IMG/VR virus record: IMGVR_UViG_3300003154_000004
Coordinates: 1-64,000 of that record
DNA length: 64,000 nt
Direction: 5' to 3' (one strand)
DNA from: a virus
The number at the start of each line of letters is the position of its first letter. Position 1 is the first letter of the stretch. Positions 1-64,000 of this stretch are shown here, piece after piece. Below the pieces are notes generated by a model. It made no database searches and was not told the origin of the DNA. It saw only the letters and a program-made list of their open reading frames with translations. The position numbers and the translations under genes were made by a program.

Positions 1-2
1 AT

Positions 3-65
3 GCGCACAGCTTTACATGCATGCGCATGCGTATGTGTGAAGCATTGTTGTAAAGCTGCATGCGC
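3..65. repeat. Nested palindromes: imperfect inverted repeat GCGCACAGCTTTACA (3-17) / TGTAAAGCTGCATGCGC (49-65, 2-nt bulge) enclosing the perfect 12-bp palindrome GCATGCGCATGC (19-30)
   Basis: Read directly from the sequence. It lies in gene-free DNA upstream of the packaging genes. Function is unknown. Confidence 0.7.
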
Positions 66-93
66 TCTCGTGCGTGCGTTAATTGACGACAGA

Positions 94-117
94 ATGAATT
101 ATGAATCACAATTCATA
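94..117. repeat. ATGAAT direct repeat (94-99, 101-106) plus 7-bp inverted repeat TATGAAT/ATTCATA (100-106 / 111-117)
   Basis: Read directly from the sequence, in an A/T-rich non-coding context. Confidence 0.6.
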
Positions 118-472
118 TTGCTGTGTAGAAATATAGTGTTTCGAATGTCTGCGAGTTGACATAATATCTATTATCAGACGCTAGAAGCTGTGCTCATGAC
201 GCGCAAGTATGCGATTTCATTAGATAAAGAGCACTACTCTCTAAATCATAGCGAACGCTCGTTCGACGTATGCTACGGGGTACCGCCCACAAAATTTTTC
301 CGCACTCACTCTCCACCACGTAACCCATTGTTTTCAGACATATTCCAAAGTAGGAATGCATCAGGAATATGCTCTGCATTCCTATTTCCAAGCAACCCAC
401 TCCATTTTCACCCTTTCTCTCACGATTCACGACCCTGGAGCAAGATTATGATCCAGACCCCCTTTTTCTACC

Positions 473-535
473 CCATACTAATAGCCATACTATTGACCAC
501 ACTCATGCCTATCCTCTTGATTAGTGTCCATACAC
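473..535 (+). repeat. Three CCATAC boxes (CCATACTA at 473-480 and 485-492, CCATACAC at 528-535) in a G-poor gene-free tract
   Basis: Direct reading. The boxes lie about 150-200 nt upstream of the putative small terminase gene. Function is unknown; candidate pac or TerS-binding boxes. Confidence 0.4.
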
Positions 536-581
536 ACCCTCTCACACCCATTCTGTCAACCCTTAGTGTAAGGAAAACTTC

Positions 582-611
582 TTGACAGAGAGAAACAACG
601 CCGTGTACAGT
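582..611 (+). promoter_or_regulatory. Sigma70-like promoter candidate: TTGACA - 18 nt - TACAGT, with TG just upstream of the -10
   Basis: Perfect -35 hexamer at 582-587 and a -10-like hexamer at 606-611, positioned upstream of the terS-like ORF. Confidence 0.3.
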
Positions 612-687
612 GTCAAAGAACAGTAGGGTTTGTGAAAGGCTGAGGTTATACACGGTTTTTGTTATAATGAGAAAGGGGGCGGAAACA

Positions 688-1299
688 ATGAATAGAGATG
701 AACATGGGAGTTTGAATCCTGATCGGGGGAGCGTGAGAGTACAAAGAGAAGTAAGTGGGGAGGTAATTACAGAGGAGTTGCTGGTAAAGATGTGGGATGC
801 TGCTCCCCCTTGTGCTCTCACTCGTTGCCCTGTTTACGGGATGTGCGAACATCCTAAGATTGGCCGTTGTGGGCTCCAGCGGCAGTACGTTTCTTCTATT
901 ACGGATGTTGTGATAGGCAAGAAGCTGCTCGTGACGCAGGAGCAGATGTTGAGATTTGGTATGCATCTGGCTCCTTTGTATAAGATGTTGTGCAGGTTTC
1001 AGATGGAGGAAGTAGCGTTGGAGAGTGTATTGTCTATGACAGAGAAGGGGAATACTATTGTCCATCCACTGTTCCGGGAAATACGTGAGACGTTGAAGAC
1101 GATAGATGGGATATGGGCGAAGATGGGGTTTGATGGGCATGCGCCTAAGGGGGAGCTACCGCTTCGCCCACACCGGGGTCGCACGGCTGCAACAGGGGCA
1201 CGGGGGAATATTGTCGAAGCAGAGTTCAAAGCCGCACAATCTCGCCGTGCAAATCGACTCGTACAGCGTGTACCAAGTGCGGGGGTGCGCGTGGGGTAG
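688..1299 (+). CDS. Putative terminase small subunit (P27-family-like)
   Basis: ORF 610-1299 lies immediately upstream of terL. ATG 688 is preceded by AAGGGGG; the start is uncertain (610, 667 or 688). The segment GNTIVHPLFREIRETLKTIDGIWAKMGF resembles the conserved C-terminal region of P27-type TerS. Confidence 0.4.
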   Translation: MNRDEHGSLNPDRGSVRVQREVSGEVITEELLVKMWDAAPPCALTRCPVYGMCEHPKIGRCGLQRQYVSSITDVVIGKKLLVTQEQMLRFGMHLAPLYKMLCRFQMEEVALESVLSMTEKGNTIVHPLFREIRETLKTIDGIWAKMGFDGHAPKGELPLRPHRGRTAATGARGNIVEAEFKAAQSRRANRLVQRVPSAGVRVG

Positions 1300-1322
1300 A
1301 ATCGGAATAAGGGGTTGCTGAC

Positions 1323-3311
1323 ATGTGGAAAATGAGCGGGAAGAAATTGCTGAAGAGGAGAGAAGGCGTTACGGGGTGGTTAAAGGAGCGGAACGCGACA
1401 ATGAAGGCAGCGAGGGCTGCGAGGAAAGTTGTTGTTGCCGATGACCCCGCGTATTTAGACTCCTTGTACACACCACAGTATGAGCCTAAGGGCTTTACGG
1501 ATGGGGCGGAAGGAATGATAGTGTGGGCAGAGGAAATGTGCTCCTTGCCCATCTACGCACCTGGTGAGGAGGTTGCTACCTGGGTACCTATTTACGATCT
1601 ACCGAAAGAACCCCACTCTGAGACGGGCAAGACGTACTGGGGGATATGGGAGGAGCAGAAAGCTATATTGCGGCGGGCGTTGCAGATGGTGGATGGGCGA
1701 TTCCTTTGTAACTTGATCGTGCTGTGCTGGATGAGGGGGGAAGGGAAATCTCTGCTCGCGTGCCTGATCCAGTTGTGGAAGTTCTTCTGCTGGCCCAGGC
1801 AGCAAATCATGCTTGGCGCGAACTCGCGGGATCAGGTTAAGTTCGTCCACTTCGATATTATGCGTGATATGATCCTTGAATCCCCCCCATTGCTGAAGGC
1901 GATTGGGAGTAGGAAGAACATTCAGGAGAAGGAAATACGGTTGTTAGATGAGAAAGGGGAGATTAACAGTATAATCCGAAGTATTTCATCGTTTTCAGGG
2001 ATCGTATCGAATATTACGGGGTTTACATTCTCGGAAATCTTCGATATGAAGAACCCAAAGTTTTATTCGCAACTGTACGGGTCCATTCGTAATATTCCAA
2101 ATGCGCTTGGGGTCATTGACTCCACCGTCTCAGACAAGAAGCACATCCTGTACCAACTGTATGACAACACGCAGACAGGCAAGACAAAGAAGGTATTCTT
2201 TTCGTACAGATTCAGTGCGTCAGGGACACAAGGGGACTACTGGAACCCGAACATGACGGATGACCAGCTGAACGACTACCGTGTGAACTTCCCCTTTGGG
2301 GACTTCGAGCGGTACTTTTTGAATCTGTGGACGGCAGGGGCACAGAGGGTCTTTACAGATGAGGAGATTGAGGAGTGGCAAGTGGCAGGAATCAACGGGG
2401 AATTGTTGAATACGAAAGAGGTAAAGGAGGCATGGGCAAGGATTAATGAGTGGCAGACCCAGAAGCAAACGATGGAAAATAAGGGGATCTTCACGATGGG
2501 GGCAGAAGTAGACGAGAAGATCTTTAAGGTACAGCAGCAGATGCGGTACTTTGAAACACCCACGACCACTCGCCATCCATCATCCATCATTGTTGAACCA
2601 ACGTTAGATTGCGTGCTCGAATTGACGGAGGTATTTGATACAAACTGGGTGTTGCTGGCAGGAGTTGATATGGCGGACCCAATGGCGGTACGGGGGGAGG
2701 CCCGTACGATGCTGCCTTTCTTGCTGAAAGGCTTGCCTGGCAGTCGTAGTCACCCAGTTTACGAGGATGTGGCACAAGGAAATATTCCTTACTTGTACAT
2801 TCTTCTTCGTTTGTGCCACATTACGGACCACTCGTTGAGCCACGTCAAGGAGTTAGTGGATGAGATGCATGAGGAATTAGGTGGGGTGCAGTCGTTTTGC
2901 GGGGAGCGGTGGGGAATTTGGGATATGCAAGTATGGTGTGATGAGAGGGAGATTGCTTTTACGGCTGTTTACCCTACTTATGATCGTCAGAAGGAGGGGT
3001 TCAAGGAGTTGTACATAGCGACAAAGAAAGGGCGATTTAAAGCACCCCCGGTTCATATTGCTGGTGCGAAGGGGCCTGACATTCTTCGTGAAGAAGCTGC
3101 AATGTTCGATCATGACCCGTTCAAGAAGTGGTTTGGGAGCCCTGAGAAGTTCGAGCGCCACGGGGTGCAGGATGACTCGTTATATGGAATTATTTGGGGA
3201 ATGTACGGGGGGAGAATGCTAGGTAGTGAGGATTTTGTGGAGCGAGCAACTGGGAGTGAGAATTTTGGCATGTTTGTAGGTACAGATAGAAGATTGCAAG
3301 GAAGATACTAA
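1323..3311 (+). CDS. terL: Terminase large subunit
   Basis: 662 aa. Walker-A-like motif CWMRGEGKS. Located just upstream of the portal, protease and capsid genes. RBS AAGGGG sits 9 nt upstream. Confidence 0.85.
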   Translation: MWKMSGKKLLKRREGVTGWLKERNATMKAARAARKVVVADDPAYLDSLYTPQYEPKGFTDGAEGMIVWAEEMCSLPIYAPGEEVATWVPIYDLPKEPHSETGKTYWGIWEEQKAILRRALQMVDGRFLCNLIVLCWMRGEGKSLLACLIQLWKFFCWPRQQIMLGANSRDQVKFVHFDIMRDMILESPPLLKAIGSRKNIQEKEIRLLDEKGEINSIIRSISSFSGIVSNITGFTFSEIFDMKNPKFYSQLYGSIRNIPNALGVIDSTVSDKKHILYQLYDNTQTGKTKKVFFSYRFSASGTQGDYWNPNMTDDQLNDYRVNFPFGDFERYFLNLWTAGAQRVFTDEEIEEWQVAGINGELLNTKEVKEAWARINEWQTQKQTMENKGIFTMGAEVDEKIFKVQQQMRYFETPTTTRHPSSIIVEPTLDCVLELTEVFDTNWVLLAGVDMADPMAVRGEARTMLPFLLKGLPGSRSHPVYEDVAQGNIPYLYILLRLCHITDHSLSHVKELVDEMHEELGGVQSFCGERWGIWDMQVWCDEREIAFTAVYPTYDRQKEGFKELYIATKKGRFKAPPVHIAGAKGPDILREEAAMFDHDPFKKWFGSPEKFERHGVQDDSLYGIIWGMYGGRMLGSEDFVERATGSENFGMFVGTDRRLQGRY

Positions 3312-3324
3312 AGAAAGGAATTGG

Positions 3325-3353
3325 TTGACAATGTCTGAAATATCGTGAAATAT
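3325..3353 (+). promoter_or_regulatory. Promoter-like element: TTGACA - 17 nt (ending in TG) - AAATAT
   Basis: Perfect -35 at 3325-3330, 14 nt after the terL stop codon. The -10 region is A/T-rich with a TG-extended context. Confidence 0.3.
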
Positions 3354-3359
3354 TCTACT

Positions 3360-3458
3360 TGCCCGCATGAAATCACTCATTCTTGTCCTCCGTGAGTGAT
3401 TTCAATCCCCAAAGCCTGCGCTGAGCCCGACCCCCTCAGTCGCAGGCTTTCTTTTTTT
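3360..3458 (+). ncRNA. Candidate small RNA of about 100 nt: 12-bp hairpin (3368-3404, loop UUCUUGUCCUCCG) followed by an intrinsic terminator
   Basis: A promoter-like element lies upstream, there are two strong stem-loops, a U-tract marks the 3' end, and there is no ORF. Confidence 0.3.
3411..3458 (+). terminator. Rho-independent terminator
   Basis: AAAGCCTGCGCTGAG (3411-3425) pairs with CTCAG-T-CGCAGGCTTT (3435-3450), giving 15 bp with one bulged T and a 9-nt loop. It is followed by CTTTTTTT. Confidence 0.75.
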
Positions 3459-3460
3459 GG

Positions 3461-3489
3461 TTGACAAACCCTTTTCTTACCTGTATTCC
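3461..3489 (+). promoter_or_regulatory. Promoter-like element: TTGACA - 17 nt (ending in TG) - TATTCC, upstream of the portal gene
   Basis: Perfect -35 at 3461-3466, directly after the terminator U-tract. The -10 is weak. Confidence 0.35.
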
Positions 3490-3529
3490 TATATCTAATA
3501 CAAATCTTTCTTATAAGGAGCACTAGTAA

Positions 3530-5242
3530 GTGGGCACGAACGTGACGAAAAACAACGAACAGCTCCTTCAAGCCATCGATGCAATCCCTGATGACGTTCT
3601 TTCCTACCTGACATTCAAGATGAGTGTACCTTGGCAGTATGAGGACATGGAAGGCGGGTATGTAGATCCGGACAAGGGCTTCTCCACCCTTGATTCTGGA
3701 TCTCAGAAAGGGGAGGATGTTGCAACGATAAAGAAGTTGCAGCAGGCGTGCTGGATTAAATTCAATCGCAATCCCCAGATGAATACGGCTGTTCGAGGGC
3801 AAGTTGGGCGAATGGTCGGGATGGGGTTTGGAGTTTCATCGGAGTATATTGATATTGACGATCTGATAAGGGAGATTACGCTGGATCCCCGCAATCGATT
3901 GCTCCAACAATGGCCCAAATTCGTGGGCAGATCGAACATTGATGGGGAATTATTCCTCTGTTTGACGCTTCACACTGACGGGTTTATTGAAATTGACTTC
4001 ATCGATCCATCAAATTTAGATGGTGGAGATGACGGAACAGGTATCATTTTCCACCCTCAGAAGAGCAATTTCCCTCTCTTTTACCGCATTCAGCAGCAGG
4101 ATGAAGCGAAGGAATACGTCCTGATTCCATCGATAAACATTGCCTTATACCCCGAATTGACTGCAATAGCGAAGAAATCGAACCATTGGGCAGATAAAGA
4201 GGTGGCGTTGAGTCGGTCAAATAAGCCTGCTTACAAGGCATTTAGTGGGTTTTACCGTTTCATTGTCGCTTGGGATAAGGGATGGATGGTCAGACGCGCT
4301 GTTTCCCACCTTCGCACGACCCTCGAGTGGCTTAACTACTACGAAGACCTCAAAAAGTATGAAATTGACCACAAAAAGAGTGCTGGGGCTTATGTTTGGT
4401 GCTTCAAGATTGTGGATCCTAAGGCGTTTAAAGTCTGGTTGAAACTTTCAGATGAAGATAAGCGTAAGACAGCCCCTTTTGCGAAGAAAACACCAGGTGC
4501 ATCATTGGTTCTCCCCCCTGGGATGGAGCTTGAGGTTCTCAGCCCGAAGCTTACGTCCATTTCTGATGAAGATACGGACATTTTGCACATGAGTACATCG
4601 GGTCTGAACGAGTCAGAGGACATGACGATGGGGGCAAATAAGGGCACGTATGCATCGATTAAAGCTACTCGTGCCCCGATGACCGATCGTATCTCCGATG
4701 AACTTGCATATTTTGGGCGATGGTTGCGACATGATTTCTGGCATGGAATTTTTTATATCACTTCGAAGATCAGGAAAGATTTCAAATACTGGCGTGAAAT
4801 CGAGGAGTGTGTTGGTTTCAAAGAGGTGAAACGCAAGAAGGATGACCCAGAGATTGATGATTACCGTCCAAAACTAGAGCCGAAGATGGCAAAACGGAAG
4901 AGAAGGGTTGATGAACTGCTTGAAATTGATTGGCCGACATCGGAGATGACTGATTATGAGGCTCGTGCGAAGGGGTTACTCGGTACAAAGCATGGTCCAT
5001 TGAGTGAAACGATCGGGGTGCCAAACTCCGAGATTGCAAAGAAGATGGGTTTTGAAGCGTATGGTAGTCACAGATTGCGCAAGGCTACGGAAGACATGAA
5101 ATACCCGAAACTTGTGTACAGCCTCGATGCCGAATCTCTGCAAGAGAAGTCAGAGAACAAGCAGAGTCAACCCAATTCGAGTGGTAAAGATAGTGGTAAT
5201 AAAGGTAAAGATAAAGGGGGTGATCAAAACGGACAGAAGTAG
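3530..5242 (+). CDS. Portal protein
   Basis: 570 aa. GTG start with AAGGAG 11 nt upstream. Canonical position between terL and the prohead protease. Confidence 0.7.
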   Translation: MGTNVTKNNEQLLQAIDAIPDDVLSYLTFKMSVPWQYEDMEGGYVDPDKGFSTLDSGSQKGEDVATIKKLQQACWIKFNRNPQMNTAVRGQVGRMVGMGFGVSSEYIDIDDLIREITLDPRNRLLQQWPKFVGRSNIDGELFLCLTLHTDGFIEIDFIDPSNLDGGDDGTGIIFHPQKSNFPLFYRIQQQDEAKEYVLIPSINIALYPELTAIAKKSNHWADKEVALSRSNKPAYKAFSGFYRFIVAWDKGWMVRRAVSHLRTTLEWLNYYEDLKKYEIDHKKSAGAYVWCFKIVDPKAFKVWLKLSDEDKRKTAPFAKKTPGASLVLPPGMELEVLSPKLTSISDEDTDILHMSTSGLNESEDMTMGANKGTYASIKATRAPMTDRISDELAYFGRWLRHDFWHGIFYITSKIRKDFKYWREIEECVGFKEVKRKKDDPEIDDYRPKLEPKMAKRKRRVDELLEIDWPTSEMTDYEARAKGLLGTKHGPLSETIGVPNSEIAKKMGFEAYGSHRLRKATEDMKYPKLVYSLDAESLQEKSENKQSQPNSSGKDSGNKGKDKGGDQNGQK

Positions 5243-5249
5243 ACTATTG

Positions 5250-6860
5250 ATGCAGTTGGTGGCAGGTGGGGACATCCCCCTTGATGTTGTGAAAGGGGGT
5301 TTTGAAGTCCCTTCCCCAATATTCCAACGGGGAGCGTACAGATTTTTGGATGAGATGAACTTCCTCACAGAACCCTCAAAGCTGGCTCTCTTTCGGGAAG
5401 AAATCGATGCGATGGTAAAGGCAGGGGAGGCAATTCTCGTGACGGAGAGCTTGTTGACCGTTAATACCGTCGCCCCAGTACGTTGCGAGTCGAATGGGCA
5501 AAAATCTGATAATGGTTCTATAGGAATCATTTCAATTCAAGGTTCAATTGCATACAAAGAGAGTTTCTGGTCGAGGATATTTGGACTGCCAACATATGAG
5601 GGTATCAAACGATCGTTTGCAATGTTGAGTGGCGATGAATCAGTGAAGGCTATTCTGATGGTGGTCAATAGTCCTGGGGGTAATGCTCTAGGAATGGCTG
5701 AGACATCGAATTACATCTACTCTTTGCGGGAGAAGAAACCTATTCTTGCCTTTGCAGAAGGTATGATGTTGTCTGCGGCTTATGGGTTAGGGAGTGCAGC
5801 CGAGGAAGTTTACGTTATGAAGGAAGGTGATGTGGGGAGCATTGGGGTTTTAATGCAACTCGTCAACTTTACGAAGGCATTGGAAATGGAGGGAATTGAG
5901 GTTAATTATGTTTATGCGGGGGAGGAGAAGATTGATCTTTCTCCGTATAGGCCTCTCCCTGATCGTGCTCGAAGCAGGTTGCAGAAGCAGGTAGATGCAC
6001 TTTACGAATCATTTACGGAACTGACGGCGCGAAATCGGGGAACGACACAGAAAGCAATGAAGGATACAAAGGCAGCTATCTTTATGGGAGAGGAGGGGGT
6101 AAAAGTAGGTTTGGTTGATGGGGTAAAAACATACGAAGAAGTTATTGCAAGGACGGCTGAGAGGGCTGGAGGTGCTAAGAGTTTTAGAGCATCTACAGAA
6201 TTTGTTGGGGAGGCCACAAAAAATAGGTTTACAAACGGAAACGAAACCTCTACAACAGAAGAAACAGTAACGGATCAGGTAGTAGTTTCATTAACTGAAA
6301 AAAGTGAGGAGGTGAATAAGGAAATGCCGATCGATCTCAAGAAATTGCAAACAGAAGATCCGGTGGCTTACGCAGCGTTGATGTCAGAAGCAACGGTAGT
6401 GGCGGAGCAGAAGACGGCACAGAAGGTTGCCGAGCTTCAGTCCGAAAATGCCAGGCTGAAGGAAGAGGGTGTTGCCACGACTGCGCGAATCAATGCGCTT
6501 GAAAAAGTGGAAGCCCTGCGCACGATGCGTGAGCAGAAGGTGACGGCAGATGGGATTTGGGCAAGTGCTCTGAAATCCAGTGAGATTCCTGATAGTATGT
6601 ATGGGAAGGTGATGCAGATGATCAATCACCAGAACTACGTGAAGGAGAACAAACTGGATGAGGCTGCATTCGCGGCTGCTGTTAAGGCGGAAATCGAAGA
6701 CTGGGAAAGCAAAGGCGCCAAGCAGTCGGTAATGGGGTTTGGTGGTTCCTCGAAAGAGAAAGAGGAAGCCGAACTTCGTTCCGCGCAAGAGAAAGCCGAA
6801 GTGACCAAGGCTGCCGATGCAATGCTGGCTTTTGCAGGTCAGCCCCAAAAAACCGTGTAA
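5250..6860 (+). CDS. Prohead protease (S49/SppA, lambda gpC-like) fused to a coiled-coil scaffold domain
   Basis: S49 motifs are present: VVNSPGGNALG, KPILAFAEGMMLSAAYGLGSAA, GDVGSIGV. The C-terminal third is Ala/Glu/Lys-rich. Start is taken as ATG 5250, after the portal stop; the 5112 extension overlaps the portal gene. Confidence 0.85.
   Translation: MQLVAGGDIPLDVVKGGFEVPSPIFQRGAYRFLDEMNFLTEPSKLALFREEIDAMVKAGEAILVTESLLTVNTVAPVRCESNGQKSDNGSIGIISIQGSIAYKESFWSRIFGLPTYEGIKRSFAMLSGDESVKAILMVVNSPGGNALGMAETSNYIYSLREKKPILAFAEGMMLSAAYGLGSAAEEVYVMKEGDVGSIGVLMQLVNFTKALEMEGIEVNYVYAGEEKIDLSPYRPLPDRARSRLQKQVDALYESFTELTARNRGTTQKAMKDTKAAIFMGEEGVKVGLVDGVKTYEEVIARTAERAGGAKSFRASTEFVGEATKNRFTNGNETSTTEETVTDQVVVSLTEKSEEVNKEMPIDLKKLQTEDPVAYAALMSEATVVAEQKTAQKVAELQSENARLKEEGVATTARINALEKVEALRTMREQKVTADGIWASALKSSEIPDSMYGKVMQMINHQNYVKENKLDEAAFAAAVKAEIEDWESKGAKQSVMGFGGSSKEKEEAELRSAQEKAEVTKAADAMLAFAGQPQKTV
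6324..6860 (+). CDS. Nested in-frame scaffold protein (lambda Nu3-like) from an internal start
   Basis: In-frame ATG 6324 is preceded by GAGGAGGTGAA. The same strong SD context is used by the decoration-position and capsid genes. The downstream 178 aa are a coiled-coil scaffold-like sequence. Confidence 0.5.
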   Translation: MPIDLKKLQTEDPVAYAALMSEATVVAEQKTAQKVAELQSENARLKEEGVATTARINALEKVEALRTMREQKVTADGIWASALKSSEIPDSMYGKVMQMINHQNYVKENKLDEAAFAAAVKAEIEDWESKGAKQSVMGFGGSSKEKEEAELRSAQEKAEVTKAADAMLAFAGQPQKTV

Positions 6861-6887
6861 GAGGGTTTTGAAAGGAGGTGAAGATAC

Positions 6888-7553
6888 ATGCCCAGTGATA
6901 CCCCGAATGTCATTCGTGACATTCTAACGCAAGAAGATTACCGGCGTCTGTACTACAGCGAGCCCGAAGCTGCATTGAAAGTGCCCGCTGCACTGCAGGC
7001 AGGATATGGGATCTGTCGGATGGGGCAAGCTCTTGCCAAGAATGGCTCCACCATAGGGGGGAAGAACAAGCTGTTCCCCTACGACCCGTCCACGATTGAC
7101 GGAACCCAAGAGGATCACCCGCGTTTGTATGTTGTCGCCGAACCTGCCGCAAACGTTTACGCTTACGTCACGATCCCCGACAGCTACAAGATCGAAGTTG
7201 GGGATGATGTGTATGTCATTGACGCGAATACGGCGGAGAGAAGTCTTGGTGCCGTCGCTGCGATCGACAGGACGACATACTCACATATGGCAAAGATTAC
7301 GACCACCATTGCATTGACCACTGATTATACCATTGCGCAGTTCGCGTATTTGGTGATCAAGGGTTATAGCACGGCGGTGGCAGTTCTCGAAAACTCGAAA
7401 GATACCGGAGAAGGTAAGAATGCGAAGGGCGCAAACGGAGCAGTCATTCTTGGTAACTGTGTACTCTACGCGGGTCGTTTGACCAACGTAGATGCCGCTG
7501 CCATTACTGATCTGTCCGCTGTTGCCTGGGGCAATTTCTTGTACATCCGGTAA
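6888..7553 (+). CDS. Head protein at the decoration-protein position (function uncertain)
   Basis: 221 aa. SD AAAGGAGGTGAA. Lies between the protease/scaffold and the major capsid gene, as gpD does in lambda. Confidence 0.4.
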   Translation: MPSDTPNVIRDILTQEDYRRLYYSEPEAALKVPAALQAGYGICRMGQALAKNGSTIGGKNKLFPYDPSTIDGTQEDHPRLYVVAEPAANVYAYVTIPDSYKIEVGDDVYVIDANTAERSLGAVAAIDRTTYSHMAKITTTIALTTDYTIAQFAYLVIKGYSTAVAVLENSKDTGEGKNAKGANGAVILGNCVLYAGRLTNVDAAAITDLSAVAWGNFLYIR

Positions 7554-7581
7554 ATAAACTCTTGAAAGGAGGTGAAAGTAG

Positions 7582-8829
7582 ATGCCTAGAGGAATTGCTG
7601 ATATTCCGGAACTGAGAATTGAAACCATGGTAGCGTTTGTTACCAGGTGGATGTCCCCTCCGGAGTTGTACTTTTCCAATTTGTTCCCCACGTCCAACGC
7701 TCCTTCGAGTTCCATTAAGTGGGAGTCGCAGGAAGGGACCAGGGGGATGACTCCGTTCAAACCCGCTGGAGCCCCGTCGCCTTTGACAGCTCCGATTGGT
7801 ATTGCGCAGCATAGTGCGGAAGCTGCATTCTGGGGTGAAAAGATGTTCTTCGATGAGGAGTTTTTGAACAATCTCCGCAAAGAAGGCACGATCTCTCAGT
7901 ATCTGGCGGCTGCACAACGCATCGCCCGCGAACTGGGTGGAATTACGAACAGATCGCGGCGTAGGAAAGAGTGGCTGTATGCCAAGATGATCGTCGATGG
8001 TGGTTTTGACTATCAGATCAAACAAGGCAACAGGGCTTATGTGACCTACGGTATTCCGAGTGATCATACCGTAACGCTCGGTGTGGATGAGAAATGGTCC
8101 ACTGGGGCAAATGCAAACATTCTCGCGAACATCACGACTGGGAAGCGCTTGCTTTCCCGAAAGTGTGGTGCCCGAGTAACCCATGCCATCTGCAACTCGC
8201 AAGTTCTTCAGTATCTTGGGGAAGATGCAACGTTGCGGACGCTGCTGTCGAAAAGCACCTTTGGGGATGGTTCGTTGTTTAGCGGTGCGAAGAATTACCC
8301 CGTCGGGATCAATCCGGCTGTGATTTCTTCCTTGCTTGACATCCCCAACCTTGTCATCATCGATACGATGTATGAGGTGAGGGCATATCTGACGGCGGCT
8401 GTGACAGGTTCGAGCACTACGGCTGTTTCTGTCGAAGATGCATCGGATTTTGAAGTCGGCGGGACGCTTAAATTTGTGGATGTGTCGGAAGGTACATACG
8501 AGGAAGAAACGATCTCTGCGGTGGATGAGCAAGCAGGGACCGTAACTGTTTCCTCTGCACCGACCGCAAGTTTCAAGCCGAACGAGGACTACGTGTCGAT
8601 GGTTCGTCCCTACGTTCCTGATGACAAGTTCATCATGATGTGTGCGAATGTCGATGGGAAGCCGATTGCTGAATACTGGCAGGCACCGTTTGGTTTGGAT
8701 CGTCATTATGGTGAGAAGCCGGATCGTTGGGAGATCAAAGATCCCGATGGGATTTACATTCGAATCGAGGATAAGGGGCTGCCCGTGCTGTATCAACGGG
8801 ATGCGCTGTACATTCTCGATGTCGCATAA
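7582..8829 (+). CDS. Major capsid protein, lambda gpE-like
   Basis: 415 aa. SD AAAGGAGGTGAA. The N-terminal region (FVTRWMSPPELYFSNLFP...IKWESQEGTRGMTPF) resembles the Phage_cap_E family. The position is canonical. Confidence 0.8.
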   Translation: MPRGIADIPELRIETMVAFVTRWMSPPELYFSNLFPTSNAPSSSIKWESQEGTRGMTPFKPAGAPSPLTAPIGIAQHSAEAAFWGEKMFFDEEFLNNLRKEGTISQYLAAAQRIARELGGITNRSRRRKEWLYAKMIVDGGFDYQIKQGNRAYVTYGIPSDHTVTLGVDEKWSTGANANILANITTGKRLLSRKCGARVTHAICNSQVLQYLGEDATLRTLLSKSTFGDGSLFSGAKNYPVGINPAVISSLLDIPNLVIIDTMYEVRAYLTAAVTGSSTTAVSVEDASDFEVGGTLKFVDVSEGTYEEETISAVDEQAGTVTVSSAPTASFKPNEDYVSMVRPYVPDDKFIMMCANVDGKPIAEYWQAPFGLDRHYGEKPDRWEIKDPDGIYIRIEDKGLPVLYQRDALYILDVA

Positions 8830-8849
8830 CGGAAAGGGGGTGATCTACG

Positions 8850-9323
8850 ATGAGAGAGCTAGTTGGACCGTTTCCTGCTGCTGAATGGCGCAAGATGCTG
8901 GCGGCCAACGTGCAGCCCCCTGTTGTTGGGTCGATTTCAGGTGAGATCACCAAGAACAAGACTGGTGTTCCGATTGGTGTCGTGAGAACATCCGGGCATG
9001 TAGTTGGTGTTTGGATGTCATTGGGTGCGAGTGGTAAAGACGATGCACATACGCTATCGTTAGATACGGATGTGCGAGTCAATGGTACCTCGTGCCTCAC
9101 GACGAAGCCGAAGATTGCCCATGTAAGTGGGGAGGCTTCCCAACAGAAGACTACGAAAGTGACTGGTGACACTGGAGTTACCCAAGCTGTCGTAAACTAT
9201 TCAGCAAGTGAAGTTTCTCCTGGGGATGTTCTGACAATGGATCTTACCTTGGTGAGAACCGCCACTCCTACCACTGAGATTCAGAATGCAGTGGTTATGG
9301 TTGAAATCGAACCCACCCGTTAA
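8850..9323 (+). CDS. Hypothetical virion-module protein
   Basis: 157-aa ORF with SD AAAGGGGGTG, directly downstream of the capsid gene. Confidence 0.5.
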   Translation: MRELVGPFPAAEWRKMLAANVQPPVVGSISGEITKNKTGVPIGVVRTSGHVVGVWMSLGASGKDDAHTLSLDTDVRVNGTSCLTTKPKIAHVSGEASQQKTTKVTGDTGVTQAVVNYSASEVSPGDVLTMDLTLVRTATPTTEIQNAVVMVEIEPTR

Positions 9324-9350
9324 CTACCCTGAGGGATAGGAGATTATACA

Positions 9351-9647
9351 ATGGATATTCAAAAGGTTAGAGTTGATACAACCCTCTTTGCAGGTGGAAC
9401 TCTTTGGAAGCAGGGGAGGATTTGGGATGCTGCGATTGATGGCCCAGTCCCCCCTGCTCTTATTGCTGAAGTGCGTGCGCAGACGGGGACTGTGACGGTA
9501 CTTGTGCCTCAACAATCCCCCACTCCCATTCTTCATAAGAAGGCATCAGACCTCGTGCATTCAAAGATGGTGTATAAGGAGCCTCGCAAGCCCGACCCCA
9601 GTTTAGCATCCCCATCGAAATCGAAACTCTTGAAGAGGAGTAAGTAA
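9351..9647 (+). CDS. Hypothetical protein
   Basis: 98-aa ORF with SD TAGGAGA, in the head-tail joining region. Confidence 0.45.
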   Translation: MDIQKVRVDTTLFAGGTLWKQGRIWDAAIDGPVPPALIAEVRAQTGTVTVLVPQQSPTPILHKKASDLVHSKMVYKEPRKPDPSLASPSKSKLLKRSK

Positions 9648-9649
9648 CG

Positions 9650-10102
9650 ATGACAAAGGATGAATTGACTGCTCTTATTACGGCTGAGATTAAGGGGCTT
9701 TCGAGCTACATCGTCGCTGTGGATTATTCGAATGCGTGTGATGATGCGGCAAGGGAAACAGGGTGGTCACTTCCTGTGACTGGGGATTTCAAGATCAAAT
9801 GGATGAAAGAGAGGGCGAAGCGTGCCCTTTTCTTTTATCTCCTTTCTGAAACTGCTTATAAATTCCAATTCAAACAGATCCATCTTGAGCATCGTTTCAA
9901 GCATTTGAAGGAACTGATTGACAAGATGGATGCCGACTTTCTTGCCGCGCAAGAATCGAATCCTGAAGAGTTTGCTGCTGTAGATAGTTGGAATCTCTTT
10001 GGGACAAAGATCGATGCGGGATTCGCCTATGATCAGATAGGTCAAGATCTGACCTATGAAGATGAAAACATTGTCGTTCATGAACCGAACGAGAATAGTT
10101 AA
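9650..10102 (+). CDS. Candidate head-tail connector/adaptor
   Basis: 150 aa with SD GAGGAG. The call rests on position and size only. Confidence 0.3.
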   Translation: MTKDELTALITAEIKGLSSYIVAVDYSNACDDAARETGWSLPVTGDFKIKWMKERAKRALFFYLLSETAYKFQFKQIHLEHRFKHLKELIDKMDADFLAAQESNPEEFAAVDSWNLFGTKIDAGFAYDQIGQDLTYEDENIVVHEPNENS

Positions 10103-10108
10103 AGAGCG

Positions 10109-10723
10109 ATGGGAATTGGCGACGATATTAAGGAAGTCATTGCTGAGGTAGGTACGGCTTTTACCATTGTGCGAGACAGTGGGGAAATTACCGGCGAATA
10201 CCTATCCTTTGAGATGAACAGTCAAGTTACGAAGCCGTTCATTCGGGAATACTTCCTTGAAGCCCTCTTTGCGTATGATTCTGCGGTGCGTGGTGGGGAT
10301 GTCATCCGTTTTGATGATAATCGCAAATTCCTTGTTATGAATGCCACTCCTGATCACTTCGAAAATGCTGCAATCGATAAGGAAGTGGTGTTGTACAAGT
10401 GTAATGTGTCGGGGGAATTGCGGCGCCCTGTCGAAAATCGAGTCTCGTTAAGTTATCGCGATCGTACTACATGGTCAACCGTACGGGCACAAACGTATGG
10501 GTTGATTGCTGAGAAACTCTTCGGTACTGACCTAATGCAGGATGAGCCCATAGGTCAGATCCCAATCGTAGGGCTTTTTCTCTATGTCCCGAGTAGATAT
10601 GGAGTTCGCCCTCTCGATCGTTACCATGCAAAGAGTGGGGAATACTATAAGATTGAGACGGTAAAGTCCCGTGACTTTGATGGTGTTGATACGTGTAGTC
10701 TCGTGGAAGACACGAGGGAATAA
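10109..10723 (+). CDS. Hypothetical protein (head-tail joining region)
   Basis: 204-aa ORF, tightly packed with its neighbours. Confidence 0.45.
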   Translation: MGIGDDIKEVIAEVGTAFTIVRDSGEITGEYLSFEMNSQVTKPFIREYFLEALFAYDSAVRGGDVIRFDDNRKFLVMNATPDHFENAAIDKEVVLYKCNVSGELRRPVENRVSLSYRDRTTWSTVRAQTYGLIAEKLFGTDLMQDEPIGQIPIVGLFLYVPSRYGVRPLDRYHAKSGEYYKIETVKSRDFDGVDTCSLVEDTRE

Positions 10724-10756
10724 ACAACCCATATAGAAGGCAGAGGAGAGTATGCA

Positions 10757-12847
10757 ATGGCTGATAAAGCCAAAGTCCTTTTTATAGGCAATCATCCTTT
10801 TTCTGCAACTGGGAATGGGAACATGATGCGCGCCATTCTGTCGCAAATTGATGTTTCCACTTTTGATTGTACGTGCTACGCTTCAGCGTGGCCCTCCCCT
10901 TGGGAGTACAATCCATTCACTCAGTTGCCTCTTCCAATAATTCCCGCCCGTGATCGTGCTGATGATTATGGCAAGCAGCAGTTGAAAAATCTGTTGAGTA
11001 CACTGAAGGTAGATATTCTGGTATTCATCGGATTGGATATTTGGGCGTATGCCCCGATCTTCAATTTCTTACCTGAACTGAAGAAACGCCATCCTCATCT
11101 GAAGACTGTCGGGCTGTTTCCGTACGATAGCTGGGAGGTACGGCAGGATTGGGTAAGTTGGTTTAACTGCATTGACTACCCCCTCGTTTACTCCGAGTAT
11201 GGGTACAATATGCTTCATGAGTATGTTCCACGACTGAACTACTTTCGCCCCCCTCTGTTTGGGATGGATCTATTTCATCCTTACGAGAAGAAGAAACGGG
11301 AGAAGGTACGGGATGATCTCTTCCCTTCTTTGCCAGAGGACTCGTTCATTTTTGGATTTATTGGAAAGAATCAAGTTCGGAAAGACCCACAGACCGTCTT
11401 GAAAGCCTTCTCTCTCCTCTGTAATGAGTTCAAGCGCAAGAACGCATATATCTATGTGCAGACGGATAATTACGGGTTGTACAATCTAAAGGCGTATATG
11501 GGGGATATATTGATTCCCCAAGGTCGTGTGTTTGGGAATCTTACGAACTCCGCATTCCCTCTCGAAAAGATAATCGACCTGTACAACTCCTTCGATTGCC
11601 TTGTGAATGCATCGATGCAGGAGGGGTTATCGTGGACATTGTTGGAAGCGATGCGTTGTGGGGTTCCTGTCATTGCCTCCGAAACCACTGCGCAAATCGA
11701 GCTTCTTCAGCAGTCGAATATCTCGGTTTCTTGTAATCGGGATACGTTGATGCCAACAATCACAGCGGCAGGGGAGAGTTGGATTGATTCGAAAGGGGTT
11801 AAGGCGAACGATCTTGCGTACATGATGAATTTCGTTTTGACACAGGAGGAGGATCGACGGAAAGAGATTGCAGCGAATTACAAGTTTGTGGATGAGTGGT
11901 TGGCAGGGTGTCATAATATGGATCTTTTTCTGAAGGATGTTTTGAAGGATATCGATGAGGAAAGGCTCATCGCACCTCCAGAAATTCACTCCCCGTCAAA
12001 GAGTATCATTAAAGGGCTTGCACGGAAAGAGGGCATTTTGTTTGTGCAGCATAGTTCGGCAGGGGATGTGTTGATGACAACGAGGTGTTTTAAGGGGATT
12101 AAGGAGAAGTCCCCTTCGAAACCACTCATTTATATGACACAGCCCCAGTATCAGGATATCGTTAAAGGGAATCCTTACATCGACGAGATCATTGATTACG
12201 ATGCGGTGAAGATTCGGGAGTATGAGATTGTGTACAATCCCCACGGGGAGCGCATTTTACATGGCGGCTTCAATAATCTTGACGTGAAACTCGCCGACAT
12301 GTACCCCTATTTCTGCAAAGTCGATCCTGACCTATTTTTCATCGATGAAGTCAATCCTGAGATTGAAATTCCAAAGCCGTACATTGTGGTTCACACGACA
12401 GGCGGGCATGAGTACAGGATGTACAAGCATATGGATATTGCGTTGAAATCTCTCAGGAAGGACTACACACTGGTTCAGATTGGGGGAATGGATGATAAGA
12501 CGCTGAAAGGAGCACAGTTCGATTTGAGGGGGAAGCTTACATTCAGGCAGAGTGCGTGGGTTATGAAGAGGGCGAAAGCCGCAGTTGTGATTGATAGTTT
12601 CCCGTCCCATCTTGCTGCTGCCACGTTGACACCTGCTGTAGTTCTCTTCGGTCCTGCCCCCGCCCGAGTTGTTGGTCCTGCCGTGAAAACGTCTTACGAT
12701 GTTTGGCTCGAACCGAATAAACTCGATGTATGCCCAAGTCTGACAAACTGCTGGGGAGCAATAGGTTGTGAGGCCCCATGCATCAACACAATTTCGCCAC
12801 TTGTCGTGAGGCAGAAGCTGGTGGGAATACTGGAGAGACTACAATGA
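10757..12847 (+). CDS. Bifunctional glycosyltransferase: N-terminal GT-B (GT4-like) domain and C-terminal GT9 heptosyltransferase-like domain
   Basis: GT4-type motif EGLSWTLLEAMRCGVPVIASE. C-terminal GT9-type features: ILFVQHSSAGDVLMTT...IVVHTTGG...LVQIGG...LRGKLTFRQSAWVMKRAKAAVVIDSFPSHLAAA. Confidence 0.7.
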   Translation: MADKAKVLFIGNHPFSATGNGNMMRAILSQIDVSTFDCTCYASAWPSPWEYNPFTQLPLPIIPARDRADDYGKQQLKNLLSTLKVDILVFIGLDIWAYAPIFNFLPELKKRHPHLKTVGLFPYDSWEVRQDWVSWFNCIDYPLVYSEYGYNMLHEYVPRLNYFRPPLFGMDLFHPYEKKKREKVRDDLFPSLPEDSFIFGFIGKNQVRKDPQTVLKAFSLLCNEFKRKNAYIYVQTDNYGLYNLKAYMGDILIPQGRVFGNLTNSAFPLEKIIDLYNSFDCLVNASMQEGLSWTLLEAMRCGVPVIASETTAQIELLQQSNISVSCNRDTLMPTITAAGESWIDSKGVKANDLAYMMNFVLTQEEDRRKEIAANYKFVDEWLAGCHNMDLFLKDVLKDIDEERLIAPPEIHSPSKSIIKGLARKEGILFVQHSSAGDVLMTTRCFKGIKEKSPSKPLIYMTQPQYQDIVKGNPYIDEIIDYDAVKIREYEIVYNPHGERILHGGFNNLDVKLADMYPYFCKVDPDLFFIDEVNPEIEIPKPYIVVHTTGGHEYRMYKHMDIALKSLRKDYTLVQIGGMDDKTLKGAQFDLRGKLTFRQSAWVMKRAKAAVVIDSFPSHLAAATLTPAVVLFGPAPARVVGPAVKTSYDVWLEPNKLDVCPSLTNCWGAIGCEAPCINTISPLVVRQKLVGILERLQ

Positions 12848-13575
12848 TATTGCTCATGCAGGCATTGAATGAGGAAGGGTATGTAGAAAGGTTGATGCCA
12901 GAATTGGTGGCTCTTGATCTTTTCGATCGTATTATCGTGATTGATGGTGGGTCAGGGGATCTGACCGTGCAGGCATTGAAGGAAACAACAAAAGGGAAAG
13001 CTGAAGTCTACGTTCACCCTTGGCTCGATTGGTATCACGATATGAATGTGATGCAGAGAAACGTAGGGCTTTCGTACATTCCGCATGGTGAGACCGCGTT
13101 CATTCTCGACTTTGACGAACGATTGAGCGAGGCACTCGAAGCGGAGTTACAGACGATAAGAGAAAAGGGAACGGATGGGGTTGACGTTCTGAACTTCCCT
13201 CGAAGGACGTTTGAGGTGTTACGATGGGAAGATTCCCCTTTTGCAATGCTTGAGTCAGACGGGTTCCCTGTTGAAAGTAATTTTACAGGGCAATACCCCG
13301 ATTACCAAGCACGTCTTGTTGTTCGTCACCCTGAGCTTCATTTTGTCAACAGTCCTCACCATCGCATAATTGGATCGAAGAATGAGGGGTTTGCAGAAGA
13401 AGGTAAGGACATTCTGCATTACGAGAAGGATGACGCACGGGAGAGGCTCAGAATTGAGAAGAAGTGGTTACGAGCACAGGCGAGAAGGAAAGAACTAGGT
13501 CTCGCTCCTGATGTCTTCGAAACCCGAGTGAAACCTGAGATTGCAAAGTATGCTGACCCCAAAACATGGAGATAG
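12844..13575 (+). CDS. GT2-family-like glycosyltransferase
   Basis: The ATG overlaps the upstream stop codon (ATGA). Motifs IIVIDGGSGDLT and DFDERL (DxD-like). Confidence 0.55.
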   Translation: MILLMQALNEEGYVERLMPELVALDLFDRIIVIDGGSGDLTVQALKETTKGKAEVYVHPWLDWYHDMNVMQRNVGLSYIPHGETAFILDFDERLSEALEAELQTIREKGTDGVDVLNFPRRTFEVLRWEDSPFAMLESDGFPVESNFTGQYPDYQARLVVRHPELHFVNSPHHRIIGSKNEGFAEEGKDILHYEKDDARERLRIEKKWLRAQARRKELGLAPDVFETRVKPEIAKYADPKTWR

Positions 13576-13584
13576 TCCAATAAA

Positions 13585-14133
13585 ATGAATTTCATTCAGA
13601 AATTATCCGAACGCTTTGGTCCGAAAGAGATTGCTTACTTCTCCGCTCTCAATCCTATCATTACGAAGTCAGGGGGAGGGGATGGAGAGGCGGTCATTCG
13701 CAAGTTCATCACCCGTACACATCCATCATGTGTTCTTGAAATAGGTACGTTTAATGGGGTCACAACGGCGTTGCTTGCAACGATGGTTGAGAAGGTAATT
13801 ACAATCGATATTCGATTTCAGCAGATTCAGGTACAAGTGTGGGATTATATGGGGGTGAAGAGTAAGATTCAAGCGTATTTGATTACAAATGAAAAGGAAA
13901 AAGAGGCGTTGATAAGGACGCTGGATTTTGATTTTGCTTTTGTAGATGGTGCCCATCATTCCCCATACCCCACACTTGATTTTGGATATGTGAAACGCTG
14001 CGGTCGTGTGTTGTTTCACGATTACAACCCTAATTGCAGCCCTGGCTTTCTCGGTGTGAAAGAGATAGTAGAGAGTCTTGATCATGTTGAGGTAGATGGG
14101 ATATTTGCATACTGGGAGGAGAAAAATGGTTGA
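13585..14133 (+). CDS. Class I SAM-dependent methyltransferase (Methyltransf_24 / O-MT family 3-like)
   Basis: Motifs VLEIGTFNGVTT, FDFAFVDGAHH and RVLFHDY. Confidence 0.55.
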   Translation: MNFIQKLSERFGPKEIAYFSALNPIITKSGGGDGEAVIRKFITRTHPSCVLEIGTFNGVTTALLATMVEKVITIDIRFQQIQVQVWDYMGVKSKIQAYLITNEKEKEALIRTLDFDFAFVDGAHHSPYPTLDFGYVKRCGRVLFHDYNPNCSPGFLGVKEIVESLDHVEVDGIFAYWEEKNG

Positions 14134-15361
14134 TCTGCGAAAACCTGATCCCTCACGATTTGGGGGATGGAGTATTGACGAAGCAGAATGGGAATGGCTG
14201 AAGGGATTCTGTTGGACACACAACATCAAATCAGTAGTGGAGTTTGGTGCAGGGACGTCAACATTGCTGTTCTCCCAGATTGTTCCGACCCTTGTTTCGT
14301 ATGAGAGTGATACTAATCGTATCCCTTTCTATAAAGACATATCCGAAGTGTTGCCCTATAAAGGGCATGATATAAGAATACCTCTTCAGGAAATTGACGG
14401 GGGGAAATTGCGCACGTTCGATCTGGCGTTTGTTGATGGCCCCCCTGCAATGGGTGTCCCTTCAGATGGTTATGCTCGAATGGGCACGATGATTGCAGCG
14501 AAGCGTTGTGCAAATATTGTGATTGTGCATGATTCGAAGAGGGGTGGGGAAACGAACAGCATTGAGGTTTTGTTTAAGGGGTGGAAGAGGGAACAATGCT
14601 CGTCTTCGCAAAGGGGGATGACGGTATTGTACAAACCACAAGTTCCTGACAACATTTTGCTCACATCCGTTGTGACAGATAATTACGTCGAACTGCTTGA
14701 GACGTTCATGTACAGTGTCGTTCGAAATGGAGAGATAGGGACTCCCCCTTGGAAGATTATCTACAGTGAGGACAGATTGACGGTAGAGAACAGGATGAAG
14801 TTGTCAAATGCCTACCCCTTCCTCTTTCTCCATCGTATCGATAAAGGGTTATACGAGAAGTATGAAAAAGGGTTGCCCCGTTTTTGGTCATTCGATGCAT
14901 TTTTGGAAGTTGGTACAGGGCAGAAGGTCATATTTCTTGATGCAGATCTTTTGTGTTTGCGTAGTATGGCCCCGATTCTGAATTACTCAGAAGGATTATT
15001 GGGGATGGTGAGTGAACAGCATCGCCCCAGCTACAATGCAGGGGTGATGGTAATTGATCCTGAATTGCAAGATCCTCAAGTGTACGAAGAGCTTCTTGCC
15101 ACCCCAATTGATCCTACTCGTTTTGGTACTGACCAGCAAATCTATAATCGGTACTTTGCAGGGTCAATCTCCGCAATGTCCCAATCGTACAATACTCTTG
15201 CAACGGAAGTACCGAAGACTGTTTGGGGAGTTCCCGATATATCCAATGTGATACTCCTGCATTATATTCACAAGCCGAATCACCCTGAGTTTAAACATCG
15301 CTTGCGCCCGGAACTGATTGGTTTGTGGTCATCGGAGAGAATGAAAAATGGGAAATGCTGA
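14126..15361 (+). CDS. Fusion of a methyltransferase-like N-terminal domain with a GT8-like glycosyltransferase
   Basis: SD GGGAGGAG. N-terminal motifs VVEFGAGTSTLL, FDLAFVDGPP, IVIVHDSKR. C-terminal GT8-type motifs SVVTDNYVELL, VIFLDADLLCL (DxD), YNAGVMVID. Confidence 0.6.
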   Translation: MVDLRKPDPSRFGGWSIDEAEWEWLKGFCWTHNIKSVVEFGAGTSTLLFSQIVPTLVSYESDTNRIPFYKDISEVLPYKGHDIRIPLQEIDGGKLRTFDLAFVDGPPAMGVPSDGYARMGTMIAAKRCANIVIVHDSKRGGETNSIEVLFKGWKREQCSSSQRGMTVLYKPQVPDNILLTSVVTDNYVELLETFMYSVVRNGEIGTPPWKIIYSEDRLTVENRMKLSNAYPFLFLHRIDKGLYEKYEKGLPRFWSFDAFLEVGTGQKVIFLDADLLCLRSMAPILNYSEGLLGMVSEQHRPSYNAGVMVIDPELQDPQVYEELLATPIDPTRFGTDQQIYNRYFAGSISAMSQSYNTLATEVPKTVWGVPDISNVILLHYIHKPNHPEFKHRLRPELIGLWSSERMKNGKC

Positions 15362-15716
15362 ATGGGGATCTAATGCGTATGTTCTGAATCGTCCGTTGTT
15401 TGAGAACATTCGGCTCGAGGAGTCGAAAGAGGACACATTCCATTTCCATTGGAAGGATATGCGAATTGAAATGGTAAGACCTGCATTTTACATTCTTTAC
15501 CGTTCAATGCGGGCTGCATACTCGAACATTCATTCGAAGTCAACGGAAGACAATCCACTTATTATTTCTTTACCAATTGCGAATCCTGTTGATGAGAGCC
15601 TAGTGAAGGTGGAGCGAATTGCGGGGGGAAATTTGCATTTGCACTATCGGGATTTGCGACTGGAGTTAACACGAGAGGATTTGCTGAAGTTGAAGGCTGC
15701 ATTGGAGGAGTTGTAA
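15348..15716 (+). CDS. Hypothetical protein with an internal duplication (FHFHWKDMRIEM / LHLHYRDLRLEL)
   Basis: 122-aa ORF with SD GGAGAGAA; overlaps the upstream gene by 14 nt. Confidence 0.45.
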   Translation: MGNAEWGSNAYVLNRPLFENIRLEESKEDTFHFHWKDMRIEMVRPAFYILYRSMRAAYSNIHSKSTEDNPLIISLPIANPVDESLVKVERIAGGNLHLHYRDLRLELTREDLLKLKAALEEL

Positions 15717-15717
15717 G

Positions 15718-16107
15718 ATGGAGTTATTCGTTCCAGAATATGGTTGGTTCCCCATTGTTGAGATCCCTATTGCTTTGACCGAAATCAACCCATATGATGA
15801 TCATCACCCACCATTTAAGGAGATGTGGGATCAGGATGATTATGATTACCATCTGAAAGGGATCACACTAGTTGCACAAGCAATATGGAAAGGGAGGGTG
15901 ATCAGACCGATTGCTATCCGCGAACGAGTAAAGGATTATTTTAATATGGGATCGGCGTATGAGAGACTTGATGGGTATAAGCGGTACATGGCTCATTACT
16001 TTCATCCCCATCAAGTCGTGATTGCATGCGTTATTATGCCTGCACATGCACTGACAGATTGCCAGAACGGGCAATCGTTTGTTGTTCAAAATGGAGATGT
16101 ACGATGA
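15718..16107 (+). CDS. Hypothetical protein, possible ParB/sulfiredoxin-like N-terminal domain
   Basis: SD GGAGGAG. The segment RVIRPIAIRE...YERLDGYKRYMAH resembles the ParB-N-like core. Resemblance is weak. Confidence 0.3.
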   Translation: MELFVPEYGWFPIVEIPIALTEINPYDDHHPPFKEMWDQDDYDYHLKGITLVAQAIWKGRVIRPIAIRERVKDYFNMGSAYERLDGYKRYMAHYFHPHQVVIACVIMPAHALTDCQNGQSFVVQNGDVR

Positions 16108-16649
16108 CAACTGTTCAAGATGTAACTACGAGAATACGCCCTGAGTATGAGTTCAATCTACAACACGTGGAGAAGTTTTTGCGGGGGGAAGGTCTTGATA
16201 TGGGGTGTGGTAATTGCCCTCTTCTCCGTCCTAACTGTCTCCATTTAGACATATCCCCTCAGCCGCTTGCGGTAGAACAGGTAGGGGAGGAGAACTTTGT
16301 GCGGTGTGATTGTACGAAGTATCGTCACCCGCACAAGGTGGATTATATTTTCTCTTCTCACATGGTTGAAGATTTACCCGACGAGTGGGCCATGATCGTT
16401 TGTATCAACGAATGGGGGGAGATGTTAAAAGGGGGAGGGCATATTGTATTGCTGCTCCCTGATATGCAAGGGGGGAGGTACCCTACAGTTGCAGAAGGGG
16501 GAAACCCCTCACATCGAATCGATGTGGGTAGAGAGTTTGTCGAGGGGTATGGGGACTTTCTTGTTGATCTGGAGTTGGTACAGATCGATACGATTGCGCA
16601 CGAAAAAAGCTGTACCTTTGATGTTGTCTATAGAAAGATGTGTGTGTGA
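16104..16649 (+). CDS. Class I SAM-dependent methyltransferase
   Basis: ATGA overlap with the upstream stop codon. Motif I GLDMGCGNCP. No DPPY/NPPY DNA amino-methyltransferase motif was seen. Confidence 0.55.
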   Translation: MTTVQDVTTRIRPEYEFNLQHVEKFLRGEGLDMGCGNCPLLRPNCLHLDISPQPLAVEQVGEENFVRCDCTKYRHPHKVDYIFSSHMVEDLPDEWAMIVCINEWGEMLKGGGHIVLLLPDMQGGRYPTVAEGGNPSHRIDVGREFVEGYGDFLVDLELVQIDTIAHEKSCTFDVVYRKMCV

Positions 16650-16694
16650 TGTTGGTATGCGAAAATAGAGCGCAAAGCGTGCGAAATTCCATGC
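16648..16694 (+). repeat. Copy 1 of a 47-nt conserved element (41/47 identical to 37654-37700)
   Basis: Sequence GATGTTGGTATGCGAAAATAGAGCGCAAAGCGTGCGAAATTCCATGC. It starts at the TGATG junction with the methyltransferase stop codon. Confidence 0.85.
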
Positions 16695-26046: not shown

Positions 26047-26909
26047 TGATAGTAATGACGGATGCAGAATGGAAGAAGGAGTTAGCAACCAAGCGCCGTC
26101 CAGATGAGATTTACCACATTTGGACTGAGCCACCTTATTCAATCAAACTGCGTAACACCCCTGCTTCCATTCATTATAGATATACAGGTGGAGATGAAGC
26201 AGTAGTCGTAGGGGGTGAGCAGTACAACCCTGCTCCGATCTGGCGTGATGCATTTCACTTCAATACGACGGATGCTATATCGACGACGACGTTGTATGGG
26301 GCACGAGTGACGGAGTTTCTCGTGTCATACATTATACAGAACCCTGTGGATTTGTTGTGGGTTGAAATTGGGAAGATTCTGAAAGAGATAGGTGTTGAGG
26401 ATTACACTTCGACACCGCGCTTTATCGGGCATATTAAACGGGTTGCAATGGAAGGGGCAGTTGCTTCAGCGAACTGTGTGGGATTTGAGAACTATCTGAA
26501 ACGCCCGTGTTTGCGATGGAAGTATCAAAAGCGTTGCAACCACATGATCTACGATTCCATGTGTCAAGTCAACCCCTTGTCTTATGAAGTCTTGACATCG
26601 GTGACGGTATCAAATGGGGGGCTCACACTTACGTCTCCTATGTTTTCTCCGTATGAGGATGGGTACTTTGACGGGGGCTTTATTGATTTTGATGGCGTCT
26701 ACCGACCGATTGCTTACAACGTAGGGAATCGGGTGCAGTTGATGTATGCAATCAGTGATCTGGTAACGGGGAGCGTAGTTGGTATCTATCCAGGTTGTGA
26801 TGGGCAAGCTGAGACGTGTCGCGACAAATTCAATAATATGGAGCATCGGCTGGGGTTTGATTGGATTCCAGTAGATAACCCCGTTTTGTGGTCAGGGGGG
26901 CAAAGGTAA
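26046..26909 (+). CDS. Tail hub protein, DUF2163 + phage BR0599 domain (RcGTA g13-like)
   Basis: C-terminal signature CNHMIYDSMCQV...GGFIDFDG...YPGCDGQAETCRDKFNNMEHRLGFDWIP, typical of the BR0599 domain. Confidence 0.7.
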   Translation: MIVMTDAEWKKELATKRRPDEIYHIWTEPPYSIKLRNTPASIHYRYTGGDEAVVVGGEQYNPAPIWRDAFHFNTTDAISTTTLYGARVTEFLVSYIIQNPVDLLWVEIGKILKEIGVEDYTSTPRFIGHIKRVAMEGAVASANCVGFENYLKRPCLRWKYQKRCNHMIYDSMCQVNPLSYEVLTSVTVSNGGLTLTSPMFSPYEDGYFDGGFIDFDGVYRPIAYNVGNRVQLMYAISDLVTGSVVGIYPGCDGQAETCRDKFNNMEHRLGFDWIPVDNPVLWSGGQR

Positions 26910-27382
26910 TGTCTGATAATCCGTACTTCTTTGATTCTCCAGAATCTATTGATGCACTGCGGGTAGTGGTAGACAGTTGGAGAGGGACACCATTTAAACA
27001 TAAGACCGTTGTGAAAGGGATTGGTGTTGATTGCATCCATTTTGTTGTGGCATGTTTGGTAGAGGTGGGATATCTGAGATCTTCGATTTGGGCGAAGGTT
27101 CCAGACTACCCCTGTGACTGGCACCTTCATCGTGACAGCACATTGCTGAATGATATGTTGTTGCGGTATCTGAATGTGGAAGAGTGCAGTCGGGATGATC
27201 TCAGAGATGGGGATTTGGTGCTGTACAGATTCGGGCAATCAAACGCACATGCAGCATTGTATTTGGATGGGAAGGTGTATCAATCAGTCGAAGGGCGAGG
27301 TGTGATGCTGACGAACTTGTCAGTTAATAAAGACTTTCGTAAACGTGCGATTCGTAAGGTGTACAGGTTGAGGGTGAAATGA
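26909..27382 (+). CDS. NlpC/P60-family tail peptidase (lambda gpK / RcGTA g14-like)
   Basis: TAATG start overlap with the upstream stop. Catalytic-Cys context GIGVDCIHFV, with downstream His (NAHAALY). Confidence 0.7.
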   Translation: MSDNPYFFDSPESIDALRVVVDSWRGTPFKHKTVVKGIGVDCIHFVVACLVEVGYLRSSIWAKVPDYPCDWHLHRDSTLLNDMLLRYLNVEECSRDDLRDGDLVLYRFGQSNAHAALYLDGKVYQSVEGRGVMLTNLSVNKDFRKRAIRKVYRLRVK

Positions 27383-30162
27383 GCGCAAAAAAACTACTCT
27401 TTATGGCAGCAGGGGCGGCTATTGGATTTTGGCTAGGCGGCCCTTTTACCATGATAGAGATGATGAATTACGACTTTCTGTCGGCAGCATTTCTTGGTGC
27501 AGTAGTGGGGTATGGAGTAGGGTCGATGCTCGATCCCATTACAGGCAAACCCTCAGATGCAAGTAATCCTCAGACCTCAGAGCTTTCCATCGTAACGGCA
27601 GAAGAAGGGATTCCAATCTCAGATCTTCTGGGAACGTCAGTTCTCGCGGGGAATATTATTTGGGGCGGAAGAAACAGATCGATTGAGATTACGGATACGG
27701 TTACGACAGGAGGAAAAGGAGGAGGCGGAGGAACACAGACAGTTGTTAGTGGGTACAAATACTACTACAGCTGGGCGCAGGGGTTGTGCAGAGGTACGAT
27801 CAATAAGGTTCTTGCAATTTACCAGAATGATATTCTAGTATGGGAGGGATTGGCAGAAGATGAGGATGGATCAGGCAAAGTGGATATTACGATTAGTGAA
27901 ATTGGGACAGTACATGTCTACTTTGGGAATCAGACGGAGAAAGATACTTACATGGCAAACTATGTGGTGGATGATTCGTTGCTGCCTCCATTCACAGGTC
28001 TTGCTTACGCCGTCTTCGAAGATGCATACATAGGGCAATACAATCGTGTACCAATCATGCGCTTTGTTACTCAGAAGACTCCAGAGTGGGATGATGTTGA
28101 TTCTGAAACTCTCATTCTGAACGATTATGATTACAACCCTGCCGCAGCCGTTCGCTACGTGCTGTCCGATTGTGCTGAGATTCCTTCTACTTATATCAAC
28201 AATGCCTCCCTCATTGCCGCTGCGACAACGTTTGCGAATGATCATCTTGGGTTTTCGGGGTTGATTACGGGGGATACAGATTGCATGTCGCTGATTCAGA
28301 CGTTTATGGATCATGTGGATGCGATTCTAAGATACTCCATCGTTGAGTCCGAGACATCTCAATTCGAACTTGTGCCTCTTCGTAACAATGTTTCTTCAAC
28401 ATCATTCCCCGTACTGTCGGAGGATGACATTGAGGGGCTATTGCATTTTGAGCGTAAGAGTTGGCTTGATACAATCAATGAAGTTTCAGTTGGAATCAAT
28501 GAGAGAATCAAGAGTTGGGGGGAGAGTGCATCACAATCAGGTACAACGGAGTATGGCAATCTTGTGCTTGGGTATGCAGGTGGATATGTAGGATCGTTTC
28601 AGGGGTTCTCAACGTTTAATGAGGACTATGTGTCTGGGATTGTGCTGCCTTATGCTGCGGAGATTCTAGGGTTAATCTGGACGGGTAGAGAATTAGTTGT
28701 CTCAACAAATGGAACGGGAGTGCAGGTTCATAAAGGCTTTACAGACGAATTTTTGTACTATGCGGAAGGGGTGCATGACGGATACGATCTTGGATACAGT
28801 GGGGTTGATCTGTTGGGTGTCGGATCGAATGAAACATCGGTAGTTCAGTGTGCTGGGTTATCAAGTTCAGTCGTTGCGAGTGTCGCGTTGAGTGGGACGA
28901 TTGTGGGGGTGACAATCACGGGCAATGGGGATCTAGTTGTTGCGCTTGAAAGTGGGGGTGCGTATACGATTCAGAAGATGGAGGGAGTATCAGGAACAGT
29001 TTCAGCATCGTTGAGCTATGGGTCAACGGTGATCAAAGCATTGTGTTGGATTGAGGGGGATCTGATCGTACTGGAAGCGCAAAGGGTTGTCAGATACGAT
29101 GGGTTCAGTCTGACGCCTGAAGAAGCTCACGATACTTACAATGGATCATATGGGTATGCAACAGCAGTTTGCTGGTCATATGGGGATGTTAGAGAAGTTG
29201 ATGAGACGGAGATTGACGAGGGATTTGGATTAAAGGATACGTGGCTTGCAGATGAGGACGCCGCAAACAAAAGAATTGTGGGGCGAACGAATGCTATCTC
29301 CTTCACTCTCCCTTTCTTTGCGAAGCAGAGTTCAGGGCTGTGGGCATTGAAAAGGAGGCTTGCGAAGGAAGCCTACCCTTCAGCAGGCATTCAATTCAAT
29401 GGGAAGAGGAAGGCTGCACGACTGCAACCAGGGGATCGTTTCGTCCTCGTCTACGCTCCTTACGCAATTACATCAATGGTGTTCATGGTTGTGGACATAC
29501 AGGAGAAGACGTTGACGGACGGGGAACAGTTGATAATTCAAGCCACTCAATCGCTTGAATACGTTCTCTCTTCACCAGTTCCCGAAGAATCCCCGCCTGA
29601 AGAGTGCAAAGCATGGTCTTCAAATCTGAGTTCGCTTGTGACAGCGAGTGCGAGTTCTGAGAATGGGACGAATGTTGCACTAAAAGCAGTAGATGGAGAT
29701 ATTGCGACGAGATGGGAAGCGGCGGCAGGGGATACGAATGCATACTATGAAGTTGACTTTGGGGAAGGAAACGAATATGCAATAGAAAAGTTGCGGGTGA
29801 AGATGTTGAGTGGGAATAATATGAATGGCTCTATCAAGAACTTTCGATGGAGAGGTACGAATGGGGTAACATGGAATACTCTATATTCAGGGTCGATGGC
29901 AAACAATGGAAACTGGCAGGAGTTCGTCTTTCTAAATGTGACACTGTTCAGGAAGTACAGGCTGGAAGTGATTGATCAGTGGAACGCAACGTACAGCCCA
30001 GGGATTTGGGAACTCCAGATGTTCGCCTGCACAAACCCCGCTCGTGTCCCAGATGATGTTGAGCCTGAAGATAACACATGTTTCATAGCGACTGCGGACG
30101 GATCTGCGATTACGGGTTCATTCGATGGAACAAGTGAATCGATTAAGATAGGGGATGAATAG
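27379..30162 (+). CDS. Host-specificity / central tail protein (gpJ / RcGTA g15-like) with a C-terminal discoidin domain
   Basis: 927 aa. TTGGKGGGGGTQTVVSGYKYYYSWAQGLCRG is typical of J-like proteins. C-terminal ALKAVDGDIATRWEAAAGDTNAYYEVDFG is F5/8-type-C-like. Confidence 0.7.
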   Translation: MSAKKLLFMAAGAAIGFWLGGPFTMIEMMNYDFLSAAFLGAVVGYGVGSMLDPITGKPSDASNPQTSELSIVTAEEGIPISDLLGTSVLAGNIIWGGRNRSIEITDTVTTGGKGGGGGTQTVVSGYKYYYSWAQGLCRGTINKVLAIYQNDILVWEGLAEDEDGSGKVDITISEIGTVHVYFGNQTEKDTYMANYVVDDSLLPPFTGLAYAVFEDAYIGQYNRVPIMRFVTQKTPEWDDVDSETLILNDYDYNPAAAVRYVLSDCAEIPSTYINNASLIAAATTFANDHLGFSGLITGDTDCMSLIQTFMDHVDAILRYSIVESETSQFELVPLRNNVSSTSFPVLSEDDIEGLLHFERKSWLDTINEVSVGINERIKSWGESASQSGTTEYGNLVLGYAGGYVGSFQGFSTFNEDYVSGIVLPYAAEILGLIWTGRELVVSTNGTGVQVHKGFTDEFLYYAEGVHDGYDLGYSGVDLLGVGSNETSVVQCAGLSSSVVASVALSGTIVGVTITGNGDLVVALESGGAYTIQKMEGVSGTVSASLSYGSTVIKALCWIEGDLIVLEAQRVVRYDGFSLTPEEAHDTYNGSYGYATAVCWSYGDVREVDETEIDEGFGLKDTWLADEDAANKRIVGRTNAISFTLPFFAKQSSGLWALKRRLAKEAYPSAGIQFNGKRKAARLQPGDRFVLVYAPYAITSMVFMVVDIQEKTLTDGEQLIIQATQSLEYVLSSPVPEESPPEECKAWSSNLSSLVTASASSENGTNVALKAVDGDIATRWEAAAGDTNAYYEVDFGEGNEYAIEKLRVKMLSGNNMNGSIKNFRWRGTNGVTWNTLYSGSMANNGNWQEFVFLNVTLFRKYRLEVIDQWNATYSPGIWELQMFACTNPARVPDDVEPEDNTCFIATADGSAITGSFDGTSESIKIGDE

Positions 30163-30164
30163 AG

Positions 30165-33100
30165 ATGGCTTATACAGATCGATCTTATTTAACCATTGTT
30201 ATTGACCACACAAAGATTGCTGGGGCACTTTCCAACTTTCCTGTCCCCGTACATCTGAGTGCTGCGTGTGGGCTTACAACGGCCGATGTATCAGCTATCT
30301 TTGACGAGTTGGGGTCGGATGCGAATCGGAAGAAAATTGCTGCGTATGTGGGTGAGACGCAGTGTTATGTGGAGATTGAGAAGTGGGATGATGCGAATGA
30401 GCAAGCATGGCTTCATATCAAAGTCCCGACCGTTGCCGCAGATGCCGATACAACAATTCTCCTCTACTACTCTTCTGAAGAAGCTGATAACACGGACTAT
30501 GTAGGGGACACAGGGGATGTGGTTGCTCAGAATGTTTGGGATGCAAACTTCAAAGGTGTGTGGCATTTAGGGCAAGATCCTCAAACAGGTGGCGCGTGCA
30601 TGCTCGATTCAACGGGCAATGCAAATCATGGGACGCCGCAAGGGACGATGCTCACAGAGGATCTTATCGATGGGAAATTTGGGAAAGGGTTGGACTTCGA
30701 TGGATCTAATGACGGGATTCAGTGTGGAACTGATGCGGAGTTACAAGGTACAACGATCACAGTAGAAACGCTGTGTTGGTTTGATGGTGTGGGTGTTGCG
30801 GATATGGTCGCAATGGATACGCCTGCAAGCCGTGGTTGGGTATTCAGGCGGTCTAACGTAGGGCCAAAGCTGGGATTTGAATCAGGTGGGACAAATAGGT
30901 TATCTGAAGGTGCAACAACGACTGGAGCGGGAGCATGGAATTATGCTGCTGCAAAAGTAAGTGGTACTACATATTCGATTCTGAAAAATGGTAGTGTCGT
31001 AGCTAGCCCAGGTACTTATACAGCAATTCCTGCTCATACCGGGACGTTCACGATTGGGTTCAGAAATTATACGAGCTATTATGAATGGCATGATGGACGG
31101 CAGGGAGAGGTAAGATTCAGTGCGGCAGCAAGAGCGGATGAGTGGTGCCATGCTACGTACTATGGGCTGTTCGACACGTTATTGACTCTATCCGTTGAAG
31201 TCGCTACTACCACAAGCACCTCTACAACAACTACAACCACAACAACAACGACCACAACAACAACGACCACAACCAGTACAAGTACGACAACAACAACGAC
31301 TACAACAACAACCACGACTACGACCAGTACAAGTACGACAACAACAGAATTTATTCCAGAGTTCGGATGGACTCCGGACGGAATGAATAATTTAATTCTG
31401 TGGTTAGATGCTGCGGACGAAGCGACGATTACTGAGGCTGAAGAATCGGTTTCAAATTGGGCAGACAAAAGCGGGGAAGGGAATGATGCTGTCCAAGCAA
31501 ATGATCTTTATAGACCGTCATATGTTGATGCCATAATCAATGGGTTGCCAGTTGTCCAGTATGGCACTACTCATACTATGTGGGCACCATTGTCCGGTCT
31601 AACAGCAGTATCCACGTTCATTGTATTCAAATCACAAGGGGACGCAACAAACGCCGAGTTGTTTGATATACGTAATAGTGGCAACTCAACACCTTTGTTT
31701 GATGATAATGGGCAGCAAGGGTTTTCAGTAAGAAGAAGAAATGATGCAGGTGCATTGGTTGCGGCGACTAATACAGTTAAAGATACGGATGCTCACATAG
31801 GTGGGTATTTGTGGGATGGATCAAAGATTTATCATTGGCTCGATGGGACGTTTCAGCATGAAGCAAATTCATCAGGGGCAATGACGATAAATCGAGTTGG
31901 AGTTGGTGGAAGTGGTACTACAACAGGTATGTATGGAAGCAATGCGAATGTCGCTGAAGTTCTCATTTTTGATGCATATATCAGCACGGAAGAGAAGCAA
32001 GCGGTAGAAGGGTATCTTGCGTGGAAATGGGGTTTGGAAGCTAGTCTTCCCGAGGATCACCCCTACTATGATGGTCCCCCAGGGGGAACCACAACTACCA
32101 CAAGTACCTCTACTTCGACAACAACAACAACAACCACGACTACAACAACGACCACAACGACCACAACGACTACTACTACTATCACGATTGATCCAGGGTG
32201 GGGGGATAACGTAGCTCCCAACAAAAGGATCAGGGCAACAAGTTGTGGTACATCATATCTTGCATATTTGAATGATGAGCTGACTAACAATAGTTGGACA
32301 CCAGATGCAGGCGATAGCCTCCCTGTCAATTTCATCTTCGATCTTGAGAAGGCACGACCCATTTACGGGTTTCGAGTTCACTGTGGTACAGGATCATTCA
32401 ACATCGTTGTGTCAGGGAGTACGGATGATTCAAGCTGGACAACGTTGCACACGTTCGCGCAAGAATCGAATATTGATCGAATATCGGATGAGCTTGCGGG
32501 GGATAGTTACAGGTACATCAAGTTCGAATTTACGACAGGATCTAGCATCCAGATAAAAGAAGTGGAGATCTACTCGTCCGACGACGAGGCGGTAGATCTT
32601 GGAACGGATATTGCTCTCTCTAAATGGACGCAGTGTGACACATGGTATGGGGGAGGAGCAATTTGGGGGCAGCCTACGAAAGCCGTTGATGGTCTCCCCG
32701 CTACTGCCTACATTGAGAATGCAGCAGGGGAGTACCCACAACGGTTCTGGGTCGCGTTCGATGAAGTAATTAACGTTGCACACATCTCAGTCACAATGAT
32801 GGGCAACTATAGGAAGTTCACGATTGAGGTGATCGGGAGCAACGATGAGCAGAATTGGACGACGATCGAAACATTCACGGCAATACACACGACAGGCTTC
32901 ACGCTTTCATTCACTGATGATACATGTGCGTATCAATTCATCGGCTTGAGATGGTCGCTGATTCCGGAAACCGCTGTTGGGTACGATGGGATGGCAATCT
33001 ACTCATTCTCGATTTACGCACATGAAACCGAGCCTACTCTCCCTGTCTCATCGTGCTACGCGACGGAGTTGTGTAGCGGGAAACTCGTGTTCTCTTCGAA

Positions 33101-34886
33101 TGCAGCGGCAAATCATAAGGGGTTGCTTGCAACGGATGGTGATGCGAGTACATATTGGGCATCGGCAGAGGCGTTGCTCCCTGCTTCAGGTCTCGACTTC
33201 TTTTGGATCATTGACATGGGCCAACCTGTAAAGCTGTGTGGGATTCGAGCGAAGCTCATGTATAATGGGTGGTATGCGGTTTATCTTGAGGGCACGAACA
33301 GTCTGAATGCAGCGGATGGGGAGATTACGTGGACACAAATTGATGCGCTTGCGAACGGAACACATAGCTGGTGGATTGAGGAAGGGTATGATGTCACGTA
33401 TCGTTATTATCGGCTGAGATTCGATAAGACGGATGCAACGGCATGGGGCGGGACATTTCTTTACGCAAACATCTTCATCTGTGAAATGTATTCGGATGAT
33501 GCTGTTACGGATCCTACCTACACGTGGGTTGCGACGAATGTCGCTGAAGGCAAGACGGCGACGGCTTCAATGAATGCTGAGGATGCACCGAATGTTGTTG
33601 ATGGTAGCGAGGCAACAACATGGGGTGGAGTAGATACGAACTGGGTCAAGATTGATCTTGGCGCAGGGTACAGACTTGGGAGACTGACGATCACGAACCC
33701 ACTTGCGTCAGGAGCCTACCAGCCAATTCAATATAAAATTGTTGGGAGTGCAGATGATGTGTACTGGTATGAAATTGCGGATCTTCTCTACATGGGAGGT
33801 GCGGAGTATCTCTTAGATTGGGAGAAGGAAGATGATGTTCACTACCGCTACATCCGCATTCAGGGGTATGACTCGTACTATGGCACCTTCTACATTCCTG
33901 AAGTTGAAGTCTATGCCTACGCTCTCAAGCGTGCCTTCGTCTATTTTCCTGCCGTCGTCGTTCCCTCTGGGATTGCTGTTCAGACCGCATACCCCCGCTT
34001 CAAAGCAGATGCGTCAAGGGGGTATTCGGGGTGCAATCTGAAAGTCGGGTTTGTGTTCGAGGCAAATCCTGTAGCCCCAACAACGAAGGCAGAACTTGAT
34101 GGCTGGAGAGTAAAGACATGGCTTGATTGGGTGGTTGAGCAGTGGGTAGCAGATACATGGTACTCACCCCCGAATATGGCTGCCTTAGCACAAGAGATTA
34201 TTGATCTGCTCGATTGGGAAGCAGGGAATGCGATGGCTATTGTGATCGAAGAAGGGGAAGGGTTGAGTGATGGTGCTCTGAGAACCTTTCATTCCGTTGA
34301 GTCTGGTGACGGTAGTGAGGCTGCGAGATTGTGCATATCATGGGCAAATACAACTACATCTACCTCATCAACTTCTACCACTTCTACCACTACTACGACG
34401 AGTACCACGACGACGGCACTTGCGGGGGAAGAAACAACTCTGCTCCCAACTTCGGATCGTGTCGTAACATGGACAAAATATGGGGCATCAGGATCACATG
34501 CATGGACGATTGATCAAGGCGTTGACACTCCAAATGATTCCCTCTATGTCTACACCTCCAATAACAACGCCCATGAACTGATGAATATAACTCCCCCAAC
34601 TCCTGCTCTCTATACGACTGCGAAGATTCGTATAAGGGCGAAGGCTGCGAGTGACCCACTCACTGGGGTTACACTTGTGTTGTACTGGCTTGATGGTGGG
34701 GATTTCAGGGAGATCTTCTCCGAGAATGTGTTAATGGGTGGGACGAACTTCGACCTGATCGAATCTGCCGAGCACTCTGTTACCATCACTCCTGAGCAAT
34801 CCCAACTGTTAATGGTAGATTTGTACTCTGGATCTCTTGGCGGGGATACAGTAACGGTTTCAGAGATGGAACTTGTGCTTTCATAA
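30165..34886 (+). CDS. Giant tail fibre/adhesin: DUF2341/LamG-like N-terminus, second LamG-like domain, four discoidin-like repeats, three poly-Thr/Ser linkers
   Basis: 1573 aa. LamG-type segments ([14 protein letters not shown]...[24 protein letters not shown]). Discoidin-type segments ([37 protein letters not shown]). Confidence 0.7.
   Translation: [1573 protein letters not shown]
31205..31347 (+). repeat. ACN-codon tract encoding a poly-Thr/Ser linker of about 47 aa
   Basis: Encodes [47 protein letters not shown]. The internal unit ACCAGTACAAGTACGACAACAACA occurs twice. Confidence 0.9.
32089..32180 (+). repeat. ACN-codon tract encoding a poly-Thr linker
   Basis: Encodes [32 protein letters not shown]. 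Confidence 0.9.
34350..34416 (+). repeat. Ser/Thr linker-encoding tract
   Basis: Encodes [22 protein letters not shown]. Confidence 0.9.
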
Positions 34887-34902
34887 GGAGCTGTAGAAGA
34901 AG

Positions 34903-35895
34903 ATGACAACACGCAAAATCTTAGAACCCCTCACTTTTTCGCGCATGATTGAAGCCCCGTACTTCCTTGCGCAGAATCGTATCGCGTTGATCCCCCTGGT
35001 TGGACGCAATAATGACTGGGTGACAGGGTACAAAATCTATATGTCATTGGAAGGGGAGAGTTATTTTGAATTGACGAATAGCTCGACATTTCAGCATGTA
35101 GGGAGATTGGATGCAGATTATGAGATGACGAACAAGATTGATCGTGGGGATGGGTTCAGCGTGACATTTCTTTGTGGAAAGCCTGATTTGATCGAAACGA
35201 TTACAGAGCAGTGGAATATGACGGGGTTCAATCTTGCATTACTCGGGGGGGAGTTGATTTCGTTCAAGACTGTCACCCCCATTACGACCTCACAGTACCA
35301 GTTTACGGATGTGATACGAGGGCGACTTGATACTCAGAACATTGCACATGGGAAAGGGGAGACGTTTTGGTTTCTAGGACGAACAGGTTACGATATGATT
35401 CAAGATGCAGAGTTTGTACACGGAGCCATTAGATATTTCAAATTTATTCCGATGGGCTTGAATGGAGTAGGTAATATCAGTAATTGCCCTGCCTATCGTC
35501 ATACCATCACATCTCGTGCTCTTACTCCTTACCCTGTAACGAATCTTCGTGTCAATGGAGCTAGAACTCAGGCTCAATACACAACGGATTTAGCAATCAG
35601 TTGGACCCCAAGAACTCGTGGGGATGGTTCAGGAGTCGGAGTGATTGACCAGATGATTTCGAAGGAAGTTGCATGGGAGGGGTCTTTTAAGATTGAAGTC
35701 TACGTGAGTGATACGAAGATTGCAACGTATACGGATCTTAGTGGATCTGAGTGGTTATATAAAGCGGCGTGGCTAACGTCTGATAATGGTGGTGAGTTGC
35801 CTTTGGCATTGACTTTAAAGATTTCGGGTTTTATAGTCGATAGAAGCTACACTTACGAATCAGAGCAGGTGGAGATTACGGTAAAGAAAGTCTGA
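34903..35895 (+). CDS. Tail-tip associated protein (resembles part of J/g15-type host-specificity proteins)
   Basis: 330 aa. The segment LLGGELISFKTVTPITTSQYQFTDVIRGRLDTQNIAHGKGETFWFL is like the conserved core of Phage-tail_3-type proteins. Confidence 0.4.
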   Translation: MTTRKILEPLTFSRMIEAPYFLAQNRIALIPLVGRNNDWVTGYKIYMSLEGESYFELTNSSTFQHVGRLDADYEMTNKIDRGDGFSVTFLCGKPDLIETITEQWNMTGFNLALLGGELISFKTVTPITTSQYQFTDVIRGRLDTQNIAHGKGETFWFLGRTGYDMIQDAEFVHGAIRYFKFIPMGLNGVGNISNCPAYRHTITSRALTPYPVTNLRVNGARTQAQYTTDLAISWTPRTRGDGSGVGVIDQMISKEVAWEGSFKIEVYVSDTKIATYTDLSGSEWLYKAAWLTSDNGGELPLALTLKISGFIVDRSYTYESEQVEITVKKV

Positions 35896-35910
35896 GAGAG
35901 GGTCTACAAG

Positions 35911-36423
35911 ATGACGGATAAATATGATTTCAACAGTTTGCAGGTGGGGGCACAGGGGTTCGATGCTCTGATTGACGAGAACTCGGATATTGTTGAGGAT
36001 AATCTGCATACGAGGCTGCTTGTAACACTGGAAGAAGATGTGGATGCATACGAAGCAGTCAGCTATCAGGGGTACAAGGCTCAGGCTTCGAAGTCGGCAA
36101 CACGAAGTCCTTGTGCAGGTCTTCTTCTTGCAGATGGTGATAATGGAGATGAAGTTCGGATTCAGCGTGTGGGGCCAATCACAAATGATGACTGGTCCTT
36201 GAGTCCTTTCGTCAATGTTTGGCTAGATCCATCGACACCAGGTGCAATTACACAAGCAGATCAGAGTGAAGCGAGTGGGAGGCAGTTAATAGGGTTCGCG
36301 TTATCTGCAACCTCGATATTCCTCAATATACTCCCTGATGCTGAATCTTGCCCGACTACCACCACTACAACGACTACAACGACTACAACAACCACGAGCA
36401 CAACGACGACGGAAGCAGTTTAA
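35911..36423 (+). CDS. Hypothetical tail-module protein ending in a poly-Thr tail
   Basis: 170-aa ORF with C-terminus [22 protein letters not shown]. Confidence 0.45.
   Translation: [170 protein letters not shown]
36354..36411 (+). repeat. Poly-Thr encoding tract
   Basis: Encodes [18 protein letters not shown] at the C-terminus of the 170-aa protein. Confidence 0.9.
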
Positions 36424-36441
36424 TAGAGAGGGGGTGGAGAA

Positions 36442-36759
36442 ATGGAAGAATTTAGGTTTTATGGTGGAAAGCAGCAGGATCAAAATTTTCTGGTGAAGCA
36501 ATCAAACTATATTGACGCAAGAAAATTGGCAGCAGGAGTTGCGGAGGTACATACGATTCCAACGGGGGCATCAGTTGTGATTCTATCCTGTACCGCTCAT
36601 CTCTACGCTAAAGTAGATGGTGCTGCGGCAATTCCCGCAGCAGATGTAACCAATGGATCAGCAAGTGAACTTAACCCAGGCCCTCTGTTCATCAAGGGGG
36701 CGATAACGATAGGACTCATTTCCCCAAGTGATTGTGTGGTAACTCTTTCGTTCTACTAA
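36442..36759 (+). CDS. Hypothetical protein
   Basis: 105-aa ORF with SD GAGGGGGTGGAG. Confidence 0.4.
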   Translation: MEEFRFYGGKQQDQNFLVKQSNYIDARKLAAGVAEVHTIPTGASVVILSCTAHLYAKVDGAAAIPAADVTNGSASELNPGPLFIKGAITIGLISPSDCVVTLSFY

Positions 36760-36776
36760 TCAGAGGGGTAGAAACG

Positions 36777-37622
36777 ATGCGAAATCCTTATGTTCGAAAA
36801 CCTTACGATCGATGGGGGATGCCACGCGATCCATTCCACTCCTCTCCGGAGTCATTGTTTGATGAAGAGACAACTACGACCACTACAACTACGACCACTA
36901 CGTCTACAAGTACAAGCACTACTACAACTACGACAACAACTTCCGCCCCAACCTATGCCGATGTTGTTCTTGCTGATAGTCCTCTTATGTACTTAAGACT
37001 AGGGGAAGCAAGTGGGGAAACAGCGAATGATGAAACAATGAATGAAAATGATGGAACGTATGTAGGAACGTTGTTGAGGGAGCAAACAGGGTTGATCGAT
37101 GATGTGGATACATGTGTGGAAATAGAACATGCTCTGGATGGCTATGTACAGAGCCCCGCCTTCACGAGCACTGCAATCAAAGCAGTTGAAATGTGGTTAA
37201 CAAATGGGGTAGGGGAAGATGCGTATGAGCCTTGGTGGTCGCTCGTACTCGGGTCGTTGTCACTCGCATTGTATTGGCATGGGTTTGAAGAGAAACTAGC
37301 AATTTGGGAATATGGTGGAGCAGGGGATAACATTTACTATTCGGATGTTATTGCTGACTCCGTTGGAACATTTCATATTGTCATTTTCTATAATACGACT
37401 GATGATAAGACCTACTGTATGGTAAATGGTGTTGTGAGTGAAAGTACATTTAGTGGAAATATGTTTGCAAATTATACGGGGGCAACATTGTTTGCAGGGT
37501 GTGATCATAATGGCAGTGCAGTAGCGGATACACTGGTAGGAAAGTTGGATGAGATTGTAGTCTATTCAACGGAAGTAAGTGCGGAGAGATTCTTACAGCA
37601 TTATCAGATAGGCGCTGTGTGA
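36777..37622 (+). CDS. LamG/ConA-like lectin-domain protein with an N-terminal poly-Thr/Ser linker
   Basis: ATG 36777 follows GAGGGG. LRLGEASGETANDETMNENDGTYVG is a Laminin_G_3-like signature. The linker TTTTTTTTTTTSTSTSTTTTTTTT is present. Confidence 0.5.
   Translation: MRNPYVRKPYDRWGMPRDPFHSSPESLFDEETTTTTTTTTTTSTSTSTTTTTTTTSAPTYADVVLADSPLMYLRLGEASGETANDETMNENDGTYVGTLLREQTGLIDDVDTCVEIEHALDGYVQSPAFTSTAIKAVEMWLTNGVGEDAYEPWWSLVLGSLSLALYWHGFEEKLAIWEYGGAGDNIYYSDVIADSVGTFHIVIFYNTTDDKTYCMVNGVVSESTFSGNMFANYTGATLFAGCDHNGSAVADTLVGKLDEIVVYSTEVSAERFLQHYQIGAV
36870..36942 (+). repeat. Poly-Thr/Ser encoding tract
   Basis: Encodes TTTTTTTTTTTSTSTSTTTTTTTTS. Confidence 0.9.
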
Positions 37623-37653
37623 TTCCAATTCGATAGCGATGATGTTACACAAC

Positions 37654-37700
37654 GATGTCGGTATGCGAAAATAGAGCACATAGCGTGAGGATTTCCATGC
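37654..37700 (+). repeat. Copy 2 of the 47-nt conserved element
   Basis: Sequence GATGTCGGTATGCGAAAATAGAGCACATAGCGTGAGGATTTCCATGC, in the intergenic region after the last tail gene. Confidence 0.85.
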
Positions 37701-37843
37701 AATGCAGAACGATATTCACAACAGTCTTGACAGCGATCAAGATAATTATAAGGATGGCCGTAACCCACCTTACGTTCTCATGGTGAGAACGAAGGCAGTG
37801 TGGGGTTGGATAAAATCGTTGCTCAATCGAAAGGAGAAAACAA

Positions 37844-38110
37844 ATGGAAGCAGTAGCAAAGCTCAATGCGGATAACTATAGGGATCCGCAGGAGTTATTG
37901 GACAGAATGGTGCTTGCGGCATGCAATGCCGGGTGTTCCCCCAGTGCTGGGCATATCGTGAGCAAACACCCTCCAGATCTGGACAGCCAGTGGGCTGTGC
38001 TGACTGTGAAAGGAACTGAAGCCCAACTCCTGAAGTTTAGGAGTTACCCCAACTTTGTAGGGGAAGCTCTTGCGTCCTTGAAAGGGGACGGGTTCTGGTT
38101 TATTCTGTAG
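37844..38110 (+). CDS. Hypothetical protein
   Basis: 88-aa ORF with SD AAAGGAGAA. Confidence 0.45.
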   Translation: MEAVAKLNADNYRDPQELLDRMVLAACNAGCSPSAGHIVSKHPPDLDSQWAVLTVKGTEAQLLKFRSYPNFVGEALASLKGDGFWFIL

Positions 38111-38124
38111 GATTTCAACTGACT

Positions 38125-38153
38125 GGGGTGGCAGACTCAAAATCTGCCACCCC
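38125..38153 (+). terminator. Perfect 11-bp GC-rich hairpin (GGGGTGGCAGA / TCTGCCACCCC, 7-nt loop) with no U-tract
   Basis: Read directly from the sequence, 15 nt after the stop codon at 38110. Confidence 0.4.
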
Positions 38154-38186
38154 CGCACGCACACACGATCGAAAGGGGAGAAAAAG

Positions 38187-38684
38187 ATGAGACGAAGTAG
38201 TCACAATAAAGGGTGCTTGATGCAAATCCTTGTATTGCTCTTATTCCTTGTATTTGCAGGGTGTAATGGTTGTGCAACAGATCAGTCATCGACAGGCGAT
38301 ACGAATGATGCAATCACGCAGTACGGGTATTACGTACTGAACACTGCAGGGGTGTCGTATGATTCGCTGATGAAGTCAGCGAGGGATTTGTACGACAAAG
38401 GGTATCTGAAGGATGAGGGAAAGGCAAAAATTATTGAATATGGTACGAAGTATAAGGCTGCATATGATGGGTGTGTAGCAGCCTTAGAAAGTTATAAGAA
38501 AGTTTCGGATGCGGAGTCGGCTGCAAAGTTGACACAGGCGATTTCGGAAGTTGTGCGCTTTTTGGGTGAAATTACTGGCTATTTGCAACCATTCTTTGAG
38601 AAGGAGAAAGCCGCTGCGATTGCCCCTACATCGCAACTGCTATTCTTGCCAATGCCAAATGGACTAGGAAAGGGGGTGGCATAA
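38187..38684 (+). CDS. Lipoprotein
   Basis: SD AAAGGGGAG. Signal peptide with lipobox LVFAGC. Confidence 0.6.
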   Translation: MRRSSHNKGCLMQILVLLLFLVFAGCNGCATDQSSTGDTNDAITQYGYYVLNTAGVSYDSLMKSARDLYDKGYLKDEGKAKIIEYGTKYKAAYDGCVAALESYKKVSDAESAAKLTQAISEVVRFLGEITGYLQPFFEKEKAAAIAPTSQLLFLPMPNGLGKGVA

Positions 38685-38685
38685 C

Positions 38686-38865
38686 ATGGCTGAGAAAACT
38701 CAACTTGAACTTGCCTTCATCGCAACGATTGTGGAACTGATCGCGCGGTATGGGATCCCCGGACTCATAGAAATTTTGTCTGGGCTGAAGAAGAAGAACA
38801 TTACACTGGAAGACATTCAAGCCCTCAAGAACATCGTGAAAGATCCTGAGGACTACTTCGCATAA
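38686..38865 (+). CDS. Small hypothetical protein (59 aa, below the ORF-track cutoff)
   Basis: ATG lies 1 nt after the upstream stop codon. SD GGAAAGGGGGTGG. I translated the frame and found it open. Confidence 0.4.
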   Translation: MAEKTQLELAFIATIVELIARYGIPGLIEILSGLKKKNITLEDIQALKNIVKDPEDYFA

Positions 38866-38883
38866 CGGAAAGGGGTTTCTGGG

Positions 38884-39108
38884 ATGGAGACGATTAGTAA
38901 ATTTATTCTGGAGTTACTACACTCGGGAACCCCTGCCGTTGTGATCATTCTTTGTGCAATCATCTACTGGTTATTTCGATGTGCTGAGAAGAAAGAAAAC
39001 TCGCTCACGAAAATGGGTGAGAGCCTTCAAGAGAATACACGAGTTCTGGATAAGCTAGTCACATTAGTAGAACTCCTAATGCACCTTCGAACGGAGAAAG
39101 ACAAATGA
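38884..39108 (+). CDS. Small single-pass membrane protein with a coiled-coil tail (holin or spanin-like candidate)
   Basis: Transmembrane segment AVVIILCAIIYWLF. SD GAAAGGGG. Confidence 0.4.
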   Translation: METISKFILELLHSGTPAVVIILCAIIYWLFRCAEKKENSLTKMGESLQENTRVLDKLVTLVELLMHLRTEKDK

Positions 39109-39326
39109 CTTGTTGGCTAGCAAAAATATTTAAAAGGTTGCATTCGAAGGAAACCGATGCTATTGTCGATGCGAATCGGAAAGCATTGAGTAATGCTGAG
39201 CGGCGAATCGATATGATGTTAGACAAGGCAAGAGTAGATGGGGAGGAGCAATGGTTCTTGACATTAAAAAAAGGGGGTGGGCCACAAAATGGACAAGCTA
39301 GTTCTTATTCTTGCACTCCTCATTAA
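39105..39326 (+). CDS. Hypothetical protein
   Basis: 73-aa ORF with ATGA overlap to the upstream stop codon. Confidence 0.3.
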   Translation: MTCWLAKIFKRLHSKETDAIVDANRKALSNAERRIDMMLDKARVDGEEQWFLTLKKGGGPQNGQASSYSCTPH

Positions 39327-39732
39327 TACGACCGTGTTTGTGGGCTCGCTGTTCGGGGCTCTTTTGTTTTCGTGGTGGTGGTGGAGACGTAAAGATTCCA
39401 CTGATGTTTACCGTTGCTTCACGTTCATTCTGTATGGGTTGATGGTAAATAAAGGGATCGCAGTAATTGGTGGCTATCACATCTTGTGTTTGAATGAAGC
39501 AGTGGAGGATGCATTAGGGTTTCATCAATCCTTATTGTGGGCCATTAGATCTCTTCCTATAACTATTGCCTTGATTTATTTTCTCGTAAAGATGGCAAAA
39601 CGTGTTATACACACGTATAAACTGGAGAAACAATGGCAGAAAGAGGATATATACGATGCGAGTAATTCTGTTGGAGGACGATGTACAGATTGTGAGGATG
39701 ATTCAGGAATTTCTTCCAAAGAAAGATCCTAA
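39289..39732 (+). CDS. Multi-pass membrane protein
   Basis: ATG 39289 follows AAGGGGGTGGG. Three to four hydrophobic helices. The 3' end overlaps the receiver gene by 77 nt. Confidence 0.45.
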   Translation: MDKLVLILALLINTTVFVGSLFGALLFSWWWWRRKDSTDVYRCFTFILYGLMVNKGIAVIGGYHILCLNEAVEDALGFHQSLLWAIRSLPITIALIYFLVKMAKRVIHTYKLEKQWQKEDIYDASNSVGGRCTDCEDDSGISSKERS

Positions 39733-40072
39733 TCTCGTTCTCTATGTTGCCACAACATCTCAACAGGCTGTAGGGATTTTGAAAGAGAACTATATTGCGG
39801 TTGCAATCATCGATCTCGCGTTGCCTTCCGATTCTCGAATGGATGGACTAGAGTTCTGCCAGTTTTGTCGAAGTAGAAACCCAATGATTCATTACATAGC
39901 AACCACTGGGTACTGCTCCCTCTTTGACATTACGATGTGTAGGACGATTGGGTTCGATGATGTTATTCTGAAACCCTTTCAGCTTGATGACCTCTGGAAT
40001 TCAGTTGAATACGGATTCAAAAAACGTGGGCGTTGGAAATCTTGTGCTGCTGTTCGCAATCCTCCACGTTGA
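39656..40072 (+). CDS. Stand-alone CheY-like response-regulator receiver domain
   Basis: SD AAGAGGA. All receiver hallmarks are present: LLEDD acidic pocket, phospho-acceptor context VAIIDLALP, IATTG (Thr) and ILKPF (Lys-Pro). There is no output domain. Confidence 0.8.
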   Translation: MRVILLEDDVQIVRMIQEFLPKKDPNLVLYVATTSQQAVGILKENYIAVAIIDLALPSDSRMDGLEFCQFCRSRNPMIHYIATTGYCSLFDITMCRTIGFDDVILKPFQLDDLWNSVEYGFKKRGRWKSCAAVRNPPR

Positions 40073-41947
40073 CTATTTGTGTAGAACCTTCGTTTCTTCC
40101 ATCTCCTGTGTGAAAAAACAGTAGTGTAGAATGCAGGAGATAGCAATAAATCGATTTGTACGATAGTCAGGTTCAGGGTAAATCCCAGGGAAGTTTGCAA
40201 TCGCATACCCCTTGTAGGGTATGTAATTTACACCTACTGACCATTTGAATGCTTTCATGTGCCGGGCTTTTGGATATTTTGGGACCTCCCGCTTACTCGC
40301 CGTTACCATCTTGTAGTCAAACATCATGATCTGTGCATCTGATTTCTTGAACTCCTCAAAGTCTTCCTCAAAGTTTTCATCATACTTTTCATCTTGATCA
40401 AGGAACAGAACGTAGGTGGGTTTAATCGTATCAAGTTCCCGTATAAGCTCCTCTCTCCAATTCCATCTATTCCATTCACTCGTTGCATTGATTATCGTGT
40501 GTGGGTAAGACGTCGGGATTTGTAGAAGGCAACGTGAAAAAAGTTCCGCATCTCCTTTAATATTATCAAACCTCAGTACGACCTGATCACAATACCGAAG
40601 AAGATCTGAGAGAGCAGTAGCGGCGAGGGGGAAGTCTGAGATTGCCATCAGACCAACCGTGATTTCCTTTCTCTTGAAAGCTGAAATAGTAATCGTCTCA
40701 GCCTTTTTCTCCCAATTGTTCTTTACCTGCTTCGTGGCATCTTCAAGAAGAGGTTTCATCTGTTTATACCATATGTTCTCATATGAGAAATCCCAGAGAT
40801 GATACCGCATCGGTAGATAATTGAGAATCTTCATGGCGAGATCATCGAAGTAGGCATTAGGATCATGGTAGGTAACTAGCTGAAGATCTCCTGCAGCACC
40901 ATCTGTTATACCAGGGGTTCTAAATGAAGCATCGAAATACAGTGCCCTTACCCCAGCAAATTCCCTCAAGCATTTCAATCGATTGCTCACGACCAGCAGA
41001 TTATCACTAATCTTCGCTTCGATCAGGCAGTTGGGGGAAACTTCAGAGCGGGAAGCAAAAACGAAGAGATTTGCGAGGCGGAAAAGTTCCGCGACATTGC
41101 GTCTAGGCAGAGGTTTGTTGTGAGTCAATTCATTCGTGAAGATGAAATCCTCTCCATCTATGAGACCCATCGATTTGCAATACTCCTTCTTCTCTTCGAT
41201 CTCCTTCAAGCGATGCCTCGCGTTTGCATTTGCAAAGATTAGCGCCACTTTTTGCCCTTTCCGCTTCAGAGCAGCAAAGGTCATGATGAGAGGATCGATC
41301 CCTTTTGCCTCCATACGAGTCGCGCAGTGGGGGAAGATCTGTATGACACCTTTATTCGGAATATCGAGCAGATCAATTATTTGGCACGTGAGAGGGTCAA
41401 GATTGTGAAACGATCGGTAGTCTTTTGGGTTATAGACGCATTTGACGTTTTCGGGGGAGGTGTTGTACATCTGAGCAAGTCCCTGTGCGTCCCTTTTGTT
41501 CATGTATACGAGCCATGAATGTTCCATCATCGTGTGTCGCAAGTTCTGAGGGTATGGTGTGTTCGGCAGAGAATGGGTCCATGCTGAATGTACCCAATGC
41601 AGCCAGAACGCTTTCAGAGATGGTTCAGCGAGACGCATTGCAGCATTGTATGCAAGAAAGGTACGTTGGTAGATCAGGTCGGCAGTCAGAATGATGTCGT
41701 AGTCCTTTAAAATGGAAAGGTAGAGTGTAGCGTAATGATTGGCTTGTTCTTCAAACGGGGCCCCCCGTGGGATTGTGGTGAGGTTATTGATCTGGTTCGG
41801 GTAGAGATCCTTCGGGCAGTTCACATTGACTAGGAAGTCGAAGTCCTGTTTGAATCGTTCCAACATCTTCGCCCTCTCTAACCAACCTATATGCAGTGCA
41901 TACCCATCTTGAAAGCTACCAAAATGACTCAGTATTGCGATCTTCAT
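40073..41947 (-). CDS. Two-domain glycosyltransferase (N-terminal GT-B/GT4-like, C-terminal GT-A-like with DQDE)
   Basis: 624 aa. GT-B-type FVFASRSEVSPNCLIEAKISDNLLV. C-terminal YVLFLDQDEKYDE (DxD-like). Confidence 0.6.
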   Translation of the reverse strand: MKIAILSHFGSFQDGYALHIGWLERAKMLERFKQDFDFLVNVNCPKDLYPNQINNLTTIPRGAPFEEQANHYATLYLSILKDYDIILTADLIYQRTFLAYNAAMRLAEPSLKAFWLHWVHSAWTHSLPNTPYPQNLRHTMMEHSWLVYMNKRDAQGLAQMYNTSPENVKCVYNPKDYRSFHNLDPLTCQIIDLLDIPNKGVIQIFPHCATRMEAKGIDPLIMTFAALKRKGQKVALIFANANARHRLKEIEEKKEYCKSMGLIDGEDFIFTNELTHNKPLPRRNVAELFRLANLFVFASRSEVSPNCLIEAKISDNLLVVSNRLKCLREFAGVRALYFDASFRTPGITDGAAGDLQLVTYHDPNAYFDDLAMKILNYLPMRYHLWDFSYENIWYKQMKPLLEDATKQVKNNWEKKAETITISAFKRKEITVGLMAISDFPLAATALSDLLRYCDQVVLRFDNIKGDAELFSRCLLQIPTSYPHTIINATSEWNRWNWREELIRELDTIKPTYVLFLDQDEKYDENFEEDFEEFKKSDAQIMMFDYKMVTASKREVPKYPKARHMKAFKWSVGVNYIPYKGYAIANFPGIYPEPDYRTNRFIAISCILHYCFFTQEMEETKVLHK

Positions 41948-42594
41948 TACTTTACTGGACCTCCTTTTTGTATGTACTGCTGAATGGCTTCTTGCAATGG
42001 GTAGTAGACAATAGTTCCATCTTCAATAAGATTGAGCATTTCGGAATTTGACGATGGCTTATTAATGTATTCATCTCGTAATAGTAGTTGGTCATTATAC
42101 CATGCAACAAGCCATCCTGGTTTATCTTTTATGAGCACGTAATCTAATTGTTCCATCCAGTTGTGAATCTCAAAGATAATCTTCCATACATTACCCATCC
42201 AAGCATGACCATTGTTGAGTTTTTCGGGTAGCGTTCTTTCTTCGATCTCATGGTAAGGTGGGTAGAAAGGGTTGACATCATGGATTAATATAACGGAATC
42301 TTTCTGTGTACGTAACAATACGTTTGACAAGTCCCGAGTGACCTGATTTGCTGAATGAAAACCATCTATGAAAACCATCTCAAAAAATCGATCGACGTTG
42401 TAAGGCCAAGAGGCTGCAAATATACCATCCGACGTCCCTCTCAAAAGCCTTCCTGATTGGACACTACCATTCGGAGAGATGCAAACTTTATCTTCAAGAG
42501 GGACGCTCTCAAAGTTTCGCCCGTCCCCAAGTCCTATTTCAAGATAGGACGTAGGTTTTCTCAACTTGAAGAAAGCTTCTAGGACGTCTCGCAT
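41947..42594 (-). CDS. Class I methyltransferase-like protein
   Basis: Motifs YLEIGLGDGRNF, MVFIDGFHS and ILIHDVNP, giving a Methyltransf_24-like pattern. Confidence 0.45.
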   Translation of the reverse strand: MRDVLEAFFKLRKPTSYLEIGLGDGRNFESVPLEDKVCISPNGSVQSGRLLRGTSDGIFAASWPYNVDRFFEMVFIDGFHSANQVTRDLSNVLLRTQKDSVILIHDVNPFYPPYHEIEERTLPEKLNNGHAWMGNVWKIIFEIHNWMEQLDYVLIKDKPGWLVAWYNDQLLLRDEYINKPSSNSEMLNLIEDGTIVYYPLQEAIQQYIQKGGPVK

Positions 42595-42872
42595 GATTCC
42601 TCCTTGTAGTAATCTTTATTCTGTTCGAATGTTGCGATAGCCTGGAGTTTTGCTTTGCGAGGGTAGCCTTTGACACAGGCTTCAAAACGCAGTGCTTCCC
42701 CATGTGTTAATCCTGAGCACGAGTCGAGCAGTTTGACTGGGCGATGAGAGCGGGTGTACTTCCCCCCTTTTCCTTCATTATGTTTCTTCACCCTCTTCTC
42801 GACATTCAGCGTAATTCCACAGTAGTACGACCCGTCATTGCATTCTACCAAATACACTGACCACTCTTTCAT
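42579..42872 (-). CDS. GIY-YIG nuclease family protein (UPF0213-like)
   Basis: VYLVECNDGSYYCGITLNVEKRVKKHNEGKGGKYTRSHRPVKLL...EALRFEACVKGYPRKAKL matches the family pattern closely. Confidence 0.85.
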   Translation of the reverse strand: MKEWSVYLVECNDGSYYCGITLNVEKRVKKHNEGKGGKYTRSHRPVKLLDSCSGLTHGEALRFEACVKGYPRKAKLQAIATFEQNKDYYKEESCETS

Positions 42873-43072
42873 TTCCTCTCCCTCTGGCAGAGTTTATTTA
42901 CCAGATCTGCCGTCGCCGCTCCTCCAAATACACCAATTAACCAGGCAATGCCAACTGGGGGTAAATTTACAACTTTGTGACTGATAACAAGATCCGTGAT
43001 GATTGCCGATATACCTAGTATAATAATCGTTATGAAAAACCCTGTAATATGACACACCATTCGTTCTTTCAT
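42869..43072 (-). CDS. Small two-TM membrane protein (holin candidate)
   Basis: 67 aa with two hydrophobic helices and a basic C-terminus, about 0.6 kb downstream of the endolysin gene. Confidence 0.45.
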   Translation of the reverse strand: MKERMVCHITGFFITIIILGISAIITDLVISHKVVNLPPVGIAWLIGVFGGAATADLVNKLCQRERK

Positions 43073-43076
43073 CCTA

Positions 43077-43673
43077 TTACTCCTTCCTGCTTTCTAACAA
43101 TGTCCAAATAAACATACAGTAGTTTGCTACATGGACAGTGCGTTTTGTGACCTCTTCTTTATCTAAAAATTTAAAGCCAATTTTCATCTTCGCAATTTGT
43201 ACCATCATCGACTCCATTAGATCCAATGGAGAGACTTTATTCCACGGTGGATCCTTTTCTTTTTCATGAAGATTTAATTCCTCCTGCATCTTCTCCCTGA
43301 ATTTCTCCAAAATTTCATTTAGTCCGCCTTCAAGAGGGGAGGTAATAGAATGGATGACACATTGCCACTCAGAAAAAATTTCTTTTTTCATCTCCTCCAA
43401 TGTCTTCCCGATCATCTGTTTGTCCTTTGGATGCCATGTTACTTTCCATGTTTTACAATCCGGCTTCGAAAAATAGATCAGTTTAGTAGGATCGACCCAT
43501 TCATCCACTCCATTCCCATCCCACCTGACAAGAAGATATAAACCATTAGACCATTGAACATACCCGGTTTGAAAGGCCTCGCCCCCTTTCGTACCCGCCT
43601 CCCCTTGTCTTACCACCAGCTGATCTGTGTACACCCCGATTCCAAACACCTTCTTAATCTCTAAGAAGCTCAT
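43077..43673 (-). CDS. Hypothetical protein with a C-terminal MazG-like helical domain
   Basis: Start ATG 43673 follows GAAGGGGG, after the M15 stop codon. The C-terminus (LMESMMVQIAKMK...VHVANYCMFIWTLL) is like phage MazG-type NTP pyrophosphohydrolases. Confidence 0.4.
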   Translation of the reverse strand: MSFLEIKKVFGIGVYTDQLVVRQGEAGTKGGEAFQTGYVQWSNGLYLLVRWDGNGVDEWVDPTKLIYFSKPDCKTWKVTWHPKDKQMIGKTLEEMKKEIFSEWQCVIHSITSPLEGGLNEILEKFREKMQEELNLHEKEKDPPWNKVSPLDLMESMMVQIAKMKIGFKFLDKEEVTKRTVHVANYCMFIWTLLESRKE

Positions 43674-43698
43674 ACCACACACCCCCTTCGCAACATCC

Positions 43699-44100
43699 TT
43701 ATGCCTTTGCCACTCCGTCATCCCAACGGGCCATCTGACCGCGCACATCCACATGAACAAATCCTTCTGAAATTCCAGTCGGGGTGTGACGATAAATGCC
43801 AATCCCCCCTTTCTGAAAAACCGGGATCTGCTTCGCGAATACCGCCATTTGATCCGGGCTTAACCTCTCAATCACAATATCTGCCGCAGTTCCAAGGAGG
43901 TGCTGACTTGCTCGCTTTCCTTTTACCGCCTTGTTGTGTCGGGTACACCTTCGTCCGCTGATAATATGAATCTTACGGTTCCCGGCTAATTCCCGTAGCT
44001 CTTCCAACGCTATCACAAGAGTCGGACTTACATCGTTCGCTCCGCACCCACAGTGGCATTCGAACTCCCACTGTGAGAAATGCTCACTCAAGTCTCCCAT
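43699..44100 (-). CDS. Peptidase M15 (M15A / DUF882-type) endolysin
   Basis: ATG 44100 follows AAAGGAG. Motifs SGRRCTRHNKAVKGKRASQHLLGTAADI and GFVHVDVR (H-x6-D ... H zinc site). Confidence 0.85.
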   Translation of the reverse strand: MGDLSEHFSQWEFECHCGCGANDVSPTLVIALEELRELAGNRKIHIISGRRCTRHNKAVKGKRASQHLLGTAADIVIERLSPDQMAVFAKQIPVFQKGGIGIYRHTPTGISEGFVHVDVRGQMARWDDGVAKA

Positions 44101-44104
44101 CAGA

Positions 44105-44359
44105 TCATCTCCTTTGACCTTCTTCCAGTACATCTCGCAACATCATGCAGTAATTCCCGATATGGACCAAATGCTCCATTGCTCGATTGTACTTTCTTGC
44201 ATTCACTGCTTTTTCAAATCGTTTAAATTGAATTTCAATTCCGAGGTGCAGCCGCACTGGGTTTGTATTACTCCATGTTACATCCCCTCCGTACTGATCT
44301 GCGTGTAAATCGAGTTGATGATCCATCTCTTCAGCAAACTTTTTAACTGATTCCCTCAT
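44105..44359 (-). CDS. Small MazG-like helical protein
   Basis: 84 aa. FAEEMDHQLD...MEHLVHIGNYCMMLRD is a MazG-type pattern. Assignment is tentative. Confidence 0.35.
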   Translation of the reverse strand: MRESVKKFAEEMDHQLDLHADQYGGDVTWSNTNPVRLHLGIEIQFKRFEKAVNARKYNRAMEHLVHIGNYCMMLRDVLEEGQRR

Positions 44360-44389
44360 CTCCCTTTTCCCTCCTTAACCACTCATGGG

Positions 44390-45013
44390 TTAGCGTGGAA
44401 GGGTGTTCCACAACGTGATGGCATACCACTTGATTTTGTGACGTGGACCTGCCATTATACATTCAAGGCAATATACGCCGTAGACTGATTCATCAAATGG
44501 ATGTTCTGCCACTCTCACGTGATTACTCTTGCAGCTAGGATTTGGGCATGGCTTCAACGCAGGACTTGGCTGACTGGGAGGATCGAGCCAGTAATCAATC
44601 CTTTGCTCTTTGCATGTGTTAGGATCAAGCCACCCTTTTGATTTTGAGAAATAACAATAGCATTCCTCTCCATCACGGATGCACACATATTTTTTAGGCA
44701 CAACCGGGTCCCTTTCACTCACTTTCACCCATTTTCCAGACCCTAGGGACTGGTAACATTGTACTTCGATGGTTTCTGTTCCGTTGTTTACCTTGCGATA
44801 CCATGTCTCAGTCATGACGTTATCCCCTTTCACCTGTTTCATTTCCTCGATCATCCTCGCCATTGACTCTGCTGCCCGCCCAACGTCCACTCGCTCGGAT
44901 AGCCACTCATTGAGTTCTGCCGCCAGCGCAAGCGCATCAGTTGGTATTCTCGTCACCTTCCCCTCCTCGTACTGCCTCCACAAATTGATGTGCTGCTTCT
45001 GCAATCGCAGCAT
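44390..45013 (-). CDS. Protein with a C-terminal Lar-family-like Zn-ribbon (restriction alleviation-like)
   Basis: C-terminus CPNPSCKSNHVRV...YGVYCLECIMAGPRH...AITLWNTLPR resembles the Lar family. The true start is probably internal (ATG 44863 or 44815), because the ORF overlaps the upstream gene. Confidence 0.4.
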   Translation of the reverse strand: MLRLQKQHINLWRQYEEGKVTRIPTDALALAAELNEWLSERVDVGRAAESMARMIEEMKQVKGDNVMTETWYRKVNNGTETIEVQCYQSLGSGKWVKVSERDPVVPKKYVCIRDGEECYCYFSKSKGWLDPNTCKEQRIDYWLDPPSQPSPALKPCPNPSCKSNHVRVAEHPFDESVYGVYCLECIMAGPRHKIKWYAITLWNTLPR

Positions 45014-45416
45014 CCTTCAAATTCTTCTTCACTATATTTTTTGCTAACGAACGCTCGTACGGGTTAAGTTTCGGAGTTTTCCCTTCAAGCAACAGCTTTT
45101 TCAACTTCGCTGCATCCTTCCCTTTCTTTCTATATCTTCTCTCCCCCGCAATAATCTGACCACCCGAAGATTTCACAGCATTATTCCATGCATCAAGCTG
45201 CCTGCTCTTCTCCTGCCAGTAACCAAAGATGAGGAAGAACTGATCGGGTGTCTCCCCATCTGCCATTCTCTTTCGAATATCCCTATTCATCTCCCCTGAC
45301 CACACCCCCCAGTCAGTCGAAAGTCTCGCCCAGTTTTTCAGCTTCGCTTCCTCAAACTTCGCATCAATCAGTGTGAGGTATTCTATTACTTTAGGATTTA
45401 TTTCGTGAGGCGGCAT
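44937..45416 (-). CDS. Hypothetical protein
   Basis: 159-aa ORF, basic and helical. Confidence 0.45.
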   Translation of the reverse strand: MPPHEINPKVIEYLTLIDAKFEEAKLKNWARLSTDWGVWSGEMNRDIRKRMADGETPDQFFLIFGYWQEKSRQLDAWNNAVKSSGGQIIAGERRYRKKGKDAAKLKKLLLEGKTPKLNPYERSLAKNIVKKNLKDAAIAEAAHQFVEAVRGGEGDENTN

Positions 45417-45669
45417 CGTGCGCTCCTACTTGTGCCAAAATACTGTTTACTTCAGCCAATACCCGTTGTGAATCCAGTAATATCTCATCCTTGAAATAGA
45501 TCAAAAAGTTGACTTGCTTTCGATTAAGCCAGATCGTGATGTTGAAACAAAGACTTGGCGTAAGATCATCATCCTCCTCGACGGTAAGCATTACCGTCGA
45601 GTCAGGTGGGAGACTCAACTGAATACTCTCGATAAAGTCCTTCAATTCACTCACCTTTACTACTTTCAT
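45391..45669 (-). CDS. Hypothetical protein
   Basis: 92-aa ORF whose start overlaps the upstream stop codon (ATGA). Confidence 0.45.
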   Translation of the reverse strand: MKVVKVSELKDFIESIQLSLPPDSTVMLTVEEDDDLTPSLCFNITIWLNRKQVNFLIYFKDEILLDSQRVLAEVNSILAQVGAHDAASRNKS

Positions 45670-46280
45670 CCTAGTACCTCTATCCGGCTCACCCCTCCAA
45701 TCTTGTTGACGAGAAACGTCCTATCCGCACTCTTATTCACCCCTTCCGCATGCGAGTTCAGTATGAATTGAATGCCCAACTTATCACTCAGCATCCTCAG
45801 CATATCGCTCACATTCTCTTGCAAATCAGGAGAGACGTTGCGGAAGGGTTCATCATCGATAATAACAGGTCGATTCTTTTTCAGCGACCAGTACATAATT
45901 CGCAGTGCGAAGCTGGCGACATCGACAGGTCCCCCTCCGTGAGAGTCGAGTGGGTTGCTTTCGAACCCATCATCTTCGAACAGCAGATCGCACTCTAGCT
46001 GATTGCGCCTTGGGACTATATGCACAGCAAGGGCAGGCCACACGGGACAGACCGCTCGTAGCGCAGTTGTGACAAGACGGGAAATCTTGAACTCGACGGA
46101 TTGTTGCGTGGACTGAGCAATTTCCTGAATCAGCTTTCGCCCTTTCTCCGCTGCCGTCACATCCAGTTCAATCTCTTTGAGACAGTTCTTTACTGTTTCC
46201 CATCGTGTTGTCAACTCCTGCCTTGCCCCTTCAGCCATCGACAGTTTCTTCTCCATTTCCATAATGAAGTCATCAGTCAT
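45666..46280 (-). CDS. sbcC: Rad50/SbcC-like ATPase, C-terminal half (signature motif, Walker B, H-loop)
   Basis: Coiled-coil N-terminus followed by DSHGGGPVDV (signature-like), VIIDDEPF (Walker B) and LNSHAEG (H-loop). No Walker A. Confidence 0.6.
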   Translation of the reverse strand: MTDDFIMEMEKKLSMAEGARQELTTRWETVKNCLKEIELDVTAAEKGRKLIQEIAQSTQQSVEFKISRLVTTALRAVCPVWPALAVHIVPRRNQLECDLLFEDDGFESNPLDSHGGGPVDVASFALRIMYWSLKKNRPVIIDDEPFRNVSPDLQENVSDMLRMLSDKLGIQFILNSHAEGVNKSADRTFLVNKIGGVSRIEVLG

Positions 46281-46693
46281 ATCCCTAGCTCCTCATTCTG
46301 TTTTATCAGCATTGCGATGGCTCCGCAGTACCCCCCAAGATTCTCATCCTGCTCGGTGGGGCAGTTAAGAAACGTGTACAGATTACGGAGAAGATCTTGA
46401 TGTACTTTCAGCACTTTCCTCCACATCTGATCAGTCTTCTTACAGCTTTCCGCTAGTCTCATGCTCATTGTCTTCCATGATTCCCCATTTTGAATGAGAC
46501 CTTGCACCCTGCTCACAAGTTCGAATGATCCTGCAAATTCGCTGATTTCTTTCCCGTCTAATAGGTTTTCAATCGCTTCGAGAATCGTCCCTTGCATCAC
46601 CTCCGTATTCGTTGCTTGCTTCATTTTTAAAGGGGGAGGAGGAGGGGGTGTCGGCTTTAATCTCGGGAGCTTTATATTCTGTTTCGTCATCAT
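46277..46693 (-). CDS. Hypothetical protein
   Basis: 138-aa ORF with a poly-Pro stretch near the N-terminus; 4-nt overlap with its neighbour. Confidence 0.45.
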   Translation of the reverse strand: MMTKQNIKLPRLKPTPPPPPPLKMKQATNTEVMQGTILEAIENLLDGKEISEFAGSFELVSRVQGLIQNGESWKTMSMRLAESCKKTDQMWRKVLKVHQDLLRNLYTFLNCPTEQDENLGGYCGAIAMLIKQNEELGI

Positions 46694-46695
46694 TT

Positions 46696-46884
46696 CTACC
46701 TCTCTCTGAATATCGATATTTCACGGTTGACATTAACGACGACACGAATAGGGGTCTCGCGGATGTCATGCCGGAGCGTTATTTCTTTGATCTCTAGATC
46801 TTTCGGCATTCCCATCGCTGCAAGTTGCTGATCCACTTCGTGTCGAAAATCTGACCATTTCATAGCAATTCTCCTAGAAGTCAT
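46696..46884 (-). CDS. Hypothetical protein
   Basis: 62-aa ORF packed within the operon. Confidence 0.35.
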   Translation of the reverse strand: MTSRRIAMKWSDFRHEVDQQLAAMGMPKDLEIKEITLRHDIRETPIRVVVNVNREISIFRER

Positions 46885-47119
46885 ACTCCGTTGTGATTTT
46901 TGTATGCAATCGCTCGATTTTGCCCCGCAGATCCTCCATCTGTGTATTTAGTTCTGCGAGTCGGGCAGGCGCTGTTTCTTCTGTCAACCCATACTTTTCC
47001 GTCAGCGTAGCCAGATATGATTCTAGCCTGCCCTCTAGCTTCGCCTTCTCATTCCTTTGCTCATCGATCGCATTCTTCAGCGTCTTGAGATCCTCAATCA
47101 CTTTCGTCATATCCGTCAT
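46874..47119 (-). CDS. Hypothetical coiled-coil protein
   Basis: 81-aa ORF with a heptad-like sequence; 4-nt overlap with the sbcD-like gene. Confidence 0.4.
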   Translation of the reverse strand: MTDMTKVIEDLKTLKNAIDEQRNEKAKLEGRLESYLATLTEKYGLTEETAPARLAELNTQMEDLRGKIERLHTKITTEYDF

Positions 47120-48033
47120 GCCAACACCCCCTCGATGAATTTCACAACCCTTTGATCTTGAATCCCTTTCAGCGCTACCGCAATGTTCTCTCTGAAGTTT
47201 ACACCTTCTTCGACTTCTCCACCTCTAATTTGTTCCACAAATGCTTCAAGCTCTTTATTCACTTTCTCATCCTTCTCTGCCTTCGTCATGTCGAAGACTT
47301 CAGTGAAAGCGAGTGCGGGGATAGGGCACTGATTGACAAGTTTGTGTTGTGCCGTATCGTAGAAGAAGACACAGGGGCGATGATCGGACGTGTTGATGGA
47401 CGTTCTGAACAACGCGCCAGCATTGATTACCATTCGTCCATTCTCACCCTTCACTGTAAACTGCTTGTGATTGTCCCCACTTACGATTAGATTGTACTTC
47501 GTTTCCTTCAGCAGTTGCAACCCTGTCACAAACTCATCCTGCCCTTCCCACACTTTCTCATTCTTGATTACCATCTTGTGAATCATCAGGATGTTGAACA
47601 TTTCAGGGTTAGTGATGGGCGGGATCTCTGCACCCCAAGACACCCCTGTAATTGCAACTTGCTCAATATCAACGACGCGATTATGCACGATCTCTACCGC
47701 TGAGCCTGCTTCGAGTACGGCAAGAGGGGTGTTATCGACATTCGATGAATGGTATCTCAAATCATGTTGCCCGTATATCGTCAAGAGACGATCTACCCCA
47801 CATTGCTTCTTCCACTGATTGAGATTCAATATCCAGTTTCGCACTGTGTCATAGTTCAGCGTATGTCGATTTGTGAAGTCACCTGGCTGCAGAAGTACCC
47901 TCGCATCGTTCAGATGGCAATACTCCAACAGAGTCCGCACTTTATCTTCCTGGGTCTTTTGCCAATCACGATCGAGCCTCTTGTCGGGTTTCTGATTGTC
48001 GAGGTGCCAGTCGCCTGTGACGCCTATAATCAT
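47116..48033 (-). CDS. sbcD: Mre11/SbcD-like metallophosphoesterase nuclease
   Basis: Calcineurin-like motifs GVTGDWHLD, LQPGDFTN, IYGQHD, MIHKMV and VSGDNH. Confidence 0.8.
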   Translation of the reverse strand: MIIGVTGDWHLDNQKPDKRLDRDWQKTQEDKVRTLLEYCHLNDARVLLQPGDFTNRHTLNYDTVRNWILNLNQWKKQCGVDRLLTIYGQHDLRYHSSNVDNTPLAVLEAGSAVEIVHNRVVDIEQVAITGVSWGAEIPPITNPEMFNILMIHKMVIKNEKVWEGQDEFVTGLQLLKETKYNLIVSGDNHKQFTVKGENGRMVINAGALFRTSINTSDHRPCVFFYDTAQHKLVNQCPIPALAFTEVFDMTKAEKDEKVNKELEAFVEQIRGGEVEEGVNFRENIAVALKGIQDQRVVKFIEGVLA

Positions 48034-49109
48034 ATCTTGATGCCTCCTTTCAATGTCTGATTACAGAGGGGGCAAATCTTCTGTTCGAGTAGAAACGTTT
48101 CATACTCTTTTTCCTTCAGTTTGACACGCTCAGTCGCTTCGACAATCGCGTTCCTCGTACTTTGTGTACTCTGTAACAGATTCTTAATTTGGAATGCGTT
48201 TTCTTGCGTTTCTGTGTACAGTTGGGCGAACTCACGGAGGAGATTGTATTTAGGAATAATCTCGAACCATTCATTGATTGTCTTGAGATCAAATCTGCTT
48301 TCTACCATTACATTCAGCAGCCGCGCAAGCCCGTCTTTCTCTTCCTCTACTTTCATCCAGCTGTGTGTGTTGCGTGTCAGTTCAGCCCACTCCTCCTCTA
48401 ACCCTTTCAGAAATTCAAACTCCGCAAGATCTTTGTGCCCACTCTCAATACCTTCTATTAATTGTGTAACTGCTTCGATCTCACCTGTAACCTTCTCTCT
48501 CTTGCCATGTAACGCTTTCAGCTTGTCGAAGAGGGTGCGAATTTCAGGGAGTTGTACATATTTCTCAAGGGAGCTTTCAAGATCGATCTTCTGTGCTTCC
48601 TGCACCTTCTGCTCCGCTCGTAATCTGTTCACTTCCTTGTTCGCCTTCTCAATGACGTCCGTGATCTCGCCTAGATCCGTCACCTCATTGAGTTTTTTCA
48701 TCACATTCCCTGCTGTATCTTGAATCAAGAAGTACCCATCATGCTGCATCTTCACATTGCGAGAATCCATCTGCAAGACTGTCTGCACTTCATCAGGTAC
48801 AGCACGGCGCATCGCTTCGTACACATCCTCTTCCGTCGTGTAGCTATTCTCCTTCTTCCCCTGCTCGCGCATCACGAACTTGCCATCCGTAAACTCGATC
48901 GTAGCAACGACCGTCGCCTTATCGTCTGCACGATGATTCTTGAACTTTCCACTTGGTGGTGTATTGTCGATAATCCACTTCAGCCCTCTCAACACAGATG
49001 ACTTGCCGCTCTCGCTAGGGCCCTTGATGATGTTCACCCCTTCATGAAACTCCAGTAGGGAATGTACATGCCCTTGAAAGTTGATCAATTCTACCGCTTT
49101 GATCGTCAT
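48030..49109 (-). CDS. sbcC: Rad50/SbcC-like ATPase, N-terminal half (Walker A plus coiled coil, ending in a CxxC hook)
   Basis: GPSESGKSSVL Walker A, a long coiled coil, and C-terminus ...QKICPLCNQTLKGGIKI. Confidence 0.7.
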   Translation of the reverse strand: MTIKAVELINFQGHVHSLLEFHEGVNIIKGPSESGKSSVLRGLKWIIDNTPPSGKFKNHRADDKATVVATIEFTDGKFVMREQGKKENSYTTEEDVYEAMRRAVPDEVQTVLQMDSRNVKMQHDGYFLIQDTAGNVMKKLNEVTDLGEITDVIEKANKEVNRLRAEQKVQEAQKIDLESSLEKYVQLPEIRTLFDKLKALHGKREKVTGEIEAVTQLIEGIESGHKDLAEFEFLKGLEEEWAELTRNTHSWMKVEEEKDGLARLLNVMVESRFDLKTINEWFEIIPKYNLLREFAQLYTETQENAFQIKNLLQSTQSTRNAIVEATERVKLKEKEYETFLLEQKICPLCNQTLKGGIKI

Positions 49110-49113
49110 CTTT

Positions 49114-49254
49114 CTATCTCCATCCTAGTAAGATTAATCCTACTATTATGATTACCCCACAGATTGCTACTACTTTTTCCCCGCCTGCCATAAGAATGCA
49201 AGTTATGGGAATTGCAATGCCGGCCCCAATAAGTAAAAGATTCTGTACTAGCAT
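49114..49254 (-). CDS. Small two-TM membrane peptide (46 aa, below the ORF-track cutoff)
   Basis: I translated MLVQNLLLIGAGIAIPITCILMAGGEKVVAICGVIIIVGLILLGWR. SD-like GAAAGAGAG. The stop codon lies 4 nt before the sbcC N-half start. Confidence 0.4.
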   Translation of the reverse strand: MLVQNLLLIGAGIAIPITCILMAGGEKVVAICGVIIIVGLILLGWR

Positions 49255-49415
49255 TATTATACTCTCTTTCACTTCTGTTTTTAAGGATGGGGGTAGAAAG
49301 CATTGCCCGAACTCCCTACCCCATCCTTACGCCACTGCCCTTTTCGCAACCCATCACTGTTATAATCAAACCAAACAGCTAAAGCCCTTAGCCTTTCTTA
49401 CTACAAGATTGCGTC

Positions 49416-49688
49416 TCACGAAATGAGACCGCCCCCAGTTTTGTTACGTTTGCTGGAGACAAACGGGGCAAATATCTTCCATGCCATGTAAATCGTAGCA
49501 ACCAATGCAAATGGGATCTGCCATACAAGTACCACCATCCAGTCGAGTGCGGCAGGACAGTTGGAGCCTTGCAGTCTGTGGTAAAACGCGATGATTTCCG
49601 CCCCTACTATTGTTGTAACATTCAGAATTATGTAGATTCCTATCCACCCTAGTATACCCTCACTGATCGATCGTCGCAGATCTTTCAT
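49416..49688 (-). CDS. Membrane protein
   Basis: 90 aa with two to three hydrophobic helices. Confidence 0.5.
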   Translation of the reverse strand: MKDLRRSISEGILGWIGIYIILNVTTIVGAEIIAFYHRLQGSNCPAALDWMVVLVWQIPFALVATIYMAWKIFAPFVSSKRNKTGGGLIS

Positions 49689-49956
49689 TCCCCCCCTCCT
49701 TCTTCGTCAATTCATAGATCGATTTGACAGTAGTGGACTCGGTTACATCTGATAACGTAAGCAACCCCGTATCAAGCAATTTCTTGAAGTCTTCGATTGT
49801 GACGGGGTGAAAGGGTTTGTTCTCGCGTTGCGCGAGCATCTTTCTCCCCTGATTCATCATATTCATTGTCACTCGTGCCCATGTCCAGTAATCCTTCATA
49901 CTGAACCTGCGTACCGTAGTGAGTTTCACTTCTACCATTTCATCTGACTTGTCCAT
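49660..49956 (-). CDS. Hypothetical protein
   Basis: 98-aa ORF. Confidence 0.45.
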   Translation of the reverse strand: MDKSDEMVEVKLTTVRRFSMKDYWTWARVTMNMMNQGRKMLAQRENKPFHPVTIEDFKKLLDTGLLTLSDVTESTTVKSIYELTKKEGGNERSATIDQ

Positions 49957-50296
49957 CTCTTACCCTCCTCCATCTCCCATTCAAACTCACATCAGCAAAC
50001 GAGACTCGTGTTCTACCCGGAATATCAGGTACTCTCAACTGCATCACCAAATCCACTGCATTGCGAATAACTTTTAAGCGCTCCCCTTTCTGTGAACCAA
50101 TGATGTGCAACCCCCTAGGATCCTCATGATACTTCCTGCATAACACCTCCCACTGTCCCAACACTCTGTCCTTTAGAATCAGCAGTTGCTCGTGCTGGAA
50201 CTCAGGGGAACGTGAAAGTGCCATAGGTGCCAGAATGTCCGGATTCAATTCGAGGATCTCCATCAATCGTTCTAGTCGAATCTCTTGCTGTGCCAT
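49940..50296 (-). CDS. Hypothetical protein
   Basis: 118-aa ORF; its start is coupled (TAATG) to the upstream small ORF. Confidence 0.5.
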   Translation of the reverse strand: MAQQEIRLERLMEILELNPDILAPMALSRSPEFQHEQLLILKDRVLGQWEVLCRKYHEDPRGLHIIGSQKGERLKVIRNAVDLVMQLRVPDIPGRTRVSFADVSLNGRWRRVRDGQVR

Positions 50297-50472
50297 TAGT
50301 CGAAGATCCTCATCGTAATTGGTAGACTCTTAAGGAAGTTTCGTACTCGTCGTACATCTTGAAGGTACTCAATGTAAGGGCTTTGAAAAGGGGGTTCAGC
50401 CATTTGCACCCCATCCTCTGCATAACTCACAATTCTCTCGAATGCCTCCTGAACTTCCGTAGTTGTCATCAT
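50296..50472 (-). CDS. Small hypothetical protein (58 aa, below the ORF-track cutoff)
   Basis: I translated MMTTTEVQEAFERIVSYAEDGVQMAEPPFQSPYIEYLQDVRRVRNFLKSLPITMRIFD. There are TAATG overlaps at both ends, and the ORF fills an otherwise empty 175-nt gap. Confidence 0.5.
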   Translation of the reverse strand: MMTTTEVQEAFERIVSYAEDGVQMAEPPFQSPYIEYLQDVRRVRNFLKSLPITMRIFD

Positions 50473-50921
50473 TAGTACATAATACCTCGATCTGCCTTCT
50501 TCATATCAATCGCAACACTATTCAATCCTTGTTCCGTTATTTTAGTGAAGAGATTGCGAATCATTTCGATTTGTTCTTTCAGATCCTCTACCTCCCCTTC
50601 TCTCTCAGAAAAATAGGCACACCCACTCTTCGCCCATTCTGCAATATCATTGAATGCAGATTCAACCGTTTTTGTTTCCGATCTCACCAGTTCTTCTTTT
50701 GCTCTAAGAATGAGCGCATTTACTCGATCTGTTGCTTTTCGCAATAATTCCATATTGCTCCGTAATTGTACTGAACTCTTCCCACCAGGAGATCCTAGAT
50801 GTGTTTCCGCATAAAAGTTGATCAACACGAGATCGTTAACTAGCTCCACGTCAATGGTAATTACGGGAATTGCACCTTCCTCATCACTTCCCACTAGTTT
50901 TCCCCAGATAATTTTATTCAT
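50472..50921 (-). CDS. Hypothetical protein
   Basis: 149-aa ORF with a 4-nt overlap with the ruvC-like gene. Confidence 0.5.
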   Translation of the reverse strand: MNKIIWGKLVGSDEEGAIPVITIDVELVNDLVLINFYAETHLGSPGGKSSVQLRSNMELLRKATDRVNALILRAKEELVRSETKTVESAFNDIAEWAKSGCAYFSEREGEVEDLKEQIEMIRNLFTKITEQGLNSVAIDMKKADRGIMY

Positions 50922-51487
50922 CCGAATGTCCTCACTAAAAGGTTTCGTCTACTTGCCCAATATGCTCCTGCCGCATCCGCTATGTGTTCAAACTCGTCAG
51001 TTCCAAAGATTTTGTCCTCACAAGGAATCTTGATCTGTTCAAACACTTTCTTCCCCCTCGCTTTCGCGATCACCTCCCATTCGTAATGCTCTCGTACCGC
51101 TCTCATGATCTCCGTTTTTGACGCACTGCGTTTGCCTGCTACAGCTATCTTGACCTCATTTGGCGAAACGTTTTCAAGAGGAAGTTTGTATATGGTTGTA
51201 AGAGCGGCGAGGACCGCCACAGCCCCACCCATCTTGTGGGCGGCTTGACTACTCTTCGACCCTCCAGTGGGGATCTCAGCGATAATTCCGTCACACCCTC
51301 CCCAGTTAATGATTTCTTCCAGCGCTTCCGTCAAAGCTGAACAGCGAATGACAAAATCTTCGGAACTCCGGAGAAGTCTGTTCGTTGACTTCTCCGTTAC
51401 TATTACGCCTGCTCTCTTCGCCACTTCACCTTTGCCAAACAAAATATAGCCAGTATGAGCAAATGCCACGTCCAGTGCTAGTAACAT
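50918..51487 (-). CDS. ruvC: RuvC-like Holliday junction resolvase
   Basis: N-terminal LALDVAFAHTGY (catalytic Asp), IIAEIPTGG (Glu) and C-terminal DEFEHIADAAGAY. Confidence 0.65.
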   Translation of the reverse strand: MLLALDVAFAHTGYILFGKGEVAKRAGVIVTEKSTNRLLRSSEDFVIRCSALTEALEEIINWGGCDGIIAEIPTGGSKSSQAAHKMGGAVAVLAALTTIYKLPLENVSPNEVKIAVAGKRSASKTEIMRAVREHYEWEVIAKARGKKVFEQIKIPCEDKIFGTDEFEHIADAAGAYWASRRNLLVRTFG

Positions 51488-52350
51488 CTAAACCCCCTGC
51501 GCCACTGCTCGAATCCTTCTTGGGTTAAGAACGAGTTGAGCCCGTACTTTCCAAATACAAACCGTAGTTTATCCATTGTTACGACATCCTTTTGAAGAGG
51601 CAGATAAAGGGATTCGAAAGGGAGTTGAATCAATTTGAGATTACGTTTATCAAATTCATTTCGTTTCCATTCAATAATCCTATCATAGATTTTCCCCTTC
51701 GTGAGTTCCCCCCGCAAGAACTTCGCGGCTGTAGGTTCGGCAACACCTTTCACACCTGGGATATTATCGCCTGCATCTCCAGAGAGAGCCTTGACTTCGG
51801 GCCATCGTGACGGGGGTAATCCCCACTCGTTCGTAAACTCTTCAGCGGTAAAGAATTTCTTCTGAACGGGTTCGTACATTTGACAGGTGGGGGTGAGGCA
51901 TTGAAGCAAATCACGATCTCTTGAAATAATCACTGCCTCCCCCACCTGTTGTGCTGCTACTGCAATCACATCGTCCGCCTCTAAACCCATCGAAACATAA
52001 TTGTTGAGAAAGCCTAGTTGTGTTAATACTTCCTGTCGTAACTGTGCAAATTGGTCAAAGCAGATGCTATTAAAGGCTTTCTCTTCAGGGGACGCTTCTT
52101 CGCGATCATGAATACGATTCATTTTGTATTCTGGGTAAAAATCCCGTCTGAGACTCCTTCTACTATCCCAACAGAACATAAATTGGTGATAAGGAAATAG
52201 TTCAATAAACTTCACAGTTGCTCTGAGAAAACCAAATATGACTCCTGTAGGCACAAGCTTGTCTTCAATTTGATGGGTTAACCACAATTTTCCCAACGTA
52301 TTCTTCGCCACATGCGCGATTGAGTTTGCATCCACAAGAAGCCATTTCAT
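51478..52350 (-). CDS. 5'-3' exonuclease / flap endonuclease (Pol I N-terminal domain / T5 D15-like)
   Basis: Motifs WLLVDANSIAH, FCWDS, GLEADDVIA, SRDRDLLQ and LSGDAGDNIPGVKGVAEPTAAKFL. Start ATG 52350 overlaps the recA-like stop (ATGA) and follows GGAGAGGAAG. Confidence 0.9.
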   Translation of the reverse strand: MKWLLVDANSIAHVAKNTLGKLWLTHQIEDKLVPTGVIFGFLRATVKFIELFPYHQFMFCWDSRRSLRRDFYPEYKMNRIHDREEASPEEKAFNSICFDQFAQLRQEVLTQLGFLNNYVSMGLEADDVIAVAAQQVGEAVIISRDRDLLQCLTPTCQMYEPVQKKFFTAEEFTNEWGLPPSRWPEVKALSGDAGDNIPGVKGVAEPTAAKFLRGELTKGKIYDRIIEWKRNEFDKRNLKLIQLPFESLYLPLQKDVVTMDKLRFVFGKYGLNSFLTQEGFEQWRRGFRCY

Positions 52351-53402
52351 AGTTTTCGCTTCCTCTCCACTTTGAATTTTTCTTGCAGTTGGAGCCATAA
52401 ACTAATAGTGGTATCTTTTAGAGGTTTCTCAAGGCCTGCCTTTTCAATGTGGTAGATTGCATCATTCATCGCTTGATACTCACGATCAACAGCTTTGTAT
52501 ACCGATCCCCCTTCAATGTTCTTCACAAACTGCAAATTCGCTCGTATGTCATCAAACCCGTAACGGAAGATTAACGGTAAGTAGGCTTCACGATAAGGAA
52601 TATCAGTGGAGTTTTTCACCACTCTAGCAATCGTATTGACCCCAACGATCTGCTCGTGCGACTTTCCTTTAAACGTGACCGTCTTCGTAATGTCACGTGG
52701 CTTCGAGAAGCCGAGTTGAATGCGAATTGAAGCATAGAAGGGGATTGCAAAACCACCTGGTGTTGTAATTCCATACTCACCCTGTCTGATCTGATTCGAA
52801 CATGCCAAAATCATATTCGACTTTGTAATCGTTCTACACAACACCCTCATCCCCTGACTGAACATCTTCGCTCTTCTCTGACCCATCTTATCCCCTTTTT
52901 CCATCTCTAGTGCCGTACTCAATGCTGCAAGACTATCAGCGAGTACGGCATTTGGGGGATTTGACATGGATGGCTTCCATGTTGAAATAAAGTCAAAGAC
53001 TTCCTCGACCGTGTCAGGCATACTGTAGTTTTTCTTGTCAATCTCTGCTCCATAAATCCGCATATACTCTTTATCTAATCGTGCTTCAGGATCCATAAAA
53101 TGGATACTCCCACCATTTTTCTGCACCCTCGCTGCAATCTCTGCAAGACATGCTGTCTTGCCTACTCCTGAGGGGCCGTAGATTTCAATGAGTACCCCAC
53201 CCGGAATCCCCCCGCCATGTACTTTTGTACCTGAAATCGCGAGATCCAGCAGTGTAGATCCAGTTGAGATGCAATAGTCAAAATTCCCAGTGGGGATGAA
53301 CTCTCTTTCTGTCAAAGGCGTCTCACTTGCCGCCTCCTCTTCGATCTGAGCTTCTAGGGGGTCTTTCGACCCCCCTCCACTCCGTTTAAGGAGTTTTGCC
53401 AT
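52347..53402 (-). CDS. RecA/UvsX-family recombinase
   Basis: GGIPGGVLIEIYGPSGVGKTACLAEIAA (Walker A in RecA context), followed by NAVLADSLAAL and a downstream loop region. Confidence 0.8.
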   Translation of the reverse strand: MAKLLKRSGGGSKDPLEAQIEEEAASETPLTEREFIPTGNFDYCISTGSTLLDLAISGTKVHGGGIPGGVLIEIYGPSGVGKTACLAEIAARVQKNGGSIHFMDPEARLDKEYMRIYGAEIDKKNYSMPDTVEEVFDFISTWKPSMSNPPNAVLADSLAALSTALEMEKGDKMGQRRAKMFSQGMRVLCRTITKSNMILACSNQIRQGEYGITTPGGFAIPFYASIRIQLGFSKPRDITKTVTFKGKSHEQIVGVNTIARVVKNSTDIPYREAYLPLIFRYGFDDIRANLQFVKNIEGGSVYKAVDREYQAMNDAIYHIEKAGLEKPLKDTTISLWLQLQEKFKVERKRKL

Positions 53403-53405
53403 CTC

Positions 53406-54581
53406 TTACTTCCTCCTCCCAAGCAATCGTTTTGGCTTCTCAGGCTCAGGAGCAGGAGCAGGAGGCTGAGAAGTTGTAGGTGCGGGTTGCGAGGGTTGCG
53501 AGGGTTGCGAGGGTTGCGATATTCTCTTCCCTGCATCGAAACAGTCATCCCAACCCGGGCAGCGTAAGCACTCTGCAAACTTGTCCGTATCTACCCCAAA
53601 CGCACGTCCTCTATAACATTTATCCCAGGGCGGGGAGGGTTCTGATGTTCCCACCCCTTCAGCTTTCCGTGTTGTAGTTGTTCTCGTTTCATCTCCTCCC
53701 GCGGGAGACGGTGCATTATCAACATTCGCCGCCGATGTGACGGGCCTTGCTTTGTGCTCCCCTTCTGCACCCTCTACATACGGTTCCCCATATAGGGATT
53801 CAAACATGGTTTTGTACTCAGGGTGAAGAACGAGGAGTGACTCAAGGGGATACTTACACGCTTTTTCAAGGAGATATTCAGGGAGATCTCTTTTTCGATC
53901 AATGAACCTGTGCCCCAAATACTCGATCTGATCCCGCGACCCCTTGATTTTGAATGCAATCGTTTTCCCTTCCATATCAGGCGATGAGTATGGTATCACT
54001 CCTCCGCCCTGTGGGATTGTTGCAATCTCATCGACCTTTTCTTGGAAAAAGAAAGACGGAACCCGCCAGATCTGCAAACCTTTCTGTTCTTCTTGGGGCG
54101 TTGTGTGATCCCATATGTAGTAAATATATTGATGGTATGCACGAAGGGCATTCCATTCTGGCTTTGGTAAGCCAGGATTTGCATTCAGATGCTCACACAT
54201 CGGGTCCTTCGTGCGAAACATGTGAACCTGACAGATGAAGTCGTCCTTTGCAACCCCAATTCGCTTATGCGTCCAGAGATCAACGGCAAATACGATGGGC
54301 CATAGTTTACTGTCACGTGGTGATGTGGGATTGTCAATTTTCGCTTGTCTGATGGCATCTTGAATCTCATCATCAGGGAACAACTCTGTCGCTTCCCAAC
54401 AGATAAGATCAATAAGATGTTCGCCCTCTTTCGGAGACCAGAACCCAATGTCATCAGGTATCTTTTTCCCATCGAAAATGCTACTTCGATATCCTCCCCC
54501 TTCTTCACTCTTCTTCTTCTGGGCCTCGTGCCTCGCCTGAAAGTCCGCTTTCTTCCCTTTGTACTTCTCCAAATAACCCAT
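53406..54581 (-). CDS. Hypothetical protein, possible T4 gp32-like ssDNA-binding protein with a Cys-rich, Pro/Gln-rich C-terminal extension
   Basis: Strong SD AAAGGAGAA. Loose resemblance to gp32 architecture (ICQVHMFRTKDPMCEHL; GKTIAFKIKG). Adjacent to the recombinase gene. Tentative. Confidence 0.3.
   Translation of the reverse strand: MGYLEKYKGKKADFQARHEAQKKKSEEGGGYRSSIFDGKKIPDDIGFWSPKEGEHLIDLICWEATELFPDDEIQDAIRQAKIDNPTSPRDSKLWPIVFAVDLWTHKRIGVAKDDFICQVHMFRTKDPMCEHLNANPGLPKPEWNALRAYHQYIYYIWDHTTPQEEQKGLQIWRVPSFFFQEKVDEIATIPQGGGVIPYSSPDMEGKTIAFKIKGSRDQIEYLGHRFIDRKRDLPEYLLEKACKYPLESLLVLHPEYKTMFESLYGEPYVEGAEGEHKARPVTSAANVDNAPSPAGGDETRTTTTRKAEGVGTSEPSPPWDKCYRGRAFGVDTDKFAECLRCPGWDDCFDAGKRISQPSQPSQPSQPAPTTSQPPAPAPEPEKPKRLLGRRK
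53481..53519. repeat. Tandem 9-bp repeat (CGAGGGTTG, about four units)
   Basis: Encodes (SQP)4 in the C-terminal tail of the 391-aa protein on the minus strand. Confidence 0.9.
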
Positions 54582-55095
54582 CTTCTAATTCTCCTTTCTT
54601 CCTTAGTAATACTCGTTTCTGTGTGTCATACGCTTCTTTCTGGAAATACGCTTTTGATGTGTTCGCCTGTGCTGGGCGTGATGAATAATACCCATTCAAC
54701 CACAGTTTTGTCAGCCCCTCAATGCTTGCCCTTCGATGGTCAAACGCTCTCATTGCAGCCATATACATATTCGCTTTTCGACAGGCTGCAAGGTATTTTT
54801 GATACTGAAGATCATAACTAGGGTGAGTATCGACACAAGCTGCGATGGCTGGGTTGGAAATGCTTTTGATCTCAAACTTGTCAGGATTACGACGAATTTT
54901 ATGATCAAGATCGGCTGCGAGCACTTCCAACTTCCTTTTCTGATGATCCCTTTCATCCTGTGCCTCTACTGCTGCAACTGCATACTTCATGTACAAAGCT
55001 GGCTGAGTCTGCCATACTGTGTCAAGTGCATTCAGATCTAATCGCAATTCCTCTTTATACTCTTTTCGTTCCCACAATGCATCCCAGTCAATCAT
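54505..55095 (-). CDS. Hypothetical protein, possible UvsY-like recombination mediator
   Basis: 196-aa helical protein with loose pattern similarity to UvsY, upstream of the gp32-like and recombinase genes. Tentative. Confidence 0.25.
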   Translation of the reverse strand: MIDWDALWERKEYKEELRLDLNALDTVWQTQPALYMKYAVAAVEAQDERDHQKRKLEVLAADLDHKIRRNPDKFEIKSISNPAIAACVDTHPSYDLQYQKYLAACRKANMYMAAMRAFDHRRASIEGLTKLWLNGYYSSRPAQANTSKAYFQKEAYDTQKRVLLRKKGELEDGLFGEVQREESGLSGEARGPEEEE

Positions 55096-55376
55096 ACCTT
55101 CTTCCCCTTCTTTGCTTTCATCCGTTCAGTGGGGGTTTTATCATAGGGTTCCATTTCAGGAAACAACCTGAAAGTTCTCTTCATGACTGCCAGTTTATTT
55201 CTCATGCCTTCAAGTTCGGACACGACTTTTGCAACGTAGATGGGAAATTCTCGGCGGATCACAGAGTCTTCATATTTTGTCCATAGCGGACCTCGCAAAC
55301 CAGATTTTGTGACGAATAGCTCATCAAGTGGCCGCATCCCTTTTCCCATCCTTCTACCCTCCTTTCTTTCTTTCAT
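55092..55376 (-). CDS. Hypothetical protein
   Basis: 94-aa ORF with a 4-nt overlap with the downstream gene. Confidence 0.45.
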   Translation of the reverse strand: MKERKEGRRMGKGMRPLDELFVTKSGLRGPLWTKYEDSVIRREFPIYVAKVVSELEGMRNKLAVMKRTFRLFPEMEPYDKTPTERMKAKKGKKV

Positions 55377-55394
55377 TATAACATACAGAATCGT

Positions 55395-56324
55395 TTATTC
55401 CTCTGTGCATGCCTGATAACAACAAAAAATCAGCCCGGCTCTTCCTGTATACATAAAACTGTCGAGGAAGAATGGGATCTTGCGTGCTACAAATTCATCA
55501 CCATTATCGAGCAATGCCTTTTCAAAGTAAGAAAGGATTGCGTAACGAATCTGCTCAGGCTCCCCTTTGATGTCACGTAAGATCCCTTTCACCGTCGCCC
55601 ACTTCTTCACGTCATCCCTTGCAATCAAGGCTCTGCATAAATCCAGTGTACTCGCTTCCGAAAACGTGATCTGTGTGATTGTGTCCAATGCCAGTTGCTC
55701 GTCTTCCATATCAATGATCTGATCAAGAAAACGAAGGGCAAGACCAGGACTACCGTTGCTCACATTCACAATCTTTGCAATGATCTTGGTGTAGTCAGCC
55801 GGAGAAAGTCCTTCTGCATCCAGAACATCGTCCAACAACTGCCTCAACGTGTCGCTCATCATCGGAGCGACTTCATACGAATGGCAGCGACGTTTTAGAG
55901 TGGGCTTCAGTTTGTCTGGCTCAGTCGTACAGAGAATGAAGAAACTCGAGGGGGTGCCATCTTCAAGAACTTTCAGCAACGCTTCCTGTGCTGGGCCTGT
56001 AATCTGATGGCACTCATCAAGGATGAAGACTCGTGCTTTGCTCATCATAGGACTTGTGTAGGTGAGCTTTTCGATTGATCTTACCGTATCAATCCCGCGT
56101 GTATTCGATGCGTTGTAATAGCTTATATCCTGCCCGTCCCCTCCGACCGCCTGCGCGACGATGTAAGCAAGCGTTGTCTTGCCACATCCACTCGGGCCTG
56201 TGAAGAGAAATGCACGTGGGAACTCCTTTCTACTTAACACAGATCTCAACGATTCTACCGTACTGTCGTTGCCATAGAATGCTTCGAGATCACATGGACG
56301 GTACGAAACTTGCAATGCTGTCAT
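55395..56324 (-). CDS. AAA+ clamp loader subunit (DNA pol III gamma/tau / RFC-like)
   Basis: FLFTGPSGCGKTTLA (Walker A), VFILDECHQIT (Walker B), FILCTTEP (sensor 1) and LKRRCHSYEV (SRC-like). Confidence 0.85.
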   Translation of the reverse strand: MTALQVSYRPCDLEAFYGNDSTVESLRSVLSRKEFPRAFLFTGPSGCGKTTLAYIVAQAVGGDGQDISYYNASNTRGIDTVRSIEKLTYTSPMMSKARVFILDECHQITGPAQEALLKVLEDGTPSSFFILCTTEPDKLKPTLKRRCHSYEVAPMMSDTLRQLLDDVLDAEGLSPADYTKIIAKIVNVSNGSPGLALRFLDQIIDMEDEQLALDTITQITFSEASTLDLCRALIARDDVKKWATVKGILRDIKGEPEQIRYAILSYFEKALLDNGDEFVARKIPFFLDSFMYTGRAGLIFCCYQACTEE

Positions 56325-56575
56325 GCCCTTTTCCTCCTTTCTTTAATGTAACCAACATACCCCCGCCTGAGCACACGCGGGGTGCAGAGACGATCCCTGC
56401 GATTTGGACATTCGAAATAATGATGCTGAGCGACAGGGTTGTAGGGTTTTCGCCTCGATCTTTGAGTCCATTCTAATCTTCGCTGTGCAGAATACCATCT
56501 CCGTTTGTTCTCGATGAGCCGCATTTCACGCAGAAAAGCTTCATAGAGTTGTCTTCTTTCCGGATCAACCCACAC
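56321..56575 (-). CDS. Small basic hypothetical protein
   Basis: 84-aa Arg-rich ORF, overlapping both neighbours by 4 and 11 nt. Confidence 0.4.
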   Translation of the reverse strand: MWVDPERRQLYEAFLREMRLIENKRRWYSAQRRLEWTQRSRRKPYNPVAQHHYFECPNRRDRLCTPRVLRRGYVGYIKERRKRA

Positions 56576-56966
56576 TTGCCCCCTCCTTTTTCAGGTAAAC
56601 CCGTTTGTATTCTAATCCCATTGTCTTTGCCATTGCACATACATGTGCATGACCGCACCCTATCATCTCTGCAATCTCCCTGCTCGTCATCTGTAGGCGC
56701 TGTTCGTCAGGGATAGCGAGGAAGGCTTTCTTCGCAAATGCATCCCTTGTGTTAAACTTCCTATTAATCATCCCTTTTAATCCGAGTTCGCCAATCTTTT
56801 TCATTAGAGCATTCCTACTGACCCCCAACAAACTCGCTACTTTATCGTAACTCCTGTGCTGCTTGTACAACTGTACAAGCATATCATGTGCATTCGCGAA
56901 ATTCGTGTGTAATTCCTCGTTACACGCTTTTTTCAAATCATCCCAGTCAATTATTCGTCCTGGCAT
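56565..56966 (-). CDS. DNA-binding protein with two HTH-like segments
   Basis: Start ATG 56966 follows AAAGGAG. Segments SYDKVASLLGVSRNALMKKIGELG and TSREIAEMIGCGHAHVCAMAKTMG. The longer ORF-track version (to 57179) is an out-of-frame overlap artefact. Confidence 0.5.
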   Translation of the reverse strand: MPGRIIDWDDLKKACNEELHTNFANAHDMLVQLYKQHRSYDKVASLLGVSRNALMKKIGELGLKGMINRKFNTRDAFAKKAFLAIPDEQRLQMTSREIAEMIGCGHAHVCAMAKTMGLEYKRVYLKKEGASVG

Positions 56967-57009
56967 CAAATTACTCCTTTCTGATTGTAAATTTAGTAGT
57001 GACAGCTTA

Positions 57010-57534
57010 CTAATCATCCAGATCTGCACTAAAAATAATGTGGAACCACTTGGACTGTTTATTTCTAACAGCAGTCCAAGCAGCAGTCCAAGCAGCAGCC
57101 CGTCCCGCGACTCCAACAGCATCCTTAACAGCAACGTGAGCAATGGCTCTGGCAGCAGCTCTGGCAGCAGCTCTGGCATCGTCCCAAGCGGCAGTCAACT
57201 CACTTTCGTTAGCTTCCTCATAGGCTGCTAAGTGTGCCGCTTTTACCACCTCAATACTACGCTTATCCTGCATCAAGTATAGTGCATCCTGTGCGCAAGC
57301 GACCGCGAATAGCCGATAACGCATATCGATATGATCACCATGCACAATGTTACGTGGAATATCCAAGATATTATCCAACCCATTCGTATTTAAAATTGTA
57401 ACAAGGTCGATGGGCATGTCCAACTTGGGTCGTCGTCCTAGTGCCTGCCTGAGATGTGCGTACTCATTTTCTTCGCAAACCTCTTCATCTCGTAACTCCC
57501 TTAGTGTCGTCCAAACGTGTATTTCCCGCTCCAT
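57010..57534 (-). CDS. Hypothetical protein with C-terminal Ala/Trp short repeats (AARAAARA, AAWTAAWTA)
   Basis: Start ATG 57534 follows AAAGGGGAA. The peptide repeats are encoded by 12-nt tandem DNA repeats at about 57070-57100 and 57150-57180. Confidence 0.45.
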   Translation of the reverse strand: MEREIHVWTTLRELRDEEVCEENEYAHLRQALGRRPKLDMPIDLVTILNTNGLDNILDIPRNIVHGDHIDMRYRLFAVACAQDALYLMQDKRSIEVVKAAHLAAYEEANESELTAAWDDARAAARAAARAIAHVAVKDAVGVAGRAAAWTAAWTAVRNKQSKWFHIIFSADLDD

Positions 57535-57609
57535 TGTTCCCCTTTCATTCTTCCCAACTTGAGCAATCACATCGTTTACCTTACATCCATAATGACGCTC
57601 GAACTCTCA

Positions 57610-60240
57610 TCAAATTACTCCTTTCACTTTTGCTTTATTTCCCCAACCTTCATCAATTTCAGTTGCTTCAAAATCCATCTTTATTGGGATGTTAATAAAA
57701 GGGAATGCTTGCATCAGCTTTCGCGTCCCGATCTCATTTGTCACCCGAATGATTGTCTCGAACTCATCAGGTGGGGTGTCGAGAAGAATGGAATCATGAA
57801 TTTGACCTATGATCTTTGTCCACATCCGATTCTGCCGAATGTATTGATTCAACTCAATTAACGTCCATAACAAAAAGTGAAACGCTGTGCCTTGAATCGG
57901 GTAGTTACTGACTTCCTTCTCTGTCATGTACCCAACATATTGAAACCCCAGCAGAGATTCAATATGCCCCTGCTTCCTATACAATCTGTTTATGTCAATT
58001 TTCCACTGGGCATACTCCTTGAATCTCTCCTTCCAGAAGATGCGTTCAACATCCTTCAGATGTTCTTTAAACTCGTCAATGGATTTAATTCTGTGCTTCT
58101 CCCTCAACCAGTCCTTAAGCATCACTCCGTCTTTTGTCTTCAAATGCGCACAGTTCTTCCACAAATCATTCCCGCAGTTACCATAATAACTGCCATAGAA
58201 TTGAGGGAACACCCAACAATTCTTCGCATAGAATCGAATTTTCTCTTCGGGATCAAGAAGTTCTGCTGGCAACATCCAAATGTCTACTGCACTGTCTCTG
58301 TGCATGTCCGTTGTCTTATCCACAAGATACTTTATCAGCGATCGATCCTGTGTATACACTCCTGCCGTTCGTACTTCAATCGATGAATAGTCTCCTTCTA
58401 TAATGCGATTCCCAGGACTCGGCTTCAATCCCATCCTCGTGATCTTTTTCGAGAAAGCATCACGAACAGGAACATTCTGAAGATTGGGATTTGACGAACT
58501 GCCCCTGTACGTTCTTGGAATATGAAGATCGAAGAAAGGGTGAATGCGTCCGTTTCTTACCTCCCGCAAGAACTGAGCAAGATACGTTCCCTTTACTTTC
58601 TCCAGTTTACGAGTCTCCAGAACGAGACGGATCAGGGGACTTTCGATGGAATCATTTAGTGTGGAAGCATCGATGGACAAATTGTCATTGTCCGTTAATA
58701 CCTCCTCCGCACCCACTATCTCATACAATAACAGACGCATATCTTCAGTGGAGTTTGTGTCGGGAAGACGTTGAAAACGTTCACGAAACTTCGCGACTTC
58801 CCCCGTCTGCAACATCTCCTGCTTTTTCTGTTTGATTAATCCCGTTAGTTCCTCTTTCTTTTCAATGTAGTAATTCTCATCCGCCACGACCCCATTAATT
58901 TGTACATCACTCAACGCTTTCATTCCATCCATAAAGAAACGAAATGCTTTGTATCGCCCTTCAAAAGACTTTTTTGCAAACTCCTTCGACTGTTCCATAA
59001 ACAGCTTCATCCCATACAAACTATCCAGCCCACAATATGTTAGCAGATCATGAATGTCGATTTCATCGACACGGTTGAAGGAATTACTATCAGATGCATG
59101 TAAAAAAGGGGCAATGTGTTTATCGTATGGTCGTACCCCAAAATTGATGTACGTCTGAAACTTCAAACCCGTCCAATTCTTTCTATTATCCCGAATGTGC
59201 GCTGCAATCATCGTATCCCAATACCAATTCTCTACAGAACCTCCAATGACATATCTCGACCATATGTCTTCGAACTTGATATTATGAGCCATTTTTAGCG
59301 ATCGTGTTTTTAGTACCTTTTGCACCAGAGTTTTGATCGCAGTGACTTCCTTCTCCGAAAACCACCCTGCATATTCGATTGGGAAACTTACAGCACAATC
59401 AGATTTTGCTGCAAAAGAGGCACAGGCTATACGATGGCCGGGACTGAAAGGCTTCAGCCCTGTTGTTTCATAATCGAAGTAGAGGTAGTGAGGGGGCATA
59501 TCAAGAATATTCTGTAGGAATGCTCGAATGTCATCAAAGGTGTACAAACGAAGGATTGATGAAGCGTGATTCTCATCGATCGTTTCCGTATTGTCAAACG
59601 GTCTCTCCCACCCTAAGCATTCGATTGCAAGATCGAGATCCCTTCCATACACACTCTGCAAGTTCTCATTGCGAGAATCGCGAGTGGGGTAGGATGGGTG
59701 AAACATTGGGAAAACCCATGCATTGTACTTACGATCTGGGATCGCAGTACCCCTCCATCTGGAAATCTCTCTGTACTTAAAGTCATCCATGTAAAAACTA
59801 TCGATTGCTTTCCCTCCCATTAGCCAAATAATCTTTGGTTTCAATTCAGAGAGGGCTTTTTCAATAAGAGGACGACAATACTGTACTTCAAGTAGAGTTG
59901 GTGCGCGAGTTTTCCCATCACTATTGGGCCAACAGTTTACTGCATTCATCCTCCAAAACATCTGATCCAGATCACACCCTCGCTCCTTCAACTTGTCACG
60001 AAAGAATTGACCTACTTTTCCGATCAGTTGAGTTCTCATCTGATCTTCTGTCGGGCCGTTTGCTTCAGCGACAATCAGCGCTTGCAACTCGCCTTTTCCT
60101 GAGGGTGGAAGTTTAGGATTAGCACAGTGATGATGCAGCTTACAGAGTCCACATGCAGGACCCCCTTGCGTGTTTTCTTGGAAATAGGATTTTGTAACCT
60201 TATCGACTTCTGCCTGTGTGAAGAAACCTTTCAATGTCAT
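57610..60240 (-). CDS. Family A DNA polymerase with an N-terminal UDG-family-4-like domain and a 3'-5' exonuclease domain
   Basis: UDG-like: CGLCKLHHHC, VAEANGPTED (degenerate GEAPG), FHPSY. Exonuclease: YFDYETTGL, HNIKFED, YCGLDS. Polymerase: DYSSIEVR (motif A), FYAKNCWVFPQFYGSYYG (motif B), QIHDSILLD (motif C). Confidence 0.9.
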   Translation of the reverse strand: MTLKGFFTQAEVDKVTKSYFQENTQGGPACGLCKLHHHCANPKLPPSGKGELQALIVAEANGPTEDQMRTQLIGKVGQFFRDKLKERGCDLDQMFWRMNAVNCWPNSDGKTRAPTLLEVQYCRPLIEKALSELKPKIIWLMGGKAIDSFYMDDFKYREISRWRGTAIPDRKYNAWVFPMFHPSYPTRDSRNENLQSVYGRDLDLAIECLGWERPFDNTETIDENHASSILRLYTFDDIRAFLQNILDMPPHYLYFDYETTGLKPFSPGHRIACASFAAKSDCAVSFPIEYAGWFSEKEVTAIKTLVQKVLKTRSLKMAHNIKFEDIWSRYVIGGSVENWYWDTMIAAHIRDNRKNWTGLKFQTYINFGVRPYDKHIAPFLHASDSNSFNRVDEIDIHDLLTYCGLDSLYGMKLFMEQSKEFAKKSFEGRYKAFRFFMDGMKALSDVQINGVVADENYYIEKKEELTGLIKQKKQEMLQTGEVAKFRERFQRLPDTNSTEDMRLLLYEIVGAEEVLTDNDNLSIDASTLNDSIESPLIRLVLETRKLEKVKGTYLAQFLREVRNGRIHPFFDLHIPRTYRGSSSNPNLQNVPVRDAFSKKITRMGLKPSPGNRIIEGDYSSIEVRTAGVYTQDRSLIKYLVDKTTDMHRDSAVDIWMLPAELLDPEEKIRFYAKNCWVFPQFYGSYYGNCGNDLWKNCAHLKTKDGVMLKDWLREKHRIKSIDEFKEHLKDVERIFWKERFKEYAQWKIDINRLYRKQGHIESLLGFQYVGYMTEKEVSNYPIQGTAFHFLLWTLIELNQYIRQNRMWTKIIGQIHDSILLDTPPDEFETIIRVTNEIGTRKLMQAFPFINIPIKMDFEATEIDEGWGNKAKVKGVI

Positions 60241-60252
60241 GTAGACTCCTCT

Positions 60253-61347
60253 TCAATAGGGAATGTCATCTTCTGTTGTGTCATTCATTTTGGATGAGAA
60301 CAGGCAGATGCATTGTTGGAACCCATTCCTTTCCATTATCAGCACCCCTCGTGTAGGAGCTACGGAAATGCGTGTCGCCCCTTTCGCAAGAGCGTTACGA
60401 ATGAAGTCAGGGCTGACATTGATTGAGAAGCCTGAATCGGAAGGTGTAGGATGACTGATAACTTCCACTGCTCTCCCCACGGGACTCTTGTACTCGAATC
60501 GAATATTCCCTTCCCGAAAATTCATCTGAATGAACTCGTCACCTTCCTTCAGTACCGTCACTGTATCAACTGCATTAATTACTTCCTCAGATTTCAATTC
60601 GATCGGTTCCGTTACTACATCAGCCATAATTCTCTGTAGCAATTCGTCGCATGCTAGAAATGACCCTTTCATTTTCCTCACACTAAAGATCGTCCCGATT
60701 TTGTTCTTGAAGAAGACCCAAGACGATGACCATGAGAAAAGTACAGGTTTAAAGCTGGCAAGATCCTTCGCAATCACAGCCTTCATGAGCACTTCATCCC
60801 CTTCCTCTGTCATGAATGAATCCATTTCGAATCGAGCCAATCTAACCCGATCTGTCGCCGTAAGCAAATTATCACGAACTTGAATGCACGTGAGAGGCCC
60901 CGCAACTTCATCCGTCGATGCACTGAAGCTACATAGTACGATACCTTCTAAGAATGAATCAGGCACTTCATACCATTGTTCATTTTGAATGGGAATCTCA
61001 TTACGAAGATTGTGAAGAGCTTCAGAGAGGAGATCTTCGACTTGCGTTGACATCTGCAATCTCCCACTCCCTGCTCTAAACACAATCCCACCATCATCTA
61101 GCTTTGTAACCCCTAACTCGCCTGTCTTTCTCGAAACCCATTTGTACAATTCATCTGCTTTGACGGAACATTGCAGGTTTGTAGTGAATGGGTGCATGAT
61201 GCAGACCATATCATTGAATGTCGTGATCATATCCTGATCAAAAATGAAGTGAACCATCTGCTCGACAATTTCTTTCTTAGCCAAGCCAGGACGCACTAAC
61301 TCAAGTGCCTCTTTAAAATCCTCACACTTAATCTTTATTTCCTCCAC
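60253..61347 (-). CDS. DNA polymerase sliding clamp (DnaN/beta-like)
   Basis: 364 aa, the size of DnaN. The N-terminal pattern (FKEALELVRPGLAKKEIVEQMVHFIF...ITTFNDMVCI) is DnaN-like. Lies directly next to the polymerase gene. Confidence 0.6.
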   Translation of the reverse strand: MEEIKIKCEDFKEALELVRPGLAKKEIVEQMVHFIFDQDMITTFNDMVCIMHPFTTNLQCSVKADELYKWVSRKTGELGVTKLDDGGIVFRAGSGRLQMSTQVEDLLSEALHNLRNEIPIQNEQWYEVPDSFLEGIVLCSFSASTDEVAGPLTCIQVRDNLLTATDRVRLARFEMDSFMTEEGDEVLMKAVIAKDLASFKPVLFSWSSSWVFFKNKIGTIFSVRKMKGSFLACDELLQRIMADVVTEPIELKSEEVINAVDTVTVLKEGDEFIQMNFREGNIRFEYKSPVGRAVEVISHPTPSDSGFSINVSPDFIRNALAKGATRISVAPTRGVLIMERNGFQQCICLFSSKMNDTTEDDIPY

Positions 61348-61513
61348 GCCTCTCTCCTTTTAATCGTAATACTGATTCGTTATCCTTCTCGTCAAAGAAA
61401 AAACTGATCAATCGTCTATAGGCTGGGTGATGCTTCAGCACACGTTCGGCTGCAGCGGCTTCAAGTTTAAAATTCTTCAGTTGCGGGAAGTTCCCTGCGA
61501 GATAAAGTTTCAT
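61328..61513 (-). CDS. Doubtful small ORF
   Basis: 61 aa from ATG 61513. It overlaps the upstream gene by 47 nt. If not coding, it leaves a 119-nt gap before the clamp gene. Confidence 0.2.
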   Translation of the reverse strand: MKLYLAGNFPQLKNFKLEAAAAERVLKHHPAYRRLISFFFDEKDNESVLRLKGERRGGNKD

Positions 61514-61895
61514 TAACAATCCTCTCTCTTTGCGCTCTCTCATATAATACTCGCATTATGGCAGAGTAGACAGCGAGATCAAGTAAGGTCTGAGTAAGGG
61601 GTTCATCTTGGACTGCGGCTTTTTTCTGTGTGAGTTCGTTCTTCACGAGCCCTTTCACCCTCGACACTTTATCCATGAGCCGATTCATTACAGAAAGCCA
61701 CCCAGGCATTCCATACTCTTCCGACTCTGTAAAATTTGACAAGGGAACACCTCCCCCTGTATAATCATGATCCTTCGCTGCATGCGTTTTGATTGCTTCG
61801 ATGAGAACAGCGAATACCTCGTTGTCTCCCCAATCAGCTGGGATCTCTAATAGGGTGCACATTTTTTGTACATCTGCATCCATTAATGTTGGCAT
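61467..61895 (-). CDS. DUF1599-like (nucleotide-modification-associated, MazG-fold-like) protein
   Basis: ATG 61895 follows GGGAGGAAA. The pattern KDHDYTGGG...LSNF...WLSVMNRLMDKVSRVKGL...LLDLAVYSAIM matches the DUF1599 pattern as I recall it. Confidence 0.45.
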   Translation of the reverse strand: MPTLMDADVQKMCTLLEIPADWGDNEVFAVLIEAIKTHAAKDHDYTGGGVPLSNFTESEEYGMPGWLSVMNRLMDKVSRVKGLVKNELTQKKAAVQDEPLTQTLLDLAVYSAIMRVLYERAQRERIVNETLSRRELPATEEF

Positions 61896-61976
61896 CTCTT
61901 TATTTCCTCCCTCATACCCATATTCGATTGCTACCAATACTCGCTCCGTCGAAGCTGCTCCGCATTTAACTCTTGT

Positions 61977-62624
61977 TTAGGATTCACCATCAATCGTACC
62001 TTCTCTTTCCAGCACTCCTTGTTTTTCTTCATCCGACATGCTACACCAGCTATTCATAACTTCTACTATATCCCGCCTCTGATATGAATACCCGCGCTCT
62101 TTGTACTTCTGTAGTCGGAGAATGGTATCTACAGGATCTCGAATGTTTCGAAGGATCGTACAATTCTCTTCATAGGAATCGAAGGCTGCTTTCGTCGCAT
62201 ATAACACAAGACGATTTAAGAAAAAACAGATCTGGCAAAGGGCGAGATCAAAAGAATGAAGAACGGTTTCAGGTTTCCCTGCGTTAGCATATCGACGGGT
62301 AATGACAGGTTTGATCAGTTGAATAGGTGGAACGGAAAAGAACGAATCAAATGGATTAGAATATCGTGTAAACGTTACTGCTCTGCTCGTCTCCATCTCA
62401 ACCGTTAGTGTATCCGCAAGTAATTTGTACACTCGACCATAATCTAACTCCTTCGTCAAAAACAGATCGATGTCTTTTTGTGACTCATGCCATCCCGCCA
62501 TATATCCTGCATATCCCCCTGCAATGAAAACCTTTTCTTCACATCCCCCTTCAATTAAAAGTTGATTGAGTGGTCGAAGTTCGTTATATCCTCGTCGAAT
62601 TGGAACTTGTCGGAGCTTTTCCAT
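61977..62624 (-). CDS. Hypothetical protein, possible nucleotidyltransferase-fold
   Basis: ATG 62624 follows GGAGGG. VFIAGGYAGYMAGWHESQKDIDLFL resembles a GG...DxD nucleotidyltransferase head. Weak. Confidence 0.3.
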   Translation of the reverse strand: MEKLRQVPIRRGYNELRPLNQLLIEGGCEEKVFIAGGYAGYMAGWHESQKDIDLFLTKELDYGRVYKLLADTLTVEMETSRAVTFTRYSNPFDSFFSVPPIQLIKPVITRRYANAGKPETVLHSFDLALCQICFFLNRLVLYATKAAFDSYEENCTILRNIRDPVDTILRLQKYKERGYSYQRRDIVEVMNSWCSMSDEEKQGVLEREGTIDGES

Positions 62625-62628
62625 CTTC

Positions 62629-63519
62629 TTACCCTCCAAATAGTGTACCTTGCATTTCTCTCAGAGGCCAAGGCCACTCGGGGACACTCTTTTCGAGATC
62701 CAAGAAATAGATCATGTTCAACTGATCGCGCAGTGTGTGGTCGTTGCAAATCCCGCGCTTTATGACGTTCTCTTGCAGTTTCTCGCGCTTGTTTTTGATT
62801 ACTTTTTCGAATGTGCTTTCTCCTAATACAAACCCTTTCATTCTCAGATACTCAATCAAGTAGGCGAAGATGACCTCATCCCCCATACTATCGATGTGCT
62901 GAAAGAGTTCGGATTTCTTCGGACTGCGTCCTGTAACTGCAACCGTCAGTGGGGTTTTGCTGTAATCGTAAACACCATTCGTCTTGCGGGGGACTAGCAC
63001 AATTCCATATCTTCCAAACATAACCCAACTAGTACTGTCTACACTATACCAAGGCCAGCGATGAACGAGTTCTGGACTTGTCATTGCAAATCCGTGTGTC
63101 TTCCACTGTGGTAAGTGATCTTTTCCTGGGCATAGCATACGGAACACTTCATCGCCATGTGCAATGAACTCATGGCGATTGACATCTTGCCCTAGCCCTC
63201 CTATCCCTATATATTCGTATTCATGCATATACCTTTTCAACCATTTGAAATCCTCTCCGTAGTGAAACACAGGGAGTGGGCACAGTTTGTGTGTATCCTC
63301 CAGATACTTCTGTACGCGCCATGTTGCCTCGGGATCGAAGATCACATCGACCGTCACGTAGACATCAAGTCGATGGAGATTCTGTTTTACATACTCCGCA
63401 TAGCGATCCACATAATCCCAAAACTCTTGTGTCTCGATGTACTCGTACCCTCTCCCTTCCCCTTTAATAATCTGCTCATAGATGCTGTGCGCCCCACTAT
63501 CTAGCATTATGTCAATCAT
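62629..63519 (-). CDS. dpdA: TGT-like TIM-barrel protein, candidate DpdA-type DNA transglycosylase
   Basis: N-terminal MLDSGAHS (compare the TGT DSGGFQ catalytic-Asp strand). Also PLPVFHYGED, YIGIGGLG, THGFAMTS and PWYSVDSTSW, patterns I associate with phage DpdA/TGT-like proteins. No CxCxxC zinc site was seen. Confidence 0.4.
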   Translation of the reverse strand: MIDIMLDSGAHSIYEQIIKGEGRGYEYIETQEFWDYVDRYAEYVKQNLHRLDVYVTVDVIFDPEATWRVQKYLEDTHKLCPLPVFHYGEDFKWLKRYMHEYEYIGIGGLGQDVNRHEFIAHGDEVFRMLCPGKDHLPQWKTHGFAMTSPELVHRWPWYSVDSTSWVMFGRYGIVLVPRKTNGVYDYSKTPLTVAVTGRSPKKSELFQHIDSMGDEVIFAYLIEYLRMKGFVLGESTFEKVIKNKREKLQENVIKRGICNDHTLRDQLNMIYFLDLEKSVPEWPWPLREMQGTLFGG

Positions 63520-64000
63520 TTTTGATTTCTCCAGTTCCCATACTTCAAATTGTAATAGATGTCCGCGTGAGGTTCGTCAGTAGCCATCACTTCCAAATAC
63601 CTTGTGAAGCTATCATCAAACCTTTTGTACACCCACGAGAAGTCTTCCTCTTCTTCTACATCGAGTGCGCTTAGAATTACGTTCCTCGCACTCTGTACAG
63701 TGCCTTTTGCATACAAGCAGTCAAGGCGTTCATTGAGGGTTTCAGGGAAACTGAGATAGTAGGGGTAGACTGGATGACAACCACACGTAGTCGCTTCCAG
63801 TAGTGTCCAACTTACAAAGTCTTGATCCGCACAATTAAATTGTACTTTCGACTCAAGGAGATTTCGATAGTAATCTTGCTTGCTCTGATTCTGACGGAGT
63901 TCAAGATTGTGCGGAAAACGATGAAGATACTCTTCGAGTAGTATCAGAAGGGAAGGTCTGTTAGAACGGAGCACCTTTGCAGATGTTGTAATGACGAACT
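63516..64000 (-). CDS. GT-B glycosyltransferase, C-terminal part (gene continues beyond the window edge)
   Basis: The frame stays open to position 64000. DFVSWTLLEATTCGCHPVYP resembles the E...lEA..G.P motif of GT1/GT4 enzymes. Confidence 0.4.
   Translation of the reverse strand, partial: FVITTSAKVLRSNRPSLLILLEEYLHRFPHNLELRQNQSKQDYYRNLLESKVQFNCADQDFVSWTLLEATTCGCHPVYPYYLSFPETLNERLDCLYAKGTVQSARNVILSALDVEEEEDFSWVYKRFDDSFTRYLEVMATDEPHADIYYNLKYGNWRNQK

What the first reader, a model, noticed from the sequence alone, without database searches (positions are those of the whole stretch)
61467..64000. Candidate DNA hypermodification cassette adjacent to the replisome genes: DpdA/TGT-like + GT-B + nucleotidyltransferase-like + DUF1599-like
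Immediately upstream of the clamp and polymerase genes, in transcription order, lie four tightly coupled genes (ATGA and 4-nt junctions):
- A partial GT-B glycosyltransferase.
- A 296-aa TIM-barrel-like protein with an N-terminal DSGA motif and a PWYSVDSTSW motif. I associate these with phage DpdA-type guanine transglycosylases, which insert 7-deazaguanines into DNA.
- A possible nucleotidyltransferase-fold protein.
- A DUF1599-like protein, which I recall was renamed nucleotide modification associated domain 1.

A transglycosylase combined with a glycosyltransferase hints at a base exchange followed by further decoration, possibly a glycosylated deazapurine or another composite base. Such a combination is not a described standard pathway. 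The preQ0 biosynthesis genes (folE, queD, queE, queC) are not in this window and could lie beyond 64000 or be supplied by the host.
Basis: inference. Interest (0 to 1): 0.7.

Follow-up and report, generated by a model that had tools for sequence, protein, structure and literature searches.

The report
Deazaguanine DNA-modification operon with a glycosyltransferase
This phage region is the end of an operon that swaps guanine in DNA for a 7-deazaguanine base, and it carries a sugar-adding enzyme, conserved in many unrelated phages, which suggests an undescribed sugar-decorated deazaguanine.

Summary
Four co-directional, tightly packed minus-strand genes lie just upstream of the clamp and UDG-PolA genes.

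The 296-aa protein is a phage DpdA homologue. The partial ORF at the window edge is the C-terminus of a 406-aa GT4-type GT-B glycosyltransferase.

The predicted precursor genes lie beyond 64000 on the same contig: queD, queE and folE. There is no queC. Instead there is a QueD paralogue with the DpdL signature LxxxHRHxF, so the base is 7-deazaguanine-type (as in phage phiST), not preQ0.

The main new result is that the glycosyltransferase is a conserved pathway member:
- It sits beside DpdA and/or DpdL in all twelve lineages examined that carry it.
- These include cultured phages ACP17, PA5oct, BUDD, BCSR5, Phosso and cyanophage BUCT-ZZ01.
- Phages with DpdL but no such enzyme nearby also exist; one of them, phiST, contains plain dDG.

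The nucleotidyltransferase-like and DUF1599-like genes are lineage-specific passengers.

The most likely product is a glycosylated 7-deazaguanine in DNA. This is inferred from gene linkage only. I found no report of such a base. It can be tested by LC-MS on cultured phages.

The parts
63516..64000 (-). C-terminal 160 codons of a 406-aa GT4-type (GT-B) glycosyltransferase. The ORF runs off the window. The full-length protein is P0122.
   Evidence: - Open frame to the window edge; identical to the C-terminus of P0122.
- AlphaFold model: pLDDT 92.7.
- Foldseek against PDB: BshA, MshA, LmbT and BGluT, E down to 2.9e-13.
- Invariant R221/K226 and a D/E-x7-E motif across 13 lineages.
- Many homologues carry PF00534.
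62629..63519 (-). DpdA-family DNA guanine transglycosylase (296 aa). It is translationally coupled to the glycosyltransferase by an ATGA overlap.
   Evidence: - phrog_887, 3e-42.
- tblastn to phage 9g and related DpdA genes, 28-32% identity, E 1e-17 to 1e-24.
- BFVD fold matches to phage 'queuine tRNA-ribosyltransferase' models; top hit E 9e-22, TM 0.76.
- Invariant D7, D58, H86, G108 and D161 in the family alignment.
61977..62624 (-). 215-aa Pol-beta-type nucleotidyltransferase-like protein (Gad2-like). It is lineage-specific and probably not part of the pathway.
   Evidence: - GG-x13-DID motif, read directly in the sequence.
- phrog_4400 at 2.5e-10; phrog_1614 'nucleotidyltransferase' at 0.007.
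- Precomputed PF26128 Gad2, weak.
- No Pfam hit in the local copy.
- No homologue in loci L005-L012.
61467..61937 (-). 156-aa divergent DUF1599 / 'nucleotide modification associated domain 1' protein (142 aa if read from the ATG at 61895). It is lineage-specific.
   Evidence: - No direct Pfam hit; phrog_1485 at 1e-9.
- 1,474 homologues found; 27 of 40 sampled hit PF07659.
- Absent from loci L005-L012.
61328..61513 (-). 61-aa conserved small protein just upstream of the clamp gene. It is fused to the C-terminus of DpdA in one relative.
   Evidence: - Homologues in all six lineages of this phage group.
- Fused to DpdA as residues 316-370 of the 376-aa DpdA P0114 in L009.
- No family match.

Best explanation
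The region is the downstream half of a 7-deazaguanine DNA-modification operon that lacks QueC and uses DpdL. On the source contig the gene order is: helicase, QueD, a 68-aa gene, a C92-like gene, QueE, a K/E-rich gene, FolE, DpdL, a 145-aa gene, a 164-aa gene, GT4, DpdA, NTase-like, DUF1599-like, p61, clamp, UDG-PolA.

Proposed pathway:
1. FolE, QueD and QueE convert GTP to 7-carboxy-7-deazaguanine (CDG). This follows from established knowledge of these families.
2. The QueD paralogue DpdL is proposed to decarboxylate CDG to 7-deazaguanine. This is the proposal of Cui et al. 2023; the enzyme activity has not been shown.
3. DpdA exchanges guanine in replicated phage DNA for the deazaguanine base, by the TGT-type double-displacement mechanism. 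This is inferred from homology to validated DpdA.
4. The GT4 glycosyltransferase is a dedicated member of the pathway. It most likely transfers a sugar from a host NDP-sugar onto the deazaguanine. This could happen on the free base before insertion, or on the inserted base in DNA.

The expected product is a glycosylated 7-deazaguanine that protects phage DNA from nucleases.

The NTase-like (Gad2-like) and DUF1599-like genes are lineage-specific insertions. They are possibly anti-defence or nucleotide-metabolism accessories.

Confidence by layer:
- DpdA / deazaguanine DNA modification: about 0.85.
- 7-deazaguanine-type base rather than preQ0: about 0.75.
- The glycosyltransferase is functionally part of the pathway: about 0.65.
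- The sugar ends up on the DNA base: about 0.45.
For: DpdA identity.

Precursor genes on the same contig:
- The 97%-identical relative L001 carries QueD (6e-32), QueE (Radical_SAM 1e-13; phrog_2076 4e-28) and FolE (2.5e-63).
- On the 91,004-bp source contig, gene numbers _33 (helicase), _34 (QueD), _36 (C92-like), _43 (GT) and _44 (DpdA) fit that gene order exactly. A FolE identical to L001's is recorded on a 91,004-bp NCBI contig.

DpdL:
- All nine DpdL-like proteins aligned carry LxxxHRHxF. The co-encoded QueDs carry CxxxHG(H/Y).
- This matches the signature published in PMC10516641.

No QueC was found in the window's minus-strand genes or in any fetched locus.

Glycosyltransferase linkage:
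- Only four families are present in all nine loci clustered: QueE, FolE, DpdL and the GT.
- The GT gene overlaps or abuts DpdA or DpdL in several lineages. Examples: the window, ATGA overlap; ACP17, DpdA-GT overlap with DpdL directly after; Phosso, DpdL-GT overlap; BUCT-ZZ01, DpdL then GT with no gap; BUDD, 1-nt gap.
- Among 50,697 phage records, 23 hold the GT and 24 hold DpdL. Eighteen records hold both.
- ACP17 gp124 lies between dpdA and dpdL and is a GT homologue (hhalign 99.5%, E 1e-22).
- The linkage spans two DpdA subfamilies that BLAST cannot connect.

The catalytic motifs of the GT are invariant.

Phages with DpdL but no GT nearby exist: phiST, Ahp1 and RHph_I1_18. phiST DNA contains plain dDG. 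This fits the GT as an add-on decoration step.

PA5oct carries the GT, DpdL and QueE. Its DNA resists G-containing restriction enzymes, and the identity of its modified G is undetermined.

Co-expression of ACP17 dpdL and dpdA without the GT gave no dDG in E. coli.

Biochemical precedent: the GT4-type HuiG glycosylates a 7-deazapurine base using UDP-GlcNAc.
Against: - There is no chemical evidence for a sugar on deazaguanine in any phage.
- Plain 7-deazaguanine has no hydroxyl group. The attachment would have to be N-linked (N2, as I recall for huimycin), C-linked (C7 or C8), or to the carboxyl of CDG. Each would be unprecedented in DNA.
- The window protein's own Pfam glycosyltransferase score is below threshold (16.2 bits against a 26.4-bit cut-off).
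- The DpdA model has no significant match to solved TGT or DpdA structures. A family profile finds none in PDB by sequence either.
- DpdL activity has never been demonstrated.
- The rest of the source contig (about 27 kb beyond the window) could be inferred only from a relative and from gene numbering. A distant queC is therefore not strictly excluded.
- The plus-strand genes of the window were not scanned against Pfam.
Confidence: 0.5

Rival explanations
1. The operon makes plain 2'-deoxy-7-deazaguanosine (dDG), as in Cellulophaga phage phiST. The glycosyltransferase acts on something other than the DNA base. Candidates are a host envelope polymer (receptor masking or superinfection exclusion), a phage or host protein, or another DNA base.
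For: - phiST has FolE, QueD, QueE, DpdL and DpdA, and contains only dDG.
- The closest structural neighbours of the GT are enzymes that act on small molecules or teichoic acid. None of the top 50 is the T4 DNA alpha- or beta-glucosyltransferase.
- The GTs are uniformly acidic, pI 5.2-7.0.
- The window holds a second, unrelated glycosyltransferase at 40073-41947. Phage glycosyltransferases with other roles are therefore clearly present.
Against: - An envelope-modifying enzyme has no reason to stay next to, and translationally coupled with, DpdA or DpdL in all twelve GT-bearing lineages examined. These span siphovirus-sized, T4-like and jumbo phages and two DpdA subfamilies.
- No hydroxymethyl-pyrimidine pathway genes were seen in the minus-strand gene block that could supply another DNA acceptor.
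Confidence: 0.25
2. The glycosyltransferase is needed to make the base, but the sugar is not retained in DNA. For example, it could transiently glycosylate or activate CDG or a pterin intermediate so that DpdL or DpdA can act. Alternatively, the FolE / T-fold / GT4 set could make a pteridine glycoside, as in cyanobacteria.
For: - dpdL plus dpdA from ACP17 gave no dDG in E. coli. The authors suggested that further enzymes may be required. The gene between them is this GT.
- Tetrahydrobiopterin glucosyltransferase (BGluT), a GT4 enzyme acting on a pterin, is among the structural matches, E 1.4e-10.
Against: - phiST makes dDG with no detectable GT homologue in the 30-kb stretch around its cluster.
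- BGluT ranks below BshA, MshA and LmbT, so the match reflects general GT4 similarity.
- A pteridine glycoside does not explain the obligate presence of QueE and DpdA.
Confidence: 0.12
3. A preQ0-based pathway in which all four genes (GT, DpdA, nucleotidyltransferase, DUF1599) cooperate to build a composite base, for example by nucleotidyl activation followed by glycosylation.
For: - The four genes are tightly packed and co-directional.
- DUF1599 is named 'nucleotide modification associated domain 1' in Pfam.
- The NTase motif is present in the 215-aa protein.
Against: - No queC was found, and DpdL is present.
- The NTase-like and DUF1599-like genes have no homologues in the five related lineages or in the three cultured-phage clusters compared by BLAST.
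- The word-indexed homologue search found only one cluster for the NTase-like protein, its own.
- The NTase-like protein resembles Gad2, an anti-Gabija protein.
Confidence: 0.05

Closest known systems
Cellulophaga phage phiST dDG system (FolE, QueD, QueE, DpdL, DpdA3; Cui et al. 2023, PMC10516641)
   Same: - No QueC. A QueD paralogue carries LxxxHRHxF.
- The cluster lies between the CDG genes and the polymerase genes.
- A transglycosylase is present.
- The overall gene order is similar.
   Different: - phiST has no homologue of the glycosyltransferase in the 30-kb stretch around its cluster.
- Its DpdA3 and polymerase are not detectably similar to the window's proteins by BLAST.
- It has a MazG-like gene. 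That gene is unrelated to the window's DUF1599-like gene.
Enterobacteria phage 9g / Queuovirinae DpdA1 systems (dG+, dPreQ0; Hutinet et al. 2019)
   Same: They are the closest cultured-phage homologues of the window DpdA: 28-32% identity, E 1e-17 to 1e-24. Same PHROG family.
   Different: By my knowledge of those systems, they encode QueC (or Gat-QueC) and insert preQ0-derived bases. They have neither DpdL nor the glycosyltransferase.
Acidovorax phage ACP17 and Pseudomonas phage PA5oct deazaguanine clusters
   Same: The same GT family is adjacent to DpdL, with QueE in both clusters and FolE and QueD in ACP17. PA5oct DNA shows G-dependent restriction resistance.
   Different: - ACP17 has a different DpdA subfamily (about 424 aa, related to the Vibrio phage nt-1 type).
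- The PA5oct DpdA was not identified here.
- Their GTs are only 22-24% identical to the window's GT.
HuiG, the glycosyltransferase of huimycin biosynthesis (Kutzneria albida)
   Same: It is a GT-B glycosyltransferase (PF13439) that glycosylates a free 7-deazapurine base with UDP-GlcNAc. This is the nearest biochemical precedent for pairing a GT with a deazaguanine.
   Different: - It belongs to secondary metabolism. Its acceptor is an O-methylated preQ0 derivative, and no DpdA is involved.
T4 alpha- and beta-glucosyltransferases (glucosyl-5hmC)
   Same: They are phage GT-B enzymes that decorate a modified DNA base after replication, as an anti-restriction measure (my knowledge).
   Different: - They act on a hydroxymethyl pyrimidine.
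- They are not among the top 50 structural matches of the window GT.

Membership tests
Phage DpdA (DNA guanine transglycosylase, TGT superfamily) | Significant sequence homology to experimentally validated phage DpdA | tested here: met
   - phrog_887 'queuine tRNA-ribosyltransferase', 3e-42.
- tblastn to phage 9g: 29% identity over 89% of the query, E 3e-22. 187 phage records hit in all.
Phage DpdA (DNA guanine transglycosylase, TGT superfamily) | TGT-like TIM-barrel fold | tested here: inconclusive
   - The model is confident, pLDDT 91.7.
- No significant PDB match. The best hit has E 0.13; the top matches include several generic TIM barrels.
- A family profile finds no TGT or DpdA in PDB by sequence.
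- BFVD gives 23 hits at E below 1e-3. All are phage TGT-like or uncharacterised proteins.
Phage DpdA (DNA guanine transglycosylase, TGT superfamily) | Three invariant active-site aspartates plus a His and a Gly-rich loop (bDpdA D95, D130, H181, G206/G207, D256; PMC10164549) | tested here: inconclusive
   D7, D58, H86, G108 and D161 are invariant in 33 family members, in the same order. The residue mapping rests on order and motif only. No structural superposition was done.
Phage DpdA (DNA guanine transglycosylase, TGT superfamily) | Co-encoded 7-deazaguanine precursor genes | tested here: met
   FolE, QueD and QueE lie upstream in the near-identical relative and, by cluster look-up and gene numbering, on the source contig.
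Phage DpdA (DNA guanine transglycosylase, TGT superfamily) | Guanine-for-deazaguanine exchange in DNA | not testable with these tools
   Needs LC-MS of DNA or an in vitro exchange assay.
DpdL (proposed CDG decarboxylase; encoded beyond 64000 on the same contig) | QueD/PTPS T-fold paralogue with LxxxHRHxF replacing CxxxHGH | tested here: met
   - PTPS 5e-4; phrog_17812 4e-17.
- The motif is LRTPHRHLF in L001 and is present in all nine homologues aligned.
- The signature is as published.
- The BCSR5 homologue is 60% identical to the ACP17 gene at the position of gp125, which I take to be the ACP17 dpdL of Cui et al..
DpdL (proposed CDG decarboxylase; encoded beyond 64000 on the same contig) | Occurs with FolE, QueD, QueE and DpdA, and without QueC | tested here: met
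   True for the six lineages of the window's phage group. In several cultured-phage clusters QueD or DpdA was not located in the stretch examined. Whole genomes were not scanned.
GT4-type GT-B glycosyltransferases | Two-Rossmann-domain GT-B fold | tested here: met
   Model pLDDT 92.7. 412 PDB matches at E below 1e-3. The top matches are BshA, MshA, LmbT, TarM, glycogen synthase and BGluT.
GT4-type GT-B glycosyltransferases | Pfam Glycos_transf_1 match above the gathering threshold | tested here: inconclusive
   The near-identical L001 protein (89% identical to P0122) scores 16.2 bits against a 26.4-bit cut-off, E 0.0078. Many 45-56%-identical homologues carry a precomputed PF00534 hit.
GT4-type GT-B glycosyltransferases | E-x7-E motif and phosphate-binding basic residues in the C-terminal domain | tested here: met
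   D/E-x7-E (D306...E314) and R221/K226 are conserved in 13 lineages at 22-48% identity. The role assigned to these residues comes from my knowledge of GT4 enzymes.
GT4-type GT-B glycosyltransferases | NDP-sugar-dependent glycosyl transfer; identity of the acceptor | not testable with these tools
   Needs enzyme assays.
DUF1599 / nucleotide modification associated domain 1 (PF07659) | Match to the Pfam model | tested here: inconclusive
   The window protein itself has no hit at E below 0.1. 27 of 40 of its homologues do, best E 1.4e-6.
Pol-beta-type nucleotidyltransferase / Gad2-like | G[GS]-x9-13-D-x-D motif and a family model match | tested here: inconclusive
   - Motif GGYAGYMAGWHESQKDID is present (sequence).
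- phrog_1614 at 0.007.
- Precomputed PF26128 hit, weak.
- No hit in the local Pfam copy, even at E up to 10.

The most novel reading that the evidence does not exclude
The conserved GT4 enzyme attaches a sugar to 7-deazaguanine, either on the free base that DpdA then inserts or on dDG already in DNA.

- To my knowledge this would be the first glycosylated purine-type base in any DNA.
- It would add a branch to the deazaguanine pathway shared by ACP17-, PA5oct-, BUDD-, BCSR5-, Phosso- and BUCT-ZZ01-like phages and a large uncultured phage group.
- It would explain the unidentified modified G of PA5oct.
- It would explain why DpdL plus DpdA alone could not be reconstituted in E. coli.
Probability: 0.4. 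Interest if true: 0.85.

Novelty: new variant of a known kind. Interest (0 to 1): 0.7.

Why it matters
Eight 7-deazaguanine derivatives are known in phage DNA, and none carries a sugar. Glycosylation of DNA bases is so far reported only for hydroxylated pyrimidines.

A glycosylated deazaguanine would be a new chemical class of DNA base. It would bear on restriction, CRISPR and END-nuclease evasion, on sequencing artefacts at G, and on enzymatic DNA labelling.

The analysis also points to a specific unannotated gene that earlier reconstitution attempts left out: ACP17 gp124 (PA5oct gp167 is its homologue). It names cultured phages in which the prediction can be tested directly.

Tried and rejected
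- **Source contig retrieval.** An exact 50-mer from the window end found nothing in the viral contigs. Exact look-ups of the DpdA protein found nothing. The extension came from P0121, a 97%-identical cluster member.
- **Near-DNA search against phages.** No match. The phage has no close cultured relative.
- **PDB by sequence.** The DpdA single sequence and the family profile gave only noise.
- **PDB by fold for DpdA.** Not significant.
- **Is the window DpdA a DpdA3?** No BLAST similarity to phiST CGPG_00065. p61 and p164 also do not match phiST genes 64 and 66.
- **Is the DUF1599-like gene the counterpart of the phiST MazG-like gene?** hhalign probability 0.1%. Rejected.
- **NCBIfam.** No useful hits for the four genes.
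- **BCSR5 446-aa protein and PA5oct gp168** (both next to the GT). I could not show that either is a DpdA.
- **Literature.** Searches for DpdL, DUF1599, glycosylated deazaguanine, and the named phages found no prior description of the GT link.
- **Pteridine-glycoside reading.** Considered, then ranked low.
- **Nucleotide-level (pre-replicative) route.** Considered because BUCT-ZZ01 and phiST encode phosphoribosyltransferases. There is no such gene in the window's cluster.


Full report
**1. Observation**

The minus strand of window 57.6-64 kb carries a run of co-directional genes:
- a UDG-PolA fusion (57610-60240);
- a clamp-like gene (60253-61347);
- a small ORF (61328-61543);
- a 156-aa ORF (61467-61937);
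- a 215-aa ORF (61977-62624);
- a 296-aa ORF (62629-63519);
- an ORF open to the window edge (63516-64000).

The last two overlap as ATGA. Four nucleotides separate the 296-aa gene from the next one. The edge ORF has no stop codon up to base 63998. It is identical to the C-terminus of P0122, a 406-aa protein recorded on the same 91,004-bp NCBI WGS contig (AMWB02) that carries the identical 296-aa protein P0001. Their gene numbers are _43 and _44.

**2. The 296-aa protein is a DpdA**

It matches phrog_887 ('queuine tRNA-ribosyltransferase') at 3e-42. By tblastn it matches 187 phage records. These include phage 9g and its relatives, at 29% identity over 89% of the query and E 3e-22.

Pfam and NCBIfam do not recognise it. 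Neither the single sequence nor a 33-member profile finds a TGT or DpdA in PDB.

An AlphaFold model with pLDDT 91.7 has no significant PDB neighbour. The best hit has E 0.13, and the top matches include several generic TIM barrels. Against predicted viral structures it gives 23 hits at E below 1e-3. All are phage 'queuine tRNA-ribosyltransferase' or uncharacterised proteins; the top hit has E 9e-22 and TM 0.76.

The family alignment has invariant D7 (in DSGA), D58, H86, G108 and D161 (in SVDSTSW). This is the same order as the active-site set D95, D130, H181, G206/G207 and D256 of bacterial DpdA (PMC10164549). That mapping is my inference from order and motif, not from a superposition.

More than 2,900 metagenomic proteins belong to this family at E below 1e-5.

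**3. The precursor genes exist, but the pathway is not the preQ0 pathway**

P0121 is a 97%-identical cluster member. It gave locus L001, which extends 10 kb upstream. In transcription order L001 carries:
1. a DnaB-like helicase;
2. QueD (PTPS, 6e-32);
3. a 68-aa gene;
4. a C92 peptidase-like gene;
5. QueE (Radical_SAM 1e-13; phrog_2076 4e-28);
6. a K/E-rich protein;
7. FolE (2.5e-63);
8. a 121-aa QueD paralogue;
9. genes of 145 and 164 aa;
10. the 406-aa GT;
11. DpdA.

Exact-sequence look-ups show that the source contig itself carries helicase (_33), QueD (_34) and the C92-like protein (_36). An identical FolE is recorded on a 91,004-bp NCBI contig. The numbering 33 to 44 fits the L001 order gene for gene.

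The 121-aa paralogue carries LRTPHRHLF. This is the DpdL signature LxxxHRHxF that Cui et al. 2023 contrast with CxxxHGH of QueD. All nine DpdL-like proteins aligned have it, while the co-encoded QueDs have CxxxHG(H/Y).

No QueC appears in L001, in five further related loci, or among the window's 25 minus-strand proteins.

The expected base is therefore 7-deazaguanine-type. phiST has FolE, QueD, QueE, DpdL and DpdA3, and LC-MS shows that dG in its DNA is fully replaced by dDG.

**4. The glycosyltransferase**

The L001 counterpart of the 406-aa protein (89% identical to P0122) scores below the Pfam threshold for Glycos_transf_1 (E 0.0078). Many homologues at 45-56% identity carry PF00534.

Its model (pLDDT 92.7) is a GT-B fold. 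The best PDB neighbours are GT4 enzymes: BshA (2.9e-13), MshA, LmbT, TarM, glycogen synthase and tetrahydrobiopterin glucosyltransferase. The T4 DNA glucosyltransferases are not in the top 50.

Thirteen family members from thirteen lineages were aligned, at 22-48% identity apart from the near-identical L001 copy. They keep an N-terminal (L/I)E(P/K)xxxRY(T/S) motif, R221/E225/K226/P228, and a D/E-x7-E motif ending at E314. The enzyme therefore looks catalytically intact.

**5. The glycosyltransferase is a conserved member of the DpdL-type pathway**

This is the main result.
- In five further phage lineages whose DpdA is 44-53% identical (L005-L009), the GT lies next to or near DpdA.
- Clustering all ORFs of nine loci gives only four families present in all nine: QueE, FolE, DpdL and the GT.
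- In cultured phages, the GT family is found in 23 records and the DpdL family in 24, out of 50,697. Eighteen records have both.

The shared cultured-phage lineages and their gene orders are:
- ACP17: DpdA gp123, GT gp124, DpdL gp125, QueE. gp124 is annotated hypothetical but is a GT homologue (hhalign 99.5%, E 1e-22; BLASTP 7e-30 to the BUDD GT).
- The PA5oct group: GT gp167, DpdL gp166, QueE gp162.
- Sinorhizobium phage Phosso: DpdL, GT, FolE, QueE.
- Xanthomonas phages BUDD and X1: FolE..., GT, DpdA, DpdL, QueE.
- Burkholderia phage BCSR5.
- The T4-like cyanophage BUCT-ZZ01: QueE, a phosphoribosyltransferase, QueD, FolE, a divergent second GT, DpdA, DpdL, GT.

The DpdAs of BUDD, ACP17 and BUCT-ZZ01 belong to another subfamily, related to that of Vibrio phage nt-1. 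BLAST does not connect it to the window's DpdA. The linkage therefore follows DpdL and the pathway, not one DpdA lineage.

Start-stop overlaps, or gaps of 0-1 nt, between the GT and DpdA or DpdL occur in the window, L001, L007, L008, L009, BUDD, ACP17, Phosso and BUCT-ZZ01.

Three DpdL-bearing phages have no GT in the stretch examined around DpdL (±7 kb; 30 kb for phiST): phiST, Aeromonas phage Ahp1 and Rhizobium phage RHph_I1_18.

**6. Interpretation of the glycosyltransferase**

The pattern is an optional enzyme added to an otherwise complete dDG pathway and kept operonic with it across very distant phages. This is what one expects of a further decoration step.

Three outside observations fit:
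[quoted passage not shown] The authors infer a modified G whose identity was not determined (PMC12191111).
- Cui et al. could not obtain dDG in E. coli from ACP17 dpdL plus dpdA, and suggested that further enzymes may be needed. The gene lying between those two is this GT.
- In huimycin biosynthesis, the glycosyltransferase HuiG (PF13439) glycosylates a 7-deazapurine base with UDP-GlcNAc (preprint 10.64898/2026.04.15.718813).

Where the sugar would attach, and whether the free base or DNA is the acceptor, remains open. The small-molecule-acceptor neighbours in PDB and the uniformly acidic pI of 5.2-7.0 lean weakly towards the free base. In that case DpdA would insert a bulky 7-substituted base, much as eukaryotic TGT inserts queuine (my knowledge).

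I found no report of a glycosylated deazaguanine in DNA.

**7. The other two genes**

The 156-aa protein has no direct Pfam hit. It does have 1,474 homologues, and 27 of 40 sampled match PF07659, DUF1599 or 'nucleotide modification associated domain 1'. It is unrelated to the phiST MazG-like protein.

The 215-aa protein has a GG-x13-DID motif. It has weak hits to a nucleotidyltransferase PHROG (0.007) and to PF26128 Gad2 (precomputed). Gad2 is an anti-Gabija protein predicted to be a nucleotidyltransferase.

Neither gene has a homologue in any of the related or cultured-phage clusters compared. I regard them as lineage-specific insertions between dpdA and the replisome genes, not as pathway members.

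By contrast, the 61-aa gene just upstream of the clamp is conserved in all six lineages. In one lineage it is fused to the C-terminus of DpdA.

**8. Verdict**

The finding is real. Its core identification is correct and its central hint is reinforced.
- DpdA-mediated deazaguanine modification of DNA is a known system.
- The DpdL branch is a proposed, partly characterised one.
- A conserved GT4 partner, with the implied glycosylated deazaguanine, is a new variant that rests on genomic inference only.

Interest is high because cultured phages are available to test it.

Noticed in passing
window 61328-61513 (-); L009 10001-11131: A 61-aa protein encoded just upstream of the clamp gene is conserved in all six lineages of this phage group. 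In L009 it forms the C-terminal extension of DpdA (residues 316-370 of the 376-aa P0114). This suggests it works with DpdA. It matches no known family.
   Followed up: partly
window 40073-41947 (-) and 41947-42594 (-): A second, unrelated 624-aa glycosyltransferase (Glyco_trans_1_4 1e-4; phrog_2170 1e-7) lies at the far end of the minus-strand gene block. The gene next to it gives a weak DNA methyltransferase-like hit (phrog_27561, 4e-4). A Methyltransf_24 hit also occurs somewhere in the block.
   Followed up: partly
L015 6804-7832 (Acidovorax phage ACP17 gp124, NC_041997.1 84803-85831): This gene lies between dpdA and dpdL of ACP17 and is annotated 'hypothetical protein'. It is a clear member of the GT family (hhalign 99.5%). 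The only paper found that discusses DpdL does not mention a glycosyltransferase.
   Followed up: yes
L010 4087-4548 and 6004-7347 (Synechococcus phage BUCT-ZZ01): The cyanophage cluster also holds a phosphoribosyltransferase (phrog_8995, 4e-16) and a second, divergent GT-like protein of 447 aa (GT HMM 1.3e-8). phiST also encodes a phosphoribosyltransferase (CGPG_00045). This hints at a nucleotide-level branch in some phages.
   Followed up: partly
L007 6224-7156; L008 10947-11825; L005 11110-11781: Extra radical SAM proteins lie beside the GT and DpdA in three related lineages. Two of them carry a SPASM domain. They suggest further chemical diversification of the base.
   Followed up: no
L007 11150-14722; L008 14463-18146 and 2470-4032; L006 19356 to the locus end: Inteins or HINT domains interrupt PolA, QueE and RecA in relatives of this phage: PolA of about 1,190-1,227 aa (an intein hit is recorded only for the L008 PolA), QueE of 520 aa, RecA of 833 aa.
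   Followed up: no
L001 4811-5392 and 8309-8803: A C92 permuted-papain-like protein sits between queD and queE. An uncharacterised 164-aa protein between dpdL and the GT is conserved in four of six lineages. The roles of both are unknown.
   Followed up: no
window about 40000-42000: GC skew changes sign (about +0.17 to about -0.2) at about 40-42 kb. This coincides with the switch from plus-strand genes to minus-strand replication and modification genes.
   Followed up: no
L012 9114-10454; L013 6986-8608: In BCSR5 and PA5oct, the large proteins next to the GT (446 and 540 aa) occupy the position where DpdA would be expected. They match no PHROG family and no DpdA by BLAST. They could be very divergent transglycosylases.
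   Followed up: partly
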